Positions 1-64,000 of a stretch of DNA of 64,000 bases are shown piece after piece (within the stretch, counting starts at the first letter, position 1; each line of letters starts with the position of its first letter). The stretch lies in the sequence record MZ417521. One strand, written 5' to 3'. Origin of the DNA: Escherichia phage 132. The position numbers and the translations under genes were made by a program. The notes under the pieces were generated by a model. It saw only the letters and a program-made list of their open reading frames with translations. It ran no database searches and was not told the origin of the DNA.

Positions 1-1509
1 GAAGGTTTACCGGAAATTGCTAATAGCAAACAAGCGATTATCGCTAAAATCTTTGAAAACCAGGAAAAAGATTTCCAGACAGCTCCAGAGTACAAAGACG
101 AAAAAATTGCTCAGGCATTCGGTTCTTTCTTAACAGAAGCTGAAATCGGTGGTGACCACGGTTACAACGCTACTAACATCGCTGCTGGTCAGACTTCTGG
201 CGCAGTAACTCAGATTGGCCCAGCTGTTATGGGTATGGTACGTCGTGCTATTCCTAACCTGATTGCTTTCGATATTTGCGGTGTTCAGCCGATGAACAGC
301 CCAACTGGTCAGGTATTCGCACTGCGCGCAGTATATGGTAAAGACCCAATCGCTGCCGGCGCTAAAGAAGCATTCCACCCAATGTATGGTCCAGATGCAA
401 TGTTCTCTGGTCAGGGTGCTGCTAAGAAATTCACAGCTCTGGCTGCTAGCACACAAACCACAGTAGGTGATATCTATACTCACTTCTTCCAGGACACTGG
501 TACTGTGTATCTGCAGGCTTCTGCTGTAGTAACAATCGATGCTGGCGCAACTGATGCAGCTAAATTAGATGCTGAAATTAAGAAACAAATGGAAGCTGGT
601 GCACTGGTAGAAATCGCTGAAGGTATGGCTACTTCTATCGCTGAACTTCAGGAAAGTTTCAACGGTTCCACCGATAACCCATGGAATGAAATGGGCTTCC
701 GTATCGATAAACAAGTTATCGAAGCTAAATCTCGTCAGCTGAAAGCTGCTTACTCTATCGAATTAGCACAAGACCTCCGCGCTGTTCACGGTATGGATGC
801 TGATGCTGAACTGTCTGGTATTCTGGCTACCGAAATCATGCTGGAAATCAACCGTGAAGTTGTTGATTGGATTAACTACTCAGCTCAGGTTGGTAAATCT
901 GGTATGACCCTGACTCCAGGTTCTAAAGCTGGTGTATTTGACTTCCAGGATCCGATTGATATTCGTGGTGCTCGCTGGGCGGGTGAATCCTTTAAAGCTC
1001 TGTTGTTCCAGATTGACAAAGAAGCAGTTGAAATTGCTCGTCAGACCGGTCGTGGTGAAGGTAACTTCATTATCGCTTCCCGTAACGTAGTTAACGTTCT
1101 GGCTTCAGTTGATACCGGCATTTCTTATGCTGCACAGGGTCTGGCTACCGGCTTTAACACTGATACTACCAAGTCAGTATTTGCTGGTGTTCTGGGTGGT
1201 AAATACCGTGTATATATCGACCAGTATGCTAAACAGGATTATTTCACTGTAGGTTATAAAGGTCCGAACGAAATGGATGCTGGTATTTACTATGCTCCAT
1301 ATGTAGCTCTGACTCCGCTGCGTGGTTCCGATCCGAAGAACTTCCAACCAGTAATGGGATTCAAAACTCGTTACGGTATCGGTATCAACCCATTTGCAGA
1401 ATCCGCTGCTCAGGCTCCGGCTTCTCGCATCCAGAGCGGTATGCCTTCTATTCTGAATAGCCTTGGTAAAAACGCTTACTTCCGCCGTGTATATGTTAAA
1501 GGTATCTAA
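1..1509 (+). CDS. 23: Major capsid protein gp23, 5' end lies outside the window
   Basis: Frame 1 is open from nt 1; translation EGLPEIANSKQAII...RRVYVKGI matches T4-type gp23 from memory. Confidence 0.95.
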   Translation, partial: EGLPEIANSKQAIIAKIFENQEKDFQTAPEYKDEKIAQAFGSFLTEAEIGGDHGYNATNIAAGQTSGAVTQIGPAVMGMVRRAIPNLIAFDICGVQPMNSPTGQVFALRAVYGKDPIAAGAKEAFHPMYGPDAMFSGQGAAKKFTALAASTQTTVGDIYTHFFQDTGTVYLQASAVVTIDAGATDAAKLDAEIKKQMEAGALVEIAEGMATSIAELQESFNGSTDNPWNEMGFRIDKQVIEAKSRQLKAAYSIELAQDLRAVHGMDADAELSGILATEIMLEINREVVDWINYSAQVGKSGMTLTPGSKAGVFDFQDPIDIRGARWAGESFKALLFQIDKEAVEIARQTGRGEGNFIIASRNVVNVLASVDTGISYAAQGLATGFNTDTTKSVFAGVLGGKYRVYIDQYAKQDYFTVGYKGPNEMDAGIYYAPYVALTPLRGSDPKNFQPVMGFKTRYGIGINPFAESAAQAPASRIQSGMPSILNSLGKNAYFRRVYVKGI

Positions 1510-1524
1510 TCTTTGACGATTTAA

Positions 1525-1540
1525 GGGACCTTCGGGTCCC
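1525..1540 (+). terminator. Hairpin GGGACC-TTCG-GGTCCC followed by TTT, downstream of gene 23
   Basis: Perfect 6-bp GC stem with UUCG loop and T-tract seen in sequence. Confidence 0.6.
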
Positions 1541-1557
1541 TTTAGTTGTTTTTATGG

Positions 1558-1565
1558 TATAAATA
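1558..1565 (+). promoter_or_regulatory. T4 late promoter TATAAATA for gene 24
   Basis: Exact TATAAATA 28 nt upstream of gene 24 ATG; GGAAAG RBS follows. Confidence 0.7.
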
Positions 1566-1592
1566 AATCATATAAACCAAAAGGAAAGCGCA

Positions 1593-2876
1593 ATGGCTAA
1601 AATCAACGAACTTCTGCGCGAATCAACCACAACGAATAGCAACTCAATCGGTCGCCCAAATCTCGTTGCTTTGACTCGCGCTACCACTAAATTAATATAT
1701 TCTGACATTGTAGCAACGCAAAGAACTAATCAACCTGTTGCTGCTTTTTATGGTATTAAATACCTTAACCCAGACAACGAATTTACGTTTAAAACTGGTG
1801 CTACTTACGCTGGCGAAGCTGGGTATGTAGACCGAGAACAAATCACAGAATTAACAGAAGAGTCTAAATTAACTCTCAATAAAGGCGATTTATTCAAATA
1901 TAATAATATCGTTTATAAAGTATTAGAAGATACACCATTTGCTACCATTGAAGAAAGCGATTTAGAATTAGCTCTTCAGATTGCAATTGTTCTTTTAAAG
2001 GTTCGTCTATTTTCTGACGCAGCGTCAACGAGCAAATTTGAAAACTCTGATAGTGAAATTGCGGATGCTAGATTCCAGATTAATAAATGGCAAACTGCAG
2101 TTAAATCTCGTAAACTTAAAACTGGCATCACAGTTGAATTAGCACAAGATTTAGAAGCAAATGGATTCGATGCTCCTAATTTCCTGGAAGATTTGCTTGC
2201 AACTGAAATGGCGGATGAAATCAATAAAGATATTCTACAGTCTTTGATTACAGTATCAAAACGCTATAAAGTTACAGGAATTACTGATACTGGATTCATT
2301 GATTTGAGCTATGCATCTGCACCTGAAGCTGGTCGTTCATTATACCGAATGGTATGTGAAATGGTTTCACATATCCAAAAAGAATCAACTTATACAGCAA
2401 CGTTCTGTGTTGCTTCAGCTCGTGCCGCTGCGATTCTTGCTGCATCAGGTTGGTTAAAACATAAACCAGAAGATGATAAATATCTTTCACAAAATGCCTA
2501 CGGGTTCTTAGCTAATGGTTTACCGCTTTATTGCGATACTAACAGCCCATTAGATTATGTAATCGTTGGTGTAGTAGAAAATATCGGCGAAAAAGAAATT
2601 GTTGGATCAATTTTCTATGCTCCGTATACAGAAGGTCTTGACTTAGATGACCCTGAACATGTAGGTGCATTTAAAGTTGTAGTTGATCCAGAAAGTTTGC
2701 AGCCATCTATCGGTTTATTAGTTAGATATGCTTTATCTGCAAATCCTTACACTGTAGCAAAAGATGAAAAAGAAGCAAGAATAATTGATGGTGGAGACAT
2801 GGATAAAATGGCGGGTCGTTCAGATTTGTCTGTTTTATTAGGTGTTAAGCTACCAAAAATTATCGTTGATGAATAA
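1593..2876 (+). CDS. 24: Head vertex protein gp24
   Basis: 427 aa, same length as T4 gp24; position directly after gene 23. Confidence 0.93.
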   Translation: MAKINELLRESTTTNSNSIGRPNLVALTRATTKLIYSDIVATQRTNQPVAAFYGIKYLNPDNEFTFKTGATYAGEAGYVDREQITELTEESKLTLNKGDLFKYNNIVYKVLEDTPFATIEESDLELALQIAIVLLKVRLFSDAASTSKFENSDSEIADARFQINKWQTAVKSRKLKTGITVELAQDLEANGFDAPNFLEDLLATEMADEINKDILQSLITVSKRYKVTGITDTGFIDLSYASAPEAGRSLYRMVCEMVSHIQKESTYTATFCVASARAAAILAASGWLKHKPEDDKYLSQNAYGFLANGLPLYCDTNSPLDYVIVGVVENIGEKEIVGSIFYAPYTEGLDLDDPEHVGAFKVVVDPESLQPSIGLLVRYALSANPYTVAKDEKEARIIDGGDMDKMAGRSDLSVLLGVKLPKIIVDE

Positions 2877-2882
2877 AACAAA

Positions 2883-2898
2883 GGGACCTTTCGGTCCC
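2883..2898. terminator. Bidirectional hairpin GGGACC-TTTC-GGTCCC between convergent gene 24 and rnlB
   Basis: Palindromic GC stem flanked by A-run and T-run. Confidence 0.6.
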
Positions 2899-2905
2899 TT
2901 TTTAT

Positions 2906-3910
2906 TTAACTTACCAATTCAATCCAAGCCGGACGAAGTACATCTTGTACCATTTTAACCAATTCCTTTTTAATCAAAGAAGGATTATCCGCTTGAGTTA
3001 GAGTAATACCTTCACGAGAAGTTTCTTCCAAAATATCTTGAACAGTTAGCCCCATCACCTTTCCAAAATCCTTCGGACCAATTTCGCCAATTTTAGAAAT
3101 AACGTTATTTACTCGGTTCAGTGTAACGTAGCAAGCTAAAATTCCCAGCAATTTATTATCAGCTTCTGACAACTCAACTTTAGCTTTAATAGGCTTATCA
3201 GACTTTTTCTTTTCACTAAATTTAGAGTTCTTGCATTTAATCGCTACGCGATTGCCATTAGGCATCCAAGAAGGATAACAAGGTTTCAATACATATCCTT
3301 CAGCGGTAAATACTTCGCCTTTTGCTTCGGCATTCCAAACACATTTATTTGCATCAACTAATCCAGCATGGCCTACTGTAAAATTATAATCTTGGACGAC
3401 AGAATCTAAATCATTTGGCAATTTAATAAGCTCTTCAAATTTACCGCGACCCAAAAGTGGAGCCATTTTAAATTTAAATGTATTACAGAATGATTCCATC
3501 ATATAATCATCGACATAAGTTACATCACCACTTTCTGTAGTAACAATAATGTCAAATACATAAAAATCTTTATCACCATAATCGACATTCTTCTGAATGC
3601 CAGGTCCAGCGAATTCACCAAAGACTTGATAAGATACAACTGCTGAAGTTTCCATAATATCTTGTACTGCTTTAATGGAATCAGCGTAATTCTTTAGAAT
3701 AATTTCATACCCAAAGAAATCTTCAGCAGGAAGAATCGGTCCAGTACGTTTAGCACAAGTTGCTTTATCGCGTTCAATAATCAGTGAGAAATTTGTGCCA
3801 TGAATCTTTTCACGAGCTACCCATTCGCCGCCAGTCAATCCTAAACTATAAAGTTTTTCAATGAATTTAGAATTGTAATGATTTTCAAGACTGCTATACT
3901 TTTTAAACAT
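2906..3910 (-). CDS. rnlB: RNA ligase 2 (Rnl2)
   Basis: 334 aa; [21 protein letters not shown]-terminus and KIHGTN nucleotidyltransferase motif I match T4 Rnl2. Confidence 0.93.
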
Positions 3911-3919
3911 AATTAATCC

Positions 3920-4198
3920 TCAAAATGTAATTTCTAACCAATCACCATCACGTTGGTCACTATTGACTTTAAAGCTAAATCCTTCTTTTCTCAGCCAATC
4001 ACCAATTTCTTCAGTAATCAATTTATCGCGAGCAGTGCAATAATAACTAAAATATGTTTTACCTTGTTCAGCTGCTTTATTAGCAAGTTCCGAAAAATCT
4101 TTAATAAAACACTCTAGCTTAAACTGTTTGCTTTTAAGTGCTTTTTCACGTAATTGATTAGCAAAAGATTCATTTTCATAAAGATCATACTGTTCCAT
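3920..4198 (-). CDS. Hypothetical protein at the T4 24.2 position
   Basis: 92-aa ORF between rnlB and hoc. Confidence 0.65.
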   Translation of the reverse strand: MEQYDLYENESFANQLREKALKSKQFKLECFIKDFSELANKAAEQGKTYFSYYCTARDKLITEEIGDWLRKEGFSFKVNSDQRDGDWLEITF

Positions 4199-4400
4199 TT
4201 TTCACCTTCTTATTAATATGTCTTTTTCTATAGACAACTTTTTCTCGAGTCTCAAATTTATTCTTAGCAGTCATAGCTCGAGCCCATAATACAGCCACTT
4301 CCTTTGCCTGTAAGTTCAATTCACGAGCAATTTCAATGAATGACTTTCCAGACTCATGGAGTGTAAACACCACAACCTCAGTTCTCATAATCAATCTCAT
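4185..4400 (-). CDS. Hypothetical small basic protein with putative helix-turn-helix, at the T4 24.3 position
   Basis: 71-aa ORF; SGKSFIEIARELNLQAKEV looks like an HTH. Confidence 0.6.
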   Translation of the reverse strand: MRLIMRTEVVVFTLHESGKSFIEIARELNLQAKEVAVLWARAMTAKNKFETREKVVYRKRHINKKVKNGTV

Positions 4401-4469
4401 GTTATCGAGTTGGTGCCATTATATACATCGTTTTCTGATTGCGTTTTGTGTGCTTTCAAAATGAAGAAA

Positions 4470-4483
4470 GGGGCCGAAGCCCC
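4470..4483 (-). terminator. Hairpin GGGGC-CGAA-GCCCC downstream of hoc
   Basis: GC stem with GNRA-like loop followed by T-rich tract on the minus strand. Confidence 0.6.
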
Positions 4484-4488
4484 TGAGA

Positions 4489-5913
4489 TTATGGATAGGT
4501 ATAGATGATACCAGTTTCTAAAGCAGTTTTATGAATGATGTATCCATTACGCGATTCTTGAACATCAACTTCTGGATAGTCTTTCATCATCTTCTGAAGA
4601 GTGTAACGATGCAAGTAGTATTTACTATCTGGATCTTCAGTTTTCCAATCTTTACCTTCTTCAGTCATTTTTTGGATTTCATCCATAACCCACCAACCGC
4701 ACCAGATATAAGCTGAGCTACGATGTGGAAGAGGATGAACATAAGGTAATTCACCTTCTGGTTCCGGAGCAACTTTATCAGTCACTTGAACTTGACCTGT
4801 GGCTTTAACTGTTTTACTATCATAGTCAGTTGCTGTAACGACAGCAGTAACTTCAATAGTTTGACTTCCAATAGATGAGGTATCAACAGTATATACGTTA
4901 GTTGACCCTTCCACAGGAGAAGAATCTTTCTTCCATGAGTAAGTAATTTGTGCTGCTTCAGGTGCGCCAGTAACATTAGCAGTAAATGTAGCCGAAGCAT
5001 CTTGCTGAACATTAATAGAAGGAGGAGTCAATGTAACCTGTGGATTCATTGTCTTCTTATTAACTGTCAATGATACTTCATTGGAAGTAACTTCCTTTTC
5101 ATTATAATTTTCTGCAGTTACTTGGGCTACGCATTTAATTCTTTTTACTCCACTTGTAGTTGGAGTATAGTTAAATGTAGAGTTAGTTTCTCCACCAACT
5201 TGTGAATCATCTACATACCACTGATACGTGGCAGACGCTCCATCAGGTTGAGAAGCTAAGGCAGCAGTAAATTGAACCGGGGTTCCAATTACTCCAGCAG
5301 CAGGACTATCAGGAGTTACTGCCAAGGTAGTTGTCTGCGTCTTTTTATTAACCGTCAATGATACTTCATTAGAAGTAACGCTCAGTGCATCATAATCTGT
5401 CGCAGTTACTTGAGCTACACACTTAATTTTTTTAACTCCGCTTGTAGTAGGAGTATAATTGAATGTAGCAGAAGTTGCTTCGCTCACAGGAGAACCGTCA
5501 ACGTACCATTGATACGTAGCAGATGCGCCCGATGGCTGTGAAGCTAAGGCAGCAGTAAATTCAACGGCTGTTCCGATTACTCCTTCTGGAGGACTATTAG
5601 GAGTTACAGCTAAGGTAGTTGTCTGTGTCTTATTTTGAACTGTGATAGTTGTACTAATTTCAGCTGTTTCAGCTTCAGCTTCAGCTTCTGGAACTGTATT
5701 TGTTGCAACCACTTTAATAGTCTTTTGACCAGCAGGTCCTTTTAATACATAATTAAAGGTTGCTTCAGCTCCATCCTGTGGAACATTATCTACACTCCAA
5801 GCATATGTAATAGGTCCATCTCCAGTTTGACCACTGGGTGTAGCAGTAAACTGCTTGGTTTCATCAATAACCCCTGTTGGTGTTTTAGGAGTTATATCAA
5901 CTGTAAAAGCCAT
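4489..5913 (-). CDS. hoc: Highly immunogenic outer capsid protein Hoc, long form with an extra Ig-like domain
   Basis: 474 aa; N- and C-termini match T4 Hoc (376 aa); internal ~96-aa unit duplicated. Confidence 0.9.
   Translation of the reverse strand: MAFTVDITPKTPTGVIDETKQFTATPSGQTGDGPITYAWSVDNVPQDGAEATFNYVLKGPAGQKTIKVVATNTVPEAEAEAETAEISTTITVQNKTQTTTLAVTPNSPPEGVIGTAVEFTAALASQPSGASATYQWYVDGSPVSEATSATFNYTPTTSGVKKIKCVAQVTATDYDALSVTSNEVSLTVNKKTQTTTLAVTPDSPAAGVIGTPVQFTAALASQPDGASATYQWYVDDSQVGGETNSTFNYTPTTSGVKRIKCVAQVTAENYNEKEVTSNEVSLTVNKKTMNPQVTLTPPSINVQQDASATFTANVTGAPEAAQITYSWKKDSSPVEGSTNVYTVDTSSIGSQTIEVTAVVTATDYDSKTVKATGQVQVTDKVAPEPEGELPYVHPLPHRSSAYIWCGWWVMDEIQKMTEEGKDWKTEDPDSKYYLHRYTLQKMMKDYPEVDVQESRNGYIIHKTALETGIIYTYP
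5058..5633 (-). repeat. Tandem ~288-bp in-frame duplication inside hoc (two copies of one Ig-like domain)
   Basis: Protein repeat NKKTQTTTLAVTP..ASQP.GASATYQWYVD..SGVK.IKCVAQVTA..EVSLTV occurs twice; nucleotide repeat visible near 5050-5090 and 5335-5380. Confidence 0.8.
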
Positions 5914-5922
5914 AAGTTATCC

Positions 5923-6603
5923 TTATTTTAATGTTACGAAAGAAGAGTTACGCGTTTCACGAATTAGAACTGATCCGTCACGGTTAATGTAGTAAATTAA
6001 GCTAAATAAAGTTTGGTGTGCCGACGCATGTTCAAAACTAGTTGGGTGAGATTTCCAATCCGGAGTTTCAGCAATCCACTGGTAAATCCACCAAGGAACA
6101 GTGCAGAATCCTGGATTTTTTCCAATCAGCTGAAGATTCGGACTAAAGTTTTCCGGAAGAGTAAATACAGACGGCTTTTCAGATTCAATAATCTCAGCTA
6201 CAGCCTGTTCGAATTTTTCTTCAACAAAAGGAGTATCTTCAATCAAAACATCGGTATTTTCAGGAATTTTATCCGTTTCTACTACTTCAATTTTAATGTC
6301 AGATTTAACCGGAGAATCAATCAGAAGTGCTGCTTCTGGATTGACTTCTTCATCGTCATATTTTAATCCCTCTGCGGCATCAGCAGCATCAATTAAGTCT
6401 TTAATAGATAACCCATCAGTCTCTGGCATAGGTTCACTAGCGAGCTTCTGGAGGGCTTCTTCAATATCAATAACGATATTATCAAAAGATTTATTCTTTT
6501 TGACCTTTATACCAAACTGTTCAGCATATTCAGCTAATTTAGCTTTAGCTTCTTTATTATCATCAAGAGCCTTCAGCTCTGCAATATAATCTTTATCTAT
6601 CAT
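5923..6603 (-). CDS. inh: Inhibitor of prohead protease (Inh)
   Basis: 226 aa, at the T4 inh position between hoc and uvsW. Confidence 0.8.
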   Translation of the reverse strand: MIDKDYIAELKALDDNKEAKAKLAEYAEQFGIKVKKNKSFDNIVIDIEEALQKLASEPMPETDGLSIKDLIDAADAAEGLKYDDEEVNPEAALLIDSPVKSDIKIEVVETDKIPENTDVLIEDTPFVEEKFEQAVAEIIESEKPSVFTLPENFSPNLQLIGKNPGFCTVPWWIYQWIAETPDWKSHPTSFEHASAHQTLFSLIYYINRDGSVLIRETRNSSFVTLK

Positions 6604-6616
6604 AATATTTCCTCAG

Positions 6617-6624
6617 TATAAATA
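6617..6624 (+). promoter_or_regulatory. T4 late promoter TATAAATA upstream of uvsW
   Basis: Exact TATAAATA 30 nt upstream of uvsW ATG. Confidence 0.6.
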
Positions 6625-6653
6625 TAGATATATTTATTACATGGTATTTAGAC

Positions 6654-8165
6654 ATGACTGACATTAAAGTACATTTTTATGATTTTAGTCACGTGAGAAT
6701 TGATTGTGAAGAAAGTACATTTCATGAACTCCGTGATTTCTTTAGCTTTGAAGCTGACGGGTATCGTTTTAATCCGAAATACAAATATGGTCACTGGGAT
6801 GGACGAATCCGTCTTTTAGATTATAATCGCCTTCTTCCATTCGGCTTAGTCGGGCAAATTAAAAAGTTCTGTGATAATTTTGGCTATAAAGCCTGGATTG
6901 ACCCACAAATTAATGAAAAAGAAGAATTATCAAGAAAAGATTTTGATGAATGGCTTTCTAAATTAGAAATCTATTCAGGAAATAAAAGAATTGAACCACA
7001 CTGGTATCAAAAAGATGCAGTGTTCGAAGGATTAGTTAATCGTCGTAGAATTCTTAATCTTCCAACATCCGCAGGTAAATCTTTAATTCAAGCTTTGCTT
7101 GCACGTTATTATTTGGAAAATTATGAAGGTAAAATTCTTATCATTGTTCCAACAACTGCTCTGACAACTCAGATGGCTGATGACTTTGTTGACTATCGTT
7201 TATTCAGTCATGCAATGATAAAGAAAATCGGTGGTGGAGCATCAAAAGATGATAAATATAAAAATGATGCACCGGTAATTGTTGGTACATGGCAAACTGT
7301 AGTAAAACAACCAAAAGAATGGTTCTCACAGTTTGGAATGATGATGAATGATGAATGCCATCTTGCCACAGGAAAAAGTATTTCATCTATCATATCAGGT
7401 TTAAATAACTGCATGTTCAAATTCGGTCTATCAGGTTCATTACGTGATGGCAAAGCCAATATAATGCAGTATGTTGGAATGTTTGGTGAAATATTTAAGC
7501 CAGTAACGACTTCTAAATTAATGGAAGATGGGCAAGTAACTGAGCTAAAAATTAATAGTATTTTTCTTCGCTATCCCGATGAGTTCACTACTAAATTAAA
7601 GGGAAAAACTTACCAAGAAGAAATAAAAATTATTACTGGGCTCAGTAAAAGAAATAAATGGATCGCTAAATTAGCTATTAAGCTTGCGCAAAAAGATGAA
7701 AACGCTTTTGTCATGTTTAAGCATGTATCACATGGTAAAGCTATTTTCGATTTAATTAAAAATGAATACGATAAAGTTTATTACGTATCAGGGGAAGTTG
7801 ATACTGAAACACGCAATGTAATGAAAACCTTAGCTGAAAACGGTAAAGGAATAATTATAGTAGCTAGTTATGGTGTATTTTCTACTGGTATTTCAGTTAA
7901 AAATCTGCATCACGTTGTTTTAGCGCACGGTGTTAAATCTAAAATTATTGTATTGCAAACAATAGGTCGCGTATTACGTAAGCATGGTTCTAAAACAATC
8001 GCAACGGTCTGGGACCTCATTGATGATTGCGGTGTTAAGCCAAAATCTGCTAATACGAAAAAGAAATATGTTCATTTGAACTATCTTTTAAAACACGGCA
8101 TTGATCGTATTCAGCGCTACGCAGATGAAAAATTTAATTACGTAATGAAAACAGTTAATTTATAA
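6654..8165 (+). CDS. uvsW: UvsW SF2 DNA helicase / annealing protein
   Basis: 503 aa; Walker A-like LPTSAGKS, DECH box (MNDECHL), helicase C-terminal motifs. Confidence 0.93.
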   Translation: MTDIKVHFYDFSHVRIDCEESTFHELRDFFSFEADGYRFNPKYKYGHWDGRIRLLDYNRLLPFGLVGQIKKFCDNFGYKAWIDPQINEKEELSRKDFDEWLSKLEIYSGNKRIEPHWYQKDAVFEGLVNRRRILNLPTSAGKSLIQALLARYYLENYEGKILIIVPTTALTTQMADDFVDYRLFSHAMIKKIGGGASKDDKYKNDAPVIVGTWQTVVKQPKEWFSQFGMMMNDECHLATGKSISSIISGLNNCMFKFGLSGSLRDGKANIMQYVGMFGEIFKPVTTSKLMEDGQVTELKINSIFLRYPDEFTTKLKGKTYQEEIKIITGLSKRNKWIAKLAIKLAQKDENAFVMFKHVSHGKAIFDLIKNEYDKVYYVSGEVDTETRNVMKTLAENGKGIIIVASYGVFSTGISVKNLHHVVLAHGVKSKIIVLQTIGRVLRKHGSKTIATVWDLIDDCGVKPKSANTKKKYVHLNYLLKHGIDRIQRYADEKFNYVMKTVNL

Positions 8166-8190
8166 GGGCTTCGGCCCTTTGGAGAAAAAG

Positions 8191-8421
8191 ATGTTACTAG
8201 AATTTAAACAATTTCTTTATGAAGCTTCTATTGATGAATTTATGGGTAAAATTGCCTCTTGCCAAACATTAGAAGGTCTAGAAGAACTTGAAGCTTATTA
8301 TAAGAAAAGAGTTAAAGAAACTGAATTAAAAGATACTGATGACATCTCCGTGAGAGATGCTTTGGCAGGAAAAAGAGCTGAATTAGAAGATTCAGACGAT
8401 GAAGTAGAAGAAAGCTTTTAA
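8191..8421 (+). CDS. uvsW.1: UvsW.1 small acidic protein
   Basis: 76 aa from ATG at 8191 (track ORF starts at TTG 8179); +1 frame relative to uvsW. Confidence 0.75.
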   Translation: MLLEFKQFLYEASIDEFMGKIASCQTLEGLEELEAYYKKRVKETELKDTDDISVRDALAGKRAELEDSDDEVEESF

Positions 8422-8476
8422 ATTAAAAAAGGCCCAACCAAAAAGGAAGGGCCAAAACTATAGACTAAAGGTCACA

Positions 8477-8644
8477 CTATAGCAAAAGTTGTGTTTCATT
8501 TAATTGTTCTTCCGAACTTTCTGAAACTGGTAGTTCTTTAATGTAATTATAGCAAGGCCCAGGATGTACAGGACCTTTGTCTGTTTCAACAACCAATGCA
8601 GAATCGATTGGAGTTTTACAGACAACACAAATCTTATCTGACAT
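8477..8644 (-). CDS. Small Cys-containing protein at the T4 uvsY.-2 position
   Basis: Hand-translated 55-aa ORF MSDKICVVCKTPIDS... with GAGGAG RBS; below the ORF-track length cutoff. Confidence 0.55.
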   Translation of the reverse strand: MSDKICVVCKTPIDSALVVETDKGPVHPGPCYNYIKELPVSESSEEQLNETQLLL

Positions 8645-8672
8645 GATTGTCTCCTCTAAATTATATATCTAT

Positions 8673-8897
8673 TTATATAACTCTCATATGCATATCAATG
8701 CCCATATCTTTAGAATAAAAATATTCATCAAGATATCCGGCAAATTTTCCTTTAATATAAAGTACATCTTCACCGCATGGGTGGTCAGCCAGGATACGAA
8801 TATCCTGACGCTTGAGATTATACTTTTTCATTAAGAATTGAATTTCCGTTTCGAATTCTTCTTCATAATTAAAAGCATCATCAATGCTATATTTCAT
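8673..8897 (-). CDS. Hypothetical protein at the T4 uvsY.-1 position
   Basis: 74-aa ORF whose start overlaps the uvsY stop. Confidence 0.7.
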   Translation of the reverse strand: MKYSIDDAFNYEEEFETEIQFLMKKYNLKRQDIRILADHPCGEDVLYIKGKFAGYLDEYFYSKDMGIDMHMRVI

Positions 8898-9310
8898 TAT
8901 TTTCCAGCCTCAAATGCTCGCATGTCTTGAATATGCTTAATAGCAAATCCACGTGATTTAATAGCATCAAGAGCTCCGCTACAGAAATCCAATAAAATTC
9001 CCCAATATTGTAATGAAGTATCAACTTTTAAAACATCCTTATCAGCTGATAGAACTGTCTTCATTTCTGATTTTTCATAACGATCCATACTAAATTCATC
9101 ACCATCTCCTCGTCCCGAGTAGTAGTCTAATTTAGCTTTAAGAGCAACTTTTTTCTGTGCGTCAATTCTAAGCATTTCCTTTTTAATACTTGAATGCTTA
9201 TTAAGCCATTTACTATATAACATCACATTATTAGCTGCTTCATACTGTAATTTAGTCGAATCTATAAACACATCTTTCTTCAATTCTTCTTGAAGATCTT
9301 CTAATTTCAT
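8897..9310 (-). CDS. uvsY: UvsY recombination mediator
   Basis: 137 aa, same length as T4 UvsY; MKLEDLQEELKKDVFIDSTKLQYEAANN. Confidence 0.93.
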   Translation of the reverse strand: MKLEDLQEELKKDVFIDSTKLQYEAANNVMLYSKWLNKHSSIKKEMLRIDAQKKVALKAKLDYYSGRGDGDEFSMDRYEKSEMKTVLSADKDVLKVDTSLQYWGILLDFCSGALDAIKSRGFAIKHIQDMRAFEAGK

Positions 9311-9344
9311 ATTGTTCTCTATTCAATTGTTATTGGATGGACTT

Positions 9345-9380
9345 AGATTCATTATACCACGTTTATACGTGAAGCATTAT
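9345..9380 (-). promoter_or_regulatory. Putative MotA-dependent middle promoter for uvsY (MotA box aaTGCTTCA plus TATAAT)
   Basis: Minus strand reads AATGCTTCA, 13-nt spacer, then TATAAT. Confidence 0.5.
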
Positions 9381-9775
9381 ACTCTATTACTGGAAGCCAG
9401 TTGCAGTTTTATCTGCTCAATATCATCAGGGTTATCGATGACCGAAAAGCGTATTTCTACTATCAGAGTATAATCATCATAAACTGGTATTACATTAACT
9501 GCTAATTTATCAATACGCGGCTCGTAGTTTCTTACTGCGCTTTCGATGTTACGCTCAACTGTATCAGCAGTAAGAGGAGTCATATTCTCAAAAAGTTGAT
9601 CAGATAAATCGCATCCAAATTCTGGGTCAAACGGTCTCGACCCTTTTCTGGTTGTGATAATTCCCAAAAGGCTATTTTTAATTGACCTTAATCCAAGAGA
9701 TCTAGAAACATCTTTGTCCCAATCCATTTTCATTTCTGGGTCAATGTCAGAATAAAGCTTATTAATATTTGCCAT
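9377..9775 (-). CDS. 25: Baseplate wedge protein gp25
   Basis: 132 aa; [19 protein letters not shown] matches T4 gp25. Confidence 0.93.
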   Translation of the reverse strand: MANINKLYSDIDPEMKMDWDKDVSRSLGLRSIKNSLLGIITTRKGSRPFDPEFGCDLSDQLFENMTPLTADTVERNIESAVRNYEPRIDKLAVNVIPVYDDYTLIVEIRFSVIDNPDDIEQIKLQLASSNRV

Positions 9776-10401
9776 TACAATAGCTCAAAGAATTCTTTGA
9801 GTCCTCTTATTACATGAGCGTGAGTTTTTCCACACTCTGGACACTTAATTGGAACAGCCAAATAAACAGTAGGCTTTAAAAGCATATCTTTTATAGCTAC
9901 AATATCTGACTCTGTGATGATAGAATATAAATCTTCCAGTTCCTTTTCATTTAAATCTTCAACTGGAATGCTTTCCCCGTTAGCATGAATCGTTTCTATG
10001 CATGATACTATCATGTGGGCTATATTTTTATCATCAAAAATTTTAGGGTAATGGAACTTAATTTTAATGTCACCCAGTGTATACCAGAGGTCTTCTGGTG
10101 CATCTATTTGTGTATGTAATAGATTTATATGGGTTGGTATTTCAGTTCCACAGGTGCATTTCCAGGAGTTTTCGTGATTAACTTCTCCAAGAGAATGCGC
10201 CCATAAATGAATCAGCAGTAGTTCTGATTCTTGGCGGTTTAAATCTTTTGCATTTGTGCAGTCTTTGATTAGCTTTTTAACAATTTCTTCGACTGAACCG
10301 TTCTTTTTAGCAGTAATAAGTTCTAGATATTCTTTAAGAGTAAATGCGCGACAGTTGATTATTTTAGAACCAACTCTCACGTCAAATTTGTATTCATACA
10401 T
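9775..10401 (-). CDS. 26: Baseplate hub protein gp26
   Basis: 208 aa, T4 gene order 25-26-51. Confidence 0.9.
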
Positions 10402-10422
10402 ATTTAGCTCCTTTATTTATCA

Positions 10423-10434
10423 TATTTATAAATA
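10423..10434. promoter_or_regulatory. Divergent overlapping late promoters (TATAAATA on both strands) for genes 26 and 51
   Basis: Plus TATAAATA at 10427-10434; minus-strand TATAAATA is the complement of 10423-10430. Confidence 0.6.
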
Positions 10435-10451
10435 GAATAAAAGGAGCATCT

Positions 10452-11201
10452 ATGGCAAACATTATTCGTTGTAAATTACCAGATGGTGTTCATCGTTTTA
10501 AACCATTTACGGTAGAAGATTATCGAGATTTTTTGTTAGTTCGAAACGATATAGAACATCGGTCACCACAAGAACAAAAAGAAATAATTGCTGATTTAAT
10601 TGCCGATTATTTTGGAGACTATCCGAAGACTTGGCAACCATTTATATTTTTGCAGGTATTTGTAGGGTCAATAGGTAAAACTAAAGTACCGGTCACATTT
10701 GTATGTCCAAAATGTAAAAAAGAAAAGACAGTTCCATTTGAAATATATCAAAAAGAATTAAAGGAACCTGTTTTTGATGTAGCTAATGTTAAAATTAAAT
10801 TAAAGTTTCCTTCTGAGTTTTATGAAAATAAAGCAAAGATGATTACTGAAAATATTCATTCTGTTCAAGTAGATGAAACATGGTATGATTGGAAGGAAAT
10901 TAGTGAATCAAGTCAAATAGAACTTGTTGATGCCATCGAGATAGAAACATTAGAAAAAATTCTCGATGCAATGAATCCTATTAATTTAACGCTACATATG
11001 TCCTGCTGTGATAAGTATGTAAAAAAATACACTGATATAGTAGATGTGTTTAAGCTATTAGTTAACCCAGATGAGATATTTACTTTTTATCAAATTAATC
11101 ACACACTTGTAAAAAGTAATTATAGCTTAAATTCAATAATGAAAATGATTCCTGCCGAGCGCGGATTCGTATTAAAACTGATTGAGAAGGATAAACAATA
11201 A
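10452..11201 (+). CDS. 51: Baseplate hub assembly catalyst gp51
   Basis: 249 aa; AAGGAG RBS. Confidence 0.9.
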
Positions 11202-12376
11202 TGAGTATGTTGCAACGCCCTGGATATCCAAATCTCAGCGTTAAATTATTTGATAGCTACGACGCTTGGAGTAATAATAGATTTGTTGAATTAGCTGCTA
11301 CTATTACCACATTAACTATGCGGGATTCTCTTTATGGCCGAAATGAAGGAATGCTGCAGTTTTATGATTCTAAAAACATCCATACAAAAATGGATGGAAA
11401 TGAAATAATTCAGATTTCTGTAGCTAATGCAAACGATATTAATAATGTTAAAACAAGAATTTATGGATGTAAGCATTTTTCTGTGTCAGTAGATTCAAAG
11501 GGTGATAACATCATTGCTATTGAATTGGGAACTATTCATTCTATAGAAAATCTTAAATTTGGCAGACCGTTTTTCCCTGATGCAGGTGAATCTATAAAGG
11601 AAATGCTTGGCGTCATTTATCAAGACCGCACATTATTAACTCCAGCAATAAATGCTATAAATGCTTATGTTCCTGATATTCCGTGGACTAGTACATTTGA
11701 AAACTATTTGTCATATGTCAGAGAAGTTGCTCTAGCTGTAGGAAGTGACAAATTTGTATTTGTATGGCAAGACATCATGGGAGTTAACATGATGGACTAT
11801 GATATGATGATAAATCAAGAACCATACCCAATGATTGTCGGTGAGCCATCTTTAATAGGTCAATTCATCCAAGAATTAAAATATCCATTAGCATATGATT
11901 TTGTTTGGTTGACTAAATCGAATCCTCACAAACGTGACCCAATGAAAAACGCTACTATCTATGCTCATTCATTTTTAGATTCTTCATTGCCAATGATTAC
12001 TACAGGAAAGGGCGAAAACTCTATTGTAGTGTCAAGGTCAGGTGCTTATTCTGAAATGACTTATAGGAATGGATATGAAGAAGCTATTCGTCTTCAAACT
12101 ATGGCGCAATACGATGGCTATGCTAAATGTTCTACTGTCGGTAATTTTAACTTGACACCTGGCGTTAAAATTATTTTTAATGATAGTAAAAACCAATTTA
12201 AAACAGAATTTTACGTTGATGAAGTTATCCACGAATTATCCAATAATAATTCAGTAACTCATCTATATATGTTCACTAATGCAACGAAACTGGAAACAAT
12301 AGACCCAGTTAAGGTTAAAAATGAATTTAAATCTGATACTACCACTGAAGAAAGTAGTTCTTCCAATAAGCAATAA
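11201..12376 (+). CDS. 27: Baseplate hub subunit gp27
   Basis: 391 aa, same as T4 gp27. Confidence 0.93.
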
Positions 12377-12854
12377 AGAAGTTTCTATTCCTAAAATGGG
12401 TCTTAAACATTATAACATTTTAAAAGATGTTAAAGGTCCTGATGAAAATTTAAAACTTTTGATCGATTCTATTTGTCCGAATTTATCACCGGCAGAAGTT
12501 GATTTCGTTTCTATTCATTTATTGGAATTTAATGGAAAGATTAAATCTCGCAAAGAAATAGATGGTTATACTTATGACATTAATGATGTTTATGTATGCC
12601 AAAGATTGGAATTTCAATACCAAGGAAATACATTTTATTTTAGACCTCCTGGAAAATTTGAACAATTTTTAACGGTGAGCGATATGTTATCCAAGTGCTT
12701 ACTTAAGGTCAATGATGAAGTTAAAGAAATTAATTTTCTTGAGATGCCAGCATTCGTTTTAAAATGGGCAAATGACATTTTTACAACTTTAGCAATTCCT
12801 GGCCCTAATGGTCCAATAACCGGAATTGGCAATATTATTGGATTATTTGAATGA
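12321..12854 (+). CDS. 28: Baseplate hub distal subunit gp28
   Basis: 177 aa; overlaps the gene 27 3' end as in T4. Confidence 0.88.
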
Positions 12855-14623
12855 AAAAGCCACAAGAAATGCAAACGATGCGCAGAAAAGTTATTTCAGA
12901 TAATAAACCAACACAGGAAGCGGCTAAATCCGCTTCTAACACTTTATCTGGACTTAACGATATATCTACGAAATTGGATGATGCTCAAGCTGCTTCTGAA
13001 TTAATTGCTCAAACTGTTGAAGAAAAATCGAATGAAATAATTGGAGCAATTGACAACGTAGAAAGCGCAGTAAGTGATACTACTGCTGGTTCTGAGTTAA
13101 TTGCTGAAACTGTCGAAATTGGCAATAATATTAATAAAGAAATCGGTGAATCACTCGGGAGCAAATTAGATAAATTAACGAGTTTACTAGAGCAAAAAAT
13201 TCAGACAGCTGGAATTCAACAAACAGGAACCAGTTTAGCCACGGTTGAAAGTGCTATTCCTGTTAAAGTTGTTGAGGACGATACAGCTGAATCTGTGGGT
13301 CCTTTATTACCGGCTCCTGAAGCAGTTAATAATAATCCTGATGCTGATTTTTTCCCTACCCCTCAGCCAGTTGAACCTAAACAAGAATCGCCAGAAGAAA
13401 AACAGAAAAAAGACGCATTTAACTTAAAATTATCTCAAGCTTTAGATAAATTAACAAAGACTGTTGATTTTGGATTTAAGAAATCCATTTCAATTACTGA
13501 TAAAATATCAAGCATGTTATTTAAGTATACCGTCAGTGCTGCTATTGAAGCCGCTAAAATGACTGCAATGATATTGGCTGTTGTTGTTGGAATAGACCTG
13601 TTGATGGTTCATTTCAAATATTGGTCAGATAAATTTTCGCAGGCTTGGGATTTGTTTAGTACGGACTTTACTAAATTCTCTAGCGAAACCGGAACATGGG
13701 GTCCTTTATTACAGAGCATCTTTGGTTCTATTGATAAAATTAAACAGCTTTGGGAAGCTGGAGATTGGGGCGGATTGACAGTAGCTATTGTAGAAGGGCT
13801 TGGAAAGGTTCTTTTTAATTTAGGAGAGCTTATTCAATTAGGTATGGCTAAATTATCTGCTGCAATTCTTCGAGTCATTCCTGGCATGAAGGATACCGCT
13901 GATGAAGTAGAAGGAAGAGCACTAGAAAATTTCCAAAATACTACAAATGCTTCTCTTAACAAAGAAGACCAAGAAAAAGTTGCAAACTATCAATATAAAA
14001 GAATGAATGGAGAACTTGGTCCGATAGCAAAAGGACTAGACAAAATTGCGAACTGGAAAACTCGTGCATCTAACTGGATTCGCGGTGTTGATAATAAAGA
14101 AGCACTAACGACTGATGAAGAGAGAGCAGATGAAGAAGAAAAATTAAAGCAACTTTCTCCGGAGGAAGCTAAAATTGCTTTAATGAAAGCTAATGAAGCT
14201 CGTGCTGCTATGAATCGTTTTGATGAATATGCTGATTCAGCTGATATGAGTAAAGACTCAACAGTTAAATCAGTTGAAGCTGCCTATGAAGACCTTAAAA
14301 AACGGATGGATGACCCGGATTTAAATAATTCGCCGGCAGTTAAAAAAGAACTTGCTGCTAGATTTTCTAAAATTGATGCTACTTATCAAGAGCTCAAGAA
14401 AAATCAGCCTAATGCCAAACCTGAAACTTCTGCTAAATCGCCAGAAGCAAAACAAGTCCAGGTAATAGAAAAGAACAAAGCACAGCAAGCTCCTGTTCAA
14501 CAAGCATCTCCTTCGATCAATAATACTAATAATGTTATTAAGAAAAATACTGTCGTTCATAATATGACACCTGTTACGAGTACAACTGCTCCCGGTGTAT
14601 TTGACGCGACTGGAGTTAATTAA
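12851..14623 (+). CDS. 29: Baseplate hub / tail length determinator gp29
   Basis: 590 aa, same as T4 gp29. Confidence 0.93.
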   Translation: MKKPQEMQTMRRKVISDNKPTQEAAKSASNTLSGLNDISTKLDDAQAASELIAQTVEEKSNEIIGAIDNVESAVSDTTAGSELIAETVEIGNNINKEIGESLGSKLDKLTSLLEQKIQTAGIQQTGTSLATVESAIPVKVVEDDTAESVGPLLPAPEAVNNNPDADFFPTPQPVEPKQESPEEKQKKDAFNLKLSQALDKLTKTVDFGFKKSISITDKISSMLFKYTVSAAIEAAKMTAMILAVVVGIDLLMVHFKYWSDKFSQAWDLFSTDFTKFSSETGTWGPLLQSIFGSIDKIKQLWEAGDWGGLTVAIVEGLGKVLFNLGELIQLGMAKLSAAILRVIPGMKDTADEVEGRALENFQNTTNASLNKEDQEKVANYQYKRMNGELGPIAKGLDKIANWKTRASNWIRGVDNKEALTTDEERADEEEKLKQLSPEEAKIALMKANEARAAMNRFDEYADSADMSKDSTVKSVEAAYEDLKKRMDDPDLNNSPAVKKELAARFSKIDATYQELKKNQPNAKPETSAKSPEAKQVQVIEKNKAQQAPVQQASPSINNTNNVIKKNTVVHNMTPVTSTTAPGVFDATGVN

Positions 14624-14631
14624 GGAATAAT

Positions 14632-15726
14632 ATGGCAATTGTTAAAGAAATAACTGCTGATTTAATTAAAAAGTCCGGTGAGAAAATTTCAGCCGGACAG
14701 AGTACTAAATCAGAAGTAGGAACTAAAACATACACTGCCCAGTTTCCAACTGGGCGTGCTAGTGGTAATGACACTACAGGGGACTTCCAGGTAACAGATC
14801 TATATAAGAATGGATTATTATTTACTGCATACAATATGTCATCTAGGGATTCTGGAAGTCTTAGATCGATGAGATCTAACTACTCTTCTTCATCTTCGAG
14901 TATTTTACGTACAGCCAGAAACACTATCAGTAATACAGTATCAAAACTGTCAAATGGATTAATATCAGATAATAATTCAGGAACAATAAGTAAAGCTCCT
15001 GTGGCAAACATTCTTTTACCGAGATCTAAATCTGACGTTGATACATCATCACATAGATTTAATGATGTTCAAGAAAGTCTTATCAGTAGAGGCGGAGGAA
15101 CTGCTACTGGTGTGCTAAGTAATATTGCTTCAACTGCAGTATTTGGGGCACTGGAAAGTATAACACAAGGTATAATGGCTGATAATAATGAACAGATTTA
15201 TACTACAGCCAGAAGTATGTATGGTGGTGCTGAGAATAGAACTAAAGTGTTTACATGGGATTTGACTCCACGTTCAACAGAAGATTTAATGGCTATTATT
15301 AATATCTATCAGTATTTTAACTATTTTTCTTATGGTGAAACGGGCAAATCTCAATATGCTGCTGAAATAAAAGGGTATTTAGATGATTGGTATCGTTCTA
15401 CATTAATTGAACCTTTATCTCCGGAAGACGCAGCTAAAAATAAAACACTATTTGAGAAAATGACATCGAGTTTAACTAACGTTCTAGTAGTTTCAAACCC
15501 GACAATTTGGATGGTGAAAAACTTTGGTGCAACATCTAAGTTTGATGGAAAAACGGAAATATTTGGTCCATGTCAAATACAGAGTATCAGATTTGATAAA
15601 ACACCTAATGGTAACTTTAACGGATTAGCTATTGCTCCAAACCTCCCTAGTACATTTACTCTTGAGATTACTATGAGAGAAATTATCACGTTAAACCGTG
15701 CTTCTTTATATGCGGGGACTTTTTAA
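14632..15726 (+). CDS. 48: Baseplate tail-tube junction protein gp48
   Basis: 364 aa. Confidence 0.93.
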   Translation: MAIVKEITADLIKKSGEKISAGQSTKSEVGTKTYTAQFPTGRASGNDTTGDFQVTDLYKNGLLFTAYNMSSRDSGSLRSMRSNYSSSSSSILRTARNTISNTVSKLSNGLISDNNSGTISKAPVANILLPRSKSDVDTSSHRFNDVQESLISRGGGTATGVLSNIASTAVFGALESITQGIMADNNEQIYTTARSMYGGAENRTKVFTWDLTPRSTEDLMAIINIYQYFNYFSYGETGKSQYAAEIKGYLDDWYRSTLIEPLSPEDAAKNKTLFEKMTSSLTNVLVVSNPTIWMVKNFGATSKFDGKTEIFGPCQIQSIRFDKTPNGNFNGLAIAPNLPSTFTLEITMREIITLNRASLYAGTF

Positions 15727-16691
15727 TGTATTCTTTAGAGGAATTTAATAATCAAGCAATAAACGCAGATTTCCAACGTAATAATATGTTTAGCTGCGTT
15801 TTTGCGACAACTCCATCAACTAAAAGCTCTTCGTTGATAAGTTCAATTAGCAACTTTTCTTATAATAACTTGGGTCTAAATTCAGATTGGTTAGGATTGA
15901 CTCAAGGCGATATTAATCAGGGAATTACCACGCTAATTACAGCTGGCACACAAAAACTGATAAGAAAATCAGGAGTTAGTAAATATCTTATTGGTGCCAT
16001 GAGTCAACGTACAGTTCAAAGTTTATTAGGCTCATTTACAGTTGGTACATATTTAATTGACTTCTTTAACATGGCATATAACTCATCTGGATTGATGATA
16101 TATTCCGTAAAAATGCCAGAGAATAGATTATCCTATGAAACTGACTGGAACTATAATTCTCCTAATATTCGTATAACTGGGAGAGAATTAGACCCTTTGG
16201 TTATTTCATTTAGAATGGATTCAGAATCATGTAATTATCGTGCAATGCAAGACTGGGTTAACGCTGTTCAAGACCCAGTAACTGGACTGCGTGCTTTGCC
16301 ACAAGATGTCGAGGCAGACATTCAGGTTAATCTTCATGCTCGTAATGGATTACCTCATACTGCTGTGATGTTCACCGGATGCATTCCGGTGTCAGTGAGC
16401 GCTCCTGAGTTATCATACGATGGAGATAACCAAATAACTACATTTGATGTTACTTTTGCGTATAGAGTCATGCAGGCTGGAGCAGTTGATAGACAAGCTG
16501 CGCTTGAATGGCTTGAATCTGCTGCTATAAACGGTATTCAAAGCGTTCTCGGAAATAGCGGAGGCGTTACTGGACTATCTAATTCGCTTTCACGACTTAG
16601 TAGATTAGGAGGAACTGCTGGAAGCATTTCAAACATTAATACTATGACGGGAATTGTCAACTCGCAAAGTAAAATATTAGGAGCAATATAA
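15726..16691 (+). CDS. 54: Baseplate tail-tube initiator gp54
   Basis: 321 aa. Confidence 0.93.
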   Translation: MYSLEEFNNQAINADFQRNNMFSCVFATTPSTKSSSLISSISNFSYNNLGLNSDWLGLTQGDINQGITTLITAGTQKLIRKSGVSKYLIGAMSQRTVQSLLGSFTVGTYLIDFFNMAYNSSGLMIYSVKMPENRLSYETDWNYNSPNIRITGRELDPLVISFRMDSESCNYRAMQDWVNAVQDPVTGLRALPQDVEADIQVNLHARNGLPHTAVMFTGCIPVSVSAPELSYDGDNQITTFDVTFAYRVMQAGAVDRQAALEWLESAAINGIQSVLGNSGGVTGLSNSLSRLSRLGGTAGSISNINTMTGIVNSQSKILGAI

Positions 16692-16695
16692 CAAT

Positions 16696-16713
16696 GGGGA
16701 CCGAAAGGTCCCC
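16696..16713. terminator. Bidirectional hairpin GGGGACC-GAAA-GGTCCCC between gene 54 and the convergent alt block
   Basis: 7-bp GC stem with GAAA loop and flanking T-run. Confidence 0.6.
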
Positions 16714-16719
16714 ATATTT

Positions 16720-17010
16720 TTATTTACGGAATGAAATAAAAGCAGCAACTGAAGCAACTAAACTGTCTTCAATATAAACTTCAATTTTTACCGGAGCTTC
16801 TGACTCAAATTTACCTGTTACTACACCTTGGAAAATGCTTTCAGTCTGTTCTGGCTTTGAAAAATTTTCAGAAGGAAAAATTCCGAACTTTTTATCTGTT
16901 CCAAAAATTTTGATAAATTCGTCGTAAACCGCTTCATTAAAAGCGTTATCAGCAGGAATAACGCCTTCAACTGTGAGTTCTTGACCTAAAAAGCGTAAAG
17001 AAGATTTCAT
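16720..17010 (-). CDS. Hypothetical protein at the T4 alt.-3 position
   Basis: 96-aa ORF with its own early promoter and GAGGA RBS. Confidence 0.65.
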   Translation of the reverse strand: MKSSLRFLGQELTVEGVIPADNAFNEAVYDEFIKIFGTDKKFGIFPSENFSKPEQTESIFQGVVTGKFESEAPVKIEVYIEDSLVASVAAFISFRK

Positions 17011-17039
17011 TTTGTGTTCCTCATGTTATGTCAGTAAAA

Positions 17040-17072
17040 TTATTATAACACAACACGAGGGACTTGTAAACT
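17040..17072 (-). promoter_or_regulatory. T4-type early promoter (GTTTAC -35, TATAAT -10)
   Basis: Minus strand: GTTTAC, 18-nt spacer, TATAAT, then conserved leader ttactgacataacATGAGGA. Confidence 0.6.
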
Positions 17073-19128
17073 ACATTTTGAACTTTTTAGACATTCCGTT
17101 GATGTTAACCAAAGAAGCCAAGATTTGAGAAACTTCGTTTTCCTCTTCTTTTGATTCTTCTACAAGGAATTGATTAAATCCAGCCATTGGACGAACTTCA
17201 CCAGTTTCCATTAGATGGTCGCCATCATATACCGATTCTTCTAATTGTTCAGAAGGAGGAACGATTGTGCCTTCGATTAGATACTTGTTATAAGCAGTTT
17301 CTTTCATCATGTACGTACTCACTTTATTAATCTTCAGCAAAATTCCACGCGGTAAAATAACTTCAGCTTCTGATGGAAATCCTGATAAATGTCCTGGAAC
17401 GATAACTTTGATTCGCTCAGCTCCTTTAATTACCATACCCACGCTAGTTTCAGCATCTTCATTCGCATAAGCAGAGTGACTGCCCATATGCATCAAATCT
17501 TCAGCATCAACTGAACCTTCTCCTTCACCAGAAAATACTGTGCCGGAATCATCTAGGGCCATATAGTTTTTACCATACTCACCGAAGATATTTGGTTTAA
17601 GCGATGTGGATACGAAGTTCTTGAAGTAGAACATTTTATTTTCAATGTTATGACGCAAAGTTTTAAAGGTAACTTCTTGCCCACGATAAAGAGTAGTTCC
17701 TGGAGGAAGAACAGAACCTTTAGCAAATGCAGAATCCAACGTCTCGATGTGTTTAATAGCTCGTTCCATATATTCTTCACGGGTAGAATCAGGTTTACCT
17801 AAAAGGAACGAGTTCATTTCAACATATGAATCTGCACAATAATCTTCAATTACATCAGATTCAGCTTGAGTTAATCCTTTTGGAGTTACTTCGGTGCTTG
17901 CGTATTCATATGCCTGAGCGGCAGATTCATTAATCAATTTATAAATGCCATTCATGACAAATTGAATAATAGCTGTCTTTTCATCTGGTGTAGCTTTAGA
18001 ACCTTTAACTAAATCATTGATAATTTTCTTAATAACATCAAAGCTATTAGAAATATTAATGTCAGCAAGATCGCTTAAAATTTTATCAGTTTTATAATCA
18101 AAGAATTCTTTATTCTTTAAATATTCTTGAGAACCTTGATATGTTATATCGCTCTGCAACTTGATAGATGGATCACGTAAACGTGCATGGGCTAATGCAA
18201 TATGATTTCGGAAACTTTCTAGTTCATAATCGTTAGATTTAAAACGAGAAGCACTTCTCATACCACCGATAGCTCCTTTGCTAAAGTTTGAACCAATCTG
18301 AATAACGCCAGAGTTCATCGGACCTTCTGCTTTATATACCGGAACTTTAGATTCAAACTCTTGATATTTCTTAGCAGCGAAGCTATCACCCTGAAGTGAA
18401 GCATCAACAGTAGAATATTGAGCTTGTGCTGCTAATCGACGACTAATTTTAGTTTTCTGAATAACAGCTTGATCCGTGCGCTTATCATTTTCTAAAGCAA
18501 TAGAAGCAGCAACAGCGACAGCTTTAGGAACAGCATTACCTGTTTTAACGTCTACATAAACATCACCAACCTTTGATTCAACTTTTGTGAATAACTCAGT
18601 TGAAATAGGAGGTACACCTGGAATGTCTTCTAAATTGGCATTTTTACGGTAAACCATAATATATGCATATTTCTTATCATAGTCCCAGATTTCCTTTAAA
18701 AGAACATATCGACCTGCTCCTTTAGTACGTACTAAACGGTCGGCAATAACTTGCATTTGACGAGCTGCACCATTTGTTTTACTCTTTAGTACGCGGAATA
18801 AGCATGCGTCAATTTTATATTGTTTCATTGTTTGAAGAGCAGTATCAAAAACGGCATTAATGACACCAATTGGATTTCCACCCAAGTTTCTAAGTTTAAC
18901 TAATGATAGTTTCTCATTAACACCTATCATTACGATATGCATCATTTTATCGCCTGGCTTAACGTTTTTATTTGTATCACCACCAGAGGTGTATGTACAA
19001 AATCTAAATCCAGGAAGCACACTTTCTTCACCGGCTTGAATAGCAAAAATTTGAGGTATTTTATGCTTAGGATTTAAGTTAACAACCGGCGCCGAAGCGC
19101 CGTCAAATAATTCTGTAATAAGTTCCAT
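17071..19128 (-). CDS. Alt-family ADP-ribosyltransferase paralog, capsid-packaged internal protein type
   Basis: 685 aa; N-terminus MELITELFD... parallels the adjacent Alt; C-terminal R-S-E triad (LYRGQ, VSTSL, EAEVILPRG). Confidence 0.85.
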   Translation of the reverse strand: MELITELFDGASAPVVNLNPKHKIPQIFAIQAGEESVLPGFRFCTYTSGGDTNKNVKPGDKMMHIVMIGVNEKLSLVKLRNLGGNPIGVINAVFDTALQTMKQYKIDACLFRVLKSKTNGAARQMQVIADRLVRTKGAGRYVLLKEIWDYDKKYAYIMVYRKNANLEDIPGVPPISTELFTKVESKVGDVYVDVKTGNAVPKAVAVAASIALENDKRTDQAVIQKTKISRRLAAQAQYSTVDASLQGDSFAAKKYQEFESKVPVYKAEGPMNSGVIQIGSNFSKGAIGGMRSASRFKSNDYELESFRNHIALAHARLRDPSIKLQSDITYQGSQEYLKNKEFFDYKTDKILSDLADINISNSFDVIKKIINDLVKGSKATPDEKTAIIQFVMNGIYKLINESAAQAYEYASTEVTPKGLTQAESDVIEDYCADSYVEMNSFLLGKPDSTREEYMERAIKHIETLDSAFAKGSVLPPGTTLYRGQEVTFKTLRHNIENKMFYFKNFVSTSLKPNIFGEYGKNYMALDDSGTVFSGEGEGSVDAEDLMHMGSHSAYANEDAETSVGMVIKGAERIKVIVPGHLSGFPSEAEVILPRGILLKINKVSTYMMKETAYNKYLIEGTIVPPSEQLEESVYDGDHLMETGEVRPMAGFNQFLVEESKEEENEVSQILASLVNINGMSKKFKM

Positions 19129-19131
19129 GAT

Positions 19132-21228
19132 TTATCCTTGAACGAACTTGTAAGGCATGTTTGTAATATCTATGCAAGACGCAATAATTCCGAGAGATGA
19201 TTCTGCTTTCTGTTTAACATTTGATGAAACAAATGATGCAAAGTCAACTCTGTCTTCTATTTCAATATCACCTGTCATTGCAACCAATTCACCAGTTTCC
19301 ATTAAATGGTCTCCATCATAGATTACCGATTCGGTGAGCTCTTCCGTGGTCATAACTTCAGCTTGAATGAGTTTTGTATTATTAGATGTTGTTCCGTCAT
19401 TATTAGAAGCATCAGTTATTTTATTAACCTTGACCATCAATCCGCGTGGTAGAATAACTTCAGCTTCTGTTGCTATTCCGAGACTTCCTGGATATACAAC
19501 ATTAACTTTATGAGCTCCATCAATTGCCCATCCTATTTGAACTTTAACGTATTCAGGATTTTCTTTATACGCTCTTATTTCGTTTGGATTAATAGTTATT
19601 CCTTCTTCATTTTTATCAACTGTTAATTCATTGCGAGCTTCTGGTTCTAAAAGACCAATACCAGCATGTGTGATTCCAAAACGTCCAAAAATGATAGGAG
19701 TTAAAGAAGTAGATACAAAATTTCTGAAGTAGAACACTTTATTTTTAACTAAAGCTTCGTATATAGGAGCAGTCATACTCTGAGCACGATAAACTGTAAT
19801 GCCTTCTGGTATACGATCACCATTTTCAAAAGCAGAATCTAAATTAGTTATAGCAGCTTCAATTTCTTTTTCACTCATTACTTCATAACGTTCTGGATCA
19901 TAACGACCCAAAAGAAGATTATTGATGTCAGTATACCCTGATCCACAGTATTCTCTAATACCTCTCTTTTGTGATGGAGTATATTTAGAACCATCACGAG
20001 CGATTGTAATATCAATCATAGGACCAGCTCCTACGCCAGAGAAACTGTATATCATTCGTTTAAGAAATTTAGTTTTTGCTGCGTTCCAGGAATTTTTAGT
20101 TATTTCTTCCCAGACTTCATCTGGTTGTCCTTTACGATTTTTATTGTGTTTAGCAAGCCAACTATCTTTGTATTCATCAAAAAGTGAATTAACTGCTGCT
20201 GCGTATTTTTCTAAACATTTTATTGAGGTAGTTGGCTCATTTTTAATAGCATGTAGAATTGTATCTTTAATTTTTTCAGAAACTTCACCAACCCGACTCA
20301 GCGGAAAGAATTTATAATCATAATGAAGTTCATCTGCCGTTCCTTCAGCAATAATTTTTGCTGCCTTTGTTTTAGAAGCTAATGAATTAATTCCAATTTT
20401 CATTTCTTCTGCTTCGGGAATTAAAGGTGCAGTAGCTGGTTTATTAAAATTAGCTGCTGTAGATTCATACTTCTGGAATAATTCACTTTCAAATCTAGAA
20501 GATTCCAATGACTGACTTTGTGCAATTGCTCTACGGGAAATTTTAACTTTAGTAATAACAGCTTGGTCAGAACGCTTATCATTTTCTTGTGCAATTGATG
20601 CTGCAATTGCCTCATTTTTAGTTACTTGGGCTCCAGTATCTTTATTGATATAAACATCGCCGACCTTCGATTCAACTTTAGTAAAGAGCTCGGTACTAAT
20701 TTCCGGAACTCCTGGAATGTCTTCTAGTGATACGTTTTTGCGATGTATAAGAATATATGCATACTTTTTATCATAATCCCAGAGTTCCTTAAGAAGGACG
20801 TATCTGCCACCTGAACGACTACGGATAAGTCTATCAGCAATAACTTGAATTTGTCGAGCTTGACCAGCGGTTTTAGACTTAAGAATACGGAGCATACAAG
20901 CATCAATTTTATATTGACGCATTGTTTGCATTGCAACAGTAAAAACTGAATTGATATAATTAATTGGGCTTGGACCGAGACCTTTTAATTTAGCAATTGA
21001 ACCTTTAGCAGTTAATGTAAAAGGAACAATGTGCATCATTTTATCGCCCATCTTTAAATCACGGTTAGTATCACCTCCAGATGTATAGGTACATAAACGA
21101 AAGCCTGGTTGCTCAATTGCGTCATCAACATGAACTGAAAAAATTTGCGGTATTTTCTTCTTTGGATTTAAGTTTGTAATCGGAAGAGTAGTATCTTCGT
21201 CAAATAATTCTGTAATAAGTTCCATCAT
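19132..21228 (-). CDS. alt: Alt ADP-ribosyltransferase (injected; modifies host RNA polymerase alpha in T4)
   Basis: 698 aa (697 from second Met); R-S-E triad (VYRAQ, VSTSL, EAEVILPRG); adjacent to gene 30 as in T4. Confidence 0.88.
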   Translation of the reverse strand: MMELITELFDEDTTLPITNLNPKKKIPQIFSVHVDDAIEQPGFRLCTYTSGGDTNRDLKMGDKMMHIVPFTLTAKGSIAKLKGLGPSPINYINSVFTVAMQTMRQYKIDACMLRILKSKTAGQARQIQVIADRLIRSRSGGRYVLLKELWDYDKKYAYILIHRKNVSLEDIPGVPEISTELFTKVESKVGDVYINKDTGAQVTKNEAIAASIAQENDKRSDQAVITKVKISRRAIAQSQSLESSRFESELFQKYESTAANFNKPATAPLIPEAEEMKIGINSLASKTKAAKIIAEGTADELHYDYKFFPLSRVGEVSEKIKDTILHAIKNEPTTSIKCLEKYAAAVNSLFDEYKDSWLAKHNKNRKGQPDEVWEEITKNSWNAAKTKFLKRMIYSFSGVGAGPMIDITIARDGSKYTPSQKRGIREYCGSGYTDINNLLLGRYDPERYEVMSEKEIEAAITNLDSAFENGDRIPEGITVYRAQSMTAPIYEALVKNKVFYFRNFVSTSLTPIIFGRFGITHAGIGLLEPEARNELTVDKNEEGITINPNEIRAYKENPEYVKVQIGWAIDGAHKVNVVYPGSLGIATEAEVILPRGLMVKVNKITDASNNDGTTSNNTKLIQAEVMTTEELTESVIYDGDHLMETGELVAMTGDIEIEDRVDFASFVSSNVKQKAESSLGIIASCIDITNMPYKFVQG

Positions 21229-21248
21229 ATCCTCTCTAGTGTTTATTC

Positions 21249-21256
21249 TATTTATA
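21249..21256 (-). promoter_or_regulatory. Late promoter TATAAATA (minus strand) upstream of alt
   Basis: Complement of plus-strand tatttata at 21249-21256. Confidence 0.5.
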
Positions 21257-21277
21257 AAATTAAAGGCCCGAAGGCCT

Positions 21278-21466
21278 TTAATAATCTAGTGGTAAGAGAG
21301 TACGATATATTTCAAACTTCGGACCTTTTTCATAGGCATCAAATGTTTCTGTGAATTTATTATAAGCATATGCATCTACAAATTCGAGAATGACTTGTGA
21401 TACAGAAGTAGAAACATCTCCACCTTCTTTTTGAGCAATGACAATTGTTTCTAAGTAAGCTTTCAT
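21278..21466 (-). CDS. Hypothetical small protein between gene 30 and alt
   Basis: 62-aa ORF, start overlaps the gene 30 stop. Confidence 0.55.
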   Translation of the reverse strand: MKAYLETIVIAQKEGGDVSTSVSQVILEFVDAYAYNKFTETFDAYEKGPKFEIYRTLLPLDY

Positions 21467-22926
21467 AGACCAGTTACCTCATGAAAATCACCAAATACAT
21501 CCTCGAATGTATTAGCTTTAGTTTTATCTTCACGTAAACGAATCGCAATCGGAAGAAATAATTTAACGTAATCAGTGCGGCCATCAGATTTTAACCAACC
21601 GTTGCATTCGCACTCTAGAATTTTTCCAATATAATAATTTTGGTTTTCCATAATGCGAGTACGGTCAAGTTCATGCGATTTTACACCGGCTTTATCTTTT
21701 AAGCCTGAACCAGCATTTACTTTAATTTTTCCACACTCTGACTCAAGAATAAATCCACCTGCTTTAGTAGGGTCTTTACGGTGAGGATAAATTCCTACAA
21801 TTTTTAAATCAACATCAATTACTTCTTTAAATTTATAGAGATTTTTTGAACGAGCATTTTCCCATAATCCATCGATATTTTTGAGAATAATACCTTCAAG
21901 ACCTTGGTCAATATACTTTTTATAAATTACCTTAGCTTCATCTAGGTTATTTACTACCTGGTTTTCAATTAAAATTACTTTATCATATCCCGATGTCATT
22001 TGTTCTAGTTTAGAAAAACGTACATCATATTTTAAACGAAACGCTGGAAGACCGTATATTTCTACCAACGGGACATAATCCCAGACCTGAAACTTCATAC
22101 ATTGAGCTTCTTTTTCAGAAATGGTTCCTTTTAAGGATTTATTGGCGATTCCATTAGAAGTAGTACGAGATTCCGCTACTTCGGCGAATTCTTTGGCTTT
22201 ACTAATTTCAGGATAAGCATCAAAAAGAAAATCTAGGCCTTCTGGTTCCTTTTTAACTTGCTCATGGTATACCAATTCGCCATCAATTAACACACCTTCT
22301 GGATGAATCTGGCGGGCTTCAGCAGTCATTTTGATTAACTCTTCCTTAAGAAGATCTAATCCTAGATATTCATTACCAGCTCGTGATAAAAGACGAACAT
22401 CATCTAATTCATCGCCTCGGACTTCAGCAAAACACCGAGCTCCATCTGCTTTTAACTGCGCAAAGGCTGGAAACTTGATATTCTTATTAATGCCTTTTTC
22501 ATCATAAGAACTTGCAAGCATTTGAGGTTGTTCAGGAATTAAACCTGGCCAAACTTTATTTGCAATAGATACTGAAGCACCGCATTCAAGGTCTCGCATC
22601 ATAACTCGACGCAAAACTTCAACATCATCCTTTTTACCATCAGTGATATATCCAGTTAATTCCTCAATTGCAGCATTTCCAGTCAATTTCCGAGTAGCTA
22701 ACGTGAATTCAATGAAGTCAAGCATATCGGTAATAGTCAGCATTCCAAAACTCTGGGTAGCAATACCCGGTTTAGGCCATTTCTTGATATAATACTGTAA
22801 CCCACGAGAATAAGTCAGACGATATACTCGTTTAAGCAATTCATTATCTTTATTCTTTTCAAGAATTGCTTGCTTCTGCTTAGTTGAACCAATAGATGCT
22901 ATTTCGTTCAGAATTTTAAGAATCAT
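21463..22926 (-). CDS. 30: ATP-dependent DNA ligase gp30
   Basis: 487 aa, same as T4 DNA ligase; MILKILNEIASIGSTKQKQAILEKNKDNELLKRVY. Confidence 0.96.
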   Translation of the reverse strand: MILKILNEIASIGSTKQKQAILEKNKDNELLKRVYRLTYSRGLQYYIKKWPKPGIATQSFGMLTITDMLDFIEFTLATRKLTGNAAIEELTGYITDGKKDDVEVLRRVMMRDLECGASVSIANKVWPGLIPEQPQMLASSYDEKGINKNIKFPAFAQLKADGARCFAEVRGDELDDVRLLSRAGNEYLGLDLLKEELIKMTAEARQIHPEGVLIDGELVYHEQVKKEPEGLDFLFDAYPEISKAKEFAEVAESRTTSNGIANKSLKGTISEKEAQCMKFQVWDYVPLVEIYGLPAFRLKYDVRFSKLEQMTSGYDKVILIENQVVNNLDEAKVIYKKYIDQGLEGIILKNIDGLWENARSKNLYKFKEVIDVDLKIVGIYPHRKDPTKAGGFILESECGKIKVNAGSGLKDKAGVKSHELDRTRIMENQNYYIGKILECECNGWLKSDGRTDYVKLFLPIAIRLREDKTKANTFEDVFGDFHEVTGL

Positions 22927-23192
22927 TGTTCATCCTTTAGAGTTTGGTTTACAGCTCTATTATAAATCAATTCATCATTAAGCTCAGTCAAAGACCTGTG
23001 GTACGTGGTTCTAACTTTATTTCCTTGCATCCAGTGCTTGACGTAAATGAAACCTTGCTCTACACATTTTTTAAAAATTCGTTCGTCTTTTTGAGCTCGG
23101 AATTCTGGATTGCATCTAAAAAATTGATTTACGTGACCGTAATCACGTGTAGTATTACCTTCATTTTCATAAATAGTGTGAACAACAAACAT
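22923..23192 (-). CDS. Hypothetical protein at the T4 30.1 position
   Basis: 89-aa ORF in the 30.x cluster. Confidence 0.65.
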   Translation of the reverse strand: MFVVHTIYENEGNTTRDYGHVNQFFRCNPEFRAQKDERIFKKCVEQGFIYVKHWMQGNKVRTTYHRSLTELNDELIYNRAVNQTLKDEQ

Positions 23193-24055
23193 TAGAATGC
23201 TCCTTGGAAAATATTATCACCACTAGTAAATCTATTAAAATATCCTGCATCACCAGGCTTAGTATAACTCCACGTATGGAATGGATTCATATGATACGGG
23301 TGTGTATAATATGGATTATATGGATGTGTATAATATGGATTATACGGATTAAATCCAGGAGTTCTCCAGGTAGTGTTCCAACGAAAAGAATCGTTTTTAA
23401 CCATCTTCTCAATTACATCTTTTATAGCTTTTTCACTATCAAAACTTTCTTTATTTTCCTTCGGTGAAAAAAGCTTATTTTCTACATCATTCCATGTATA
23501 AACTCGCTGCGCAGTTTTTGGAATATTGTCACGCTCTCCTCGAGCCATCCAATAAACAGGAACATTTAATATTTCACTCGCATGATCGCAGTGGTGGGCG
23601 AGATCGTCAATATAACAAATTACATTATATTTCTCTTTTGCCTTTTTGAATAACTCTTCTTTTGAAGAATCATGACCACACATCATTACTTCTGAGAAGG
23701 CACCAGGAAAAAGAGCATTCAAATTAAATTGACGATTCAGCAGAGCGTCAATAGAATCACCCAATGCTGTAACAGCTACAAAATTATAATCTTCTTTTAG
23801 TTTGTTAATTACGCACAGGGCATCTTTATATGGAGACAGGTAACGAATAAAATCTGATCGATTGTATTTTTCAATTAGCTTGACACCAAGTTCTTCATCA
23901 CAATTAAAGAGTTTACCCGGAGAAATAAATTTCTCATCTTGGATCATTTTTAAAATATGTTCTAACGGAAGATTATATTTCTGAGCAAAATAAGGAAGAC
24001 CTGATTGCCAGCTTAAACATACTCCATCAATATCAGTTAAAATAGTAGGCTTCAT
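23192..24055 (-). CDS. HAD-like phosphatase / nucleotidase-like protein with Tyr/Pro-rich C-terminal tail, at the T4 30.2 position
   Basis: 287 aa; N-terminal LTDIDGV (HAD motif I-like) and YIDDLAHH; C-terminal NPYNPYYTHPY repeats. Confidence 0.7.
   Translation of the reverse strand: MKPTILTDIDGVCLSWQSGLPYFAQKYNLPLEHILKMIQDEKFISPGKLFNCDEELGVKLIEKYNRSDFIRYLSPYKDALCVINKLKEDYNFVAVTALGDSIDALLNRQFNLNALFPGAFSEVMMCGHDSSKEELFKKAKEKYNVICYIDDLAHHCDHASEILNVPVYWMARGERDNIPKTAQRVYTWNDVENKLFSPKENKESFDSEKAIKDVIEKMVKNDSFRWNTTWRTPGFNPYNPYYTHPYNPYYTHPYHMNPFHTWSYTKPGDAGYFNRFTSGDNIFQGAF
23301..23348 (-). repeat. 24-bp tandem direct repeat (x2) encoding NPYYTHPY in the 30.2-like tail
   Basis: tgtgtataatatggattata occurs twice with 24-nt period. 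Confidence 0.7.
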
Positions 24056-24516
24056 AGAGAGTCTCTTAATAGGTTTAACACATCAATAAATTCAGCTTCG
24101 GTTAGTATTGTATCATCTTTTGTTAGACCACTAGCCATGCTGTGCTTCAAAACTTTTCCTTTCGAGGCTTGTAATGCATCGCGAAAGCCCCTGTTTTGGA
24201 ACGCTGCTTCAAAATATGCATTTGTGTATAATTCTTTCCACGCTGGAGAGTATCTTGAAAACGGAACTCCAAGCCAGAAGAGGGTCCCACGGTCCTGAGC
24301 TCTAGCATAAGACCTTCCAGCTTGTTGGGCGGCAAGCCCGGATAACCCAAATATACGACGTTGCTGTTCAATATTTTTCACCTTACACCCTTGGAGGAAT
24401 CCTTCGAGACCTCCAAATTGGATACCATCCATAACAAAAGGCCATTGGGCGAAATTACTTAATGCGCATGATGGCCATCTAAAATTGCTTCTAATCTCTA
24501 ACTCAGACATTTTCAA
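24052..24516 (-). CDS. NADAR-domain (YbiA-like) protein, at the T4 30.3 position
   Basis: 154 aa; ALSNFAQWPFVMDGIQFGGLEGFLQGCK resembles the YbiA/NADAR signature SNFA.WP..VDG...E..FQ..K. Confidence 0.7.
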   Translation of the reverse strand: MKMSELEIRSNFRWPSCALSNFAQWPFVMDGIQFGGLEGFLQGCKVKNIEQQRRIFGLSGLAAQQAGRSYARAQDRGTLFWLGVPFSRYSPAWKELYTNAYFEAAFQNRGFRDALQASKGKVLKHSMASGLTKDDTILTEAEFIDVLNLLRDSL

Positions 24517-24709
24517 TACTTATAATTTCAACATCAGCCCAATGACCATAGCAAGGAAGACGAAATTCAACTGGCCAGTTAGGGTCCTTTTCTAATATAA
24601 TAGACTTAACTTGTGGTTCTTCGTGTTCATCAGTATATGGATTTTTATCTGTTACTTTATATGTGACCTTAATGTACTGAATTCCAAAAATCTTATTAAT
24701 TATATTCAT
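24503..24709 (-). CDS. Hypothetical protein, 30.x cluster
   Basis: 68-aa ORF. Confidence 0.55.
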   Translation of the reverse strand: MNIINKIFGIQYIKVTYKVTDKNPYTDEHEEPQVKSIILEKDPNWPVEFRLPCYGHWADVEIISIENV

Positions 24710-24903
24710 ACTAATTCCTTTAATCCGTAGATAGGAGATAATTCATCACCCATACGAAGGTCTTCATTTCCATCTACCCAGGAAACAATATAAGCCTCTT
24801 TTATTTGAATACCACTCCATTTAAATGGAGGTAGAACCTTAGAAATTAATCCAGGTATACCAACTCCCTTTAATTCAACAGTTTGACCTAAAAAGAATTT
24901 CAT
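24706..24903 (-). CDS. Hypothetical protein, 30.x cluster
   Basis: 65-aa ORF. Confidence 0.55.
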   Translation of the reverse strand: MKFFLGQTVELKGVGIPGLISKVLPPFKWSGIQIKEAYIVSWVDGNEDLRMGDELSPIYGLKELV

Positions 24904-25190
24904 TAAAACCTCATCTGAAAACCGTGCGATTTAACATTACCGCCATTAATATCAGAACTATTAATTTCACGTGCAATTGAGGGATCAATGTCAATTTCGC
25001 GATTGAGTTTAGTGATAGCTAAAGTATCGCGCCCATTTACAGTACGGAACTCTAAAGGGCAGACTACATTAACGTAGTTTTTAATCGATTCACTGGTAGG
25101 TTGCAAATGTGCAGGAAGGTCTTTAGGCGCCTTTGAGAAAACTACTTCGCAGAAGTTTTTACGGGTATCAAAATAAGTAGTCATAAACAT
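24903..25190 (-). CDS. Hypothetical protein, 30.x cluster
   Basis: 95-aa ORF. Confidence 0.6.
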   Translation of the reverse strand: MFMTTYFDTRKNFCEVVFSKAPKDLPAHLQPTSESIKNYVNVVCPLEFRTVNGRDTLAITKLNREIDIDPSIAREINSSDINGGNVKSHGFQMRF

Positions 25191-25206
25191 AACATTTCCT
25201 CAGTAA

Positions 25207-25220
25207 GGGGCCAAAGCCCC
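25207..25220 (-). terminator. Hairpin GGGGC-CAAA-GCCCC
   Basis: GC stem followed by T-run on the minus strand. Confidence 0.5.
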
Positions 25221-25229
25221 TCATTTATT

Positions 25230-25607
25230 TTAAATATCAAATTCGTTAAGAACTACATCAAAGATTGCTTCAAGATGCTCAGGTTTAGCTCTGTTACTCA
25301 GAATATGACGAATCCAAGTTTTAACCAAAAGCTTGCGATTAACGCCATTCCAGCAAGGATGAGTCCCTAAATCGCGTTCACGGAAATCATCATCCAGAGC
25401 GATTTTAAAGTTGGAACCTTCCATCGTGATTGAAACCGTGATACCGTTTTCAAATCGCATATAAACGTAATTAGGAGTCATATACTGCTCAATTTCGCAT
25501 ACTGATCCATTTTGATGTTTCCAAAGGCAAATAGTATCAATAGAACCTGCAATACCATTAGAAACATATTTACGTTCAAAGTTGATGTAGTTCATTTTAT
25601 TCTCCAA
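25230..25607 (-). CDS. Hypothetical protein, 30.x cluster
   Basis: 125-aa ORF with upstream early promoter. Confidence 0.65.
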   Translation of the reverse strand: MENKMNYINFERKYVSNGIAGSIDTICLWKHQNGSVCEIEQYMTPNYVYMRFENGITVSITMEGSNFKIALDDDFRERDLGTHPCWNGVNRKLLVKTWIRHILSNRAKPEHLEAIFDVVLNEFDI

Positions 25608-25629
25608 GATGTTTAATTGCGGTACAGGT

Positions 25630-25662
25630 ATATAATATCATATCCTGTACCAAAGTAAACAA
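25630..25662 (-). promoter_or_regulatory. T4-type early promoter
   Basis: Minus strand GTTTAC, 17-nt spacer, TATTAT. Confidence 0.55.
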
Positions 25663-25995
25663 TTATTTTACTACTTTCCAATGCTGCATGTCAAGTTTAC
25701 CAACTTTTTTCATCTTCTCAATTAAGCGTTCGGCACGTTGGCGAGCTGTAACATAATACCATTCACCTAATTCATTTTGTTCAATTTTTCCAACGATTAC
25801 TGTATTCAATTCATAAATCCAACCAGTAAAGAAATTATGAACTTGAATTGTAAAGGTGAAATCTGTTCCCATACCTTCTGTTGTTTCTACTTCAATAATA
25901 TCACCTTCAACTGCCATTAAGAACCACATAGTTTCATCATATTTACCATTGAAGCATTTAGTTTTAACTGCAGCGTTCAGATTAATCGTTTTCAT
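25663..25995 (-). CDS. Hypothetical protein, 30.x cluster
   Basis: 110-aa ORF. Confidence 0.65.
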   Translation of the reverse strand: MKTINLNAAVKTKCFNGKYDETMWFLMAVEGDIIEVETTEGMGTDFTFTIQVHNFFTGWIYELNTVIVGKIEQNELGEWYYVTARQRAERLIEKMKKVGKLDMQHWKVVK

Positions 25996-26004
25996 TTTAT
26001 TCTC

Positions 26005-26042
26005 CTTTGTTTGTGTAAGATAATACTATCACAAAGGAACCA
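26005..26042 (-). promoter_or_regulatory. T4-type early promoter
   Basis: Minus strand GTTTAC then a TA-rich -10. Confidence 0.5.
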
Positions 26043-26082
26043 TACTGTAAACAACTTTATGCAATCTTTGGAAAATAAAAAA

Positions 26083-26100
26083 GGACTCCCGAAGGAGTCC
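26083..26100 (-). terminator. Hairpin GGACTCC-CGAA-GGAGTCC with T-run
   Basis: 7-bp stem flanked by aaaataaaaaa on the plus strand. Confidence 0.6.
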
Positions 26101-26105
26101 TCAAC

Positions 26106-26282
26106 TTATGCTTTCTGCTTACCAAAACGAGAAGCATCATCTCGAAGAACCGCACGTGCTCGGCGCATGATCTTCTCAACAGTTTGATTGATACGAGAGT
26201 TCGACCCACGCTTGTAGCCAGCGCGTTTAGAATCACCAACTTTCTTTTCAACTGCTTTCTTTGCTTTAGCTTGTTTTGCCAT
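26106..26282 (-). CDS. Small highly basic protein (Lys/Arg-rich), possible nucleic-acid or ribosome binding
   Basis: 58 aa from internal ATG (MAKQAKAKKAVEKKVGDSKRAGYKRG...); track ORF extends to 26324. Confidence 0.55.
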   Translation of the reverse strand: MAKQAKAKKAVEKKVGDSKRAGYKRGSNSRINQTVEKIMRRARAVLRDDASRFGKQKA

Positions 26283-26526
26283 TATAAATTCTCTTTTAAA
26301 TGAAAATGCAGGACTTATTGGCATTGCCTGCGCAAGCCCTCAAGGGGAACATAGGTTTTTGGATATTTAACGACCAGGATAACCATAAACCCGTCATCAT
26401 TCACATTCAAGAGGTACACCGTAAAACTGCCGGGGTCTTAAAACTATAATGATTCGCAAATCATTAATCAGACAGTTCGACGGCTCCTCGATTTAGCTCA
26501 CACTAAGGCAGTGAATCTCCAATAAA

Positions 26527-26775
26527 TTACTTCAATGTTACCACAAAGTGACGAACTGCTTTTCGCGCAGCAGAAGCCAAAGGCTTAGCATATTTAAGTT
26601 CATCTTTTTCCTGAAGCTCAGCAGCTAATGCAGTTTGAGCAGGATTCAGATGTTTGAAATAACGCAGGATTTCAAGAGCTTCGGCTTCAACATCAATAGA
26701 TGCGCCATAGTTTTCGTGACCATTATTCCATGCGTTTCGTTGCAGTTCAAGAGCGTGTTGTAATTGTTTAATCAT
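26527..26775 (-). CDS. rIII: rIII lysis-inhibition accessory protein
   Basis: 82 aa, same as T4 rIII. Confidence 0.9.
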   Translation of the reverse strand: MIKQLQHALELQRNAWNNGHENYGASIDVEAEALEILRYFKHLNPAQTALAAELQEKDELKYAKPLASAARKAVRHFVVTLK

Positions 26776-26914
26776 TTAAAAATTCTCGTTAGAGATTAAA
26801 ACTCGGTAGTCACGTTCTTCTGAATTTCATCTTCTTTCGACAGATCTCTCAGTTGTAGACTACCACATAGAATTGTTCGGTTAACTTATTATTCCGACAC
26901 CCAATTCATATTAT

Positions 26915-26922
26915 TATTTATA
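26915..26922 (-). promoter_or_regulatory. Late promoter TATAAATA (minus strand) in the rIII upstream region
   Basis: Complement of plus-strand tatttata. Confidence 0.45.
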
Positions 26923-27258
26923 TCACTTATAAAGACACGGAATAGCTTTATAGTGACAAGTAACGAATTTTTGTTTAATTTCTTTTGGCTGCTTAAGACC
27001 CAGAGCTACAAAAGGATGCGGAACATTTCGAATTTGACCAACTGGAAGAGAAGTCAAATCACCAACTTCGCAGAAACCTTCAGGAACATCAGGACCGACA
27101 GAGTGAACTACACACAGTTCAGGAACTTCACCTTGAACACGTTTACCGATAATAAGTCCTGATTCTGTAACTTCTTCATCACCGGCTTGTGCAGGTTCAG
27201 AAACTAAAATAACATATTCACCGACAGCACGAATTGGTAGCTGTTGTACTTCAGACAT
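26923..27258 (-). CDS. 31: Co-chaperonin gp31 (GroES-like)
   Basis: 111 aa, same as T4 gp31. Confidence 0.93.
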
Positions 27259-27314
27259 CGTTTTTCCTTTTTGTTAACAGATGAATTAATAATAACAAAT
27301 AATTCTTAAAGCAT

Positions 27315-27622
27315 TTATTTACCAATAAATTGGAGCAAATGCTCAACTTTCATACCATTAACGGAAATCAATTTGTCAATAGAAAAACCTCGCCATGCAC
27401 CAAGTTCAACATCAAATACTGGAATCATATCAGTAGATTCTTTCCGAGTAGATTCAGTCAATTTACCAGTTTGCATGGTTGGCATAAAGTCAGCATCGCG
27501 AGTACCTTTCATAACACGAATAGTACCATCAGACTTTTCAAAAACTACGTTTGAAACACCATGGACAATTTAGTTTTCAAAATTTCACGAATTGCTACTT
27601 TTTGTTCAGTCGTCAGTTTCAT
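27315..27622 (-). pseudogene. Gene 31.1-like ORF split by an apparent -1 frameshift
   Basis: 25-aa N-terminal piece (27545..27622, MKLTTEQKVAIREILKTKLSMVFQT) and 65-aa body (27315..27512) whose frame is open upstream to 27569; the pieces overlap. Confidence 0.45.
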
Positions 27623-27859
27623 TTATTTACCTATTACAGTTTTAATATGAGTTGTTCCACGTTCTTTAAGAGTGGAAAGTAATTTTTGGCATTTTTCTAA
27701 ATCAGATTTCCAACTATGTGGTCTATCAATACAAACCCAGTTTGACTTATAATACTGCTTCCATTTAGAGAAAAAATACTTCTTATACTCTACAGCAAAT
27801 GAAATGTTCTCGTTGGAATAAGAACTAATTGCTGTGAGCTGTACCAAACGAAATTTCAT
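27623..27859 (-). CDS. Hypothetical protein at the T4 31.2 position
   Basis: 78-aa ORF. Confidence 0.65.
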   Translation of the reverse strand: MKFRLVQLTAISSYSNENISFAVEYKKYFFSKWKQYYKSNWVCIDRPHSWKSDLEKCQKLLSTLKERGTTHIKTVIGK

Positions 27860-28440
27860 TATTCACCACAGAATTCGTTGATATTTTCCCAGTTTAACTT
27901 ATTTAAGTTTTTCTTAGGAACATTAAACACTTCAATACCTGCATTTCGCAGAATATCATCCCAGCCAGGTTTATTTTTATCGTATGTTTCACAATAAACC
28001 AGCTTTTTAATTCCAGATTGAGCTATTGCTTTTGCACAATCTGGGCAAGGAGAAAGTGTTACATACATAGTAGCACCTTCAATTGAAGAACCGTTTCGTG
28101 CAGCAAACAAAATCGCATTTAGTTCAGCATGAATTTCATTTTTAGACGACCATTCAGAGTGCGCGCTACGATGTTCTTTCGCCAATACAAAACGATCAGT
28201 TGAACCAAACGATACACATTCAGGCTTATGACCTTGAATGATAGTATGTTTAGGCTTATTCAGCAACCAACCTTGCTCAGCAGCATAATCACAGCAATTC
28301 ACACCACCTGCAGGCGAACCATTATATCCAGTAGAAATAATACGTCCATTCTTTTCAATTACTGCTCCTACCTTCCAGGAGCAACATTTTGATTCTTGTG
28401 ATACTAAATATGCAATTTGAAGTACTGTACTCGCTTTCAT
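27859..28440 (-). CDS. cd: dCMP deaminase
   Basis: 193 aa; zinc-binding HAELNAI and PCPDCAKAI motifs. Confidence 0.95.
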   Translation of the reverse strand: MKASTVLQIAYLVSQESKCCSWKVGAVIEKNGRIISTGYNGSPAGGVNCCDYAAEQGWLLNKPKHTIIQGHKPECVSFGSTDRFVLAKEHRSAHSEWSSKNEIHAELNAILFAARNGSSIEGATMYVTLSPCPDCAKAIAQSGIKKLVYCETYDKNKPGWDDILRNAGIEVFNVPKKNLNKLNWENINEFCGE

Positions 28441-28775
28441 TTCATAATCACCAGATAAGCAGATTTAGCAGTTTCAACACGATAAATTTCGTGACGAAGT
28501 TTAGTTATACTTTTAATAACAGAACTAATTATATTCTGCCCATCTTTAAAGCGGTTTTTCTTATCAATAAAAATTGCGCCAACCATCTTTTTGTGAAGCT
28601 CAACCGGATACTTCGTCACAATAATAGCATCATACACAGAAGGATGAATACTATTCACCAGAGTATCATTCATTAAAGTTATTCTAATGAACTTTGCTGT
28701 TTCAGAGTCAAGCGCTCTATGATCGCCAGTATCATTTTCAAGACAATTATCAATTATATCAGTTAAATTCATCAT
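28437..28775 (-). CDS. Hypothetical protein, cd.x cluster
   Basis: 112-aa ORF. Confidence 0.65.
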   Translation of the reverse strand: MMNLTDIIDNCLENDTGDHRALDSETAKFIRITLMNDTLVNSIHPSVYDAIIVTKYPVELHKKMVGAIFIDKKNRFKDGQNIISSVIKSITKLRHEIYRVETAKSAYLVIMK

Positions 28776-29008
28776 AGTACGCCATACACCCTTTGTGCTT
28801 CAACTAATCCATCAAAATCCAATTTGAGATGTGTTATTTGGTCACCATCACCTGGATTCACAATTACTAATACCGAACGAGGAGTTTCGGTAATAACACG
28901 AACCGACGTTTCAGGAAATCGTTCAGAAACCTTATTTACCAATTCTTGAGCAAATAGTTTAACTTTTTCTTGGAATTCTTTAACAGTAATTGGTTTTTCG
29001 CTTAGCAT
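28772..29008 (-). CDS. Hypothetical protein, cd.x cluster
   Basis: 78-aa ORF. Confidence 0.65.
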   Translation of the reverse strand: MLSEKPITVKEFQEKVKLFAQELVNKVSERFPETSVRVITETPRSVLVIVNPGDGDQITHLKLDFDGLVEAQRVYGVL

Positions 29009-29529
29009 GTTGATCCTAGCTCCTTACTTTCAACATTTTTAACTAATTTGACAGAAACTAATTCAGCATCTTGGGTAATCATTACCGGACCTTCTTCATG
29101 CTCTTCAAGATATTCTAGAGCTTTCTTTTTAGCTTCTTCCTTCGTATCAGTTTGAGCATAGATATAGAACATACAACCAGTAATACCTACTACTTTCCAC
29201 TTAATTTCTTTATCAGTTTTAATTTCAAATTTACTTACAGAATCATCTTTTTGAACTTCTTCGAAAAAAGAATATTCTAACATATAAGCAATTGAAAATA
29301 ACGGGCTAACTTTATAGGATTCACCCATTACATCAACAGCTTTATACCAACAATCATCAATTTCACGTTTAATGCTAATAACATTTTTCGCAGGATCTAT
29401 TTTTACTTTAAATGAATTTTCCCCAATAAACTGGGCAATTCGTTTATTAGCCCCGCAAGTTTCATTAAAAATATCTTTATACCCAGTTTTAAAGCGATAA
29501 ACCTTATCTTCTTCAAACCATTCGCTCAT
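29002..29529 (-). CDS. Hypothetical protein, cd.x cluster
   Basis: 175-aa ORF with upstream early promoter. Confidence 0.65.
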   Translation of the reverse strand: MSEWFEEDKVYRFKTGYKDIFNETCGANKRIAQFIGENSFKVKIDPAKNVISIKREIDDCWYKAVDVMGESYKVSPLFSIAYMLEYSFFEEVQKDDSVSKFEIKTDKEIKWKVVGITGCMFYIYAQTDTKEEAKKKALEYLEEHEEGPVMITQDAELVSVKLVKNVESKELGSTC

Positions 29530-29554
29530 TTCAATTTCCTCGTTTGTTTTGGTA

Positions 29555-29592
29555 GAGCTATAATATCACAACTCTACCGTAAAGTAAACTTT
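29555..29592 (-). promoter_or_regulatory. T4-type early promoter
   Basis: Minus strand GTTTAC then TATTAT-like -10. Confidence 0.5.
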
Positions 29593-29866
29593 AAATTGCT
29601 TTGAATTCTGATGTCTGTGATTCAAAGCGAATATCGCCTTTGATGACTAGCTCAGCATCAAGACCGAATACGACAATGATATGCGCGGAACCTGGATACA
29701 ACGTGATGGCAACAGAATCCACCTGGTCTGGAAGCAAAGTGTTCAATACATGAGTCACTTGAGCATGGATTCGAAGCTCAGCTGCGTTATCAAGTTTTTC
29801 AAACATATTATTAGCGATAATTTGGCTAAACACTACTTCTACGATTTTAGAGTAAGTCGGAAACAT
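29591..29866 (-). CDS. Hypothetical protein, cd.x cluster
   Basis: 91-aa ORF. Confidence 0.65.
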   Translation of the reverse strand: MFPTYSKIVEVVFSQIIANNMFEKLDNAAELRIHAQVTHVLNTLLPDQVDSVAITLYPGSAHIIVVFGLDAELVIKGDIRFESQTSEFKAI

Positions 29867-29868
29867 AT

Positions 29869-30069
29869 TTACCTCACATAATTTTCTTCAAGCCAATCAA
29901 TAACATCCAAAGCGTTATCAAAAGTTGCGCCATCTACTTTGTCTTCTGTTTCATAATCAAGAACATCTAAGCCTACTCTTCCGTCAACAATAGGCCATAG
30001 ACAAAATAGATATTTCTTTTCTTTTTCAATTTTATCACAAAGACGATAAATCTTTTCTAGATTATTCAT
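29869..30069 (-). CDS. Hypothetical protein, cd.x cluster
   Basis: 66-aa ORF. Confidence 0.6.
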   Translation of the reverse strand: MNNLEKIYRLCDKIEKEKKYLFCLWPIVDGRVGLDVLDYETEDKVDGATFDNALDVIDWLEENYVR

Positions 30070-30258
30070 AAGTTTTCCACGGTAAAGGCAGTTTAGTTTT
30101 CTTTACTGTTAGTTCAACATCAGGATTCTTTTCTCTTAATTTAAGACATTCCTCCCAAGCCCTAATTTCACTAGCGAATATGCAAAATTGCCCATTACTA
30201 GTACCAACTAAACCGCTATTTACAATAACAATAGCCCAAGTTTCATGATGCCAAGCCA

Positions 30259-30259
<1 letters not shown>
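30062..30259 (-). CDS. Hypothetical protein upstream of pseT
   Basis: 65-aa ORF. Confidence 0.55.
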
Positions 30260-31462
<1,203 letters not shown>

Positions 31463-31466
<4 letters not shown>

Positions 31467-31693
31467 TTATTTTTCTCAACCAATGATTGAATATAATCAT
31501 GCAGGTCTTTAGATGCTTTACCCCACTTATTTTGGTATTCATTTTTGAGATTAGCACGTGATTGAGCTAATAAAACATCATTAGTTGGAGGTAAAGATTC
31601 TAATCGTTGAATCTGGCGTCCATAAATCATTGCAGCCATCTCAGATTCATAAATCAATCCTTTGAGATGTTCAAATTGATGCCATGAAATCAT
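31463..31693 (-). CDS. Hypothetical protein, pseT.x cluster
   Basis: 76-aa ORF. Confidence 0.6.
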
Positions 31694-31989
31694 TTACATT
31701 TATCCTCTTTTAGCTCTTGACGATAATAACATATCATAGTTTTTTGATCATGTACATATCGTTTTACATCATTAAGCCAAATGCGAAATTCCTGGGAATC
31801 TTCAAATGGCATACCGACCCAAGCTTTGCCATCAATAACTTTAACTTGCCAAGATAGTTTAGCTTCATCATATGACTTTATCTGCAAAGGCCAATTAGGA
31901 TGAACTGTTTCTTTCTTTACTTCTAGAGGCTTTGTCGAACAACCAACTAGAAGACCAATAGATAATATTACTGCCGATAGTTTAATCAT
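31690..31989 (-). CDS. Outer-membrane spanin (o-spanin, lipoprotein)
   Basis: 99 aa; signal peptide with lipobox LLVGC; directly downstream of the i-spanin-like gene. Confidence 0.7.
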   Translation of the reverse strand: MIKLSAVILSIGLLVGCSTKPLEVKKETVHPNWPLQIKSYDEAKLSWQVKVIDGKAWVGMPFEDSQEFRIWLNDVKRYVHDQKTMICYYRQELKEDKCK

Positions 31990-32339
31990 TTAGAAAGGTC
32001 CTGGATGTCTTCTGCGAACTTGTTGAAGGAGTTGTTGATTTGTTTTTCAACCAATCCTGGCTTATGAGCCACCACATCCGCCTTCTTTGCGTCTTTGCGC
32101 AGTTTTTCATTTTCACGCTCAATAGCAGCAATTGCCTCACGATTTTTATTATTCATCGCATCAATATAATTATACTGAATTCGCAAATTATCTAATGCTA
32201 AAGCGTTTTCATTGGCCGTTTTTGTAATTTCAGTAATCGATGTTTCTAATCTTTCTACCTTATTTTTTAAAATAATAGATGTTCCGCCAAATGCTATTAC
32301 AAGTAATAGCAATCCAGCTGTAAAATTACTTACATGCAT
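31986..32339 (-). CDS. Inner-membrane spanin (i-spanin, Rz-like)
   Basis: 117 aa; N-terminal TM helix TAGLLLLVIAFGGTSIIL then coiled-coil-like region. Confidence 0.7.
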   Translation of the reverse strand: MHVSNFTAGLLLLVIAFGGTSIILKNKVERLETSITEITKTANENALALDNLRIQYNYIDAMNNKNREAIAAIERENEKLRKDAKKADVVAHKPGLVEKQINNSFNKFAEDIQDLSK

Positions 32340-32836
32340 AAAGTTTTAATAACCTCTACAATATCGTCTTGAGAAAGACCGTTAATTAAAATATGATGTT
32401 CAGCTGGAGATTTAGAAATTTTAAAGCATGCCTCAACATCTTCTGCCATATCTGATGCACTACGATTTGGATTACTAATTCCAAGACGATGTTTTCCCGT
32501 CAAAGGATTAACGATGATGTAGCATTTACAGCTATTAATGTGAACATTAGGTTGAGTCTGATTAATGAATACTTCGCAGTCGTATTTCGCAAGCTGATTT
32601 TCTAAAAAGACTTTCATCTCCTCAACCGCATCAGGAAGCATATCACGGGCTTGCTCAAGACGACGATTTCGATATTCTTTAATGGTCGTTTTCCGCTTTG
32701 CTTGCTTAGCTAAATCTTTCTTAAGATCGGTGATATATCCAACTCGACGATTTCCTTTAAATACAGAAATCCCATCCGTGGTATCACCGTATGCTTCAAC
32801 GACCATTTCAGTAGTAATAAGCTGTAAATCCATCAT
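32330..32836 (-). CDS. alc: Alc, inhibitor of host transcription on cytosine-containing DNA
   Basis: 168 aa (167 from second Met), T4 alc position. Confidence 0.88.
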   Translation of the reverse strand: MMDLQLITTEMVVEAYGDTTDGISVFKGNRRVGYITDLKKDLAKQAKRKTTIKEYRNRRLEQARDMLPDAVEEMKVFLENQLAKYDCEVFINQTQPNVHINSCKCYIIVNPLTGKHRLGISNPNRSASDMAEDVEACFKISKSPAEHHILINGLSQDDIVEVIKTLCM

Positions 32837-32861
32837 AAAGTCCTCATGTTATGTCAGTAAG

Positions 32862-32896
32862 TCTACTATAACACAACATGAGGAACTTGTAAACAG
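32862..32896 (-). promoter_or_regulatory. T4-type early promoter for alc
   Basis: Minus strand GTTTAC, 17-nt spacer, TATAGT; leader shared with the 17040 promoter. Confidence 0.55.
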
Positions 32897-32897
32897 C

Positions 32898-34485
<1,588 letters not shown>

Positions 34486-34492
34486 AATAAAA

Positions 34493-34508
34493 TGGGCCTT
34501 GCGGCCCA
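34493..34508 (-). terminator. Hairpin TGGGCC-TTGC-GGCCCA between nrdB and denA
   Basis: 6-bp GC stem seen in sequence. Confidence 0.5.
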
Positions 34509-34512
34509 CTCC

Positions 34513-35691
34513 TTAAAAATATTTTTTAAAACTCATCATAACTTTATCATCAACATCATTATCAATCTGTGCTACAAGGTAAGATGACAGTTCTACTTCT
34601 TGTGGCGCGGATTGAACATTATCAGAATTAAGGTATTCACGAATCCAAGGATATGGATGTTTAACCGGAGCATCGATAATTGGGCATGGAAGACCACACT
34701 GTTTCATACGAGATACAGTTAAGTAATCAATAAAGCTCCACATGCTATTTGTATTTAATCCAGGAACATCACCATCTTTAAATAAATGAACTGCCCAGTC
34801 TTTTTCTTGGCGGTTAACTTCCATGAAAATATCAACTGCTTCTTGTTCACACTCTTGAGCAATTTTAACCCATTCATCACCGTCAGTGCCAAGTTGAAGT
34901 TGACGAATAATATATTGAGTGCCTTTAAGATGAAGTTGTTCATCACGCGCAATGAACTTCATAATCTTGGCATTACCTTCCATGATTTCCATGTTCTTAT
35001 GGAAGTTAAAGGTACATGCGAAAGATACATAAAAACGAATAGCTTCCAATGCATTGATTACATGGAGGCAAAGATAAAGAGATTTCATTAGTGCTCGTTT
35101 AGCTTCGGCTTCTTGTTTAATAGCTCGATTTAAACGAAAATCAGCATCAGGAGATTCTTTAGCTAGTTCTACAAATTCTTTAGCATTTTCCCATTCACGG
35201 GTCTTCTTAAGAACATCATCGTAATAGCGGCCAATGGACTCAGCGCGTTTCATAATATCTTCATCTAATACAATCTCATCAAATACCTTTGATGGGTCAG
35301 TATAAAGATTTCGCATGATATGAGTATATGAACGGCTGTGAATAGTTTCACTAAAAGTCCATGTAGCAACCCATGTATCAAGGCTTGGGTCTGAAATTAA
35401 CGACATAAGTACAGCAGACGGTGCACGACCCTGAATGCTATCCAAAAGTGATTGATACTTCAGGTTATTAGTAAAAATATCTTGCTGATACTGAGGAAGC
35501 TTGTTAAATTGTGCAGCATCCATCATTAAGTTTACTTCTTCAGGACGCCAGAAAAATGACAACTGCTTTTCGGTTAAATCTTCAAAAACTTTATGACGTT
35601 GAATATCATAACGCGCAATACCAAGACCTGATCCGAAGAACATAGGTTCTTTTAAAACATCAACTGGATTTGTATTAAAAACTGTGCTCAT
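34513..35691 (-). CDS. nrdB: Ribonucleotide reductase small subunit, uninterrupted (no intron)
   Basis: 392 aa continuous ORF; T4 nrdB carries a group I intron. Confidence 0.95.
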   Translation of the reverse strand: MSTVFNTNPVDVLKEPMFFGSGLGIARYDIQRHKVFEDLTEKQLSFFWRPEEVNLMMDAAQFNKLPQYQQDIFTNNLKYQSLLDSIQGRAPSAVLMSLISDPSLDTWVATWTFSETIHSRSYTHIMRNLYTDPSKVFDEIVLDEDIMKRAESIGRYYDDVLKKTREWENAKEFVELAKESPDADFRLNRAIKQEAEAKRALMKSLYLCLHVINALEAIRFYVSFACTFNFHKNMEIMEGNAKIMKFIARDEQLHLKGTQYIIRQLQLGTDGDEWVKIAQECEQEAVDIFMEVNRQEKDWAVHLFKDGDVPGLNTNSMWSFIDYLTVSRMKQCGLPCPIIDAPVKHPYPWIREYLNSDNVQSAPQEVELSSYLVAQIDNDVDDKVMMSFKKYF

Positions 35692-35742
35692 AAATTTTCC
35701 GCTTAGTTAGTAGATAGTGACTCGTCCGTGAGTCAAATTATA

Positions 35743-38007
35743 TCATAATTTACAGGATGAACAATCTTCAGCTTTTGGAGTTTCTATTTCATAATCATCA
35801 GTACCAGAACCGTCGCGGGTATTATGATAATAGAAATTTTTTCCGCCAAAATACCAAAAGTACAAAAGGTCATCAATCATTACAGACATTGGAACCTTTC
35901 CTTTTGGAAAAATCTGCGGGTCATAATATGTATTCGCTGAAGCTGATTGACATACCCATTTCAGCATAATAGCTACCTGCGTAAGATAAGGTTTATTACC
36001 TTTCTTAGCTAATTTCCATGTATAATCATAGAGGTCTATGTTATGTTCAATATTGGGCACGACTTGATTAAAGGAACCCTCTTTTGATTCTTTAACCGAG
36101 ACTGGTCCACGTGGAGGCTCGATACCGTTTGTACTGTTAGAAACTTGGGAAGATGACTCACATGGCATAAGTGCTGATAATGTGCTATTACGGATGCCAA
36201 AGAGCTTAAGGTCTTCCCGCAGCGACGACCAGTCACAAACGTATTTTGGAGCTGCGATTTGGTCAATCTTTTTATTGTACCAGTCGATAGGTAATTCGCC
36301 TCGAGACCAACGAGTGTCTGAATAATATTCGCAAGGTCCTTTTTCTTTGGCGAGCTTAATGGATGCTTTAATGAGTCCATACTGCAATCTCTCAAATAGT
36401 TCATGTGTTAAATCGTTAGCATCTTCATAAGAAGCAAAGTTACTTGCCAGCCAAGCTGCATAGTTGGTAACACCTACGCCAAGATTACGACGCTTTTTAG
36501 CTTTTTCTGCTTCAGGAACTGGATATCCTTGGTAATCCAAAAGATTATCAAGAGCGCGAACTTGAACTTCTGCTAATTCATTAATTTTATCTTGGTCTTG
36601 CCAATCGAAGTTATCCAACACAAATGCAGATAACGTACACAATCCAATTTCAGCATCAGGACTATTTACATCATTTGTTGGAATAGCAATTTCACAACAC
36701 AAGTTACTCTGGCGAATAGGTGCCTTTTCACGAATAAACGGAGTATAGTTATTCGTATTATCAATGAACTGCACATAAATCCTTGCTGTTCCTGAGCGTT
36801 CAGTCATGAGCAATTCAAATAGTTCACGGGCTTTAATACGCTTTTTACGAATATTAGGGTCTTTTTCTGCGGCTTCATATAATTCACGGAAACGGTCTTG
36901 GTCTTTAAAATAAGAATAATAAAGCTCGCCACCCATTTCGTGTGGACTGAACAAAGTAATGTAGTCGTTCTTTCCGAATCGTTCCATCATTAGGTCATTC
37001 AGCTGGACACCATAATCCATATGGCGGATACGGTTTTCTTCTACGCCTTTGTTATTTTTCAAAACGAGAAGATTTTCAACTTCCAAATGCCAAATAGGAT
37101 AATAAGCAGTAGCAGCGCCGCCACGAATTCCGCCCTGTGAACATGATTTAACAGCAGTCTGAAAATGTTTCCAAAAAGGAATAACACCAGTATGACGCAC
37201 TTCACCTGTGCCAATCTTAGAACCTTCGGCACGAATCATACCAACGTTAATACCAATTCCAGCGCGTTTGGAGATATATTCAACAATTGAAGCGGAAGCC
37301 TTATTGATAGACTTCAGCGAATCACCTGCCTCAATAACAACGCATGAACTAAACTGTCGAGTCGGAGTACGACAGCCAGCCATAATAGGAGTTGGTAATG
37401 AAATCTGTCGAGTAGATACTGCTTCATAAAAACGAATAACATGTTTTAATCTATTAACAGGTTCATCTTGATGCAATGCCATTCCAATAGTCATAAATGC
37501 AAACTGTGGAGTTTCATAAATTTGACCAGTGGTTTTATCTTTAACGAGATATTTTTCTTTTAATTGCATCGCCCCGGAATAAGTAAATTCCATATCCCGC
37601 TCGTGCTTAATTTTTGATTCTAAAAATGTAATTTCTTCTGCAGAATATTTTGACAACAATTCAGGGTCATATTTACCTTCATTTACACAGTAAGAAATAT
37701 GGTCAATAAATGAACGTGGTTCATACTGACCGTAAACATGCTTACGAAGAGCAAACATTAAACAGCGTGCAGCTACATATTGATAATCAGGCTCTTCAAC
37801 TGAAATAGAATTCGCAGCAGCCTTAATTACAATGGTTTGAATGTCATCAGTGGTCATTCCATCACGGAGATATGATTTAATATTTTCATATAATTCATAA
37901 GGATCTACAGATGTTCCTTCAGCTGCCCAAGATAAAACTTTAATAATTTTTTGCGGGTCAAAGCTTTGAGAAACACCACTACTTTTGATAACATTAATTA
38001 ATTGCAT
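35743..38007 (-). CDS. nrdA: Ribonucleotide reductase large subunit
   Basis: 754 aa; N-terminal ATP-cone, C-terminal CxxC. Confidence 0.96.
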   Translation of the reverse strand: MQLINVIKSSGVSQSFDPQKIIKVLSWAAEGTSVDPYELYENIKSYLRDGMTTDDIQTIVIKAAANSISVEEPDYQYVAARCLMFALRKHVYGQYEPRSFIDHISYCVNEGKYDPELLSKYSAEEITFLESKIKHERDMEFTYSGAMQLKEKYLVKDKTTGQIYETPQFAFMTIGMALHQDEPVNRLKHVIRFYEAVSTRQISLPTPIMAGCRTPTRQFSSCVVIEAGDSLKSINKASASIVEYISKRAGIGINVGMIRAEGSKIGTGEVRHTGVIPFWKHFQTAVKSCSQGGIRGGAATAYYPIWHLEVENLLVLKNNKGVEENRIRHMDYGVQLNDLMMERFGKNDYITLFSPHEMGGELYYSYFKDQDRFRELYEAAEKDPNIRKKRIKARELFELLMTERSGTARIYVQFIDNTNNYTPFIREKAPIRQSNLCCEIAIPTNDVNSPDAEIGLCTLSAFVLDNFDWQDQDKINELAEVQVRALDNLLDYQGYPVPEAEKAKKRRNLGVGVTNYAAWLASNFASYEDANDLTHELFERLQYGLIKASIKLAKEKGPCEYYSDTRWSRGELPIDWYNKKIDQIAAPKYVCDWSSLREDLKLFGIRNSTLSALMPCESSSQVSNSTNGIEPPRGPVSVKESKEGSFNQVVPNIEHNIDLYDYTWKLAKKGNKPYLTQVAIMLKWVCQSASANTYYDPQIFPKGKVPMSVMIDDLLYFWYFGGKNFYYHNTRDGSGTDDYEIETPKAEDCSSCKL

Positions 38008-38324
38008 AAGTCCTCAACTTGAAAATCGTCTTTAAACAATCGGTTAACTATATGAGCTATTATATCACCATGACACGGCTTTGGTTTACATGTGCATCCT
38101 AGCCTCATTCCACGTAAAGGCTCTAAATGTGCTTTAGTTATTTCTCCGGATTTAATTCGACGTATAAAATCTTTTTTGAATAATTCAATGGCAGCCTCCC
38201 GGCTGCCAGCATCTTTACCGACGTAATTTCCCCAAAATGTACCACGGTGAATATTAACATCAAAGTCGGATTTATATTTATTCACTACCTGGCATAGACG
38301 GCCCGCGCGGTGATAATTCGTCAT
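37998..38324 (-). CDS. DUF4326-like protein, at the T4 nrdA.1 position
   Basis: 108 aa; GNY...R..AI..F and C-terminal [12 protein letters not shown] resemble the DUF4326 signature. Confidence 0.6.
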
Positions 38325-38553
38325 ATTGTTTTTCCGTTAAAACAGTAATATCATAGTAACAATCTGAAGAAGTTTTAACTGTAGAAATTTTATTATCAAA
38401 ATACTCACGAGTCATTTTATGAGTATAATATTTTTTGCCATAAATGATAATAGGCTGATTTGGTCCTGGAACTTCTAACTCACTTGGGTTAGGAAGTGTA
38501 AAAAGAACTACACCAGAAGTATCTTTAAATCGTAAAATCATATATCCTCGCAA
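38278..38553 (-). CDS. Hypothetical protein, at the T4 nrdA.2 position
   Basis: 91-aa ORF overlapping the previous ORF by 47 nt. Confidence 0.55.
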
Positions 38554-38564
38554 TTAATAATTAA

Positions 38565-39425
38565 TTACACCGCCATTTTTCCTTTAATAGGAGGGTGTGA
38601 TTCGTAACCTTTAAGAACGAAATCTTTAGGCCTGAGTTTAAGAACATATTTTAATTGTTCTTTAGTAGAAAGATGACGGAATTTATAAGGCAATCCGCCT
38701 ATTACCAGTTCACAAAGCTCTTTAGGTTCACGACGTAAAATTTCTTTACATTGTTCAACGTGATTCATATAGATATGAGTATTACCGCCAGAAAATATCA
38801 AATCTCCAGGAATAAGATTACACATCTTAGCTACAATATGAACTAACGCAGCATATGATGCAATATTAAATGGAAGACCGAGGAAAACATCTACTGATCG
38901 TTGATACCACTGTAAATCCAAATAGCCATTACGCACATTAAACTGATAGAACATGTGACAAGGCGGTAATGCCATTTGCTTGAGTTCAGCTGGATTCCAT
39001 GCTGAAACAACTTGACGTCTATCATTTGGCAGTTTTTTAATACGATCAATAACTTCTACAATTTGGTCTACACCGCCAAAATCACGCCATTGTTTTCCAT
39101 AAATTGGACCAAGTTCACCGCTATGGTATCCTAAATCTTTTGCTTGATTTTCGTAATTTTCATCCCAGACTGTTTTGCCTTGAATTAATGAATCATGCTG
39201 AATTAATCGTAAATCATTTACGTTAGTACTTCCTGACAAAAACCATATTAGCTCAGCAATACAAGCTTTCCAGGCGAGCTTCTTAGTCGTTACTGCAGGA
39301 AAACCTTTAGTTAAATCCCAGCGTAATTTAGTACCGAACAAAGCAATTGTTCCTGTGCCTGTTCGGTCATCGGTTTCATAGCCATTTTCAAAAATGTCTT
39401 TAATTAAATCTTGGTATTGTTTCAT
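38565..39425 (-). CDS. td: Thymidylate synthase, uninterrupted (no intron)
   Basis: 286 aa continuous ORF; active-site region around LPPCHMFYQF. Confidence 0.96.
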   Translation of the reverse strand: MKQYQDLIKDIFENGYETDDRTGTGTIALFGTKLRWDLTKGFPAVTTKKLAWKACIAELIWFLSGSTNVNDLRLIQHDSLIQGKTVWDENYENQAKDLGYHSGELGPIYGKQWRDFGGVDQIVEVIDRIKKLPNDRRQVVSAWNPAELKQMALPPCHMFYQFNVRNGYLDLQWYQRSVDVFLGLPFNIASYAALVHIVAKMCNLIPGDLIFSGGNTHIYMNHVEQCKEILRREPKELCELVIGGLPYKFRHLSTKEQLKYVLKLRPKDFVLKGYESHPPIKGKMAV

Positions 39426-39470
39426 TTAGTACCTTATATAAATTATAATACATTTTATGAAGCTAAATAA

Positions 39471-39833
39471 TCAATACGGTTTAGCATCAAATTTTCTTTC
39501 AATTTCAGGCGTGAAATACAATTCTTTACCGCGTTTGGAAAAGCGACCAATAATATGATAATTATTCTCATCAAACGTAATATTGCCAATATCCATAGCT
39601 TTCAACCAAATATCGATATTTCTATCCAGTTTTATATCAAAATTCCAATACGGAGAACTATTACCGAAAATACTGCAAGCGGATTCAGTGCAATAACTGC
39701 TGCTATAAATCTTGTCTTTGGGAACTACTAATTGATAGACGCCTTTGATAAACTGAGGACCCTGCCATTTTGGTTGTTTCGCGTCTTTTTCTAATAGAAT
39801 AGGATAATAATTAAAGTTCATATTTTCCGCCAC
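39471..39833 (-). CDS. Hypothetical protein inserted between frd and td
   Basis: 120-aa ORF with no recognisable motif, tightly packed between frd stop and td start. Confidence 0.7.
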   Translation of the reverse strand: MAENMNFNYYPILLEKDAKQPKWQGPQFIKGVYQLVVPKDKIYSSSYCTESACSIFGNSSPYWNFDIKLDRNIDIWLKAMDIGNITFDENNYHIIGRFSKRGKELYFTPEIERKFDAKPY

Positions 39834-39841
39834 GCGTTATT

Positions 39842-40671
<830 letters not shown>

Positions 40672-40681
40672 ATTATTTTCC

Positions 40682-40924
40682 TTAAACAGACTTTTTCACA
40701 ATTTTCCAATCAGCTTTAAACTGTTCAACGTCAGAGTGGTAAATCCAGAATCCTGCGCTTTCTCCATCCTCATAAAGAGGGCATCCATCGCATTCATCTT
40801 CCCATCCCATGTCACGTAAAAGATGTTCAGCTTTTTCAACAAGTTCAGAATCTTTACCTATGATATTAAAATACCATTTACCTCTAACTTCTGAATCTTT
40901 AATGCTCTGGCGTTGTAATCTCAT
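40682..40924 (-). CDS. Hypothetical protein, frd.x cluster
   Basis: 80-aa ORF with upstream early promoter. Confidence 0.65.
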   Translation of the reverse strand: MRLQRQSIKDSEVRGKWYFNIIGKDSELVEKAEHLLRDMGWEDECDGCPLYEDGESAGFWIYHSDVEQFKADWKIVKKSV

Positions 40925-40934
40925 TTTATTCTCC

Positions 40935-40975
40935 TTAGTTGATAGGGTAATAGTATCACACTACTACCCTACTGT
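40935..40975 (-). promoter_or_regulatory. T4-type early promoter
   Basis: Minus strand GTTTAC, spacer, TATTAC, then conserved cctatcaact start region. Confidence 0.55.
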
Positions 40976-40978
40976 AAA

Positions 40979-41359
40979 CTACTTTTTGAAAGTTTTTCGC
41001 AAAAGTTCAATGATTTCATCTACATTGTTTTCGTCTACAATGCAGTGAATTTTTGTTACGCCAGAAATCTTGTCTTCGACTTCATCTTCTTCAGAAGTCG
41101 GTTCTTTATACTCACGAAAACAATGAAATTCGTCTTCACAAATTTCTAAAAGTCTATCTTTGAGGTAAAAATGCTTTCCATTTGCGCATTCAATGTGTTT
41201 TACTGCTTTATATCCATTAGCGACAGAAACTTCTTTAACTTCAAACCATCCGCCATTATCTCGAATAGCTTTAACTATTGATGAATTAGAACGTGGGCTA
41301 TAATTAATAAATGTATCAATAAGTCTTGGAACAAGTTCATACTTTCTACCAGTATACAT
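40979..41359 (-). CDS. Hypothetical protein, frd.x cluster
   Basis: 126-aa ORF. Confidence 0.65.
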   Translation of the reverse strand: MYTGRKYELVPRLIDTFINYSPRSNSSIVKAIRDNGGWFEVKEVSVANGYKAVKHIECANGKHFYLKDRLLEICEDEFHCFREYKEPTSEEDEVEDKISGVTKIHCIVDENNVDEIIELLRKTFKK

Positions 41360-41379
41360 TGTGTTTTCCTCATTTTAAC

Positions 41380-41396
41380 GGGGCTGTAATAGCCCC
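41380..41396 (-). terminator. Hairpin GGGGCT-GTAAT-AGCCCC
   Basis: 6-bp GC stem seen in sequence. Confidence 0.45.
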
Positions 41397-41403
41397 TTGA
41401 TAA

Positions 41404-41634
41404 TTATTGTTCAATCAGTCCCATATAAAATTCTGCATCTTCAGAATCCATGCCATCACAATATTCATTAGCCATAAAGCGGGTGAGGTCTTCAAGAGGA
41501 CCTTCAATGACAATAGAAAAATTGCAATAATTGGGATCATCATGAATACTTGTGATACTAAGTTCAGGATAACGATTACGAATAATTTCTTCAATATATT
41601 CAAAATCAACGATGTCAATATCAACTTTAGCCAT
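41404..41634 (-). CDS. Hypothetical acidic protein, at the T4 32.1 position
   Basis: 76-aa ORF downstream of gene 32. Confidence 0.6.
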
Positions 41635-41664
41635 ATTATTTTCCTCTTTTAATCATCAGCAGTA

Positions 41665-41712
41665 TTGCCGATAGTTGTATAGTACCATGGAATGACAAGA
41701 ATGTAAACTGTT
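41665..41712 (-). promoter_or_regulatory. T4-type early promoter with A/T-rich UP element
   Basis: Minus strand aaaattttttcacaaaac-GTTTAC, 17-nt spacer, TATACA; near-identical cassette at 58315-58362. Confidence 0.6.
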
Positions 41713-41739
41713 TTGTGAAAAAATTTTAAAATAAAAAAA

Positions 41740-41758
41740 GGGGACCTCTAGGGTCCCC
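41740..41758 (-). terminator. Hairpin GGGGACC-TCTA-GGGTCCCC downstream of gene 32
   Basis: 8-bp GC stem, T-run on the minus strand. Confidence 0.6.
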
Positions 41759-41780
41759 AATTAATTAGTAATATAATCTA

Positions 41781-42689
41781 TTAAAGGTCATTCAAAAGGT
41801 CATCCAGGTCCGTGTCATCAGCACCAGATGAACTGCCAGAGCTTGAGCTCATAAAATCATCTTCAGTTTTTGTTTTGAAGTCATCAACATTGAATGCATC
41901 CAAATCATCAGCAACTTTATCAGCTTTCTTAGCGGCAGTTGCTGCGGCACCGCCCATAGCAGCAGTTCCCATAACTTGACTGAACTTAGTGCTCAGTTCT
42001 TCAAACGATTTGAATTTATCTTTAGAAGTCATTTCAGAAAGGTCAACCATTTGTTCGAACAGTTCTTTCTGGAAAGATTCATCATCAATGTTTGGAATCG
42101 CAGATTGATTCAGGAATTTAGATTCGTCGTAGTTACTAAAACCAGAAACTTGTTTAACTTTCAGTACAAAGTTAGCACCTTCCCACGGACAAGTTACATC
42201 AACCGGAGTTTCACCCATTTCAACATCAACTGCAATCATTGCATTGATTTTATCCCAGATTTTCTTACCGAAACGGTATTTAAATACTTTACCTTCATTT
42301 TCTGGAGCAGCTGGGTCTTTTACTACAAGAATGTTAGCCCAGTAAGAAGTTTTACGTTTAACAAGACCGTACTCTTTATTGTCAGTGTTATACAAATCAT
42401 TTTTACTGATGTACTGACATACTGGACAAGAATCGTAATCACCGTGGGTAGATGAACAGTTTTCAATATACCATTTACCATTTTTCTTGAAACCGTGATT
42501 TACAAGAATTGCGAATGGTGCTTGTTCATCATTTTTAGACGGAAGAAAACGAATTACTGCTTGACCGTTACCCGCATTGTCGAGTTTCAGTTTCCACTCG
42601 CCTTTATCTTCAGAAGAAAAACCACCTTTATTTCCAGCCAGTTTAGCCATTTGTGCAGCGAGTTCAGCAGTAGATTTACGTTTAAACAT
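41781..42689 (-). CDS. 32: Single-stranded DNA-binding protein gp32
   Basis: 302 aa; zinc site around [10 protein letters not shown]; acidic C-terminal tail [12 protein letters not shown]. Confidence 0.96.
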
Positions 42690-42755
42690 TTTTATTTCCT
42701 TTTTAATTTAATTAACAGTTGGTGCTATGACGATGTATGACCTCATAGCTGGTCA
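42690..42755 (-). promoter_or_regulatory. Gene 32 translational operator: A/U-rich leader plus 5' pseudoknot
   Basis: Minus strand UGACCAGCUAUGAGGUCAUACAUCGUCAUAGC (stems UGACC/GGUCA and GCUAUGA/UCAUAGC) followed by A/U-rich tract up to the ATG. Confidence 0.75.
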
Positions 42756-42772
42756 GTGAGATAATTATAATC

Positions 42773-42780
42773 TATTTATA
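42773..42780 (-). promoter_or_regulatory. Late promoter TATAAATA (minus strand) upstream of gene 32
   Basis: Complement of plus-strand tatttata. Confidence 0.55.
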
Positions 42781-42788
42781 ATAAGCAA

Positions 42789-43442
42789 TTAATACTTGCA
42801 GGATTTCACAGTTTCAATGAAAACACTTTTGGCTTTCTGTGAATCAATATTTAAAATTTTTCTATAAGCTTTTAACTTTATAGAATAATTATTCCAGATT
42901 AAATTATCAGTCTGTTCATCATGTTTATCAATTATATTTAAAAACGAATCAAGCAAGATAAACGTCTCAAACGAAATTATATTCGATTGAAGTAGTTTAA
43001 AAATATAACTTGATTGAACTTTTGGATTATATTCAAAGATTTCTTTAAAAGCAGAAACTTCAACTTTTTTACTAAAATAGTAAATATTGCGAATATCTTC
43101 TTCAAACTTAAATTTAATTTGCTTTAAGCGTCCGATATATTCACGATAAAACACAAGTGCATCAGCGTCAGAGATGTCACCAATCCAAGCATCCTGGTTA
43201 GCAACAAGATTGCTTATAAAGATTAAAGCAAGTTCCTTTAATTTATATTTTTCTGATAACTTCTGGAAAAAATACTTATCCCTTCGCTTTTGATAAGCGG
43301 CATCAGACACCCGCATGCACCAATTATACTTAATTACATCATACTTTCCATTCATATGTTGTTTTATCATTAAGTATAATTTATAAACTGATTTACCATC
43401 AATATATCTTTCACCACCAGCAGGCATGCGGAGTTTAATCAT
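42789..43442 (-). CDS. 59: Helicase loader gp59
   Basis: 217 aa, same as T4 gp59. Confidence 0.92.
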   Translation of the reverse strand: MIKLRMPAGGERYIDGKSVYKLYLMIKQHMNGKYDVIKYNWCMRVSDAAYQKRRDKYFFQKLSEKYKLKELALIFISNLVANQDAWIGDISDADALVFYREYIGRLKQIKFKFEEDIRNIYYFSKKVEVSAFKEIFEYNPKVQSSYIFKLLQSNIISFETFILLDSFLNIIDKHDEQTDNLIWNNYSIKLKAYRKILNIDSQKAKSVFIETVKSCKY

Positions 43443-43777
43443 AGTAGAAAATCTAATGTATTAGTTTTTTCACAACGAACAACAGAAGGACGTAAAAGAT
43501 TTTCGTCAATAGCTTCTGACTGAATTTTTTCAATTATACCCGAAGGAATAAATTTAGCAAATTGAGTTTCAGGAATAGAATTTTCTTCCAAGAATGCTGT
43601 TGTAGCTTCAAGATAACTCATTCCAAACTCTTCTACCATTTTTTCAATAATAAATCCATTTTCTTGGCGGTCAAGAAGTTTTGCTATTTCATCCTTTTCT
43701 TTCTTAATTGAAAGTTCTTTTTCTGAAAGACCGGTCTCATCGACCGGACGAATATCATTTAGAGAAAACTGTGTCAT
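43439..43777 (-). CDS. 33: Late transcription co-activator gp33
   Basis: 112 aa from MTQFSLNDIRP (track ORF 115 aa). Confidence 0.88.
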   Translation of the reverse strand: MTQFSLNDIRPVDETGLSEKELSIKKEKDEIAKLLDRQENGFIIEKMVEEFGMSYLEATTAFLEENSIPETQFAKFIPSGIIEKIQSEAIDENLLRPSVVRCEKTNTLDFLL

Positions 43778-44024
43778 AAAGTTCAACTACCTCTTCGGTT
43801 TCAGCTTCAAACACATCACGGTTATCTTTATGATACAAAGCTAACAGACGATTAAACATCTTACCATCAACGCCAAGTTCATCTTTAGCACGAATTCGAA
43901 TATCTTTAATCAATTCATTATAACCAGAAATTTTCAGTTTATGGTCAGATGCTTCTTTAATAAATTTAGCTAAGTCTTCGCCATGGATAGCTTCATCAAA
44001 TTCAACCATTTCTTTTTTAGCCAT
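43755..44024 (-). CDS. dsbA: DsbA double-stranded DNA-binding late transcription protein
   Basis: 89 aa, T4 gene order 33-dsbA-rnh. Confidence 0.85.
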   Translation of the reverse strand: MAKKEMVEFDEAIHGEDLAKFIKEASDHKLKISGYNELIKDIRIRAKDELGVDGKMFNRLLALYHKDNRDVFEAETEEVVELYDTVFSK

Positions 44025-44032
44025 TATTCACC

Positions 44033-44950
44033 TCAAAATTCATTAATGCTATTAGTTAATTTAGAAAGACCCGCTTTTACAAAATATGAATAAATTTTGC
44101 CACGCGGTGGTAATTTATATGAATTATAGTAATTCACAATGTTTGAAGCAATATTATCAGGAATATAATCAAAATCAATTAGAACTAAATTTTCTTTGTA
44201 TCGATTATATTCAGATTCGGTGAGAAGCACCTTAGCTTGCTCACGGTCATTAGCAATAGCTTCAACAATAGATGTTTTCATTGAAGGAGTTCGTTCACCT
44301 TCAACTCTGGTAAACCAAAAGTCAGATCGTACTTTAACTGAAGCGACGTTATCCTTTTTGTCGCCTTTAAGGATTTTAGTCATACAGTCAATTTCAGCAG
44401 AACCGCTTTTAATTTTAACCCATTTCTTGTGCATCGGTGACCATTGCTTAACATTTGGGTATTTATGAAGTTGAGTAAAGTCACCATCCGATGAAATGAT
44501 TAAAATCTTATGTCCTTCTAAAGAGAACTTTTTAACAAGAACAGCAATATGGTCATCTGCTTCATACTTATCAATATCCATAACAATGTATGGCATATAA
44601 GCTTTCAATTCATCTATAACTTTATGGCTGGATTCAAAATAACCTTCCCAGTCCCAAGTAGATTCTTCTCGTGCTTTTCCACGGTTTTTCTTATAGTAAT
44701 AAGCAAAATCACGACGCCAGTATCCAGATTTCGCGTTATCGATACACAGTACAATTTTAGTGTATCCAAGAGTTTTTGCTTTTTTGACATTAAACTTAAT
44801 TGAGTTCAATATCAAATGACGAACCATTGATAAATTAATTTTTTCTTTATCTGGAAAGTTTACTAAAGCAGTCGAAAGTGCAATTTGACTAAAGTCAATT
44901 AAGCAAATTCCTTCTTTGTAATCTTCATCCAGCATCATTTCTAAATCCAT
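44033..44950 (-). CDS. rnh: RNase H (5'-3' exonuclease, FEN-1 family)
   Basis: 305 aa from MDLEMMLDEDYKEG (track ORF extends 5 codons). Confidence 0.92.
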   Translation of the reverse strand: MDLEMMLDEDYKEGICLIDFSQIALSTALVNFPDKEKINLSMVRHLILNSIKFNVKKAKTLGYTKIVLCIDNAKSGYWRRDFAYYYKKNRGKAREESTWDWEGYFESSHKVIDELKAYMPYIVMDIDKYEADDHIAVLVKKFSLEGHKILIISSDGDFTQLHKYPNVKQWSPMHKKWVKIKSGSAEIDCMTKILKGDKKDNVASVKVRSDFWFTRVEGERTPSMKTSIVEAIANDREQAKVLLTESEYNRYKENLVLIDFDYIPDNIASNIVNYYNSYKLPPRGKIYSYFVKAGLSKLTNSINEF

Positions 44951-45012
44951 ATGAACCTCGTTCAATTAGTGAGATTTCTATTATATACCATCCAAATCTT
45001 AAAGTAAACAAG

Positions 45013-45020
45013 TATAAATA
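45013..45020 (+). promoter_or_regulatory. Late promoter TATAAATA for gene 34
   Basis: Exact TATAAATA 35 nt upstream of gene 34 ATG. Confidence 0.65.
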
Positions 45021-45054
45021 CTTATTATTGAAAACACAATAGGAGCCCGGGAGA

Positions 45055-48000
45055 ATGGCCGAGATTAAAAGAAAGTTCAGAGCAGAAGACGGTCTGGACG
45101 CAGGTGGCGATAAAATAATCAACGTAGCTTTAGCTGATCGTACCGTAGGAACTGACGGTGTTAACGTTGATTACTTAATTCAAGAAAACACAGTTCAACA
45201 ATACGATCCAACTCGTGGATATTTAAAAGATTTTGTAATCATTTATGATAACCGCTTTTGGGCTGCTATAAATGATATTCCAAAACCAGCAGGAGCTTTT
45301 AATAGTGTACGCTGGAGAGCATTACGTACTGATGCTAATTGGACAACTGTTTCATCAGGACCTTATCAATTAAAGTCAGGCGAATCAATTTCAGTTGATA
45401 CTGCAGCTGGTAATGACATTACATTTACTTTACCATCTTCCCCAATTGATGGAGATACTATCGTTCTCCAAGACATTGGAGGAAAACCTGGAGTTAACCA
45501 AGTTTTAATTACCGCTCCGGTGCAAAGCATTGTAAATTTTAGAGGTCAGCAAGTACGATCAGTACTAATGACTCATCCAAAATCGCAGATAGTTTTAATT
45601 TTTAGTAATCGTCTGTGGCAAATGTATGTTGCTGATTATAGCAGAGAAGCTGTAGTCGTAACACCGGCAAGTCTTTATCAGGCGCAATCTAACGATTTTA
45701 TCGTGCGTAGATTTACTTCCGCTGCGCCGATTAATATTAAACTTCCGAGATTTGCTAATCATGGCGATATTATTAATTTCGTCGATTTAGACAAATTAAA
45801 TCCACTTTATCATACAATTGTTACTACATACGATGAAACAACTTCAGTGCAAGAAGTTGGAACTCATTCCATTGAAGGCCGTACATCGATTGATGGTTTC
45901 TTGATGTATGATGATAATGAAAAATTGTGGAGATTGTTTGACGGGGATAGTAAAGCACGTTTACGTATTATAACAACTAATTCTAGTATTCGTCCAAATG
46001 AAGAAGTTATGGTATTTGGAGCGAATAACGGAACAACCCAAACAATTGAACTTCAGCTTCCAACCGATATTTCCATTGGTGATACTGTTAAAATTTCCAT
46101 GAATTATATGAGAAAAGGACAAACAGTTAAAATCAAAGCTGCTGGTGAAGATAAAATTGCTTCTTCAGTTCAATTGCTGCAATTCCCAAAACGTTCAGAA
46201 TATCCACCTGAAGCTGAATGGGTGACTGTTCAAGAATTAGTTTTTAACGGCGAAACCAATTATGTTCCAGTTTTACAGCTTGCTTATATAGAAGATTCTG
46301 ATGGAAAATACTGGGTGGTGCAGCAAAACGTGCCAACAGTTGAAAGAGTTGATTCTTTAAATGATTCTACTAGAGCAAGATTAGGCGTAATTGCTTTAGC
46401 TACACAAGCTCAAGCAAATGCTGATTTAGAAAATTCTCCGCAAAAAGAATTAGCAATTACTCCAGAAACATTAGCTAACCGTACTGCTACAGAAACTCGT
46501 AGAGGTATCGCAAGAATAGCAACTACTTCCCAAGTGAACCAGGATACTACATTCTCTTTTGCTGATGATATTATCATCACTCCTAAAAAGCTGAATGAAA
46601 GAACTGCTACAGAAACTCGTAGAGGCGTTGCTGAAATTGCTACACAACAAGAAACTAATGCAGGTACTGATGATGCTACAATCATCACTCCTAAAAAGCT
46701 TCAAGCTCGACAAGGTTCTGAGTCATTATCTGGTATTGTAACCTTTGTATCTACTGCAGGAGCTACTCCAGCTTCTAGTCGTGAATTAAATGGTACAAAC
46801 GTTTATAATAAAAACACTAATAATTTAGTTGTTTCGCCTAAAGCTTTGGATCAGTATAAAGCTACTCCAACCCAACAAGGTGCAGTAATTTTAGCAGTTG
46901 AAAGTGAAGTAATTGCTGGACAAAGCCAAGAAGGATGGGCAAATGCGGTTGTAACGCCAGAAACGCTACATAAAAAGACATCAACTGATGCAAGAATTGG
47001 TTTAATTGAAATTGCTACGCAAAGTGAAGTTAATACAGGAACTGATTATACTCGTGCAGTCACTCCTAAAACTTTAAATGACCGTAAAGCAACTGAAAGT
47101 TTAAGTGGTATAGCTGAAATTGCTACACAAGTTGAATTCGACGCAGGCGTCGACGATACTCGTATCTCTACACCATTAAAAATTAAAACCAGATTTAATA
47201 GTACTGATCGTACTTCTGTTGTTGCTCTATCTGGATTAGTTGAATCAGGAACTCTCTGGGACCATTATACCCTTAATATTCTTGAAGCAAATGAGACACA
47301 ACGTGGTACACTTCGTGTAGCTACGCAAGTTGAAGCTGCTGCAGGAACATTAGATAATGTTCTAATAACTCCTAAAAAGCTTTTAGGTACTAAATCTACT
47401 GAAGCGCAAGAAGGTGTTATTAAAGTTGCAACTCAGTCTGAAACTGTGACTGGAACATCAGCAAATACTGCTGTATCTCCAAAAAATTTAAAATGGATTG
47501 TGCAGAGTGAACCTACTTGGGCAGCAACTACTGCGATAAGGGGCTTTGTTAAAACTTCATCTGGTTCAATTACATTCGTTGGTAATGATACAGTAGGTTC
47601 TACCCAAGATTTAGAACTGTATGAGAAAAATAGTTATGCAGTATCACCATATGAATTAAACCGTGTATTAGCAAATTATTTGCCATTAAAAGCAAAAGCG
47701 GTAGATAGTAATTTATTGGATGGTCTAGATTCATCTCAGTTCATTCGTAGGGACATTGCGCAGACAGTTAATGGTTCACTAACCTTAACCCAACAAACGA
47801 ATCTGAGTGCCCCTCTTGTATCATCTAGTACTGCTACGTTTGGTGGATCAGTTACAGCAGATAGTGTACTAACTATTTCTAATACTGGAACAGAAACTCA
47901 TCTGATTTTTGAGAAAGGACCTCAAACTGGAACTAACCAAGCACAGACGGTGACTATTAGAGTGTGGGGTAATCAATTTAGTGGGGAATCAGATGCAACA

Positions 48001-48924
48001 CGTTCTACTGTATTTGAAGTTGCCGATGAAACATCTTATCACTTTTATTCTCAGCGCGAAAAAGCTGGAAATATAACGTTTAGCATTAATGGTACTGTAA
48101 TGCCAATAAATGTGAATGCTTTAGGTTCTTTGAACGCGAACGGCGTTGCAACATTTGGTAGTTCAGTTACAGCCAATGGTGAATTCATTAGCAAGTCTGC
48201 AAATGCCTTTAGAGCAATAAATGGTGATTATGGATTCTTTATTCGCAATGATGGATCAGTAACGAATTTTATGCTTACTGCATCGGGTGATCAGACTGGT
48301 GGATTTAATGGATTACGTCCTTTAGCTATTAATAATGCATCTGGCCAAGTAACGATTGGTGAAAGCTTAATCATTGCCAAAGGTGCTACTATAAATTCAG
48401 GTGGTTTGACTGTTAACTCGAGAATTCGTTCTCAGGGTACTAAAACATCTGATTTATACACCCGCGCACCAACATCTGATACAGTAGGATTCTGGTCAAT
48501 CGATATTAACGATTCAGCCACTTATAACCAGTTCCCTGGTTATTTTAAAATGGTTGAAAAAACTAATGAAGTGACTGGGCTTCCATACTTAGAACGCGGT
48601 GAAGAGGTTAAATCTCCTGGTACGCTGACTCAATTTGGTAACACACTCGATTCGCTTTACCAAGATTGGATTACTTATCCAACGACCCCAGAAGCGCGCA
48701 CCACTCGCTGGACGCGTACATGGCAGAAAACCAAAAATTCTTGGTCAAGCTTTGTTCAGGTATTTGATGGAGGTAACCCTCCTCAGCCATCTGATATCGG
48801 TGCTTTACCATCTGATAATGCTATAATGGGGAATCTTACTATTCGTGATTTCTTACGAATTGGTAATGTTCGCATTATTCCTGACCCAGTGAATAAAACG
48901 GTTAAATTTGAATGGGTTGAATAA
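45055..48924 (+). CDS. 34: Long tail fibre proximal subunit gp34
   Basis: 1289 aa, same as T4 gp34. Confidence 0.96.
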   Translation: MAEIKRKFRAEDGLDAGGDKIINVALADRTVGTDGVNVDYLIQENTVQQYDPTRGYLKDFVIIYDNRFWAAINDIPKPAGAFNSVRWRALRTDANWTTVSSGPYQLKSGESISVDTAAGNDITFTLPSSPIDGDTIVLQDIGGKPGVNQVLITAPVQSIVNFRGQQVRSVLMTHPKSQIVLIFSNRLWQMYVADYSREAVVVTPASLYQAQSNDFIVRRFTSAAPINIKLPRFANHGDIINFVDLDKLNPLYHTIVTTYDETTSVQEVGTHSIEGRTSIDGFLMYDDNEKLWRLFDGDSKARLRIITTNSSIRPNEEVMVFGANNGTTQTIELQLPTDISIGDTVKISMNYMRKGQTVKIKAAGEDKIASSVQLLQFPKRSEYPPEAEWVTVQELVFNGETNYVPVLQLAYIEDSDGKYWVVQQNVPTVERVDSLNDSTRARLGVIALATQAQANADLENSPQKELAITPETLANRTATETRRGIARIATTSQVNQDTTFSFADDIIITPKKLNERTATETRRGVAEIATQQETNAGTDDATIITPKKLQARQGSESLSGIVTFVSTAGATPASSRELNGTNVYNKNTNNLVVSPKALDQYKATPTQQGAVILAVESEVIAGQSQEGWANAVVTPETLHKKTSTDARIGLIEIATQSEVNTGTDYTRAVTPKTLNDRKATESLSGIAEIATQVEFDAGVDDTRISTPLKIKTRFNSTDRTSVVALSGLVESGTLWDHYTLNILEANETQRGTLRVATQVEAAAGTLDNVLITPKKLLGTKSTEAQEGVIKVATQSETVTGTSANTAVSPKNLKWIVQSEPTWAATTAIRGFVKTSSGSITFVGNDTVGSTQDLELYEKNSYAVSPYELNRVLANYLPLKAKAVDSNLLDGLDSSQFIRRDIAQTVNGSLTLTQQTNLSAPLVSSSTATFGGSVTADSVLTISNTGTETHLIFEKGPQTGTNQAQTVTIRVWGNQFSGESDATRSTVFEVADETSYHFYSQREKAGNITFSINGTVMPINVNALGSLNANGVATFGSSVTANGEFISKSANAFRAINGDYGFFIRNDGSVTNFMLTASGDQTGGFNGLRPLAINNASGQVTIGESLIIAKGATINSGGLTVNSRIRSQGTKTSDLYTRAPTSDTVGFWSIDINDSATYNQFPGYFKMVEKTNEVTGLPYLERGEEVKSPGTLTQFGNTLDSLYQDWITYPTTPEARTTRWTRTWQKTKNSWSSFVQVFDGGNPPQPSDIGALPSDNAIMGNLTIRDFLRIGNVRIIPDPVNKTVKFEWVE

Positions 48925-48932
48925 GAGGTATT

Positions 48933-50051
48933 ATGGAAAAATTTATGGCAGAGTTTGGACAAGGATATGTCCAAACGCCATTTTTATCGGAAAGCAATTC
49001 AGTAAGATATAAAATAAGTATAGCGGGTTCTTGCCCGCTTTCTACTGCAGAAGGACCATACGTTAAATTTCAGGATAATCCTGTTGGAAGTCAAACATTT
49101 AGCGCAGGACTTCATTTAAGAGTTTTTGACCCTTCTACAGGAGCATTAGTTGATAGTAAGTCATATGCTTTTTCGGCTTCAAATGATACTACATCAGCTG
49201 CTTTTGTTGGTTTCATGAACTCTTTGACGAATAATAGACTTGTTGCTATATTAACTAACGGAAAAGTTAATTTTCCTCCTGAGGTAGTATCTTGGATAAG
49301 AACCGCAGGAACGTCTGCTTTTCCATCTGATTCTGTATTGTCAAGATTTGACGTATCATATGCTGCCTTTTATACTTCTTCTAAAAGAGCTATTGCATTG
49401 GAACATGTTAAACTAAGTAATAGAAAAAGCACAGATGACTATCAAACTATTTTAGATGTTGTATTTGATAGTTTAGAAGACGTCGGAGCTACAGGATTTC
49501 CTAAAAGAACATATGAAAGTGTCGAGCAATTTATGTCAGCAGTTGGTGGAACTAATAACGAAATTGCGCGATTACCAACTTCAGCTGCTATAAGTAAACT
49601 ATCTGATTATAATTTAATTCCTGGTGATGTTCTTTATCTTAAAGCACAGTTATATGCTGATGCCGATTTACTTGCGCTTGGAACTACAAATATATCTATC
49701 CGTTTTTATGATGAATCGAATGGATATATTTCTTCAACACACGCTGAGTTTACTGGTCAAGCTGGGTCATGGGAATTAAAGGAAGACTATGTAGTTGTTC
49801 CTGAAAATGCAGTAGGATTTACGATATATGCACAAAGAACTGCCCAAGCAGGTCAAGGAGGCATGAGAAATTTAAGCTTTTCTGAAGTATCAAGAAATGG
49901 CGGAATTTCAAAACCTGCTGAATTTGGCGTCAATGGTATTCGAGTTAATTATGTCTGTGAATCTGCTTCACCTCCAGATATAATGGTACTTCCTACACAA
50001 GCATCGTCTAAAACTGGTAAAGTGTTTGGACAAGAATTTAGAGAAGTTTAA
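48933..50051 (+). CDS. 35: Long tail fibre hinge connector gp35
   Basis: 372 aa. Confidence 0.93.
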   Translation: MEKFMAEFGQGYVQTPFLSESNSVRYKISIAGSCPLSTAEGPYVKFQDNPVGSQTFSAGLHLRVFDPSTGALVDSKSYAFSASNDTTSAAFVGFMNSLTNNRLVAILTNGKVNFPPEVVSWIRTAGTSAFPSDSVLSRFDVSYAAFYTSSKRAIALEHVKLSNRKSTDDYQTILDVVFDSLEDVGATGFPKRTYESVEQFMSAVGGTNNEIARLPTSAAISKLSDYNLIPGDVLYLKAQLYADADLLALGTTNISIRFYDESNGYISSTHAEFTGQAGSWELKEDYVVVPENAVGFTIYAQRTAQAGQGGMRNLSFSEVSRNGGISKPAEFGVNGIRVNYVCESASPPDIMVLPTQASSKTGKVFGQEFREV

Positions 50052-50057
50052 ATTGAG

Positions 50058-50075
50058 GGAGCCTTCGGGTTCCCT
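50058..50075 (+). terminator. Hairpin GGGAGCC-TTCG-GGTTCCC with T-run after gene 35
   Basis: GC stem with UUCG loop followed by ttttt. Confidence 0.6.
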
Positions 50076-50083
50076 TTTTCTTT

Positions 50084-50091
50084 ATAAATAC
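50084..50091 (+). promoter_or_regulatory. Late promoter TATAAATA for gene 36
   Basis: Exact TATAAATA 24 nt upstream of gene 36 ATG. Confidence 0.65.
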
Positions 50092-50114
50092 TATTAAAAT
50101 AAAGGGGCAATACA

Positions 50115-50804
50115 ATGGCTGATTTAAAAGTAGGTTCAACAACTGGAGGCTCTGTCATTTGGCATCAAGGAAATTTTCCATTGAATCCAGCCGGTGACGA
50201 TGTACTCTATAAATCATTTAAAATATATTCAGAATACAATAAACCACAGGCAACTGATAACGATTTCGTTTCTAAAGCTAATGGTGGCACAAAGTCTCAA
50301 GGTTTCCAAAAAGAAGTAGAATTTAAAGAAGGCGTTAAGATTTCTGCAACGTTTTCTGGCGGTTCAGACCTGAATGGGTTATATTCTGGCAATGGAGATG
50401 GAGCTTCCAGAGAAAAAGCTAACATGGATTTACGTTCATGGTACGGCATTGGTATTTGGAACACATGCACAAGCGATGGGATCCAGGGACGCACAATCTG
50501 GTTTAATGCCAGGAGTGGTAAAGTTGAAACAGTTGGCAATATTGTTTCTGGCCAACAAGTTATTTCTAATGCTTCAGTACCGACCGGCCCAGCACACTTA
50601 ACTCGCAAAGATTATGTCGATGGAGCAATAAATATTGTTACAGCAAACGCAAACTCTAGAGTATTACGCTCTGGAGATACTATGACAGGAAATTTAACTG
50701 CGCCAAACCTTTTTTCACAGAATCCTGCATCTCAACCCTCGCATGTTCCACGATTTGATCAAATTGTTATTAAGGATTCTGTTCAAGATTTCGGCTATTA
50801 TTAA
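50115..50804 (+). CDS. 36: Long tail fibre distal connector gp36
   Basis: 229 aa. Confidence 0.92.
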   Translation: MADLKVGSTTGGSVIWHQGNFPLNPAGDDVLYKSFKIYSEYNKPQATDNDFVSKANGGTKSQGFQKEVEFKEGVKISATFSGGSDLNGLYSGNGDGASREKANMDLRSWYGIGIWNTCTSDGIQGRTIWFNARSGKVETVGNIVSGQQVISNASVPTGPAHLTRKDYVDGAINIVTANANSRVLRSGDTMTGNLTAPNLFSQNPASQPSHVPRFDQIVIKDSVQDFGYY

Positions 50805-50812
50805 GAGGACTT

Positions 50813-53800
50813 ATGGCTACTTTAAAACAAATACAATTTAAAAGAAGCAAAACCGCAGGAGCACGTCCTGCCGCTTCAGTATTAGCCGAAGGTGAATTGG
50901 CTATAAACTTAAAAGACCGTGTACTTTTTACTAAAGACGATCAAGGGAATATCATTGATCTGGGTTTTGCTAAGGGTGGTAGTATTGACGGGAATGTTAT
51001 TCATATAGGAAACTATAATCAAACCGGTGATTATGCCCTGAAAGGTACTTTTACCCAAACAGGTAGTTATGCGGCATCCGGAAGTATAACAGCAAATGGT
51101 GATATTACTGCAAAAACCCGTTTAATGACAGATAATGGTGAAGTTCTTGTACGAGGTACAGGAACCACTCATGTTCGATTCCAGGATTTGGCTGATGCAC
51201 GTGAAAGAGGCATAATTTATTCACAATCACGCCCAGGAAATACCAAGCAAATCTTGAACGTTCGCGTCCAGGATTACGCTAATTCAACATCTAATATTTT
51301 TGCATTCAACGGTGATGGTTTATTTTATGCCCCATCTATTTCCGGCGGAACATCAGTAAAATCTCCAGTAATTTATACCAATACTGTTAATACAGACAGT
51401 AAGAATATTGGCGATTACGATATATCTTCATTAGCAAATAATAATTCTGACACAGATAAAAACTATTTGCGCATTGTACGTACCGATCCAGCGGCCGCAA
51501 TGCTCCATGAAATTTGCGAAAATAACGGCATAAGTTGGTATTCGGGTTCGACTCCAACTGAGTATATGTTGTCATTTTCTTATTCTGGTGGGCTTCAAGC
51601 AGGCCATTCAATTGCAGTAGGTATGGAATCAATGCCTATGACATATTCAGCCTTAGGTAAAGGTTCTATTGCTCTTGGCGATAATGATACCGGGCTAAAA
51701 TGGCATCAGGATGGATATTTCTATACAGTAAACAACGGAACAAGAACTTTCATCTATGGTCCAGGAGAAACGCAAAGCCTTAGAAAAATGGTTATGGCTT
51801 ATTCTCCAGATGGGCTTCTTATGACAACGCCACCGACAGAAAACTATGCTTTGGCTACTGTTGTTACTTACCATGATAATAACGCGTTTGGAGATGGTCA
51901 GACTCTTTTAGGATATTACCAAGGTGGTAATTATCATCATTATTTCCGCGGTAAGGGTACTACAAACATTAATACTCACGGCGGTTTATTAGTTACTCCA
52001 GGCAATATTGACGTTATTGGTGGTTCGGTTAATATTGATGGTCGTAATAATGCTTCTACTCTGATGTTTAGAGGTAACACAACTGGTAGCAGTTCAGTTG
52101 ATAATATGACAATTTCTGTATGGGGTAATACGTTTACTAATCCTAGTGTAGGTAATCGTAAAAACGTCATGGAAATTTCTGATGCAACTAGTTGGATGAG
52201 CTATATTCAAAGACTTACAACAGGTGAAGTAGAAATGAACGTTAACGGTTCATTTGAATCATCTGGTGTTACTGCTGGACATAGAGGAGTTCACACAACA
52301 GGTGAAATTTCATCTGGAGCAGTGAATGCGCTTCGCATTTGGAATGCAGATTATGGAGTCATTTTCCGTCGTTCAGAAAACAGTCTTCATATTATTCCGA
52401 CTGCTTACGGTGAAGGTAAAAATGGAAATATCGGTCCACTTCGCCCGTTCCGTATGGACCTTGATACAGGTAAAGTAAGTATTCCTAATATGGATACTAC
52501 TAATTTGACTATGAACTCAAATGGTTCTATTAAATTTACTGGTCATGGTAATGGTACCGAGCTGTATATTAATCAGTATGGGCAAGCGGCACCGATTTAT
52601 CAAGAAATTAATAATGATTCCGCTTCTGCTTATATTCCAATTATAAAACAGAAATACTTAAATGGCGGTATAATGTGGTCTATGGGAACAGAACTTAATT
52701 CCGGTGATTTTGTAATCCATAGAATTAATGCCGCCGGTGATGAAAACCAAATTATTAAATTTGATAGTAACTGCGTTCCGCATTTCCCGGATAACGTGCT
52801 GGTTGGCGGTGATATTAACATGAAAGGCGCGATGACTTTTGACGCCGGACGTTTAGGATCACGAGATTATTTTAAATTTAACCATTGGGGTGATAGTAAT
52901 AATGCTCGTGATAACATCATCCAGTTAGAAGATAGTCAAGGCGCCCATTTTTCCACTGAACGTACTTTAGCGACTGGTGCAATTAAAACTCGTTTCTTTG
53001 GCGAAACATTCACTGATGGTACATTATACCTAAATCAGATGAATAATAGCTCTGAACGATTCCATATCAATAATTGGGGAAATTCAGAAGTTGGTCGCGC
53101 GGCAGTGATGGAAGTCGGTGATTCCAAAGGTTATCACTTCTATACGGAACGCAGGACAGATAACAGTTTGACGTTTGATGTTGCTGGCGATTTTACTGTG
53201 CATGGATCTTCCGGGATTACTATCAAAACCTCTACTGGTGCTCGCCATGTTTGGTTTAGAGGTGATAGCGATATAGAAAAGGCTGTTATTTGGGCGACCA
53301 ATGATGGTATTTTACATATACGAAATAATTTTGGGGGTTCATTTAGTCATCACTTCCAGGGCGCAATGATTAAAGCGGGAGAGCGTGTTCCTTATGCCGG
53401 AGATCAAGGGCTTATTCGCGGTGAAGTTTCTGGTGGTGCTTATGTGGATTGGAGAGGCCGCCCTGCTGGTTTGTTGCTTGACTGTCAACAAAGCGTTGAT
53501 AGTGCTCATGCTATTTGGAAAGCGGTTGATTGGGGGCGTAACTACATCGCTGCTCTGGACGTTCATATGCCCGGTAATAGTAATAATACTGCAGCAGCGG
53601 TTCTCCATGTTCAGTCTGCTGATTATCAATTCCATGCAAGTGGAGAATTTCATGCCACTGGTAACGGAAGCTTTAACGATGTGTATATTCGTTCTGACCG
53701 TCGCCTTAAAGACAATATAGAAGATTATACAGGAAATGCAACTGATTTAATCGGTAAACTGAAAGTTAAAACCTACGATAAAGTTAAATCATTATCCGAC

Positions 53801-54046
53801 CGTGAAATTATCGGTCATGAGATCGGCATTATCGCACAGGATTTACAAGAAATATTACCAGAAGCGATTAATATTTCGAAAATTGGCAATCTTGATAAAC
53901 CAGACGAAGTTCTGACAATTTCTAACTCTGCTGTGAATGCTCTTTTAATTAAGGCCATTCAGGAAATGAGTGAAGAAATTAAAGAATTGAAAACGCCTTT
54001 CTTCACTAAAATTGCTCGCAAAATTGGTAAATACTTTAAATTCTAA
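50813..54046 (+). CDS. 37: Long tail fibre distal subunit gp37 with C-terminal autoproteolytic chaperone-type domain
   Basis: 1077 aa; C-terminal YIRSDRRLKDNIEDY matches the S-D-x-x-x-K self-cleavage signature of intramolecular chaperone domains. Confidence 0.93.
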   Translation: MATLKQIQFKRSKTAGARPAASVLAEGELAINLKDRVLFTKDDQGNIIDLGFAKGGSIDGNVIHIGNYNQTGDYALKGTFTQTGSYAASGSITANGDITAKTRLMTDNGEVLVRGTGTTHVRFQDLADARERGIIYSQSRPGNTKQILNVRVQDYANSTSNIFAFNGDGLFYAPSISGGTSVKSPVIYTNTVNTDSKNIGDYDISSLANNNSDTDKNYLRIVRTDPAAAMLHEICENNGISWYSGSTPTEYMLSFSYSGGLQAGHSIAVGMESMPMTYSALGKGSIALGDNDTGLKWHQDGYFYTVNNGTRTFIYGPGETQSLRKMVMAYSPDGLLMTTPPTENYALATVVTYHDNNAFGDGQTLLGYYQGGNYHHYFRGKGTTNINTHGGLLVTPGNIDVIGGSVNIDGRNNASTLMFRGNTTGSSSVDNMTISVWGNTFTNPSVGNRKNVMEISDATSWMSYIQRLTTGEVEMNVNGSFESSGVTAGHRGVHTTGEISSGAVNALRIWNADYGVIFRRSENSLHIIPTAYGEGKNGNIGPLRPFRMDLDTGKVSIPNMDTTNLTMNSNGSIKFTGHGNGTELYINQYGQAAPIYQEINNDSASAYIPIIKQKYLNGGIMWSMGTELNSGDFVIHRINAAGDENQIIKFDSNCVPHFPDNVLVGGDINMKGAMTFDAGRLGSRDYFKFNHWGDSNNARDNIIQLEDSQGAHFSTERTLATGAIKTRFFGETFTDGTLYLNQMNNSSERFHINNWGNSEVGRAAVMEVGDSKGYHFYTERRTDNSLTFDVAGDFTVHGSSGITIKTSTGARHVWFRGDSDIEKAVIWATNDGILHIRNNFGGSFSHHFQGAMIKAGERVPYAGDQGLIRGEVSGGAYVDWRGRPAGLLLDCQQSVDSAHAIWKAVDWGRNYIAALDVHMPGNSNNTAAAVLHVQSADYQFHASGEFHATGNGSFNDVYIRSDRRLKDNIEDYTGNATDLIGKLKVKTYDKVKSLSDREIIGHEIGIIAQDLQEILPEAINISKIGNLDKPDEVLTISNSAVNALLIKAIQEMSEEIKELKTPFFTKIARKIGKYFKF

Positions 54047-54052
54047 TAACAA

Positions 54053-54065
54053 GGGGCATTGCCCC
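54053..54065 (+). terminator. Hairpin GGGGC-ATT-GCCCC after gene 37
   Basis: GC stem followed by ttt. Confidence 0.45.
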
Positions 54066-54079
54066 TTTGGAGATAAATT

Positions 54080-54859
54080 ATGGCAGTAGTTGGTGTTCCT
54101 GGTTGGATTGGAAGTTCATCCGTAAATGAAACAGGACAACGATGGATGAGTCAAGCGGCTGGTCAATTAAGATTGGGTGTTCCTTGCTGGATGAGTCAAT
54201 TTGCAGGACGCTCAAGAGAAATTATTCACACACTTGGAGCAGACCATAACTTCAATGGTCAATGGTTCCGAGATAGATGTTTTGAGGCAGGTAGTGCACC
54301 TATAGTGTTTAATATCACTGGAAATTTAGTATCATATAGTAAAGATGTTCCATTATTCTTTATGTATGGCGATACACCAAATGAATATGTTACTTTGAAT
54401 ATTCATGGTGGAGTTCATATGTGGGGACGAGGTGGTAACGGTACTGTAAATGGAAACCCAGGCACAAATGGCGGCGATGTAATCCAAAATGATATCGGCG
54501 GAAGACTTCGTATTTGGAACTATGGCGTTATTGCATCAGGCGGCGGTGGTGGTGGTGCAGTGTCATTACAGAATAGCTGGGCGCCAAATGCTACAGCAGG
54601 TGGCGGTGGTGGTAGACCATTTGGCATCGGCGGAGGCGGCGTTAATTGGCCGGGTGGTAATGCTAGTTATGACGCCCCGGGCGGTGCCGGTTACACTTCC
54701 CAATTCGGCGGAGGCAATGGCGGTGATGCTGGAGGTCGGGGCGGAGATGGATGGGGTAATCACTTATCTAGATCTGGCGGTGGTGCTCCTGGCAGAGCAG
54801 TATTCGGTTCTTCACCATCATGGGGCGCTACAGGCACGATCTACGGCTCCTGGATTTAA
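54080..54859 (+). CDS. 38: gp38 receptor-binding adhesin, T2-type with glycine-rich motifs
   Basis: 259 aa; four Gly-rich runs ([49 protein letters not shown]) separating variable segments. Confidence 0.88.
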
Positions 54860-54877
54860 ACGATAATACCTCTCAGT

Positions 54878-54885
54878 TATAAATA
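54878..54885 (+). promoter_or_regulatory. Late promoter TATAAATA for holin t
   Basis: Exact TATAAATA 20 nt upstream of t ATG; GGAGG RBS. Confidence 0.65.
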
Positions 54886-54904
54886 TTGATAAATTGGAGG
54901 TAAT

Positions 54905-55561
54905 ATGGCAGCACCTAGAATATCATTTTCGCCCTCTGGTATTCTGTTTGGTGTTCTAGATCGCTTGTTCAAAGATAACGCTACCGGGAAAGTTCTTGCT
55001 TCCCGAGTAGCTGTCGTAATTCTTTTATTTATGATGGCGATTGTTTGGTATAGGGGAGATAGTTTCTTTGAGTACTATAAGCAATCAAAGTATGAAACAT
55101 ACAGTGAAATTATTGAAAAGGAAAGAAATGCACGCTTTGAATCTGTCGCCCTGGAACAACTCCAGATAGTTCATATATCATCTGAGGCAGACTTTAGCGC
55201 GGTATATTCTTTCCGCCCTAAAAACTTAAACTATTTTGTTGATATTATAGCATATGAAGGAAAATTACCTTCAACAATAAGCGAAAAATCACTTGGAGGA
55301 TATCCTGTTGATAAAACTATGGATGAATATACAGTTCATTTAAATGGACGTCATTATTATTCTGATTCAAAATTTGCTTTTTTACCAACTAAAAAGCCTA
55401 CTCCCGAAATAAACTACATGTACAGTTGTCCATATTTTAATTTGGATAATATCTATGCTGGAACGATAACCATGTACTGGTATAGAAATGATCATATAAG
55501 TAATGACCGCCTTGAATCAATATGTGCTCAGGCGGCCAGAATATTAGGAAGGGCTAAATAA
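54905..55561 (+). CDS. t: Holin T
   Basis: 218 aa; single TM LASRVAVVILLFMMAIVWY with large periplasmic domain. Confidence 0.95.
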   Translation: MAAPRISFSPSGILFGVLDRLFKDNATGKVLASRVAVVILLFMMAIVWYRGDSFFEYYKQSKYETYSEIIEKERNARFESVALEQLQIVHISSEADFSAVYSFRPKNLNYFVDIIAYEGKLPSTISEKSLGGYPVDKTMDEYTVHLNGRHYYSDSKFAFLPTKKPTPEINYMYSCPYFNLDNIYAGTITMYWYRNDHISNDRLESICAQAARILGRAK

Positions 55562-55834
55562 TTATTTGTTTGTATACATCTCTAGATATCGATATACACC
55601 TTCAAAACCCTCGTTGAATTCGTCGATGAGGGTTTTCTTATCTTCTTGGGTTAATTCAGAAACAATTTTACGGAATGAATTCTGATTTAACTTTCTACCT
55701 TCATGCGTTACTCCAATCTCATTCAGAAATGCAATAAAATTAGCACGATTCTCAACAATATCTTCTCTGGAAAATTTAATCAAAATAGATGCAACAGTAA
55801 TAATTTCACGAACTGTATCAATGTTTTTATTCAT
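55562..55834 (-). CDS. asiA: AsiA anti-sigma70 factor
   Basis: 90 aa; MNKNIDTVREIITVASILIKFSREDIVENRANFIAFLNEIG. Confidence 0.95.
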   Translation of the reverse strand: MNKNIDTVREIITVASILIKFSREDIVENRANFIAFLNEIGVTHEGRKLNQNSFRKIVSELTQEDKKTLIDEFNEGFEGVYRYLEMYTNK

Positions 55835-55846
55835 TAACTATACCAC

Positions 55847-55999
55847 TCAATTAGTTGACTTTATTATAATATCATCAGACACTTGATTTGTAAACCGGTC
55901 TGTGCTATTTTCTTCAAAAATTTTTTCTACGAATTCCTTGAACGACTCACGTTCCTGAGCTACATTATGCTCGATTACCTTTTCAAGATTATGACTCAT
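55847..55999 (-). CDS. Hypothetical small acidic protein between arn and asiA
   Basis: Hand-translated 50-aa ORF MSHNLEKVIEHNVAQERESF...; ATGA overlap with arn stop; below track cutoff. Confidence 0.4.
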   Translation of the reverse strand: MSHNLEKVIEHNVAQERESFKEFVEKIFEENSTDRFTNQVSDDIIIKSTN

Positions 56000-56274
56000 T
56001 CGAAATAATCTTCAATTTCGTAATCATGGACGTAAATCATTATAGTTTTTAATACATCATCAATACTTTTTCCTGGAGCTGGAATTACGTAAAAATATCC
56101 CGCCTTTGAGTTATCTTTATAAGTTCCAACCAAGAAATCATTATTCTCGAGATGTAGTTCTTCAACTAATTCATTAACAATTGAGTGGTATAAATTTGGT
56201 AGAAACTTATATAGCTTTTCTAGAATATCAATTTTTATTGTATATTGAACTACAGATTGAGAATCAATAATCAT
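55996..56274 (-). CDS. arn: Arn, anti-restriction nuclease (McrBC inhibitor)
   Basis: 92 aa, same as T4 Arn; acidic DNA-mimic-like composition. Confidence 0.9.
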   Translation of the reverse strand: MIIDSQSVVQYTIKIDILEKLYKFLPNLYHSIVNELVEELHLENNDFLVGTYKDNSKAGYFYVIPAPGKSIDDVLKTIMIYVHDYEIEDYFE

Positions 56275-56357
56275 AGACCTTCCCCTTATGTTTCTGTTTG
56301 CGATTAGATTCTTTAAACGCTTTCTTCTTATCTTTATGGACAGAAGCTCTATTAAAA

Positions 56358-56576
56358 TTATGTTTTGCGACTAAATTGTTCATAGTGCTGAATTACCTCT
56401 CTCAAACATTTGCACGTGAATGAAAACTTTTTAGCTACACCACATTCAAATATATGTTCTCTTAAATCACGTGTATCAGTATATCCCATCTCAACAATAA
56501 AATGCCGTATTAGATTTTTATCTTTATCATTGAGAGAGTTAAAATAATCGGATTTTGAATTAATTTCCCTGGCCAA
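56358..56576 (-). CDS. Hypothetical protein, arn-motA accessory cluster
   Basis: 72-aa ORF. Confidence 0.55.
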   Translation of the reverse strand: MAREINSKSDYFNSLNDKDKNLIRHFIVEMGYTDTRDLREHIFECGVAKKFSFTCKCLREVIQHYEQFSRKT

Positions 56577-56856
56577 ATTGAATCACCTTCAGTTGACGTT
56601 TTAGTTCTTTTATCATTTCTTCGTTCATCGCAATATAAAGATCGCGTAAAGCAGGTTTTAGCATTCCATTTATTGGAGAACTAAATGGACACACATAATC
56701 TTTTCCTACGAGCTTTTTGGTGAATTCCATATTACAGAACTGAAATGCCGGTTCATTGGCATAAATTCCCCAATTAGTTGACATCATTTTATTGGCATAT
56801 TCTAATGCCTGGATTTGATTCATAATTCCATCAATTTGAAACTTTTTAATATTCAT
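56560..56856 (-). CDS. Hypothetical protein, arn-motA accessory cluster
   Basis: 98-aa ORF. Confidence 0.6.
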   Translation of the reverse strand: MNIKKFQIDGIMNQIQALEYANKMMSTNWGIYANEPAFQFCNMEFTKKLVGKDYVCPFSSPINGMLKPALRDLYIAMNEEMIKELKRQLKVIQFGQGN

Positions 56857-57317
56857 TAGTAAAGGTCCTCAGAGTAAAGTTCTTTTTCACTACCACCACG
56901 TTCAATACGTACTTGTCCAGCGTAAGTTGCAATAATCATTGCTTCTTCACGTGTCCAATAATTACTATATTGGTCAATAAACCCTTGATCATCATCACAA
57001 ACTTGCTGAGTAACTAATTGGGGTTTAACTACATCTAAAACTGCTGCCATATCTTTAGAATAATGACGAGCACCTGGAATAACAAGAGTTCGTCCATCTT
57101 TTAATTTAAAACGGTTGGCTGCGCAAACAATTCGTCGTTGATACTTTTGGTTTTCATCCCAGTATGCGGTTTGCCAACAGATTTCAGGAACTTCTGCAAG
57201 AATATCTTCTTCTGTGCATTTATAACCATGCGCTTTAAATTTTTGAACAAGACTTTCTGGAGTCTCACGAGATAAAGGAACATTCAGCATTTTTAAACGA
57301 TTAATAAATGGATTCAT
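56856..57317 (-). CDS. Hypothetical protein, arn-motA accessory cluster
   Basis: 153-aa ORF, no motif recognised. Confidence 0.65.
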
Positions 57318-57643
57318 TTAAACCATCCTTTAATACGTTGCCGCAAAGTTTTCTGTTGAGCTTTGTTAACACCAATTGAGCGAATAACTGGTTGAGATTC
57401 CTGGAATTCTTTATAATCAGCAAGGTAAATTTCATAAGCTGAATCCGTAAAGGAACTTATAGCTGCCATGAAATTATTGCGAATACCTACTGGAGCATCT
57501 TTACTTTCACGAATAATCATGTATTTGCCAGTCTTAATCTTTACGATAGTTCCAAGATAAGCTCCATGATACCAGATGTCCCATCCCTCTTGAGTAGGTT
57601 CTGCACAACGACGAAGTTCATTAACAATTTCTAACTTGTTCAT
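57314..57643 (-). CDS. Hypothetical protein, at the T4 motA.1 position
   Basis: 109-aa ORF immediately downstream of motA. Confidence 0.65.
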
Positions 57644-57653
57644 TATTTATTCC

Positions 57654-58289
57654 TCACAGTTCAGATGCTACAGTAATTACCGCTTCAATGTTTTCTGCCG
57701 AGCGTTTAATGTCAAGATACACATTACCGTTTTTAGCGATTTTACATGACATACCGATGTCAGTAAATTTCTGAATATGATGTTCCATCATTTTGTATCC
57801 AAAAATTCGCATATTTCCATTGTTATTAATTTCAAAATTACGAATTCCGTGAGTGCGTTTTTCTAAAATAGCAAGATAGTTACTACGATAAGTTTCAACT
57901 TTTTTAAGAACAAATCCATTTTCATCTAAAAGTTTTAGCATGAGGTCTTTATCTTCTTCCATATCAGAAGTAATCTCGCGAGCTTTACGAGTAGCACGTT
58001 TTTTCAGAAGTTCTGGAGCATTTTCCTGCGCATATAAAGTTGCTGCGTTTGAAATAATATCTTGCGCTTCGCCTGTGATGATTAATCCATCACCTGATTT
58101 CTCTACCAGGCCTTTTTTAATCAATACCCCAATATTACTATTAACTACTGCGTTACCTAAATCTGGATGCACCTCACGAACTTCTGCAGCTGTAATGAAA
58201 TCTTTCTTAGCAATGGTAATTAAAATCGCAGCAGTTTTTTCATTCAGAACATCGTTAGAAGCTTTGATGATGTAAGTTACTTTAGACAT
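57654..58289 (-). CDS. motA: MotA middle-promoter transcription activator
   Basis: 211 aa, same as T4 MotA. Confidence 0.95.
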   Translation of the reverse strand: MSKVTYIIKASNDVLNEKTAAILITIAKKDFITAAEVREVHPDLGNAVVNSNIGVLIKKGLVEKSGDGLIITGEAQDIISNAATLYAQENAPELLKKRATRKAREITSDMEEDKDLMLKLLDENGFVLKKVETYRSNYLAILEKRTHGIRNFEINNNGNMRIFGYKMMEHHIQKFTDIGMSCKIAKNGNVYLDIKRSAENIEAVITVASEL

Positions 58290-58314
58290 TTTCTAATCTC
58301 CGTAATTCTGTATC

Positions 58315-58362
58315 AGTAGTTGATAGTTGTATAGTACCACAGTATGCTTTGGTTGTAAACAG
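58315..58362 (-). promoter_or_regulatory. T4-type early promoter for motA with UP element
   Basis: Minus strand aaaattttttcacaaaact-GTTTAC, 17-nt spacer, TATACA-actatcaactac. Confidence 0.6.
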
Positions 58363-58390
58363 TTTTGTGAAAAAATTTTAAAATAAAAAA

Positions 58391-58410
58391 GGGAGAGCCG
58401 AGGCTCTCCC
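58391..58410 (-). terminator. Hairpin GGGAGAGCC-GA-GGCTCTCCC downstream of 52.1
   Basis: 9-bp GC-rich stem, T-run on the minus strand. Confidence 0.6.
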
Positions 58411-58415
58411 TAAAA

Positions 58416-58565
58416 TTACTGCATGACTGTGATAACTGTCATGATAACACGTTGAATGCCGAACGCAAGAAGACCTCCTGCTACGGCTGGAACAACACCT
58501 AAACCCGCCAGTAAAATGCTACCGGATACTAATGCCGCGCTTGTAATACCAATGAATGGACTCAT
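58416..58565 (-). CDS. Small hydrophobic membrane peptide, at the T4 52.1 position
   Basis: Hand-translated 49-aa ORF MSPFIGITSAALVSGSILLAGLGVVPAVAGGLLAFG...; ATGA overlap with gene 52 stop. Confidence 0.5.
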   Translation of the reverse strand: MSPFIGITSAALVSGSILLAGLGVVPAVAGGLLAFGIQRVIMTVITVMQ

Positions 58566-59890
58566 TTGATTTCCTCTAAATCTTTAGTGTATTCGGTAAC
58601 TACATCAGTAGTTTTCCAATATTCGTTTTCTTCTTTTTTAGCTTTAGCTTCTTCTGCAAGTTTCTTTGCTTCATCAGAAGTCATATGAAAAATATTCATT
58701 CCGACTAGTTTATCAACATAAGAAGAATACATATCAATTTTAGAAAGTTCTTCGGTCAGTTCTTTGCGAGTTTTACCCTGTACAACAATTTCACCTGAAA
58801 TTACTTTCTTAATGAAATGCGCCTTGGCAAAGGCTAAACGAAATGCTGATTCAGTTTCCTTGATTTTGTTATCAATTCGTTTTTGGACGTAAGTTTTACG
58901 AACTTCAACAAAGTCTTTAATTAAATCAACTACGTTATCGTAAACTTGCAGTTTTCCTTTCTCATTAATGACGGTAATATTCTGAGAACGACGCTCAATC
59001 AACCCGAAGTCTTTCATAATTTTTGCATGGCGTTCTTCTTCATTATCGCTCAAAGAATATTCTTTACGGAATTTAACTTTGAATCCAAAACCATGCTCAC
59101 CACAAGCATCATCCCATGTAATGAAGCCTTTATCTTCAAGTGGGTCTAAGATTTTACTCACATAAGTTTCACGATCATACTTATACGGAATCTCAGTGAT
59201 ATGCATTTGAGTTCGTGAAGTAAACTTATATGTTCCACGAATTTCATATTGCCCATCAATTTCAACGACTTCACCACGAAATTCTGGGAATTCTACCTTC
59301 GGTTTAGTTACTTTCTTTCCTTGAAGAGCTTGCAGTACAGCTTTCTTAACAGAAGAAACACTATGAGGAAGAATGTAAGTTGCATAACCAGTTGCAATAC
59401 CGGAAACGCCATTAAGAAGAACAGTAGGAATAATAGGCAAATAGAAAGCAGGCGGAATGTGTTCTTTATCTTGATGTACTGGAGCATATTCAGTATCTTT
59501 ATATACGTTATAGAAATTTTTACTTACACGAGCAAAAATATAACGACTAGCTGCTGCCTTTTGGACAGTACGAGAACCGAAGTTTCCTTGACCATCTAAC
59601 AAAGGAAAGTTATTATTCCAAGTGTTAGCCATCAAAGCCCCCGCATCTTGTGCAGAGTTTTCACCATGGTGATATCCAAGGTCCGCTACACCACCTGCAA
59701 TAGAAGCGAGTTTGTGAAACTTATCTTTATTTCCTCGTGCCAAATCAAGAGCTCGAGCAATAACAAATCGTTGAACTGGCTTAAATCCATCAATCATATT
59801 TGGAATAGCACGATTTTCAACCGTGTACATAGCATAAGCCAATGCTTCATTATCAATGATACTTTTTAAATCGCGATTATTCAGTTGCAT
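58562..59890 (-). CDS. 52: DNA topoisomerase II medium subunit gp52
   Basis: 442 aa, same as T4 gp52. Confidence 0.95.
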   Translation of the reverse strand: MQLNNRDLKSIIDNEALAYAMYTVENRAIPNMIDGFKPVQRFVIARALDLARGNKDKFHKLASIAGGVADLGYHHGENSAQDAGALMANTWNNNFPLLDGQGNFGSRTVQKAAASRYIFARVSKNFYNVYKDTEYAPVHQDKEHIPPAFYLPIIPTVLLNGVSGIATGYATYILPHSVSSVKKAVLQALQGKKVTKPKVEFPEFRGEVVEIDGQYEIRGTYKFTSRTQMHITEIPYKYDRETYVSKILDPLEDKGFITWDDACGEHGFGFKVKFRKEYSLSDNEEERHAKIMKDFGLIERRSQNITVINEKGKLQVYDNVVDLIKDFVEVRKTYVQKRIDNKIKETESAFRLAFAKAHFIKKVISGEIVVQGKTRKELTEELSKIDMYSSYVDKLVGMNIFHMTSDEAKKLAEEAKAKKEENEYWKTTDVVTEYTKDLEEIK

Positions 59891-60027
59891 AAATTTACCA
59901 TACTAGTGAATGTAGTGCCATAATAACATCAGAAATGAAAAGCACGACTTGAATTAATCCAAACATTACTCCATAATATAGTGCTATTAATAAAATAGCA
60001 AGGGCTAATGAATAGCCCAAGATTTTC

Positions 60028-60186
60028 TTAATCATTAGTAGATAACAACACAAATGTTAAATATGCACACATACCCTGAGCTAAAGCTTGCGAAAACACA
60101 CTGCTAGCATCAATACAGATAGTTAAAACACATGCTACTATCCAACAAATAAATGAAATAACTCCTAATAATTTTGCAATATTCAT
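60028..60186 (-). CDS. Small membrane protein, possibly Ac (acridine sensitivity) type
   Basis: 52 aa from internal ATG (MNIAKLLGVISFICWIVACVL...); a paralogous ~51-aa peptide lies just downstream near 60195-60350. Confidence 0.5.
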   Translation of the reverse strand: MNIAKLLGVISFICWIVACVLTICIDASSVFSQALAQGMCAYLTFVLLSTND

Positions 60187-60359
60187 AATATTCTCCTCAA
60201 CTATTTTTAGAACCAATGTACGCGAATAATGATAAAATCGCTAATACGCCCTGAGCTGATGCTTGCAAAAATACTGAAGTTTCTCCAGTTATTACTGTTC
60301 CGATGCATAAAAAGAACCAACAGAAAAAGGCTATACCGTGAACAAATTTCATATTTTCC

Positions 60360-60440
60360 TCACTGGCGTCCGAAGACGCCTTTGGTTTTAAGATTGTTAC
60401 GATAGAACTGCATCACGTGTTCGTTGTGGAAATTACTCAT
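60360..60440 (-). CDS. stp: Stp peptide (suppressor of three-prime phosphatase; modulates the host Prr system)
   Basis: 26-aa [29 protein letters not shown] matches T4 Stp from memory; coordinates hand-derived, +/-1. Confidence 0.75.
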
Positions 60441-60898
60441 TAATATGCCTGCAAAACGAATTTAAAGTTATCAGCCAACATACGGTTCATTTCTTCAAGT
60501 GTTTGATACTCAGAATGATGATTACGAGTAAACGCCAAAGCTAACTGACCTTTACCAAATCCTGTCGTCAGAGGTTTCATCTTAGAAGCAGGCAGATAAA
60601 ATACTGTGTATGGAACATTGTTATTTGCAATAGTACGTGCAAGCTGAGACCGACGTTGACGAATATGACTTAGAACTGCACTGAATCCTTGCTTAGAACG
60701 CTGATTACCTACATAAAATCGTGCAGACACGCATGGATTACTAAATAGACGACCATCTAATTTACTTACTAAAAAGTAAAATCCAGGTTTAGATAAAATA
60801 TCTTTATGCGGAGTTCCCAAAAACCATTCACCACCCTTGATTGTACCAATAACAGTAGCACCTGCGTTGTTCAGATCAGTAACAGTCATATATTTCAT
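60440..60898 (-). CDS. ndd: Ndd nucleoid disruption protein
   Basis: 152 aa from [15 protein letters not shown] (track ORF begins at an upstream GTG). Confidence 0.9.
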
Positions 60899-60958
60899 AT
60901 TAATTTCCTCTAAATTATTTTCTACTCCAAGGCCGCATGAATACACACGGCCATTAAA

Positions 60959-61174
60959 TTACTCGTCGCAGTCGACGCTCAATTCCCAGAATTCTTCTAC
61001 GGTGTAAGTTTCAGTATCATTTTCAATACAGAAACGTTCATTACTATTATTTGCTAAAGTAGCATTAACTGTCGGTTTCTCGCTAGTGCTCTTAAGAGGT
61101 GAAATACGAATTAACTGATCACCATTATCTAAACAGAAAATTTCACCAACTTTTACATCTTTAAAACTTTTCAT
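60959..61174 (-). CDS. Hypothetical protein, ndd.x cluster
   Basis: 71-aa ORF. Confidence 0.6.
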   Translation of the reverse strand: MKSFKDVKVGEIFCLDNGDQLIRISPLKSTSEKPTVNATLANNSNERFCIENDTETYTVEEFWELSVDCDE

Positions 61175-61289
61175 AATTCACCTCAAGGAGTATAAAATCC
61201 AAATGCAGTTGTTGACCATCCCATCCAATATGGGAAATTTGCGCCAATGTAAAACATAAGAATATAAAACCAAATGTTTAGTAAATTCA

Positions 61290-61508
61290 TCATTTTACAC
61301 CATTCCAAATTGTTTCAACTACGGATTTTAAACCGTTTTGATGAATATCCATTCCGACTACCGCCATCAAATAGATTCCAACTACAACTGAACCTAAGGC
61401 AAAAATCAGCATGAAAATGAACAAAGCCGGAAAAATATTATCGAAAAACCATTCAATAAATGTAAAAGCACTGCGTTTACGCTTCATATTTTCCTCACAT
61501 AAATCCAA
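61290..61508 (-). CDS. Small membrane protein, ndd.x cluster
   Basis: 72-aa ORF with hydrophobic helix ALFIFMLIFALGSVVVGIYLMAVV. Confidence 0.55.
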   Translation of the reverse strand: MDLCEENMKRKRSAFTFIEWFFDNIFPALFIFMLIFALGSVVVGIYLMAVVGMDIHQNGLKSVVETIWNGVK

Positions 61509-61619
61509 AGTAAGCGTTTAATACATCAATCATTAAAACGATTGGGAATATACTCAAAACTATTAGTATTATAACTACATTCCATATAGCTTTAATAATC
61601 TTTTTCATTTTCTGTTCCT

Positions 61620-61665
61620 CCGTAGTTGATAGGGTAATAGTACCACGGAAGAACAGTCTTGTAAA
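61620..61665 (-). promoter_or_regulatory. T4-type early promoter
   Basis: Minus strand GTTTAC, spacer, TATTAC-cctatcaactac. Confidence 0.5.
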
Positions 61666-61851
61666 CAACTTTTTTAAAAATATTCGTAATAAATGTGAAT
61701 ACCAACTACTACCGCTGAAACCTGTGCAACCCACCACGCACAAGCAATAAGTACAGAATTCAAAATTTTCATAATAACCTCATCACAAAAGTAAATGTTA
61801 AACAAATCAATGGAATACTAATTAACCAAACAAAACACCACCATAATGAAC

Positions 61852-62115
61852 TCATAGTTCAATCTCAATGATTTCAAGATTATTTTCTTTAATAGCTTTC
61901 TTTAAATCATCGTAAATAAGAACTTCCCAAGAATTGTTTAAATCACCATTCAACAAACGCTCTTGTTGCAATTTATCAGTAAGATATGGTTGGTCTGATT
62001 CATATTTAGACAATCCCAATGAAATAAATGATGTTGCATCGTCAATTTCAGAATATTGTACATGAACAAATTCACCTGTGATTTTATGTTTAACATAAAA
62101 GAATTTAAATTTCAT
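61852..62115 (-). CDS. Hypothetical protein, ndd.x / denB-proximal cluster
   Basis: 87-aa ORF with upstream early promoter. Confidence 0.6.
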   Translation of the reverse strand: MKFKFFYVKHKITGEFVHVQYSEIDDATSFISLGLSKYESDQPYLTDKLQQERLLNGDLNNSWEVLIYDDLKKAIKENNLEIIEIEL

Positions 62116-62121
62116 TTTTGT

Positions 62122-62170
62122 TCCTCTGTAGTTGATAGTTGTATAGTACCACGGTCCTTGTGGTATGTAA
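62122..62170 (-). promoter_or_regulatory. T4-type early promoter
   Basis: Minus strand GTTTAC, 17-nt spacer, TATACA-actatcaactacag. Confidence 0.6.
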
Positions 62171-62188
62171 ACTAGTTTATGAAATTTT

Positions 62189-62746
62189 TTAGATGGAAAG
62201 ATACCATCCGTTGTAGTTGCTTTTTCGCACTACCTTACGAAGGTCTTCTCTATCACCGATGAATTTCGGAGTGTACTGGATGACACCTGGATGAATTTCT
62301 TTAGTGTTGAATATAATTATACAGTCAGCGACTTGATGATTTAGAATGGGCCCTAAATTTATTCCAGAACCATATGGATACTCTCCGCTGCATCCCGTTG
62401 TTACCGAAATCCAACGCGAGTCAGTTTGATGTGTTTTGACTTCTACACGAAGCCCGCAATATTTTGGATGCGCTAAAACATCCCATGCATACGTGTACGG
62501 ATCATCGACATTTTCTTGGCCTTTATTGACATATCCGCTTAGCCAATCTGCCACAAAAAACTCTGCGTACACAGCGATACGGCATCTTTCGATAACTTCT
62601 GCTTTATCCTGGTTCGGGTTTTGTTTTAAAGAGTATCTTGCTGTATCAGCAATTTTGACCTTCATTTCATTGGTTAAATCGCTGTTCGATAGAGTAAATG
62701 TCGGAATCTGAAATAGTCTCTGCAAACCCGGATTCGTTTTCTGCAT
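62189..62746 (-). CDS. denB: Endonuclease IV
   Basis: 185 aa, same as T4 DenB. Confidence 0.9.
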   Translation of the reverse strand: MQKTNPGLQRLFQIPTFTLSNSDLTNEMKVKIADTARYSLKQNPNQDKAEVIERCRIAVYAEFFVADWLSGYVNKGQENVDDPYTYAWDVLAHPKYCGLRVEVKTHQTDSRWISVTTGCSGEYPYGSGINLGPILNHQVADCIIIFNTKEIHPGVIQYTPKFIGDREDLRKVVRKSNYNGWYLSI

Positions 62747-62811
62747 TTAAACTTTCCTTTATGTCGGAATCACTGATATTCATATAAATCATAATTTCTC
62801 TTAAAACAAAA

Positions 62812-62823
62812 GGGCCGAAGCCC
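62812..62823 (-). terminator. Hairpin GGGC-CGAA-GCCC
   Basis: GC stem with flanking T-run. Confidence 0.45.
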
Positions 62824-62828
62824 TTATT

Positions 62829-63023
62829 TTATTTGAATTGTGCAATTCTTTTCTCTAGACATTCAGCATAAGATTTCATTGAGATAAACTGCGAAAGTAA
62901 CAGTTCTTGCTCAACTGCACTAACCGTTAGAAACTTTGCGCTTTCTAAAAATTTACTCAGTGCATTAATTTTGAGCATTAATTGATCGTATTCTTCTTTT
63001 ACTCGTGCTTGATAACCTAACAT
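62829..63023 (-). CDS. Hypothetical protein, at the T4 denB.1 position
   Basis: 64-aa ORF. Confidence 0.6.
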   Translation of the reverse strand: MLGYQARVKEEYDQLMLKINALSKFLESAKFLTVSAVEQELLLSQFISMKSYAECLEKRIAQFK

Positions 63024-63051
63024 AATTTTCCTTAGTTAAGGGCCAAAGCCC

Positions 63052-63990
63052 TTATTTAAATTGTTCAGTAACGTCTTCAACTACTTCGTATTGGCAGGTA
63101 CGCATTTTAGCATCGTTGTAATCAATCGGAATTGATACTACATCACGTGGATGTACTTTAACTTTTACAACTCGGCTGGTTGAACTGCCAAAGTGACGAA
63201 TATAAGATTTAGAACATACATGCAGACCACGAGAACAAGTTTGTGTATCATCGTCATTCACACGAGTACGCGGCATTTTAACTACTTTACCAGGACTGTT
63301 ATCAAAGGTGTTTGAGTGACAGTCAAAGTAGTTGTCACGAACTACTTTCCAAGCATAGAAGTAACCATCTTCTGTAATTTCAATATCGTTTGCTACCAAG
63401 AAATCAAAGAGTCGAGATACCGCTTTCTGGCTTGGGTTTTCCAGCAGATTTTCCAAGAACGGAAAATAAAATTCAAAGTTTTCACCTTTTTCCATCGAAT
63501 CGAGAATACGATCAACTAAACCAGACCGTAATTCGATATTTTGATAGAACAAGCTTCCGCCTTCAATTCGAACATCGCCGGAAATATATTTTTCAACAGC
63601 GCGACGAACATTAATTTTTTGTGCCGCTTCTTCTAACTTATCTGCTACGAGCAGATTAAGAATTTCCTGGAAGTTTGAATGAGTATTAGGAGTTGCGTTA
63701 TAAGTTACACCGTCAACAGTAATCGAAATGAATTTTTTAGATGCATTCCAAATAATGTCAGATTTAGCAACTGGAGCAATAACTGCATCGCTATTAACTT
63801 TAACTGTAATATCACCGCTAATAGTAACTTTAGAGCGTTTAGCTTCTTCAGCATTTTTCAAAACACGACGAATTGTGTCAACCGATACACCTTGCCAATC
63901 AGCCAATTCCTGTTGGGTGTAATTACCACTTGAATACAGTTTAACAATTTCAGCTTGTTCGTTTTTGGTCAGGCATTTAATATTGTACAT
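63052..63990 (-). CDS. rIIB: rIIB membrane-associated protector against exclusion systems
   Basis: 312 aa, same as T4 rIIB; window ends 10 nt upstream of its ATG. Confidence 0.95.
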   Translation of the reverse strand: MYNIKCLTKNEQAEIVKLYSSGNYTQQELADWQGVSVDTIRRVLKNAEEAKRSKVTISGDITVKVNSDAVIAPVAKSDIIWNASKKFISITVDGVTYNATPNTHSNFQEILNLLVADKLEEAAQKINVRRAVEKYISGDVRIEGGSLFYQNIELRSGLVDRILDSMEKGENFEFYFPFLENLLENPSQKAVSRLFDFLVANDIEITEDGYFYAWKVVRDNYFDCHSNTFDNSPGKVVKMPRTRVNDDDTQTCSRGLHVCSKSYIRHFGSSTSRVVKVKVHPRDVVSIPIDYNDAKMRTCQYEVVEDVTEQFK

Positions 63991-64000
63991 AATTTTCCTT

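Follow-up and report, generated by a model that had tools for sequence, protein, structure and literature searches.

Escherichia phage 132 carries a hoc gene of a common T4-type class, with the second Ig-like domain in two tandem, diverged copies

In phage T4, each gp23 hexamer has one Hoc monomer at its centre, which makes 155 per capsid, and Hoc is dispensable for infection; the conserved C-terminal domain of the protein binds the capsid, and an Ig-like fibre of ~180 Å projects from it (PMC10385173). Hoc is known to adhere to the glycans of mucin and is specific for fucosylated ones (PMC9271167, PMC11150434). Of the segment N180-T185 (NEVSLT) examined in PNJ-9 Hoc, the residues S183, L184 and T185 were reported as necessary for fucose-dependent binding to MUC2 (PMC11853027), and in PNJ-6 Hoc mapping placed the MUC2 site in D1 and not in D2 (PMC11150434). 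The homologues of Hoc have strings of 1-10 Ig domains (PMC10385173), the number of Ig domains varies among T4-like phages (PMC11150434; PMC13435897), and the Hoc of Klebsiella phage PMBT63 has an additional Ig domain relative to T4 (PMC13435897). The Hoc proteins of RB49 (3SHS, 3 Ig), PMBT63 (one Ig beyond T4) and Serratia phage Muldoon (10 Ig) have the same design as the Hoc of Escherichia phage 132 described here, that is, a C-terminal anchor with a variable Ig string, but they are distant in sequence and their extra domains are not the D2 unit of Tequatrovirus. A search of the literature, in which the coverage of subscription journals was limited and absence is not proof, found no paper on a tandem array of this D2 unit.

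The sequence analysed was a 64,000-nt window of Escherichia phage 132 (MZ417521), and all the coordinates given are positions in this window, the first 24 kb of which is ~97% identical to many Tequatrovirus genomes. The coding sequence at 4489..5913 on the (-) strand, including the stop codon at 4489-4491, encodes a protein of 474 aa and was recognised as hoc from the list of open reading frames, the match to T4 Hoc (PDB 5vf3_Z, 376 aa; E = 1e-218) and the match to PHROG 1149 ‘Hoc-like head decoration’ (E = 8e-139). It is placed between inh, encoding the inhibitor of prohead protease (5923..6603, (-); PHROG 1051, E = 2.5e-102), on its upstream side and a gene 24.3 homologue (4185..4400, (-); PHROG 1566) on its downstream side, with all three on the same strand. 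The product of the 24.3 homologue is identical to a 71-aa ORF at the gene 24.3 locus of T6, and a 24.2 homologue (PHROG 2416) is also found downstream of hoc. This order, which is a feature of the Hoc family, matches that of PP01, T4 and RB51; in T4 it is the same gene at the same inh-24.3 locus. On every feature testable in the sequence the phage 132 gene is a member of the Hoc family, and the naming of the gene as hoc in the first-pass annotation was borne out by the T4 Hoc structure entry, the PHROG and the position next to inh and 24.3. Furthermore, the protein aligned to T4 Hoc in two stretches, residues 1-108 with T4 1-106 and residues 191-474 with T4 93-376 (E = 2e-171 for the second), which is the signature of an internal duplication.

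In the repeat search, 5051-5338 and 5339-5626 came out as two copies of a 288-nt unit, spaced by 288 and 78% identical, and Tandem Repeats Finder reported the region 5051-5631 with period 288, 2.0 copies and a score of 738. The copies are identical at 226 of 288 positions, for which the chance probability of at least this many matches is ~2e-76 (expected per-base match 0.26), and the next best lag within hoc gave only 129/288. A tandem in-frame repeat had been placed earlier at 5058-5633; it is the same repeat shifted in phase by 7 nt and with the same 226/288 identity. When set in codon phase, unit A (5338..5625, (-)) covers aa 97-192 and encodes D2a, an Ig-like domain whose loop is of the ‘SPVSEATSA’ type, and unit B (5050..5337, (-)) covers aa 193-288 and encodes D2b, also Ig-like, whose loop is of the ‘SQVGGETNS’ type. 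The repeat is in frame, and 76 of the 96 residues are identical between the units. The differences between A and B amount to 62 nt and 20 aa; third codon positions account for 37 of the 62, and 16 of the 20 amino acid differences fall in the A-B, B-C, 139-149 and 171-176 loops of the AlphaFold2 (AF2) model. In a set of 166 units taken from 120 proteins, variation was likewise highest in the columns of these loops. The first-pass annotation had spoken of a handful of surface-type positions, which falls short of the number of the changes.

The unit edges fall in N-K-(K)-T linkers between the AF2 domains, and the linker DNA is alike on both sides of the unit (GTTCAAAATAAGACA/CAG upstream and GTTAATAAGAAGACA/ATG downstream), and, judged from its sequence, it could plausibly have served in the unequal exchange that first made the array. 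The repeat has the characters of a tandem domain array, as the unit is one structural domain, is arranged head-to-tail and varies in copy number among the relatives. The possibility of a template and variable repeat pair of a DGR was checked and rejected, as the copies differ without adenine bias (A at 16 of the 62 positions in unit A and at 26 in unit B) and the 62 differences are of all types, contrary to the expectation for a DGR that they would lie almost exclusively at template-adenine positions. A search for further coding in the repeat, covering the remaining frames and the complementary strand, gave only short mechanical ORFs (61 and 76 aa) that overlap hoc and are otherwise unsupported.

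The architecture of phage 132 Hoc was confirmed as D1, D2a, D2b, D3 and a T4-type capsid-binding domain. The D1 domain with its linker (aa 1-96; 5626..5913, (-)) aligns to T4 Hoc 1-106, and in the AF2 model, for which an alignment of 50 sequences was the input, its strands span residues 4-93 with a pLDDT of ~84-92 except in the loop 71-80. The model contains seven strands in D2a between residues 101 and 189 (pLDDT 90-96) and places the strands of D2b at 196-285 (pLDDT 91-95). The D3 domain (aa 289-378; 4780..5049, (-)) has Pfam Ig_3 and I-set matches at 291-376, AF2 strands at 292-378 and its counterpart in T4 Hoc from residue 191 on. The domain at the C-terminus that binds the capsid (aa 379-474; 4492..4779, (-)) is near-identical to T4 Hoc 281-376 and almost invariant among the 50 homologues, PHROG 21694 matches its aa 410-474, and the AF2 model is poor for this part (pLDDT < 50). 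Ahead of it, the model shows four consecutive seven-strand beta-sandwich domains with pLDDT ~90. The Pfam families PKD, Ig_3, Ig_2 and I-set all scored above their cut-offs, as is found for an N-terminal string of Ig domains, and the top Foldseek matches were four-Ig strings (Dscam, ICAM-5), with RB49 Hoc (3shs) also matched. Each of the repeat units is confidently modelled as one complete Ig-like beta-sandwich.

The phage 132 protein exceeds T4 Hoc by 98 aa (474 against 376), which is one 96-aa unit and 2 aa. The earlier claim of a further Ig-like domain, in frame, as the source of the extra length therefore stands, the domain being of D2 type, with the 2 aa of Glu-Ala to be added to it. These 2 aa come from the run (GAAGCT)3 at 5668..5688 on the (-) strand (Tandem Repeats Finder: period 6, 3.5 copies, 100% match), which encodes the Glu-Ala run of PEAEAEAET in a D1 loop. 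Phage 132 has three GAAGCT units, as against two in the 472-aa alleles of SP1, PP01, moskry and pSs-1, and the third unit accounts for the 2 aa beyond 472. The loop reads SEGGPETAE in T4 and PEAEAEAETAE in phage 132. The Hoc of Sf21 is also of 474 aa, but its extra residues are different (PESEAEPET), and in every phage record that matched the region 5640-5715, the match was shorter than the region or contained the 6-nt gap or substitutions.

A megablast search with hoc returned 678 phage records, and the full-length matches of 1419 nt include SP1 (98.6%), G2133, NBG2, PP01 (97.2%) and many others. When 60 records were sampled at even steps down a ranking of 679 matching phage records, the four-Ig span (~1620 nt with flanks) was found in 22 and the T4 span (~1331 nt) in 29. 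Among the best 120 protein database hits, the Hoc length was 376 aa in 73, 472 aa in 29 and 567-570 aa in nine. A scan of IMG/VR for nucleotide relatives gave 21 loci, most of them distant, and GenBank phage records were taken in its place. The four-Ig architecture is already present in PP01, SP1, NBG2, Sf21, pSs-1, moskry and many other phages, and the six named here have two D2-type units in the same order as phage 132. SP1 is identical to phage 132 in unit A (100%), nearly so in unit B (99%) and 98.6% identical over the gene, for which PP01 shows 97.2%. The Hoc of SP1, PP01, NBG2, pSs-1 and moskry has 472 aa against 474 aa in phage 132, the difference being the extra GAAGCT; in pSs-1 the partner of the A unit is of C type, and the GenBank record of moskry, a Mosigvirus, annotates a repeat_region under hoc.

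A longer form with three units and five Ig domains also exists. In a tblastn search with a 570-aa member (P0003), a three-unit hoc of 1704-1710 nt was found at ≥85% identity in at least 15 records, including UGKSEcP1/2, EC101, YUEEL01 and T4_ev151, and seven more records have a similar span at 82-84% identity, so that probably about 22 records have three copies. The Hoc of UGKSEcP1/2, EC101, YUEEL01 and T4_ev151 (568-570 aa) is built from the same 96-aa unit type, with A and B as the first two units and a third of C type with the ‘SLVDGETTTT’ loop. A hoc longer than this three-unit form was not seen in this clade by tblastn. The duplication is not special to phage 132, being shared with about a third of the sampled records and exceeded in the five-Ig form. 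T2 and T6 had been suggested as possible four-Ig references, which they are not; the T2 hoc is broken into three ORF fragments and has one unit, and the T6 hoc is an unannotated stretch of 1132 nt with a +1 frameshift and one hybrid unit.

To relate the units to one another, 25 of them, belonging to 13 genes, were compared in a matrix of nucleotide identities, in which they group by their position in the array and not by genome. Type A comprises the first positions, type B the second positions together with the single units of RB51, T4 and IME339, and type C the third positions together with the second unit of pSs-1. The phage 132 unit A is 83-100% identical to first-position units elsewhere, and unit B is 95% identical to the RB51 unit and 91% to the D2 of T4, which makes it the copy nearest to T4 domain 2; T4 Hoc has one D2 unit (a mosaic, mostly of B type) where phage 132 has two. 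In the proteins, 37 of 38 first units have ‘SPV.EA’ in the C-C' loop, where the later units have ‘SQV..GE’ or ‘SLVDGE’, and the other segments are mosaic. On this grouping, the A and B types are old paralogues common to many phages. Only three diagnostic amino acid positions are strongly position-specific, all of them in one loop, and the protein-level counts of chimeras are weak for this reason; the usable evidence is nucleotide painting at the sites that separate units A and B of phage 132. By such painting, the single unit of T4_ev240 follows A at all the informative sites as far as about nt 213, except for one that agrees with neither copy, and follows B from about nt 225 on, as would be expected if the two copies of an A-B array had undergone homologous recombination. 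The T6 unit is also A and then B, with the switch at a poly-A run near nt 190-200, exactly at the extra base of the record. Most of the T4 unit is of B type, with nt 225-250 (near the F-G loop) as a patch of A type, and the second unit of moskry is built likewise, which points to gene conversion or inter-phage exchange. The closest backbone relative of phage 132, SF2-1 (97.2% over 24 kb), has a single-unit hoc, and the hoc allele class is thus decoupled from the genome backbone.

Short reads can lead to mis-assembly of tandem repeats of ~300 nt, and a single D2 unit wrongly expanded to two was therefore considered. This origin has next to no probability; with 62 of 288 nt different the copies are neither collapsible nor expandable duplicates, the reading frame is intact, the same two units occur in the same order in SP1 and PP01 (95-100%) and in other phages (83-93%), and the four-Ig length is found in about a third of the sampled records. 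The suspicion of an assembly artefact raised with the first-pass annotation is excluded by the copy differences and by the recurrence of this architecture in independent genomes. The gain of a domain in a recent duplication, private to the phage 132 lineage, would agree with the single D2 unit in the reference T4 Hoc, with the one unit each of T2 and T6 and with the single unit of SF2-1. The divergence of the copies is against it, as A and B of phage 132 differ with dS 0.79, dN 0.137 and dN/dS 0.17, whereas dS between orthologous units of phage 132 and other phages is 0-0.67; in addition, the A-type and B-type units form separate groups across genomes, Mosigvirus included, and the hoc allele is 98.6% identical to that of SP1. 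With a dS of ~0.8 and the orthology of both unit types across genomes, the duplication is neither recent nor private, and such a gain is very improbable. It is also unlikely, to a somewhat lesser degree, that one of the copies is a decaying and non-functional relic, leaving in effect a three-Ig Hoc with a spacer. The A units are somewhat more diverged than the B units (higher dS and dN against phage 132 in moskry and Sf21), and the mapping of the PNJ-6 site outside D2 would fit such a relic; on the other side, dN/dS between the units is 0.09-0.27 in the eight genomes with arrays (dS 0.55-1.3), all 166 units examined are exactly 96 aa long without stops or indels, the pLDDT is 90-96 in both units of the phage 132 model, and both have kept the core strands and the NEVSLT strand. 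On these substitution ratios, both the copies are under purifying selection. The gene is very probably a normal, functional Tequatrovirus hoc of the common class that has D2 as two tandem, diverged copies. The four-Ig hoc is an old, intact and common allele class, found in roughly a third of the sampled T4-type phage records, and it is an ordinary variant for these reasons.

How the array of this common class arose was considered in two ways. One unit may have been duplicated inside a single gene, with later divergence of the copies. Alternatively, unequal or illegitimate recombination could have joined already diverged A and B alleles of co-infecting phages at the N-K-(K)-T linker. Single-unit genes of either loop type do exist (18 A-type and 54 B- or C-type among 82), some of them of the same type throughout; similar linker DNA flanks the unit, with GTTCAAAATAAGACA upstream and GTTAATAAGAAGACA downstream; mixed infection leads to frequent recombination in T4-type phages (PMC9271167), and the hoc alleles are decoupled from the backbone. 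However, the loss of a copy from an array would be just as likely to leave single-unit genes of pure A or pure B type, and the strict A, B, C order across genomes fits one old array as well or better, so that we regard this fusion of alleles as possible but rather doubtful. In a wider proposal, which we put forward only tentatively, the D2 region of hoc in Tequatrovirus and Mosigvirus would be a recombination-driven cassette array of 1-3 units (A, B, C) that is shuffled, converted and collapsed, tuning the fibre length and the glycan-binding valency to the animal-gut niche, and the Hoc of T4 and T6 with its three Ig domains would be a derived mosaic or a collapsed form and not the ancestor. 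Within this proposal the copy-number variation and the chimeras are observed, and both an adaptive role of the tuning and a direction of change are conjecture. The phage 132 gene is ordinary tandem-domain copy-number variation in a phage surface protein.

The consequences for the virion can be outlined from T4. The Hoc of phage 132 would anchor like T4 Hoc, through its conserved C-terminal domain at the gp23 hexamer, with the Ig string pointing outward, and the fourth Ig domain would then lengthen the ~18-nm fibre by roughly 4-4.5 nm. That the fibre is longer can reasonably be expected from the four beta-sandwich domains modelled by AF2 with pLDDT ~90. Two D2-type surfaces with different loops would be displayed, a second NEVSLT strand included, and the extra D2 surface may alter the reach or the avidity in mucus adherence. 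By its numbering, the NEVSLT segment of PNJ-9 corresponds to the last strand of the D2 unit, and it is present in both units of phage 132, at aa 182-187 and 278-283. This motif is a sequence correlate of a putative binding of (fucosylated) mucin glycans by phage 132 Hoc, and a longer fibre with a doubled putative mucin-binding site is what the comparison suggests. The PNJ-9 mutations sit in a beta-strand, and the loss of binding could reflect misfolding and not a binding site. If the site lies in D1 as mapped in PNJ-6, the extra D2 might serve mainly as a spacer. No experiment on any four-Ig Hoc was found in the literature.

The four-Ig hoc is already known in the sense that the gene has been deposited many times, in hundreds of genomes, as Hoc, PKD-domain protein or capsid protein, and its discovery value is little. 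The finer picture of three paralogue types in one to three copies, with chimeric single units like those of T6 and T4, may be unpublished and is the one aspect that is mildly novel. Hoc is both a mucus-adherence protein and a display platform, and the work based on T4 assumes three Ig domains; about one-third of the sampled relatives have four, therapeutic candidates and the O157 phage PP01 among them. The fourth Ig domain could affect the retention in mucus, the immunogenic surface and the geometry of Hoc display in these phages, and the series of one-, two- and three-unit genes is a natural set for the effects of fibre length and valency on adherence.

The hoc gene (window 4489–5913, minus strand) encodes a Hoc of 474 aa, whereas the four-Ig Hoc of the phages SP1, PP01, moskry and pSs-1 has 472 aa. 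A perfect hexanucleotide repeat, (GAAGCT)3, was mapped on the hoc strand at window 5668–5688 (aa ~75–83), where it encodes the Glu-Ala run of PEAEAEAET in a loop of D1, the first domain. The closest hoc alleles, which are those of the same four phages, contain two GAAGCT units against three in the window, and none of the 50,697 phage records searched matched the 76-nt stretch around (GAAGCT)3 over its full length without a 6-nt gap or substitutions. From these sequence comparisons, the third unit looks like a private slippage expansion of 6 bp, and it is because of this unit that the protein has 474 and not 472 aa. In addition to the 288-nt lag of the D2 units, the gene showed weak self-similarity at a lag of 576 (129/288, 45% against 26% expected), which would fit a far more ancient paralogous relationship of Ig domains, namely between D2 and D3.

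Different combinations of the D2 unit types A, B and C, which cover mainly the first, second and third array positions, respectively, were found in other phages. The hoc of Shigella phage pSs-1 (locus L034) contains an A unit and a C-type unit without a B unit, which suggests its origin from an A-B-C array by loss of the middle unit. The Hoc protein P0043 (567 aa) reaches five Ig domains in another way: behind its one retained A-type unit lie two Ig domains of far greater divergence, and its D3 is divergent as well. Phage T6 (MH550421; L002 6709–7840) has an unannotated, frameshifted hoc with a sole D2 unit of chimeric A-to-B type, and its additional nucleotide coincides exactly with the crossover at the poly-A run (GTTAAAAAGAATT); the gene could be a true pseudogene, or the frameshift could come from a sequencing error in the homopolymer. 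The hoc of phage T2 (LC348380; L001 5608–6591) consists of three fragmentary ORFs (62, 117 and 150 aa), lacks an intact C-terminus and appears to be a pseudogene.

The same A-B type hoc of 472 aa was found, with ~89% nucleotide identity, in a phage of another genus, Mosigvirus moskry (MN850651; L029 401–1819), and therefore this allele class crosses the Tequatrovirus/Mosigvirus boundary. Furthermore, SF2-1, the closest backbone relative of the window (97.2% over 24 kb), carries the single-unit form of hoc, and thus the exchange of hoc alleles is not tied to the backbone of the genome.

Follow-up and report, generated by a model that had tools for sequence, protein, structure and literature searches.

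Two large open reading frames predicted to encode ADP-ribosyltransferases (ARTs) of the Alt family lie in tandem on the minus strand of the window, the 64,000-nucleotide stretch of Escherichia phage 132 DNA (record MZ417521) that was analysed (Table 1). The upstream gene (gene A) opens with ATGATG, and its reading from the first ATG starts MMELITELFD and gives 698 amino acids. T4 alt has the same ATGATG context. Because the curated T4 gene begins at the second ATG, the start of gene A is taken as 21225, which yields a product of 697 amino acids. Only 3 nucleotides separate the gene A stop codon from the ATG of its downstream paralog (gene B), which is preceded by an AAGGA Shine-Dalgarno sequence. 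The ORF list agrees with a preliminary description of this DNA, which had placed adjacent minus-strand frames of 685 and 698 amino acids here.

A homolog of T4 alt.1 directly precedes the Alt genes and itself follows DNA ligase gene 30 (21463-22926). It is divided from the Alt genes by a terminator-like hairpin that is also present in T4 and that was missed by a pattern scan. The T4 late-promoter consensus, TATAAATA, occurs once between positions 16600 and 21600, where it lies 21 nucleotides upstream of the Alt start codons, and an identical context precedes T4 alt. Motif and promoter scans of the sequence between genes A and B revealed neither a late-promoter motif nor a strong sigma-70-type promoter match. 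The best promoter-like site of the region follows directly after the gene B stop codon, upstream of a homolog of alt.-3, the final gene of the leftward block. Beyond a further terminator-like hairpin, gene 54 converges on this block. Genes A and B together occupy the T4 Alt-family locus, which runs from gene 30/alt.1 to alt.-3/gene 54, behind a predicted late promoter.

Table 1. Features of the Alt locus, listed in the direction of transcription of the Alt genes (window coordinates).
Feature	Position	Strand	Basis
alt.1 homolog, 62 aa	21278-21466	-	90% identical to T4 Alt.1; PF24647 Phage_blade E 1.9e-29; phrog_1976
G+C-rich hairpin AAAGGCC-TTCG-GGCCTTT, then AATTTT; terminator-like	21262-21279	-	read from sequence
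TATAAATA, exact match to T4 late-promoter consensus; putative promoter	21249-21256	-	motif search
Gene A, upstream Alt gene	19132-21225 (21228 from first ATG)	-	ORF list, BLASTP, profiles
Divergent cassette in gene A versus T4 alt, ~codons 238-612	19390-20510	-	nucleotide identity, dS
Gene B, downstream Alt paralog, 685 aa	17071-19128	-	ORF list, BLASTP, profiles
Run of five A's in gene B, four in T4	18965-18969	-	one-base gap in T4-to-window alignment
CTAAAGAGT, upstream copy of 9-nt direct repeat, start of T4 deletion	18781-18789	-	BLASTN segments share 9 nt
CTAAAAAGT, downstream copy of repeat	17082-17090	-	BLASTN segment overlap
Predicted strong sigma-70/T4-early-type promoter, TTTACA-17 nt-TATAAT, with TG	17042-17070	-	11/12 matches
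alt.-3 homolog, 96 aa, DUF5498	16720-17010	-	99% identical to T4 Alt.-3; PF17602 E 7e-64
Terminator-like hairpin, bidirectional, between alt.-3 and gene 54	16694-16715	.	found on both strands

The two proteins are 41% identical over 723 alignment columns (BLASTP, E 2e-165), a similarity far above chance. Both exceed the gathering score (23.4) of the Pfam profile PF03496 (ADPrib_exo_Tox), with 126.7 bits for A and 73.4 bits for B, and both match phrog_802 (Alt-like RNA polymerase ADP-ribosyltransferase) end to end, with E values of 1e-256 and 1e-273, respectively. Close homologs have both PF03496 and PF26846 on record. Sequence comparison thus confirms A and B as paralogous, full-length Alt-family ADP-ribosyltransferases, and their profile matches and catalytic motifs place them in the R-S-E clade represented by PF03496.

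Judged by alignment, both proteins share the architecture of the T4 Alt family. A MELITE hexapeptide leads into an alpha/beta domain (residues ~10-235) that is common to T4 Alt. This is followed by a helical central region of ~180 residues, then an ART domain of the C3/VIP2 type that bears the catalytic motifs (Arg, S-T-S and E-x-E), and lastly a disordered tail of ~60 residues carrying an invariant YDGDxLMETGE. Residues 4-6 of the hexapeptide (I-T-E) fit the gp21 pattern (L/I)-x-E, and the copies in Dhakavirus QL01 have L-N-E. Identity between A and B is 67% in the N-terminal region (1-235), 14% in the central region (236-415), 32% in the ART domain and 34% in the tail. For the central regions, homology is undetectable by BLASTP (no match) or by hhalign (probability 0.3%). 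The related N terminus, the shared Alt domain with its MELITE peptide, and the divergence of the middle and C-terminal parts had all been recognised in the preliminary description, and the alignments bear them out.

The same description had seen the ART triad in both proteins and regarded a missing catalytic glutamate as one observation that would count against it. When aligned with T4 Alt, the gene A product has VYR480, S505-T-S507 and E587-A-E589 and the gene B product has LYR482, S507-T-S509 and E587-A-E589, so that the glutamates are present in both copies. Across the 15 Alt copies compared, the Arg, S-T-S and E-x-E positions align with the sole exception of S-A-S in QL01 gene 3. In an alignment with CdtA, 'tvyr' and E-x-E fall on the catalytic motifs of the toxin. 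The E-x-E motif is a hallmark of the arginine-specific protein ARTs of the C3/VIP2/iota family. A T4 Alt E577A mutant is without activity (PMC11404850). The E-x-E glutamates of T4 Alt count as E574/E576 in the NC_000866 translation, which does not match the published number exactly, and E577 presumably corresponds to the second of them. The segment before E-x-E is unlike in the two paralogs (GSL-GIATEAE versus GHLSGFPSEAE).

An AlphaFold model of the gene B product (pLDDT 75 overall, 80-93 across most of the ART core) has an ART fold. Foldseek relates this model to Vis, C3bot, VIP2, CDTa and Certhrax with a probability of 1.0, and the E values for the first four range from 1e-7 to 1e-5.

Overall, the gene A product shares 70% identity with T4 Alt, with 99% in the N-terminal region, 33% in the central region, 60% in the ART domain and 93% in the tail. 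The divergence is concentrated in a cassette that contains the central region and most of the ART domain. Nucleotide identity to T4 drops from at least 92% to 22-75% inside this cassette and recovers to 87-98% beyond it, and dS is 1.3-1.6 inside versus 0.12-0.16 in the flanks. Much closer relatives are found in T2, slur03 and ESH35, whose copies are 90-93% identical in the central region and 96-100% identical in the other regions. These comparisons make gene A the T4 alt ortholog by position, represented by a T2-type allele with a swapped central-plus-catalytic cassette, and gene A is polymorphic, with two old alleles. Strict orthology, in the sense of the same allele as T4 alt, was rejected because identity is not collinear and drops within the cassette. 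Assignment of the upstream gene to the Alt family in the preliminary description therefore holds, but its mosaic nature, with a catalytic half strongly unlike that of T4 Alt, had been overlooked. The ART part of gene A is 94% identical in protein sequence to that of Dhakavirus QL01 gene 1, with a dS of 0.61 against a saturated genome background.

Gene B is more distant from T4 Alt, with 41% protein identity overall (N-terminal 67%, central 7%, ART 34%, tail 35%). Its counterpart in T4 is found at the same position after alt, in the small ORFs alt.-1 and alt.-2 (NP_049810 and NP_049809). At 95-96% identity, alt.-1 corresponds to residues 1-56 and alt.-2 to residues 62-116 of the gene B product, and these stretches of gene B are matched by phrog_23015 and phrog_15247. 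BLASTN alignment reveals that T4 differs from gene B by a 1-nucleotide frameshift and a 1,699-bp deletion. Where gene B has five consecutive A's, T4 has four, and the resulting shift of frame gives rise to the alt.-1 stop. The deletion is bounded by direct repeats, CTAAA(G/A)AGT, and the 1,699 bp between them are absent from T4 and from slur03, a natural isolate whose deletion junction is identical to that of T4. In T4 the deletion removes codons 117 to ~681 of the gene B equivalent and leaves alt.-2 with an out-of-frame tail that runs through the alt.-3 promoter element (SLQVPRVVL, then stop). These alignments identify gene B as the undamaged version of what survives in T4 as the alt.-1/alt.-2 pseudogene, which answers a question raised in the preliminary description. 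T4, whose Alt has the 682 amino acids stated there, retains only this remnant and no equivalent intact paralog, the presence of which had been named as the other observation that would count against the description. The T4 record describes alt.-1/alt.-2 as duplicating the first part of alt, whereas here they appear as what is left of a full-length paralog.

Of the 497 matching phage records, 401, T2 among them, have an intact gene B of at least 95% identity, and conservation across these 401 is 95-99%. The remaining state, a remnant as in T4, is found in ~96 phage records, with slur03 as the natural case that was checked. With a dN/dS of 0.024-0.035 in every protein region, the sequences indicate that gene B is a working gene under strong purifying selection. 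Most Tequatrovirus genomes, that of T2 included, have both genes in this arrangement, and homologs of gene B already carry the annotation "Alt-like ADP-ribosyltransferase". The finding is thus already known at the annotation level, and the novelty implied by the preliminary description is absent. Both the T4 record and a 2006 paper (PMC1524935) mention duplications of alt. No publication on the second paralog of any phage, or on its function, came up in a literature search, nor did a virion proteome covering A or B.

T4 packs Alt in its head and injects it to modify host proteins. The scaffolding core contains about 40 copies of Alt, from which gp21 cleaves a small N-terminal peptide (PMC9958956). 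Once injected, the enzyme acts on several proteins, among them RNA polymerase, where it modifies Arg265 on one of the alpha subunits (PMC2988021). Within the Alt family, this target is known for the T4 enzyme only. Because T4 Alt is a promiscuous enzyme, paralogs that differ in sequence may still share their key targets, which is a point against distinct substrates for A and B.

The best explanation is that genes A and B are probably transcribed late as a tandem pair and encode arginine-type mono-ADP-ribosyltransferases of the Alt family with overlapping but non-identical substrates. By analogy with T4, both would be made late from the TATAAATA promoter, with translation of gene B coupled to that of gene A. 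The products would enter the prohead scaffolding core via their common N-terminal module and be trimmed by the gp21 protease. Injected with the DNA, they would use NAD+ to ADP-ribosylate host arginines in the first seconds of infection. Late expression, packaging, processing and injection are each plausible from the sequence. It is likewise plausible that the substrate sets overlap without being identical, because the central regions lack detectable homology and the loops preceding E-x-E differ. The view that these are two injected enzymes with different substrates, as originally proposed, is thus partly supported, and the observation behind it is confirmed.

The shared catalytic set and the similar NAD-binding helix region of A and B would also suit an arrangement in which both enzymes hit Arg265 of RNA polymerase alpha. 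Duplication would then provide more dose or robustness, and divergence would reflect drift or packaging adaptation. T4 already hits Arg265 with two enzymes, Alt and ModA (PMC2988021), and gene B appears dispensable, given that T4 is single-copy and that remnant-only records exist, with slur03 as a natural example. Such redundancy is nevertheless unlikely. The central regions are without detectable homology, and the ART domains share only 32% identity and are unlike in the stretch that precedes E-x-E. Moreover, a dN/dS of ~0.03 for gene B across 400 genomes, next to a polymorphic gene A, is unexpected for interchangeable copies. The tolerated loss of gene B, of which T4 and ~96 other records hold just a frameshifted, deleted remnant, might instead mark it as a decaying or non-functional duplicate. 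The sequence evidence makes this very unlikely, as gene B has no internal stop, keeps all catalytic residues, and combines 95-99% conservation in 401 records with low dN/dS throughout.

Two other explanations concern what the gene B product, or either enzyme, does. The gene B product could be made late but neither packaged nor injected, and act in the producing cell or mainly as a structural component of the core. Besides being an enzyme, Alt counts as one of the core proteins (PMC11404850), and alt- mutants reportedly package more DNA, which implies a structural footprint (PMC3012670). However, the gene B product shares 67% identity with Alt in the N-terminal domain, its MELITE peptide is identical, its C-terminal motif is invariant, and gene B appears to be coupled with alt in a single late unit. 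These features make such a role improbable. Slightly less probable still is that one enzyme modifies a non-canonical substrate, either NAD-capped RNA (RNAylation) or nucleic acid, rather than protein arginine. T4 ModB, a paralog within the R-S-E clade, is said to attach NAD-capped RNA to proteins and provides a precedent. ARTs that target nucleic acids are also now known (PMC11618068). Against this, there is no sequence pointer to such activity, E-x-E is typical of arginine-specific protein ARTs, and Alt-type identity spans the entire ART domain.

The tandem-pair explanation can be extended, more tentatively, to the locus as a whole. It is possible that the injected effectors encoded at alt make up a polymorphic array, in which a constant, lineage-specific head-delivery module (the N-terminal domain and tail motif) is combined with swapped cassettes in one to three copies, and in which the gene B product is a distinct and strongly conserved injected enzyme with its own host target. 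The central-plus-ART cassettes would be exchanged by recombination, even between genera; ART cassettes of Tequatrovirus and Dhakavirus are 94% identical versus a genomic background of 58-68%. If this extension is true, the gene B target might be a defence or stress-response protein, and the enzyme would have escaped fifty years of T4 genetics only through the deletion that left T4 a remnant.

Several known systems share parts of this design. C3 exoenzyme, VIP2, iota/CDTa, Vis and Certhrax have the same fold and the same Arg/S-T-S/E-x-E constellation. However, these toxins are only 15-20% identical to the Alt proteins, are secreted and act on eukaryotic targets, and reach these by another delivery route without the phage-head N-terminal domain. 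Polymorphic toxins and phage effectors with MuF-ART fusions (PMC9503650) likewise join a constant delivery module to exchanged enzymatic cassettes, which is an analogy rather than membership. Domain searches detected no MuF domain or polymorphic-toxin pre-toxin domain in A or B, and membership was rejected, as no recognised delivery domain of those kinds is present at the N terminus. T4 ModA and ModB are, like Alt, phage R-S-E ARTs that act on host transcription and translation proteins (PMC2988021; PMC5512222), but published descriptions set them apart as small, early, unpackaged proteins without the N-terminal and central regions.

The closest counterparts are other Alt proteins. The gene for T4 Alt (NP_049811) occupies the same slot as gene A, flanked by alt.1 and alt.-3, with the convergent gene 54 on the far side of alt.-3. 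The two also have their catalytic motifs, architecture and terminator-plus-TATAAATA upstream context in common. Gene A differs in having E-A-E instead of E-M-E and an insertion of ~15 residues before the ARTT region. T2, AR1, RB18, teqskov and hundreds of other Tequatrovirus genomes carry pairs annotated 'Alt-like RNA polymerase ADP-ribosyltransferase (x2)' in the same order and with the same lengths (697 + 685 amino acids in T2), at 95-98% nucleotide identity and with no substantive difference. Dhakavirus QL01 has three Alt copies (YP_009202932, YP_009202931 and YP_009202930) with the same locus and architecture, although their N-terminal domains are just 41-46% identical to those of A and B. 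Its gene 1 has the ART cassette of gene A, its middle copy carries a fourth cassette type with E-Q-E, and its gene 3 is a distant counterpart of gene B, with 44-65% identity depending on the region.

Alt is a textbook phage enzyme that is delivered along with the DNA and reprograms the host. To our knowledge, nearly all that is known of it was learned in T4. About 40 copies of T4 Alt are present in the prohead scaffolding core, and a small N-terminal peptide is cut off by gp21 (PMC9958956). The enzyme enters the cell together with the DNA, and its ADP-ribosylation target is Arg265 of one RNA polymerase α subunit; other proteins are modified too, less efficiently (PMC2988021). An E577A mutant of T4 Alt is inactive (PMC11404850). 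Counting along the NC_000866 translation (L001, the T4 locus stretch, 5455-7503) gives E574 and E576 as the E-x-E glutamates, so we infer that the published E577 is the E-x-E glutamate with an offset in numbering.

The window carries two adjacent Alt-type genes, A, which occupies the position of T4 alt, and its downstream paralog B. Region 16500-21600 matches 546 phage records, of which 366 cover 80% or more of it, with about 96-97% identity among the matches listed. The corresponding order in T4 is 30, alt.1, alt (682 aa), alt.-1 (61 aa), alt.-2 (67 aa), alt.-3. In the window, genes 54 and 48 lie beyond alt.-3 and converge on the locus from the plus strand. [quoted passage not shown] At the C-terminus of a gene 30.2-like ORF (23192-24055, minus strand, 287 aa), a short peptide is repeated in tandem, NPYNPYYTHPYNPYYTHPYHMNPF; T4 30.2 measures 837 nt.

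Features of the alt locus in the window
Feature	Position	Strand	Remarks
DNA ligase gene 30	21463-22926	-	
alt.1	21278-21466	-	62 aa; Pfam PF24647 'Phage_blade', E 1.9e-29
TATAAATA	21249-21256	-	T4 late-promoter consensus; 21 nt ahead of the A start codons, exactly as in T4
A	19132-21225/21228	-	697/698-aa ORF
B	17071-19128	-	685-aa ORF
YDGDxLMETGE motif (residues about 628-650)	17179-17247 (B); 19297-19338 (A)	-	from alignment
Strong early-type promoter	17042-17070	-	after B, serving alt.-3; promoter scan
alt.-3	16720-17010	-	96 aa, DUF5498; 99% identity to T4 Alt.-3

The preliminary description of two tandem Alt-family genes is confirmed as an observation, and its interpretation as two injected enzymes with different substrates is partly supported. 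Each protein aligns from its first to its last part with phrog_802 ('Alt-like RNA polymerase ADP-ribosyltransferase') and scores well over the threshold for Pfam ADPrib_exo_Tox, and the two are 41% identical in a pairwise comparison (E 2e-165). Alignment with T4 Alt bears out the ORFs, their common MELITELFD start, and the Y-R, S-T-S and E-A-E motifs reported in each. The length of 685 aa given for B stands; the 698 aa given for A becomes 697 aa by the T4 convention, since the ATGATG context is shared with T4, for which the second ATG is the curated start. The central regions, described as divergent, have no detectable homology between A and B (nothing by BLASTP; hhalign probability 0.3%).

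In an AlphaFold model of B (mean pLDDT 75), an α/β N-terminal domain spans about residues 10-225 and is followed by a central region made up of helices only (about 250-415), the ART domain (416-625) and a disordered tail (629-685, pLDDT <50). Permissive searches of the central regions and tail against PDB sequences and Pfam returned only sub-threshold noise (CesA, E 0.02; YpM, E 0.12), and NCBIfam gave zero matches for the four proteins scanned. The PDB set searched contains no solved Alt structure, and matches there are limited to the ART core (CdtA, BECa). Precomputed Pfam annotations of the homologs P0001-P0120 place a second family, PF26846, on the full-length Alt-like proteins. It is missing from truncated homologs without the N-terminus and is thus probably a model of the Alt N-terminal domain.

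Two short elements are constant in the copies compared, Dhakavirus included: (L/I)-x-E at residues 4-6 in every copy, and YDGDxLMETGE in all 15. Outside this motif, identity in the tail between lineages is just 28-35%, and disorder is predicted there. YDGDxLMETGE holds an L-x-E pattern resembling gp21 protease sites, and a hypothetical second gp21 cut at this L-M-E would reduce T4 Alt to a computed mass of about 69.5 kDa. Such a product would fit virion Alt, which is ~70 kDa.

The residues preceding E-x-E occur in three different versions: GSL-GIATEAE in A, GHLSGFPSEAE, with an aromatic residue, in B, and GGSL-APSNEME in T4 Alt. In C3/iota-type toxins this segment, the ARTT loop, contributes to substrate selection. 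Because A and B differ in both their central and ARTT regions, their substrate sets would most likely be non-identical.

Protein identity between A and T4 Alt is 99% over residues 1-235 (dS 0.16), 33% in the central region (dS 1.57), 60% in the ART domain (dS 1.30) and 93% in the tail (dS 0.12). The nucleotide sequences diverge in a block spanning about 19390-20510. A and T4 alt are alleles related by replacement of a cassette, the central region and most of the ART domain. Of 540 records, 316 align with the T2-type allele carried by the window at 80% query coverage or more. The other A-matching records, T4 among them, mostly align at both flanks only; the T4-type allele is the rarer of the two catalytic alleles, with about 200 of the 540 records.

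It had been left open whether the second copy corresponds to an intact form of the T4 alt.-1 and alt.-2 ORFs. It does: alt.-1 is 95% identical to B residues 1-56, and alt.-2 is 96% identical to residues 62-116. Nucleotide alignment of T4 with the window maps two lesions in T4. One base is lost from an A-run (window 18965-18969), and a 1,699-bp deletion is bounded by the 9-nt repeats CTAAAGAGT (18781-18789) and CTAAAAAGT (17082-17090). Since alt.-1 and alt.-2 are fragments of B with this frameshift and deletion, T4 carries no equivalent intact paralog. The last residues of T4 alt.-2, SLQVPRVVL-stop, come from the final codons of intact B and the alt.-3 early promoter, translated in the wrong frame (window 17036-17090, minus strand, compared with L001 5066-5113). 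Given this origin of its C-terminus, alt.-2 is largely annotated pseudogene debris.

Two other explanations for the state of these genes were considered. The T4 remnant could be a laboratory artefact, but the natural isolate slur03 has the identical junction in a gap-free alignment, and this candidate is rejected. The remnant is instead an inherited polymorphism, as its junction is common to both phages, and is found in about 96 records. Alternatively, B itself could be a pseudogene, but its conservation and dN/dS speak against this, and the reading is rejected. Of 497 matching records, 401, among them T2, AR1 and RB6, carry B intact at 95-99% identity, and dN/dS among B orthologs is 0.024-0.035. 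The corresponding range for T2-type A orthologs is 0.08-0.09, and A and B are both working genes. The A allele and the B state occur in each of the four possible pairings. T4 joins the T4-type A to the B remnant, and PM133 and AR1 join it to intact B; the T2-type A accompanies the remnant in slur03 and intact B in the window, T2 and ESH35.

The two genes also appear to be expressed together. Downstream of alt.1 lies a G+C-rich hairpin, followed by the late consensus TATAAATA. Only 3 nt separate the A stop from the B ATG, and AAGGA lies upstream of B. Between A and B, neither a late-promoter motif nor a strong match of sigma-70 type was found by scanning; within them there are only weak matches to 9 or 10 of 12 consensus positions, in numbers not exceeding chance expectation. 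The upstream late consensus, the short gap with AAGGA and the lack of such matches at the junction make a single late, translationally coupled unit most likely.

By homology with T4 Alt, A and B would be packaged in the head core, processed by gp21 and injected with the DNA to ADP-ribosylate host proteins. T2 and most wild relatives would, in all likelihood, inject two different ADP-ribosyltransferases. The gene pair is already known at the annotation level: GenBank and RefSeq hold hundreds of records in which two Alt-like enzymes are annotated as a pair, the T4 record remarks that alt.-1 and alt.-2 stem from alt duplication, and a 2006 comparison described alt paralogs in T4-like phages, with one full-length in 44RR (PMC1524935). 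The present analysis adds the exact lesions behind the T4 remnant, the identity of A as a second alt allele with a swapped catalytic half, and evidence for ART cassette exchange between genera. Literature searches turned up nothing on what the second enzyme does or on its presence in virions, and papers on fPS phages, injected anti-restriction proteins and CmdTAC are silent on Alt enzymes.

These results leave known biology unchanged and define a concrete gap, the targets of B and of the T2-type Alt allele, which could readily be studied in T2. The model phage T4 is doubly atypical. It retains only a deletion remnant of a conserved, probably injected second enzyme and carries the rarer catalytic allele of the first.

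Compared to the two genes in the window, the tandem array of Dhakavirus QL01 comprises three Alt-like genes (694, 681 and 707 aa; QL01 locus L003, 1096-7356). The ART domain of copy 1 is 94% identical to that of A, whereas the N-terminal domains are just 46% identical. Copy 2 represents a fourth type: it has E-Q-E, and its cassette resembles none of those in Tequatrovirus, the genus of the window phage. Copy 3 is a distant counterpart of B in which S-A-S replaces S-T-S. The ART cassette common to A and QL01 has a pS of 0.42 (dS 0.61), and the flanking genes of the two phages have pS values of 0.65-0.83 with 58-68% protein identity. Because synonymous divergence in the cassette is below that of the flanking genes, the cassette appears to have been transferred between the two genera after their divergence. 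The comparison suggests that Alt effectors evolve as polymorphic toxins do, by cassette exchange, which would bear on phage-host arms races.

Follow-up and report, generated by a model that had tools for sequence, protein, structure and literature searches.

Gene 30.3 of Escherichia phage 132, a probable orthologue of the T4 anti-DarT factor adfN

A 64,000-nucleotide stretch of DNA from Escherichia phage 132 (sequence record MZ417521), hereafter called the window, carries at the position of T4 gene 30.3 a small open reading frame (ORF) with a NADAR-type signature. The locus raises the question whether the product is an active enzyme and what its target is. The initial annotation, made from the sequence alone, had pointed to the removal of ADP-ribose from DarT-modified guanine. 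For the T4 protein the question has already been answered in print, and the evidence assembled here makes it very probable that the ORF is a functional AdfN (anti-DarT factor NADAR), the orthologue of T4 gene 30.3, which reverses the guanine ADP-ribosylation made by DarT1. The family, fold, catalytic residues, substrate and anti-DarTG1 role were already published between 2023 and 2025, and no new discovery is claimed. The practical value is in annotation: the gene is tagged ‘hypothetical protein’ in every annotated Tequatrovirus record among the matches listed, and one Dhakavirus record wrongly names the adfN homologue ‘DNA ligase’. The phage is predicted to be resistant to DarTG1, unlike phage RB69.

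Positions 23000-25500 of the window matched 720 phage records in a megablast search. The segment is 100% identical to Escherichia phages ES12 and ES26; after these come hundreds of Tequatrovirus genomes with 90-99% identity, and by this measure the window is assigned to a T4-like phage, Tequatrovirus. Gene by gene, the region corresponds to the T4 map. The order 30.4, 30.3, 30.2, 30.1, ligase, alt.1 and alt is kept, with 30.5 and onward beyond 30.4, and the listed genes all lie on the minus strand, most of them with overlaps of a few bases (Table 1). The stop codon of 30.4 overlaps the start of adfN (ATGTCTGA), the adfN ATG lying inside the end of 30.4, and the ATG of 30.2 overlaps the adfN stop codon by 4 nt (ATGA); both overlaps are typical of T4 packing. 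Between positions 22900 and 27500, 17 promoter-like sites (15.4 expected) and 3 terminator-like sites (2.9 expected) were counted. As both counts are close to expectation, no claim is made that adfN has a promoter of its own.

Table 1. Coordinates of adfN, its predicted functional sites and the other genes discussed in the text.
Feature	Position	Strand	Basis or remark
Second, divergent full-length Alt paralogue	17071..19128	-	41% identity to T4 Alt
Alt ADP-ribosyltransferase, T4 alt orthologue	19132..21228	-	70% identity to T4 Alt
Ligase (gene 30)	21463..22926	-	T4 map order
30.1 (DUF3045)	22923..23192	-	T4 map order
30.2 orthologue, 287 aa	23192..24055	-	Context gene; ORF list, modelling
adfN (30.3 orthologue), 152 aa	24052..24510	-	148/152 identity to T4 gp30.3; PF08010; stop codon 24052-24054
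C-terminal helix, residues 138-152 (last 15)	24055..24099	-	Gap-free alignment to T4 residue 152
H123 codon CAC, His on last strand	24142..24144	-	At least 90% conserved (76 members)
K43 codon AAG, catalytic Lys of E-x-x-x-Q-x-x-K	24382..24384	-	At least 90% conserved (76 members)
E36 codon GAA, catalytic Glu	24403..24405	-	Invariant in 76 members
30.4 orthologue, 68 aa	24503..24709	-	Context gene; phrog_2042, function unknown
DUF4326 protein, 108 aa	37998..38324	-	PF14216; phrog_464; nrdA.1 position beside nrdA

The 154-aa ORF at 24052..24516, originally given without a strand, is present on the minus strand of the ORF list with a TTG start at 24516, and the motifs SNFAQWP, MDG and EGFLQGCK, on which the NADAR reading had been built, were all found in its translation. 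This mechanically called ORF is two residues longer than the ATG-started gene. Translation most likely begins at the third codon, an ATG at 24510, which gives a protein of 152 aa (MSELEIRS...). This start is preferred because T4 30.3 is annotated at 459 nt and 152 aa, because close homologues begin with MSELE, and because the 152-aa numbering alone gives the published catalytic residues E36 and K43.

BLASTP against the T4 RefSeq protein aligned the product with gp30.3 (NP_049816.1) at 148/152 identical residues (97%), gap-free. The four differences from T4 (V47I, I104F, K107R, I124M) are conservative and all fall at sites that vary among close homologues; M124 is also present in Bp7 and dhaeg. 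The ORF matched the Pfam family PF08010 (Phage_30_3, Bacteriophage protein GP30.3) over the entire model (1-138 of 138) with E = 4.8e-69 and 231 bits against a cutoff of 36, and PHROG 652 with E = 3.6e-51. At the sequence level the match is far beyond chance, and the ORF is assigned as the orthologue of T4 gene 30.3, adfN.

Membership of the NADAR superfamily was to be checked, according to the initial annotation, by a search against NADAR/DUF1768 profiles, and the lack of a significant hit was to count against it. A direct Pfam scan gave no match to PF08719 at E ≤ 10, and no NADAR or DarG match was found for the ORF in NCBIfam or in the PADLOC defence models. Taken literally, the plain Pfam scan thus spoke against the proposal; NADAR identity is nevertheless supported, and the profile test is judged too strict. 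The assignment rests on bridging sequences and on the predicted fold instead of a direct profile match. Searching the PDB sequences with the single ORF returned nothing relevant, and a profile of 10 sequences ranked E. coli YbiA first, at E = 0.058. When 1.84 billion representative proteins were searched with a profile, 1449 family members were retrieved at E ≤ 0.001, many of them with extra domains, and the family alignment was made from 76 diverse single-domain members with 30-57% identity to the query. All 76 matched PF08010; 29 of them also matched the NADAR profile PF08719 (best E = 3.5e-6), and one touched PF22397 (NADAR-DarT1). YbiA, at E = 8.1e-4, was the sole PDB sequence to fall under E = 0.001 with the 76-sequence profile, and the alignment paired its SNF and E-x-x-x-Q-x-x-K blocks with those of the family.

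An AlphaFold2 model computed from the first alignment (154-aa numbering) had a mean pLDDT of 89.1 and a pTM of 0.86. The top match of this model in the PDB by Foldseek was YbiA (2b3w; E = 5.3e-5, TM 0.68, probability 1.00), and probability 1.00 was also reached by 8bat (Geobacter lovleyi NADAR) and 8bau (Phytophthora NADAR with ADP-ribose). From rank 4 onward E exceeded 1, so that the three solved NADAR structures are the only real matches. The protein is accordingly predicted to have the NADAR alpha+beta fold, and the link of the ORF to NADAR is solid despite the absent direct match to PF08719.

Inspection of the catalytic positions, also proposed at the outset, found E36 and K43 present and conserved in the 76-member family. 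N19 is likewise invariant among the 76 members, and conservation reaches 90% or more at Q40 and in a TILTE motif close to the C-terminus. H123 lies within the predicted strand 122-125 (154-aa numbering). A charged residue on this last strand tells three NADAR groups apart (PMC11125620): it is His in phage (gp30.3-type) NADARs, Glu in YbiA and Asp in DarG1 (PMC11125620, PMC12945103). The C-terminus of the ORF is intact, and a helix is predicted at residues 140-153 (154-aa numbering). The profile match, E36 with K43, H123 and the C-terminal helix by which the AdfN(T4)/PF08010 family is recognized in sequence are thus all found in the ORF. Compared with AdfN(T4) of the ‘phage NADAR’ family, the length, the E36/K43/H123 set, the C-terminal helix and the gene neighbourhood are all the same, with 30.4 upstream, 30.2 downstream, and ligase and alt beyond.

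The function of the T4 protein is known from published experiments. T4 gp30.3 acts in vitro as a hydrolase of guanosine-ADP-ribose on DNA and leaves thymidine-ADP-ribose untouched (Toxins 2024, PMC11125620). Johannesman et al. (Nat Commun 2025, PMC11825919) used RB69 chimeras to map the resistance of T2 and T4 to DarTG1, which came down to gene 30.3, and the gene was renamed adfN in that year. Deletion of adfN in T4 or T2 abolished plaquing on DarTG1 hosts, and expression of adfN rescued RB69 on such hosts (PMC11825919). Purified T4 AdfN cleared ADP-ribose from DarT1-modified DNA, as seen by loss of the dot-blot signal, and E36A was inactive; E36A, K43A and a C-terminal truncation were all impaired (PMC11825919). 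T4 AdfN neither bound DarT1 nor countered DarTG2 (PMC11825919). In an independent T4 transposon screen 30.3/adfN was dispensable on K-12 and conditionally essential on DarTG1 hosts.

The activity on DarT-modified guanine that had been proposed from the letters of the ORF is therefore published for a 97%-identical protein, and that proposal is borne out by the T4 experiments together with the fold match and the conserved catalytic residues. The window contributes the identity to T4, the fold, the catalytic residues, the intact C-terminus and the synteny; the activity of the enzyme, its DarTG1 phenotype and the effects of mutations come from the literature and concern the T4 protein only. From the 97% identity we infer that the present allele would have the same activity and phenotype as T4 AdfN. 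On infection of a host carrying DarTG1, DarT1 would ADP-ribosylate guanine in the phage DNA and block its replication. AdfN, a minimal single-domain ADP-ribosylglycohydrolase of NADAR fold, would be made early from the 30.x gene run and, by means of E36, K43 and H123, would cut the N-glycosidic bond that joins ADP-ribose to guanine. The DNA would thereby be restored and the phage would replicate, with no binding of the toxin by AdfN and no action on thymidine-ADP-ribose, the product of DarT2.

A role in which the ORF also or mainly reverses the ADP-ribosylation of guanosine in RNA, directed against RNA-targeting ADP-ribosyltransferase defences or toxins, is unlikely. The T4 phage NADAR does strip ADP-ribose from guanosine in RNA in vitro, far less efficiently than the E. 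coli C7 NADAR (PMC11833690, PMC12945103), and the authors of the AdfN study speculate on other defences that ADP-ribosylate DNA or RNA. However, an RNA phenotype in vivo has not been reported, the DarT1-linked NADAR is the more active of the two on RNA (PMC11833690), and the summary table of a 2026 paper enters the phage NADAR under G-ADPr and names only NADAR and YbiA NADAR, not the phage enzyme, as reversers of cytidine-ADPr (PMC12945103).

Highly improbable is the reading that the main substrates are soluble ADP-ribose derivatives, such as cyclic ADP-ribose-type immune signals or by-products of RNA repair, and not DNA. Such a role was proposed on contextual grounds by Iyer et al. (PMC9503650) before the experiments were done; the same authors had already pointed out that NADARs of T4-like phages are early genes, expressed alongside and encoded near ADP-ribosyltransferases. 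The window also encodes a DUF4326 protein, a family for which processing of ribose-linked phosphates is predicted (PMC9503650). Against soluble substrates, the 97%-identical T4 protein hydrolyses guanine-ADP-ribose on DNA and has a strict DarTG1 phenotype, and activity of a phage NADAR on soluble signals was not reported in the literature examined. The DUF4326-like ORF itself had been recognized correctly: on the minus strand PF14216 was matched with E = 1.3e-21 (77.5 bits, cutoff 25), and a plus-strand reading of the same interval was rejected for its 6 stops. Its nrdA.1 position was assigned from neighbouring annotations in relatives, and the ADP-ribose-related function of DUF4326 is itself a prediction (PMC9503650). 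As to the suggested set of ADP-ribose-related functions in the window, its members (the NADAR, the two Alt proteins and the DUF4326 protein) are all present, but a functional link of the others to AdfN was not found; nothing beyond shared ADP-ribose chemistry is supported.

It is scarcely credible that the ORF is a YbiA-like housekeeping N-glycosidase acting on intermediates of the riboflavin pathway. Among solved structures YbiA (2b3w; PF08719) is the one that matches it best, both in fold and in sequence, and the SNF...W/F and E-x-[FY]-x-Q-x-x-K motif block is common to both. YbiA itself has a housekeeping, riboflavin-related role and is encoded in a LexA-controlled host operon (PMC11125620). 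Identity to YbiA is 19%, however, and the last strand carries His where the YbiA family has Glu; the published phylogeny places the gp30.3-type proteins nearest to the DarG1-type NADARs, and the DarTG1 phenotype accounts for the retention of the gene. That the ORF is a decayed, non-functional allele is likewise extremely unlikely and was rejected, for although decayed alleles exist, as in the RB69 frameshift and in a few phage records that match residues 1-144 only (H31, H32), the present ORF has its full length and aligns with T4 without gaps, and E36, K43, H123 and the C-terminal helix are all in place. The RB69 allele lost the last 15 residues by its frameshift, and RB69 is sensitive to DarTG1 (PMC11825919) because the C-terminal helix of its AdfN is thus removed.

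Among known systems DarG1 (8bat; PF22397) shares with AdfN the NADAR core fold and the removal of ADP-ribose from guanine in DNA, and the DarG1-type NADARs are the closest clade to the gp30.3 type in the published phylogeny. AdfN differs from DarG1 in several respects. Its gene is an orphan adjoined by the 30.4 and 30.2 orthologues and not part of a toxin-antitoxin pair with DarT1, and a PADLOC defence-model match was found neither for the ORF nor for 30.2. The protein is without an N-terminal extension, its NADAR motifs beginning at about residue 17 of 152, in agreement with the description of the phage NADAR as core domain only (PMC12945103). It has His in place of Asp and 16% identity in the structural alignment. 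T4 AdfN is, in addition, no substitute for DarG1 in uninfected cells. AdfN(Bas32) and AdfN(Bas60), from T5-like and Vequintavirinae phages, are likewise phage NADARs; they counteract DarTG1 and act specifically on guanine-ADP-ribose. They belong to other NADAR clades, were acquired independently and neutralise DarT1 without phage infection, which the T4-type protein does not.

T4 gp30.3 was unable to rescue E. coli from DarT1 (PMC11125620), and T4 AdfN has been described as giving no rescue of uninfected cells and weak rescue of non-T-even phages. T4-type AdfN is fully effective only during infection by a T-even phage, which points to a T-even factor. The most concrete candidate for such a factor within the window is 30.2, which is translationally coupled to adfN and lies downstream of it, the second being the DUF4326 protein NrdA.1. 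If either were the factor, gp30.2 or NrdA.1 could act by localising or stabilising AdfN, or by removing ADP-ribose after its release. That the factor is encoded in the window is distinctly unlikely, since the adjacency of 30.2 and 30.3 is patchy and the searched text of the transposon screen names adfN alone. The two genes are adjacent in T4, Bp7, dhaeg and Acinetobacter phage KARL-1 and not adjacent in the more distant phages phiR1-RT, CcrColossus and Vibrio phage TCU-VP03-AIR1 (schizo-T4), and the lack of adjacency in these three led to the rejection of gp30.2 as an obligate partner of AdfN. The available text of the T4 transposon screen on DarTG1 makes no mention of 30.2.

The 30.2 product itself gave no Pfam match. 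Its first ~200 residues were modelled confidently, the block-mean pLDDT staying over 90 as far as residue 190 or so, and the N-terminal model matched 102 PDB chains at E ≤ 0.001. The best 50 of these 102 are HAD-fold proteins; the HAD-fold matches include the 5'(3')-deoxyribonucleotidases 2jao, 2i7d and 3bwv. Residues D8, D10, G11, K132, D150 and D151 are invariant in 32 homologues and are interpreted as HAD motifs. Disorder is predicted for the last ~60 residues, which contain NPY...THPY repeats. gp30.2 is thus a predicted phosphatase-like member of the HAD superfamily that ends in a disordered repeat tail.

Within adfN, the internal ORF 30.3' annotated in T4 (24147..24371, minus strand) shows no sign of selection and was not accepted as evidence for a second product. 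The window copy is 89% identical to that of T4, and the +1 frame runs open over 76 codons in the window as well as in T4, Bp7 and dhaeg. When the main-frame protein was resampled synonymously, an equally long open frame arose in 22% of cases, and synonymous changes were not depleted within the overlap (20-23 inside and 22 outside).

The two Alt ORFs reported between positions 17071 and 21228 are real. Both lie on the minus strand and match PF03496, with E = 2e-20 for the divergent paralogue and 9e-37 for the T4 alt orthologue. Compared with T4 Alt, the latter has nearly identical termini and a divergent middle. The full-length second paralogue occupies the site where T4 has just the remnants alt.-1 and alt.-2, which the T4 annotation describes as a decayed duplication of alt.

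AdfN, the gp30.3-type NADAR of the window, corresponds to one part of a longer protein profile. PHROG 652 is a 296-position profile, of which AdfN covers positions 126-272 only. In a profile search for gp30.3-type NADARs, about half of the 150 top-ranking family representatives were longer than 200 aa, the longest reaching 559 aa. Several proteins of approximately 290 aa gave two profile matches each, a pattern suggestive of NADAR domains in tandem or of fusions. Other ORFs of the window are listed in the table.

ORFs of the window considered together with adfN
Feature	Coordinates	Strand	Remarks
Second Alt ADP-ribosyltransferase paralogue	17071..19128	-	Full-length, divergent; PF03496, E = 2e-20
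Gene 30.2 orthologue	23192..24055	-	Predicted HAD-superfamily phosphatase-like fold
ORF 30.3' counterpart	24147..24371	-	T4-annotated overlapping ORF; +1 frame within adfN
DUF4326 protein	37998..38324	-	nrdA.1 position, adjoining nrdA

The ATG of the gene 30.2 orthologue overlaps the adfN stop (ATGA). Its product is labelled 'hypothetical' in the records checked and had no match in Pfam. The first ~200 residues are predicted with confidence to adopt the fold given in the table; D8, D10, G11, K132, D150 and D151 are invariant, and the closest sequence match among solved structures is a 5'(3')-deoxyribonucleotidase. The disordered C-terminal tail carries NPY...THPY repeats. For ORF 30.3', four phages have an open +1 frame. 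However, an equally long open frame arose in 22% of synonymous resamplings and synonymous changes were not depleted within the overlap with adfN; the comparison thus gives no evidence of selection on ORF 30.3' as a gene.

The length of gp30.3 is 152 aa both in the T4 RefSeq (L001:10308-10766, T4 locus) and in the window, where the adfN reading frame cannot be extended past 154 aa. This disagrees with the T4 construct described as 'residues 1-208' in the methods of the 2024 Toxins paper (PMC11125620). The orthologue of adfN in Escherichia phage dhaeg (MN850609; L003:1501-1959, dhaeg locus) is labelled 'DNA ligase', an annotation error transferred from a neighbouring gene. The gp30.3 CDS of phiR1-RT is annotated from an internal start and spans 318 nt, while the match covers 438 nt.

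The DUF4326 protein aligned in PHROGs to positions 182-300 of phrog_464, a 322-position profile; the confinement of the match to the C-terminal part suggests that longer or fused relatives exist. A role in ribose-phosphate processing is a literature prediction only (PMC9503650). The second Alt paralogue shares 41% identity with T4 Alt; at this locus T4 retains only the decayed fragments alt.-1 and alt.-2, whereas the gene of the window is intact in length.

Follow-up and report, generated by a model that had tools for sequence, protein, structure and literature searches.

A probable loss-of-function frameshift in gene 31.1 of Escherichia phage 132

Gene order and the two reading frames in the 31.1 slot

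Escherichia phage 132 is a T4-like phage (Tequatrovirus) with a genome of 166,922 bp, and the window is the whole stretch of 64,000 nucleotides of this genome that was analysed (record MZ417521). On the minus strand of the window the gene order is cd (28440..27859), gene 31.2 (27859..27623), two small open reading frames (ORFs), gene 31 (27258..26923), and rIII (26775..26527). Gene 31.2 is intact, encodes 78 aa, and was identified by synteny with T4 31.2 and gp209 of phage DalCa and by its match to PHROG 2010 (E = 1e-40). Gene 31, which encodes the GroES-like co-chaperonin of 111 aa, is also intact and has its own strong Shine-Dalgarno sequence (AAGGA). In the annotated genomes of T4 and DalCa a single 309-nt gene, 31.1, fills the slot of the two small ORFs, and their position in phage 132, between 31.2 and gene 31 and downstream of cd, is that of T4 gp31.1. 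No second copy (paralogue) of 31.1 was found within the window.

The first of the two ORFs spans 25 codons (MKLTTEQKVAIREILKTKLSMVFQT; 27622..27545, minus strand) and matches QWY90580.1 of Escherichia phage 132 exactly. Its ATG adjoins the TAA of 31.2, an AGG lies 7 nt upstream of this ATG, and the frame is closed by a TAG, as an earlier note on this DNA had described when it reported a start directly after the upstream stop codon with a plausible ribosome-binding site. The second ORF (27512..27315, minus strand; 65 aa) is an exact match to QWY90579.1 of the same phage. It lies in the -1 frame relative to the first and stays open upstream to 27569, where a TAA at 27572-27570 closes the frame, so that the two frames overlap by 25 nt (27569..27545).

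The proposal in the same note that the pieces read as one protein if joined was borne out by tblastn with an intact orthologue: residues 1-21 aligned to 27622..27560 and residues 22-102 to 27560..27318, both at 100% identity. Accordingly, codons 1-21 of the 25-codon ORF (27622..27560) are native and are followed by four out-of-frame codons (VFQT) and the TAG. The 3' part of the gene in its native frame (residues 22-102 and the stop) occupies 27560..27315, and the 65-aa ORF corresponds to native residues 38-102. The 25-aa and 65-aa ORFs are the two halves of a T4-type gene 31.1 and not a chance pair of ORFs, and the gene name given earlier agrees with the T4 annotation.

Searches with intact gp31.1 (tblastn) matched 1226 phage records of the Straboviridae, 1221 of which cover at least 80% of the protein. 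A single unbroken alignment was seen in all 60 rows sampled across the ranking of the 1226, and these unbroken matches reach phages of Klebsiella, Erwinia, Salmonella, Yersinia, Acinetobacter, and Aeromonas; homologues in other genera measure 100-111 aa. Phage 107, a sibling with the same locus-tag style, encodes an intact 102-aa protein. In phage 132, a single ORF of about 100-110 codons is replaced by 25 and 65 codons in two frames. Putting back the G discussed below yields a product that shares 99% identity with T4 gp31.1 and does not differ at all from the proteins of DalCa and several RB phages. Between the window and T4, 12 nucleotide differences within 31.1 change only one amino acid, and T4, T6, DalCa, and many others share the same 65 C-terminal residues. 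Judged from these alignments, the ancestral 31.1 is one ORF under purifying selection.

Many GenBank records label both 31.1 and 31.2 "tail fiber protein". For gp31.1 this label looks like a propagated misannotation, since in profile comparisons its match to PHROG 1086 (unknown function; 1e-47) is far stronger than that to the "tail fiber" PHROG 10657 (8e-11).

The missing G and the question of sequencing error

The two-frame split of 31.1 results from a one-base deletion inside codon Gly22, at 27560-27559, where one G is gone from a run of three: ATGGGTGTT in relatives reads ATGGTGTT in the window. Pairwise alignment, megablast, and comparison of the loci all placed the lesion here. The alignment of the 31.1 region that the earlier note had proposed as a check was performed against DalCa, with T4 also compared, and the split was explained by the one missing G, which is the sole difference from DalCa across 131 nt. 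Approximately 500 Tequatrovirus records matched by megablast; none was 100% identical, and among the matches listed (about 100 of the approximately 500 records) the query was one base shorter than every one. A 37-nt probe over the mutant junction gave no match in the phage collection. The allele combines an indel not divisible by three, a premature stop, and the loss of conserved residues.

The alternative is that the phage truly carries GGG and an intact 31.1, and that the G was lost during sequencing or assembly. The position of the lesion within a homopolymer and the absence of the GG allele from about 500 isolate genomes, as well as from IMG/VR, JGI metagenomes, and GTDB genomes, speak for such an error. 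The mutant junction had no match in any of the last three collections, but these negatives say little because the IMG/VR control recovered only four intact copies of 31.1, and the IMG/VR negative therefore has no weight. Three-base runs are not error-prone on short-read platforms. Further, a Logan contig of run SRR14895627 (101 kb; locus L004), an independent assembly of raw reads, matched the window at 100% identity for 6198 nt and reproduced the deletion exactly, GG included. The reads of SRR14895627 are probably those behind the deposited phage 132 genome, and for this isolate the contig thus provides support from an independent assembler rather than from independent chemistry. Other strains from unrelated runs carry the same deletion, as described below.

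When 99 DalCa genes were compared with the window by tblastn to assess sequence quality, 31.1 was the only one split across two frames at 100% identity. Four other flagged DalCa genes were merely divergent or absent in the window, and other isolated one-base indels relative to DalCa were intergenic or occurred in compensated pairs. Since an independent assembly as well as other strains and runs show the deletion, and since no further coding sequence among the 99 is split, we regard a sequencing or assembly error as very improbable. Among the three options that had been offered for the split (an inactivating indel, a sequencing error, or non-canonical recoding), the first is upheld by the loss of a G from GGG relative to every relative examined, and the other two, recoding being taken up below, are not.

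The comparison with DalCa revealed other differences in the window. RNA ligase 2 (rnlB) is annotated as two coding sequences of 49 and 282 aa in the DalCa RefSeq record (L013:3217-4221) and is an intact 334-aa ORF in the window (2906-3910, minus strand); the DalCa case indicates that other Tequatrovirus records contain split small genes too. Two tandem Alt-like ADP-ribosyltransferase paralogues with about 68% nucleotide identity lie at approximately 18400-21250 (compare DalCa gp193 and gp194). The distal long-tail-fibre gene (the gp37 equivalent; approximately 50800-54050, plus strand) has about 39-62% protein identity to DalCa between flanks of 94-97% DNA identity, which suggests a swapped host-range module.

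It is highly probable that 31.1 of phage 132 carries a genuine GGG to GG deletion, and that the result is loss of function in an accessory gene which, though conserved, is dispensable. The deletion would most likely have arisen by polymerase slippage in the short homopolymer, and the allele may persist since 31.1 would not be needed on the propagating host. The deletion also creates the palindrome CCATGG (an NcoI-type site; window 27558-27565), which the intact allele, CCATGGG, has only inside the longer run. A templated mutation at a quasi-palindrome was considered as a mechanism and rejected: CCATGG is created, but inspection revealed no longer inverted repeat around the deletion.

Predicted consequences for the protein and its neighbours

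The reconstructed 102-aa protein matched Pfam PF10902 (WYL_2) at 73.2 bits (cut-off 26.7) over residues 13-86, and the 65-aa fragment scored 38.2 bits, its match being confined to positions 27-74 of the 74-position profile. Conservation across 35 aligned homologues peaks in the block G22...VFEK.DGT.R...TRD, and the stretch from the frameshift to Met38, which is lost, holds the invariant residues V27, F28, E29, K30, D32, and R36. The fold predicted with AlphaFold2 for an orthologue of 98% identity (mean pLDDT 82.9, pTM 0.74) has a helix at residues 5-19, β1 at 24-29, β2 at 35-41, a long loop, β3 at 66-71, β4 at 76-81, β5 at 85-88, and a helix at 93-100. According to this model the 25-aa product consists of nothing but the N-terminal helix, and two of the five barrel strands are missing from the 65-aa ORF. 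Without β1, most of β2, and the VFEK.DGT.R motif of the SH3/WYL/Sm-like barrel, the 65-aa fragment should not fold or function. No solved structure was found for gp31.1 by sequence, and NCBIfam gave no match.

Translation from the normal ATG would yield 21 native codons and four wrong ones before terminating at the TAG. The first start codon of the native frame downstream is Met38 (27512), 32 nt past this stop, and no Shine-Dalgarno sequence precedes it. Given this distance and the lack of a Shine-Dalgarno sequence, reinitiation would be weak at best, and at most a trace of the 65-residue C-terminal fragment would be expected. Based on the sequence and the structural model, 31.1 of phage 132 is most likely a null or near-null allele.

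The alternative is that full-length gp31.1 is still made by a -1 shift or bypass in the overlap, or that the 65-aa piece is functional and is expressed by termination-reinitiation. The 25-nt overlap does offer an opportunity, as a -1 shift anywhere in 27569..27548 would rejoin the frames, and in one of the strains described below (SRR35361999) the stop codon and the ATG of the 65-aa ORF share bases (ATGA), which favours reinitiation. In phage 132, however, the stop and the ATG are separated by the 32 nt without a Shine-Dalgarno sequence, and the fragment is without the best-conserved motif and two of five strands. The observation in the earlier note that the overlap holds no canonical X XXY YYZ heptamer in phase proved correct: the sole heptamer, AAATTTT, is found at 27585, upstream of the stop in the -1 frame and out of phase. 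The 96 nt from the site folded no better than shuffled sequences (MFE -19.3 kcal/mol versus a mean of -18.1, z = -0.38). More than 1200 relatives have the gene as one ORF, and the two-frame layout is derived and recent, which would have left a recoding signal no chance to evolve. We consider recoding or a functional split extremely improbable.

Specific recoding mechanisms were rejected individually. Programmed -1 frameshifting was rejected for the lack of an in-phase slippery site, of a downstream stimulatory structure, and of a conserved two-frame layout. Bypassing in the style of gene 60 was rejected because inspection revealed no matched take-off and landing codons flanking the stop, and because the layout is recent and derived. 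Transcriptional slippage was rejected because the overlap holds no long run of A or T, and the T5 run (27544..27540, intact in the window) lies past the stop.

The frameshift is expected to spare the neighbouring genes. Between the stop of 31.1 and gene 31, the sequence at 27313..27289 on the minus strand matches the MotA-box middle-promoter consensus (TGCTTTA-N12-TATTAT); this is a consensus match only, one of seven in the window where 2.4 are expected by chance. Such a site would permit transcription of gene 31 independently of 31.1. Since gene 31, the essential co-chaperonin gene, has its own ribosome-binding site in addition to this promoter-like site, no polar effect on it would be expected. 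Gene 31.2 should be unaffected, as it lies upstream of the lesion.

Recurrence in other strains and comparison with known systems

In an exact look-up, the 65-aa product was indexed in 39 blocks of a public assembly collection and found in at least ten places, all of those listed being Logan assemblies. The ten listed places fell into four groups. The first is the SRR14895627 contig described above, with GGG to GG. The second comprises seven ERR160... runs (L003, L006-L010, and L012), which account for seven of the ten places and represent one strain from one project; the sequence is identical across runs, differs from the window by 37 SNPs per 2.6 kb, and carries the same GGG to GG deletion. 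The third, SRR34430154 (L005:2891-3198), has this deletion as well, on another local haplotype; it differs from the window by 57 SNPs per 2.6 kb, has SNPs 3 nt and 41 nt from the run, and encodes the natural variant "GIS" rather than "GVS". In the fourth, SRR35361999 (L011:2891-3198), a further natural Tequatrovirus, GGG is kept and a T is deleted from the T5 run (T5 to T4 at the window-equivalent positions 27544-27540), 16 nt downstream of the GGG site. This yields a 37-codon ORF, the TGA of which overlaps the ATG of the 65-aa ORF.

The earlier note had held that the same two-ORF arrangement in other phages, as independent genes, would speak against a split gene. The arrangement does formally occur in the ERR160... 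strain and in SRR34430154. As a pair of independent genes it does not: these strains share the same derived frameshift in a gene that more than 1200 relatives carry as one ORF, and they are therefore no evidence for independent genes. Rather, it would appear that at least four strains, natural or laboratory, are viable without gp31.1, although the protein is encoded by one ORF in more than 1200 Straboviridae genomes; we base this view on what is generally known of T4 accessory genes and on the fact that these phages are viable. Our literature searches on gp31.1, DUF2693, and phage 132 retrieved no functional data.

The deletion in SRR34430154 could be shared by descent with that of phage 132, but this would require a conversion tract of less than about 45 nt, and the flanking SNPs suggest that independent recurrence is more likely. 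An identical G3 deletion occurring twice is more than simple slippage would predict, since the nearby and longer A5 and T5 runs should be hotter.

These observations raise the alternative that loss of 31.1 is adaptive, that is, that selection repeatedly favours 5' frameshifts; gp31.1 may, for instance, be sensed by a host defence, or this stand-alone WYL-like protein may be costly on some hosts. At least three events are apparently independent: GG on the V23 haplotype (the window and the ERR160... strain), GG on the I23 haplotype (SRR34430154), and T5 to T4 (SRR35361999). Selection would also fit with the 39 blocks in which the exact 65-aa product is indexed, and with the fact that the weak slippage site G3 was hit twice while the A5 run was unhit among the places listed. 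However, the look-up pools any disruption upstream of Met38 over all haplotypes that share the conserved C-terminus. With this ascertainment bias and a very large collection several alleles are expected, and the recurrence of 5' frameshifts may reflect ascertainment alone. Seven of the ten places trace to one strain from one project, and loss is rare: at most five of the 1226 isolate genomes are without a near-full-length copy. Literature on the function of gp31.1 or on escape mutants was not found. We consider selected loss unlikely; if true, it would imply a host-dependent cost or recognition of gp31.1 and provide a first functional handle on this protein.

The preferred reading, a genuine loss-of-function deletion in an accessory gene, mainly has consequences for annotation. 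QWY90579 (65 aa) and QWY90580 (25 aa), at present "hypothetical proteins", should become one frameshifted pseudogene.

T4 gene 31.1 (gp31.1, 102 aa; PF10902 WYL_2, formerly DUF2693; PHROG 1086) is the closest known system and is alike in position, Pfam assignment, and sequence. The gene of phage 132 differs from it in that the frame is broken after codon 21, so that its products would be limited to a peptide of 25 aa and, at best, the C-terminal 65 aa. The WYL sensor domains of BrxR, CapW, DriD, and PafBC are unlike gp31.1, which is a stand-alone protein of 102 aa without a DNA-binding or effector domain, and the matches of gp31.1 to WYL-domain and Hfq proteins (Sm/Hfq barrels) have sequence identities of only 1-13%. 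Programmed -1 sites, such as those in the tail assembly chaperone genes of tailed phages, resemble the locus in that the second of two overlapping ORFs is in the -1 frame; unlike them, 31.1 has no slippery heptamer, no stimulatory structure, and no conserved split.

Streisinger slippage produces homopolymer frameshifts in T-even phages and was classically mapped in T4 rII. The lesion in 31.1 is alike in that one base is lost from a mononucleotide run with a premature stop soon downstream, and in that a second allele lies in the nearby T5 run. It is unlike the simple Streisinger model in that the run is only three bases long, yet was hit recurrently on two haplotypes. The split is thus a frameshift of the known gene 31.1, of the classical homopolymer-slippage kind, and the only mildly unusual point is that 5' frameshifts in 31.1 recur.

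Follow-up and report, generated by a model that had tools for sequence, protein, structure and literature searches.

The small gene td.1 between frd and td is an apparently old and conserved resident of T-even phage genomes that T4 has probably lost by a precise deletion

The window analyzed here, a 64,000-nt stretch of DNA from Escherichia phage 132 (sequence record MZ417521), is a segment of a Tequatrovirus, that is, of a T-even phage. Its minus strand carries, in this order, genes 32, frd.3, frd.2, frd.1, an 81-aa ORF, frd, td.1, td, nrdA.2, nrdA.1, nrdA, and nrdB; the coordinates of td.1 and of the features around it are collected in Table 1. A preliminary description, made from the letters alone, had noted a minus-strand ORF between frd and td, 8 nt after the frd stop codon and 45 nt before the td start codon. 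The ORF listing agrees with this placement, and both distances are correct. Equally, the remark that T4 has no such ORF and that its frd stop overlaps the td start is borne out by the T4 genome (NC_000866), in which frd and td share 4 nt (ATGA) with no gene between them.

The homing endonucleases of T4 had been described as missing from this phage, and I-TevI, mobE, I-TevIII, and segG are indeed absent from this part of the window. Specifically, td contains neither its intron nor I-TevI (38565..39425 examined), the gap between nrdA and nrdB is 51 nt long without mobE or any other endonuclease (34513..35691 and 35743..38007 examined), nrdB is an uninterrupted ORF of 392 aa lacking both intron and I-TevIII, and no segG lies between genes 59 and 32 (41781..43442). 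Phages SP1 and KMB39 are 100% identical to the window at the td.1 locus, yet SP1 possesses an endonuclease between nrdA and nrdB; KMB39 carries the td intron and segG despite this identity. A search of the window for a second member of the td.1 family found none, making td.1 a single-copy gene, and an Rfam search of both strands of 38400..40600 returned chance-level matches only.

Table 1. Features at and near td.1 in the window, followed by related genes in other loci that were retrieved (L numbers)
Feature	Position	Strand	Remarks
td.1 coding sequence	39471..39821	-	116 aa plus TGA stop (39473..39471); start ATG at 39821 (almost certain)
Four-codon stretch from GTG start	39822..39833	-	probably untranslated
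GTG-start ORF containing td.1	39471..39833	-	120 aa; ORF listing
Weak Shine-Dalgarno-like GGCGGA	39831..39826	-	upstream of ATG 39821, inside the four-codon stretch
frd (dihydrofolate reductase)	39842..40426	-	194 aa; upstream neighbor, same transcription unit as td.1
td (thymidylate synthase)	38565..39425	-	286 aa, uninterrupted, without intron; downstream neighbor of td.1
td.1-td spacer	39426..39470	-	45 nt
Shine-Dalgarno AAGG of td	39435..39432	-	in the td.1-td spacer
Sigma-70-like pair TTGATT and TATTAT	39474..39469 and 39450..39445	-	consensus match only
Perfect TATAAT	39447..39442	-	overlaps TATTAT; consensus match only
MotA-box-like TTTAGCTTCA	39467..39458	-	consensus match only
Direct repeat copy 1, TAAATGAAA	39840..39848	-	spans frd stop codon; 39837..39848 when extended
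Direct repeat copy 2, TAAATGAAA	39420..39428	-	spans td start codon
TAAATGAAA sites in the window, examples	8494, 9945, 16204, 23044, 39420, 39840		
Strong predicted terminator	41758..41740		after gene 32
Early-type promoter matches	41707..41679 and 40978..40950		downstream of the gene 32 terminator
Tandem paralogue of td.1	L004:2317-2676, L006:2309-2659, L007:2314-2685, L009:2290-2643, L010:2309-2656, L011:2314-2685, L014:4332-4673		retrieved loci
68-aa gene	L012:2578-2784 (Paracelsus), L004:2673-2879, L009:2648-2854, L014:4670-4879		retrieved loci

The ORF in question had initially been taken to encode 120 aa. While the open frame exists, its start and length need revision: translation of td.1 almost certainly begins not at the GTG but at the ATG four codons downstream, yielding a predicted protein of 116 aa (MNFNYYP...). 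The coding sequence annotated in GenBank records with 100% identity at the locus is 351 nt long, which corresponds to the ATG start, and the td.1 orthologues share the N-terminus MNFNYYP. In phage NHEP29, no upstream extension is even possible because the td.1 ATG overlaps the frd stop codon.

The gene is td.1, a genuine protein-coding gene of T-even phages that has been annotated before and that belongs to the protein family PHROG 1928. The T2H record AY262132.2 names it td.1 (protein ABI48932.1), it is called RB32ORF229c in RB14/RB32, and ∼360 Tequatrovirus records, including T2, T6, RB3, RB14, RB27, and hundreds of field isolates, label it "hypothetical protein." By tblastn, homologues are found in 579 phage records, 362 of which have at least 90% amino acid identity. 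The product of the window's gene is 97.4% identical over 116/116 residues to that of T2H td.1 and to those of T2, RB14, and RB3, while phages SP1, KMB39, and FL33 are 99.8 to 100% identical at the locus (SP1 and KMB39 100% at the DNA level). Its location likewise fits the orthologue group: it shares a strand with frd and td and lies after the stop of the former and before the start of the latter. The PHROG 1928 profile matches with an E value of 1.3e-33, residues 8 to 116 aligning to profile positions 2 to 125 of 126, and distant relatives of both types described below (A-type, JD18; B-type, R3_1) fall in the same PHROG. Thus, td.1 is not new, given the existing annotation, and we found no published study of it; a literature search on td.1, RB32ORF229c, phrog_1928, the frd-td junction, and accessory or anti-defense genes of Tequatrovirus returned nothing relevant.

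A few records give the gene more specific names. Three Bas phages (AdolfPortmann, FriedrichZschokke, and AlbertHofmann; MZ501046.1 bas44_0069, MZ501067.1, and MZ501047.1) call it a "putative homing endonuclease," and SF2-1 and pSe_SNUABM_01 (PQ571308.1 and NC_054937.1) a "putative glucose-1-phosphate adenylyltransferase." Neither label found domain or structural support in our searches.

No catalytic, membrane, or DNA-binding motif had been recognized in the preliminary description, which agrees with zero matches in Pfam, NCBIfam, and PADLOC. In detail, Pfam held no match for the protein or for 52 of its relatives, NCBIfam held none for the td.1 product, and PADLOC returned 0 families at E ≤ 10, the last result being uninformative on counter-defense since this collection holds defense, not anti-defense, proteins. 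Neither a copy of the ORF in T4 nor a confident match to a characterized family, either of which would have changed the initial picture, was found. Pairwise hhalign comparisons with FRD2/frd.2, DUF5417/frd.1, DUF7247, the ORF just upstream of frd, the 68-aa gene described below, nrdA.1/DUF4326, and nrdA.2 gave probabilities all below 1%. A search for related loci with a four-sequence alignment retrieved only four near-identical IMG/VR loci, and an exhaustive HMMER scan of 1.84 billion representatives yielded 23 proteins, 21 of them 95 to 130 aa long. The two long matches (P0021 and P0025) are repetitive, show no family resemblance, and were treated as spurious. All family members whose genomic context we examined reside in T4-like phages or contigs.

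Outside Tequatrovirus, at least six genera have homologues of td.1 with 27 to 47% identity directly after frd, the stop and start codons overlapping in most cases: Kanagawavirus (Entb_45), Jiaodavirus (JD18), Gelderlandvirus (S16 and a Proteus phage), Kagamiyamavirus (EcS1), Winklervirus (Gravdalen), and Marfavirus (R3_1). Two metagenomic T4-like contigs contain homologues of 62 to 65% identity in the same slot. Most of the non-Tequatrovirus genera have, next to the td.1 homologue, a second gene of 113 to 123 aa, which is a true paralogue of td.1 (A-type versus B-type hhalign probability, 99.6%; E = 1e-23) distinguished by an insertion of ∼20 residues, the "APTIxxYKRNP" segment after a conserved QKxW. 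A 68-aa gene (MSNKLKV..., PHROG 9550, no Pfam match) sometimes follows the paralogue; in Kanagawavirus, Marfavirus, and a metagenomic contig, it comes last in a row of three small genes that separate frd from td. In phage Paracelsus (Bas36, MZ501096.1), the same 68-aa gene, unannotated, fills the frd-td gap and has an ATGA overlap with the frd stop. The fullest arrangement is therefore frd-A-B-C-td, of which T2, T6, and the window have A only, the Paracelsus group has C only, and T4 has none. In Entb_45, frd is annotated as two pseudogene fragments (L004:1502-2016), and the td.1 homologue, paralogue, 68-aa gene, and td are all intact.

This distribution shows td.1 to be, as far as gene order and homology can tell, long established immediately after frd across the Tevenvirinae, and its presence to be the majority state in Tequatrovirus and most probably the ancestral one. 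The early notion of an extra ORF inserted at the junction is not supported: ∼360 Tequatrovirus records have the gene, six other genera carry homologues in that slot, and it is the T4 state that appears derived.

Comparison of the frd-td junction itself points the same way. T2, T6, RB3, RB14, and RB27 all have td.1, and T4 lacks it. Two copies of the 9-mer TAAATGAAA, 11/12 identical once extended, flank the segment, and removing from the window the 420 bp between them leaves exactly the T4 (and RB69) junction, TATAAATGAAACAATACC. Phage REP1 carries td.1 even though the 75 nt flanking the site on either side match T4 without a difference. The T4-type single-piece junction was seen in 5/60 evenly spread rows out of 379 matching records, from which we estimate that the empty junction is rare in Tequatrovirus, occurring in roughly 30 records that are largely T4 isolates and close relatives. 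We consider the T4 frd/td arrangement to be derived, judging by these alignments, through a 420-bp loss between the 9-bp direct repeats. Precise removal of the DNA between two TAAATGAA(A) repeats at the gene junctions would yield the empty allele and, with it, the well-known ATGA overlap of frd and td in T4.

The repeat is less peculiar than it may look. Composed of a stop codon (TAA or TGA), ATG, and a Lys codon, TAAATGAAA has 11 copies in the window versus 3.9 expected, and we regard it as what its composition and frequency indicate, a generic stop/ATG/AAA gene-junction motif and not an insertion scar. Recurring gene-junction motifs of this kind could provide microhomology for precise whole-gene deletions in T-even genomes.

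Presence of td.1 is also polymorphic beyond Tequatrovirus. RB69, a Mosigvirus, has an empty junction like that of T4, as do 127 Mosigvirus-type records. By contrast, NHEP29, NHEP36, and SF are Mosigvirus by their flanking genes, yet carry td.1. In NHEP29 (PQ511150.1; L016:117-1745), Frd and Td are both 97% identical to those of RB69, and the td.1 of the three phages shares 96% nucleotide identity with the allele of the Tequatrovirus Shf125875 group. We read this as an apparent recent gain between genera by homologous recombination, and the comparison shows that filled and empty alleles have, by all appearances, been exchanged between phages in this manner. The polarity is not one-way: "insertion" is a fair term for a few Mosigvirus phages but not for the lineage of the window. 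Thymidylate synthesis does not require td.1, as is clear from T4, the ∼127 Mosigvirus records, and the Paracelsus group, all of which thrive in its absence.

Where the gene is present, it is tightly constrained. Pairwise Nei-Gojobori comparison of six Tequatrovirus/Mosigvirus alleles gave dN/dS values of 0.00 to 0.05, with 6 to 34 synonymous versus 0 to 11 nonsynonymous differences. Relative to T2, the dS of td.1 is 0.18, inside the range of the neighboring genes (0.08 to 0.38), and omega is lower for td.1 (0.04) than for td (0.066) and frd (0.19). When the window is compared with the Mosigvirus NHEP29, identity amounts to 92% for Td.1, 91% for Td, and 58% for Frd, and the invariant residues of Td.1 are kept across homologues down to ∼20% identity. 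These values indicate that Td.1 is under strong purifying selection and conserved about as much as thymidylate synthase. Together with the fixed synteny, this is not as expected of a recently acquired cargo gene.

The neighboring Frd of the window stands out on its own account, being only 87% identical to T2/T4 Frd (dN 0.073, omega 0.19), whereas the adjoining td.1 and td are 97 to 98% identical to those of T2. This points either to a mosaic boundary or to a phage dihydrofolate reductase whose evolution is relaxed or diversifying.

As to expression, no terminator is predicted before td, and early-like promoters follow gene 32, from which we infer that td.1 is cotranscribed with frd and td before replication starts. 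The spacer between td.1 and td contains, in addition to the Shine-Dalgarno sequence of td, several promoter-like elements (Table 1), which might constitute a candidate internal promoter of td with no possible counterpart in T4. As only 15 nt of spacer are left in REP1 and NHEP29, the elements lack conservation, and we give them little weight. A MotA-type middle promoter was considered but not adopted. The distance from the box to the −10 element is 10 nt, which is less than the roughly 12 to 13 nt of T4 middle promoters, and the spacer that would hold it is missing in REP1 and NHEP29.

An AlphaFold2 model built from a 52-sequence family alignment reached a pLDDT of 91.4 and a pTM of 0.84. It places strands at residues 6 to 12, 27 to 34, 63 to 65, 81 to 83, 87 to 97, and 100 to 105 and a helix at 69 to 77, and lists the strand at 81 to 83 among further short strands at 38 to 39 and 50 to 51. 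The model shows Td.1 as a predicted soluble, mildly basic, single-domain small β-barrel of 116 aa, in a family that is hydrophilic with a median pI of 8.6. By the order of its secondary-structure elements (β1-β2-β3-helix-β4-β5), the modeled fold is OB-like.

Alignment of the family reveals five invariant columns (W19, G27, G92, K96, and G98); the set of invariant or nearly invariant residues comprises L9, Q16, W19, G27, Y29, G92, R93, F94, K96, G98, and F103. Conserved residues map to the β1-β2 loop, the start of β2, and the β4-β5 hairpin, the elements that line the ligand-binding cleft in OB folds. Foldseek against the PDB found nothing below an E value of 0.36, its weak matches being mostly OB folds; significant superposition on solved OB folds was not found. 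Against BFVD, only uncharacterized proteins were returned, the named ones all from phages, and a sequence profile search of the PDB gave a best E value of 1.3. The profile and structure searches that had been proposed at the outset thus deliver a confident barrel without a significant solved relative.

Our best explanation as a whole, combining the identity of td.1, an ancestral slot with a deletion in T4, an OB-like fold, and an accessory role, is one to which we give somewhat less than an even chance. Regarding function in particular, we tentatively propose, with confidence lower again, that Td.1 serves the prereplicative nucleotide-precursor/replication module as a small, dispensable, OB-like accessory factor that binds a ligand. 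A prereplicative transcript shared with Frd and Td would be its source. Its binding face would be formed by the invariant β1-β2 loop (Q16, K18, and W19), the start of β2 (G27 and Y29), and the β4-β5 hairpin (G92-R93-F94-x-K96-x-G98), and its partner could be either single-stranded nucleic acid or a protein. The synteny with frd and td may perhaps reflect just a stable slot in a tightly packed operon.

It seems unlikely, though it deserves serious consideration, that Td.1 is instead an early counter-defense or host-takeover protein that neutralizes a host immune or housekeeping factor and that is kept where such hosts are met and lost elsewhere. Such a role would fit a small protein without enzymatic motif encoded in an early operon, whose gene is present or absent within a genus (it is missing from T4, the Paracelsus group, and most Mosigvirus records), has been transferred between genera, has expanded into a tandem paralogue, and belongs to a family confined to T4-like phages in the exhaustive search of 1.84 billion representatives. 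It sits poorly with the very strong purifying selection, with a cross-genus conservation equal to that of thymidylate synthase, and with a fixed position beside frd in at least eight genera; moreover, neither a match to a known family nor a published link was found, the PADLOC null being uninformative here as it concerns defense proteins only.

A bolder proposal, which we think distinctly improbable, is that Td.1 founds an unrecognized, T4-like-only family of small β-barrels serving as a conserved noncatalytic partner of the thymidylate-synthesis/dNTP-synthetase machinery. Such a partner might, as an adaptor, anchor Td or Frd to the replication complex, or it might regulate the frd-td message by binding RNA. 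It would have gone unnoticed for decades as the model phages T4 and RB69 both carry the deletion allele.

That td.1 is a selfish or mobile insertion, whether a free-standing homing endonuclease gene, what remains of one, or a cassette that resembles a transposon and has a 9-bp target-site duplication, we judge to be very improbable indeed. Intergenic slots of the T-even nrd/td region are classic sites of seg and mob genes, 9-bp direct repeats do flank the segment, three Bas records carry the homing endonuclease label, and NHEP29 apparently gained the gene. Against this, GIY-YIG, HNH, LAGLIDADG, and other nuclease domains are absent at E ≤ 10 (Pfam and NCBIfam), known homing endonucleases that include a DNA-binding domain are larger than 116 aa, and TAAATGAAA is a generic junction motif (11 copies versus 3.9 expected); in addition, the slot is conserved across genera and dN/dS is ∼0.03. 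As to transposon hallmarks, there is no recombinase, and the best inverted pair spanning most of the 420-bp segment (39398-39406/39808-39816) measures 9 nt and has its arms within td and td.1 instead of at the segment's ends.

That td.1 is a chance open frame or a decaying pseudogene without a product is hardly credible, as the weak Shine-Dalgarno-like sequence speaking for it is set against 6 to 34 synonymous versus 0 to 11 nonsynonymous differences between alleles, a sole length difference that is in-frame and lies in the lowest-confidence part of the model, invariant residues that persist to ∼20% identity, and a confident fold prediction. We consider the homing endonuclease, the mobile cassette, and the chance ORF to be effectively excluded.

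As it stands, td.1 is a correctly observed but previously annotated hypothetical gene. What its history illustrates is reference bias, in that the textbook stop-start overlap of frd and td in T4 would be a derived deletion and not the T-even norm. The gene is as conserved as thymidylate synthase, yet its absence from T4 and from RB69 explains why it is not known to have been studied. Since nature provides the filled and the empty allele in locally almost identical surroundings (REP1 versus T4), what the gene contributes is open to direct testing. If Td.1 proved to be part of the dNTP synthetase or replication machinery, or a counter-defense factor with a new fold, it would be a modest but real addition to T-even biology.

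Among known systems, the closest is td.1 of T2H, which is the same gene in the same position and orientation. The window's allele encodes 116 aa with SSSYC, whereas the common T2/T6 allele encodes 115 aa with SSCF; this in-frame change is the sole length variation between the alleles compared and lies in the lowest-confidence part of the model (residues 41 to 50; mean pLDDT, 70). PHROG 1928 is the same family as td.1, but the family carries no annotation and membership is therefore uninformative on function. The free-standing homing endonuclease genes of the seg and mob type resemble td.1 in being intergenic in the 32-frd-td-nrd region, in their presence/absence polymorphism, and in their spread by recombination. 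Unlike these genes, td.1 lacks a nuclease domain, is one third to one half their size, keeps its position across genera, and is under strong purifying selection. Finally, OB-fold domains such as those of RPA/SSB, Teb1, S1, and HIN are, like the Td.1 model, ∼100 aa long with the element order β1-β2-β3-helix-β4-β5, and they share with Td.1 conserved aromatic and basic residues in the β1-β2 loop and the β4-β5 hairpin.
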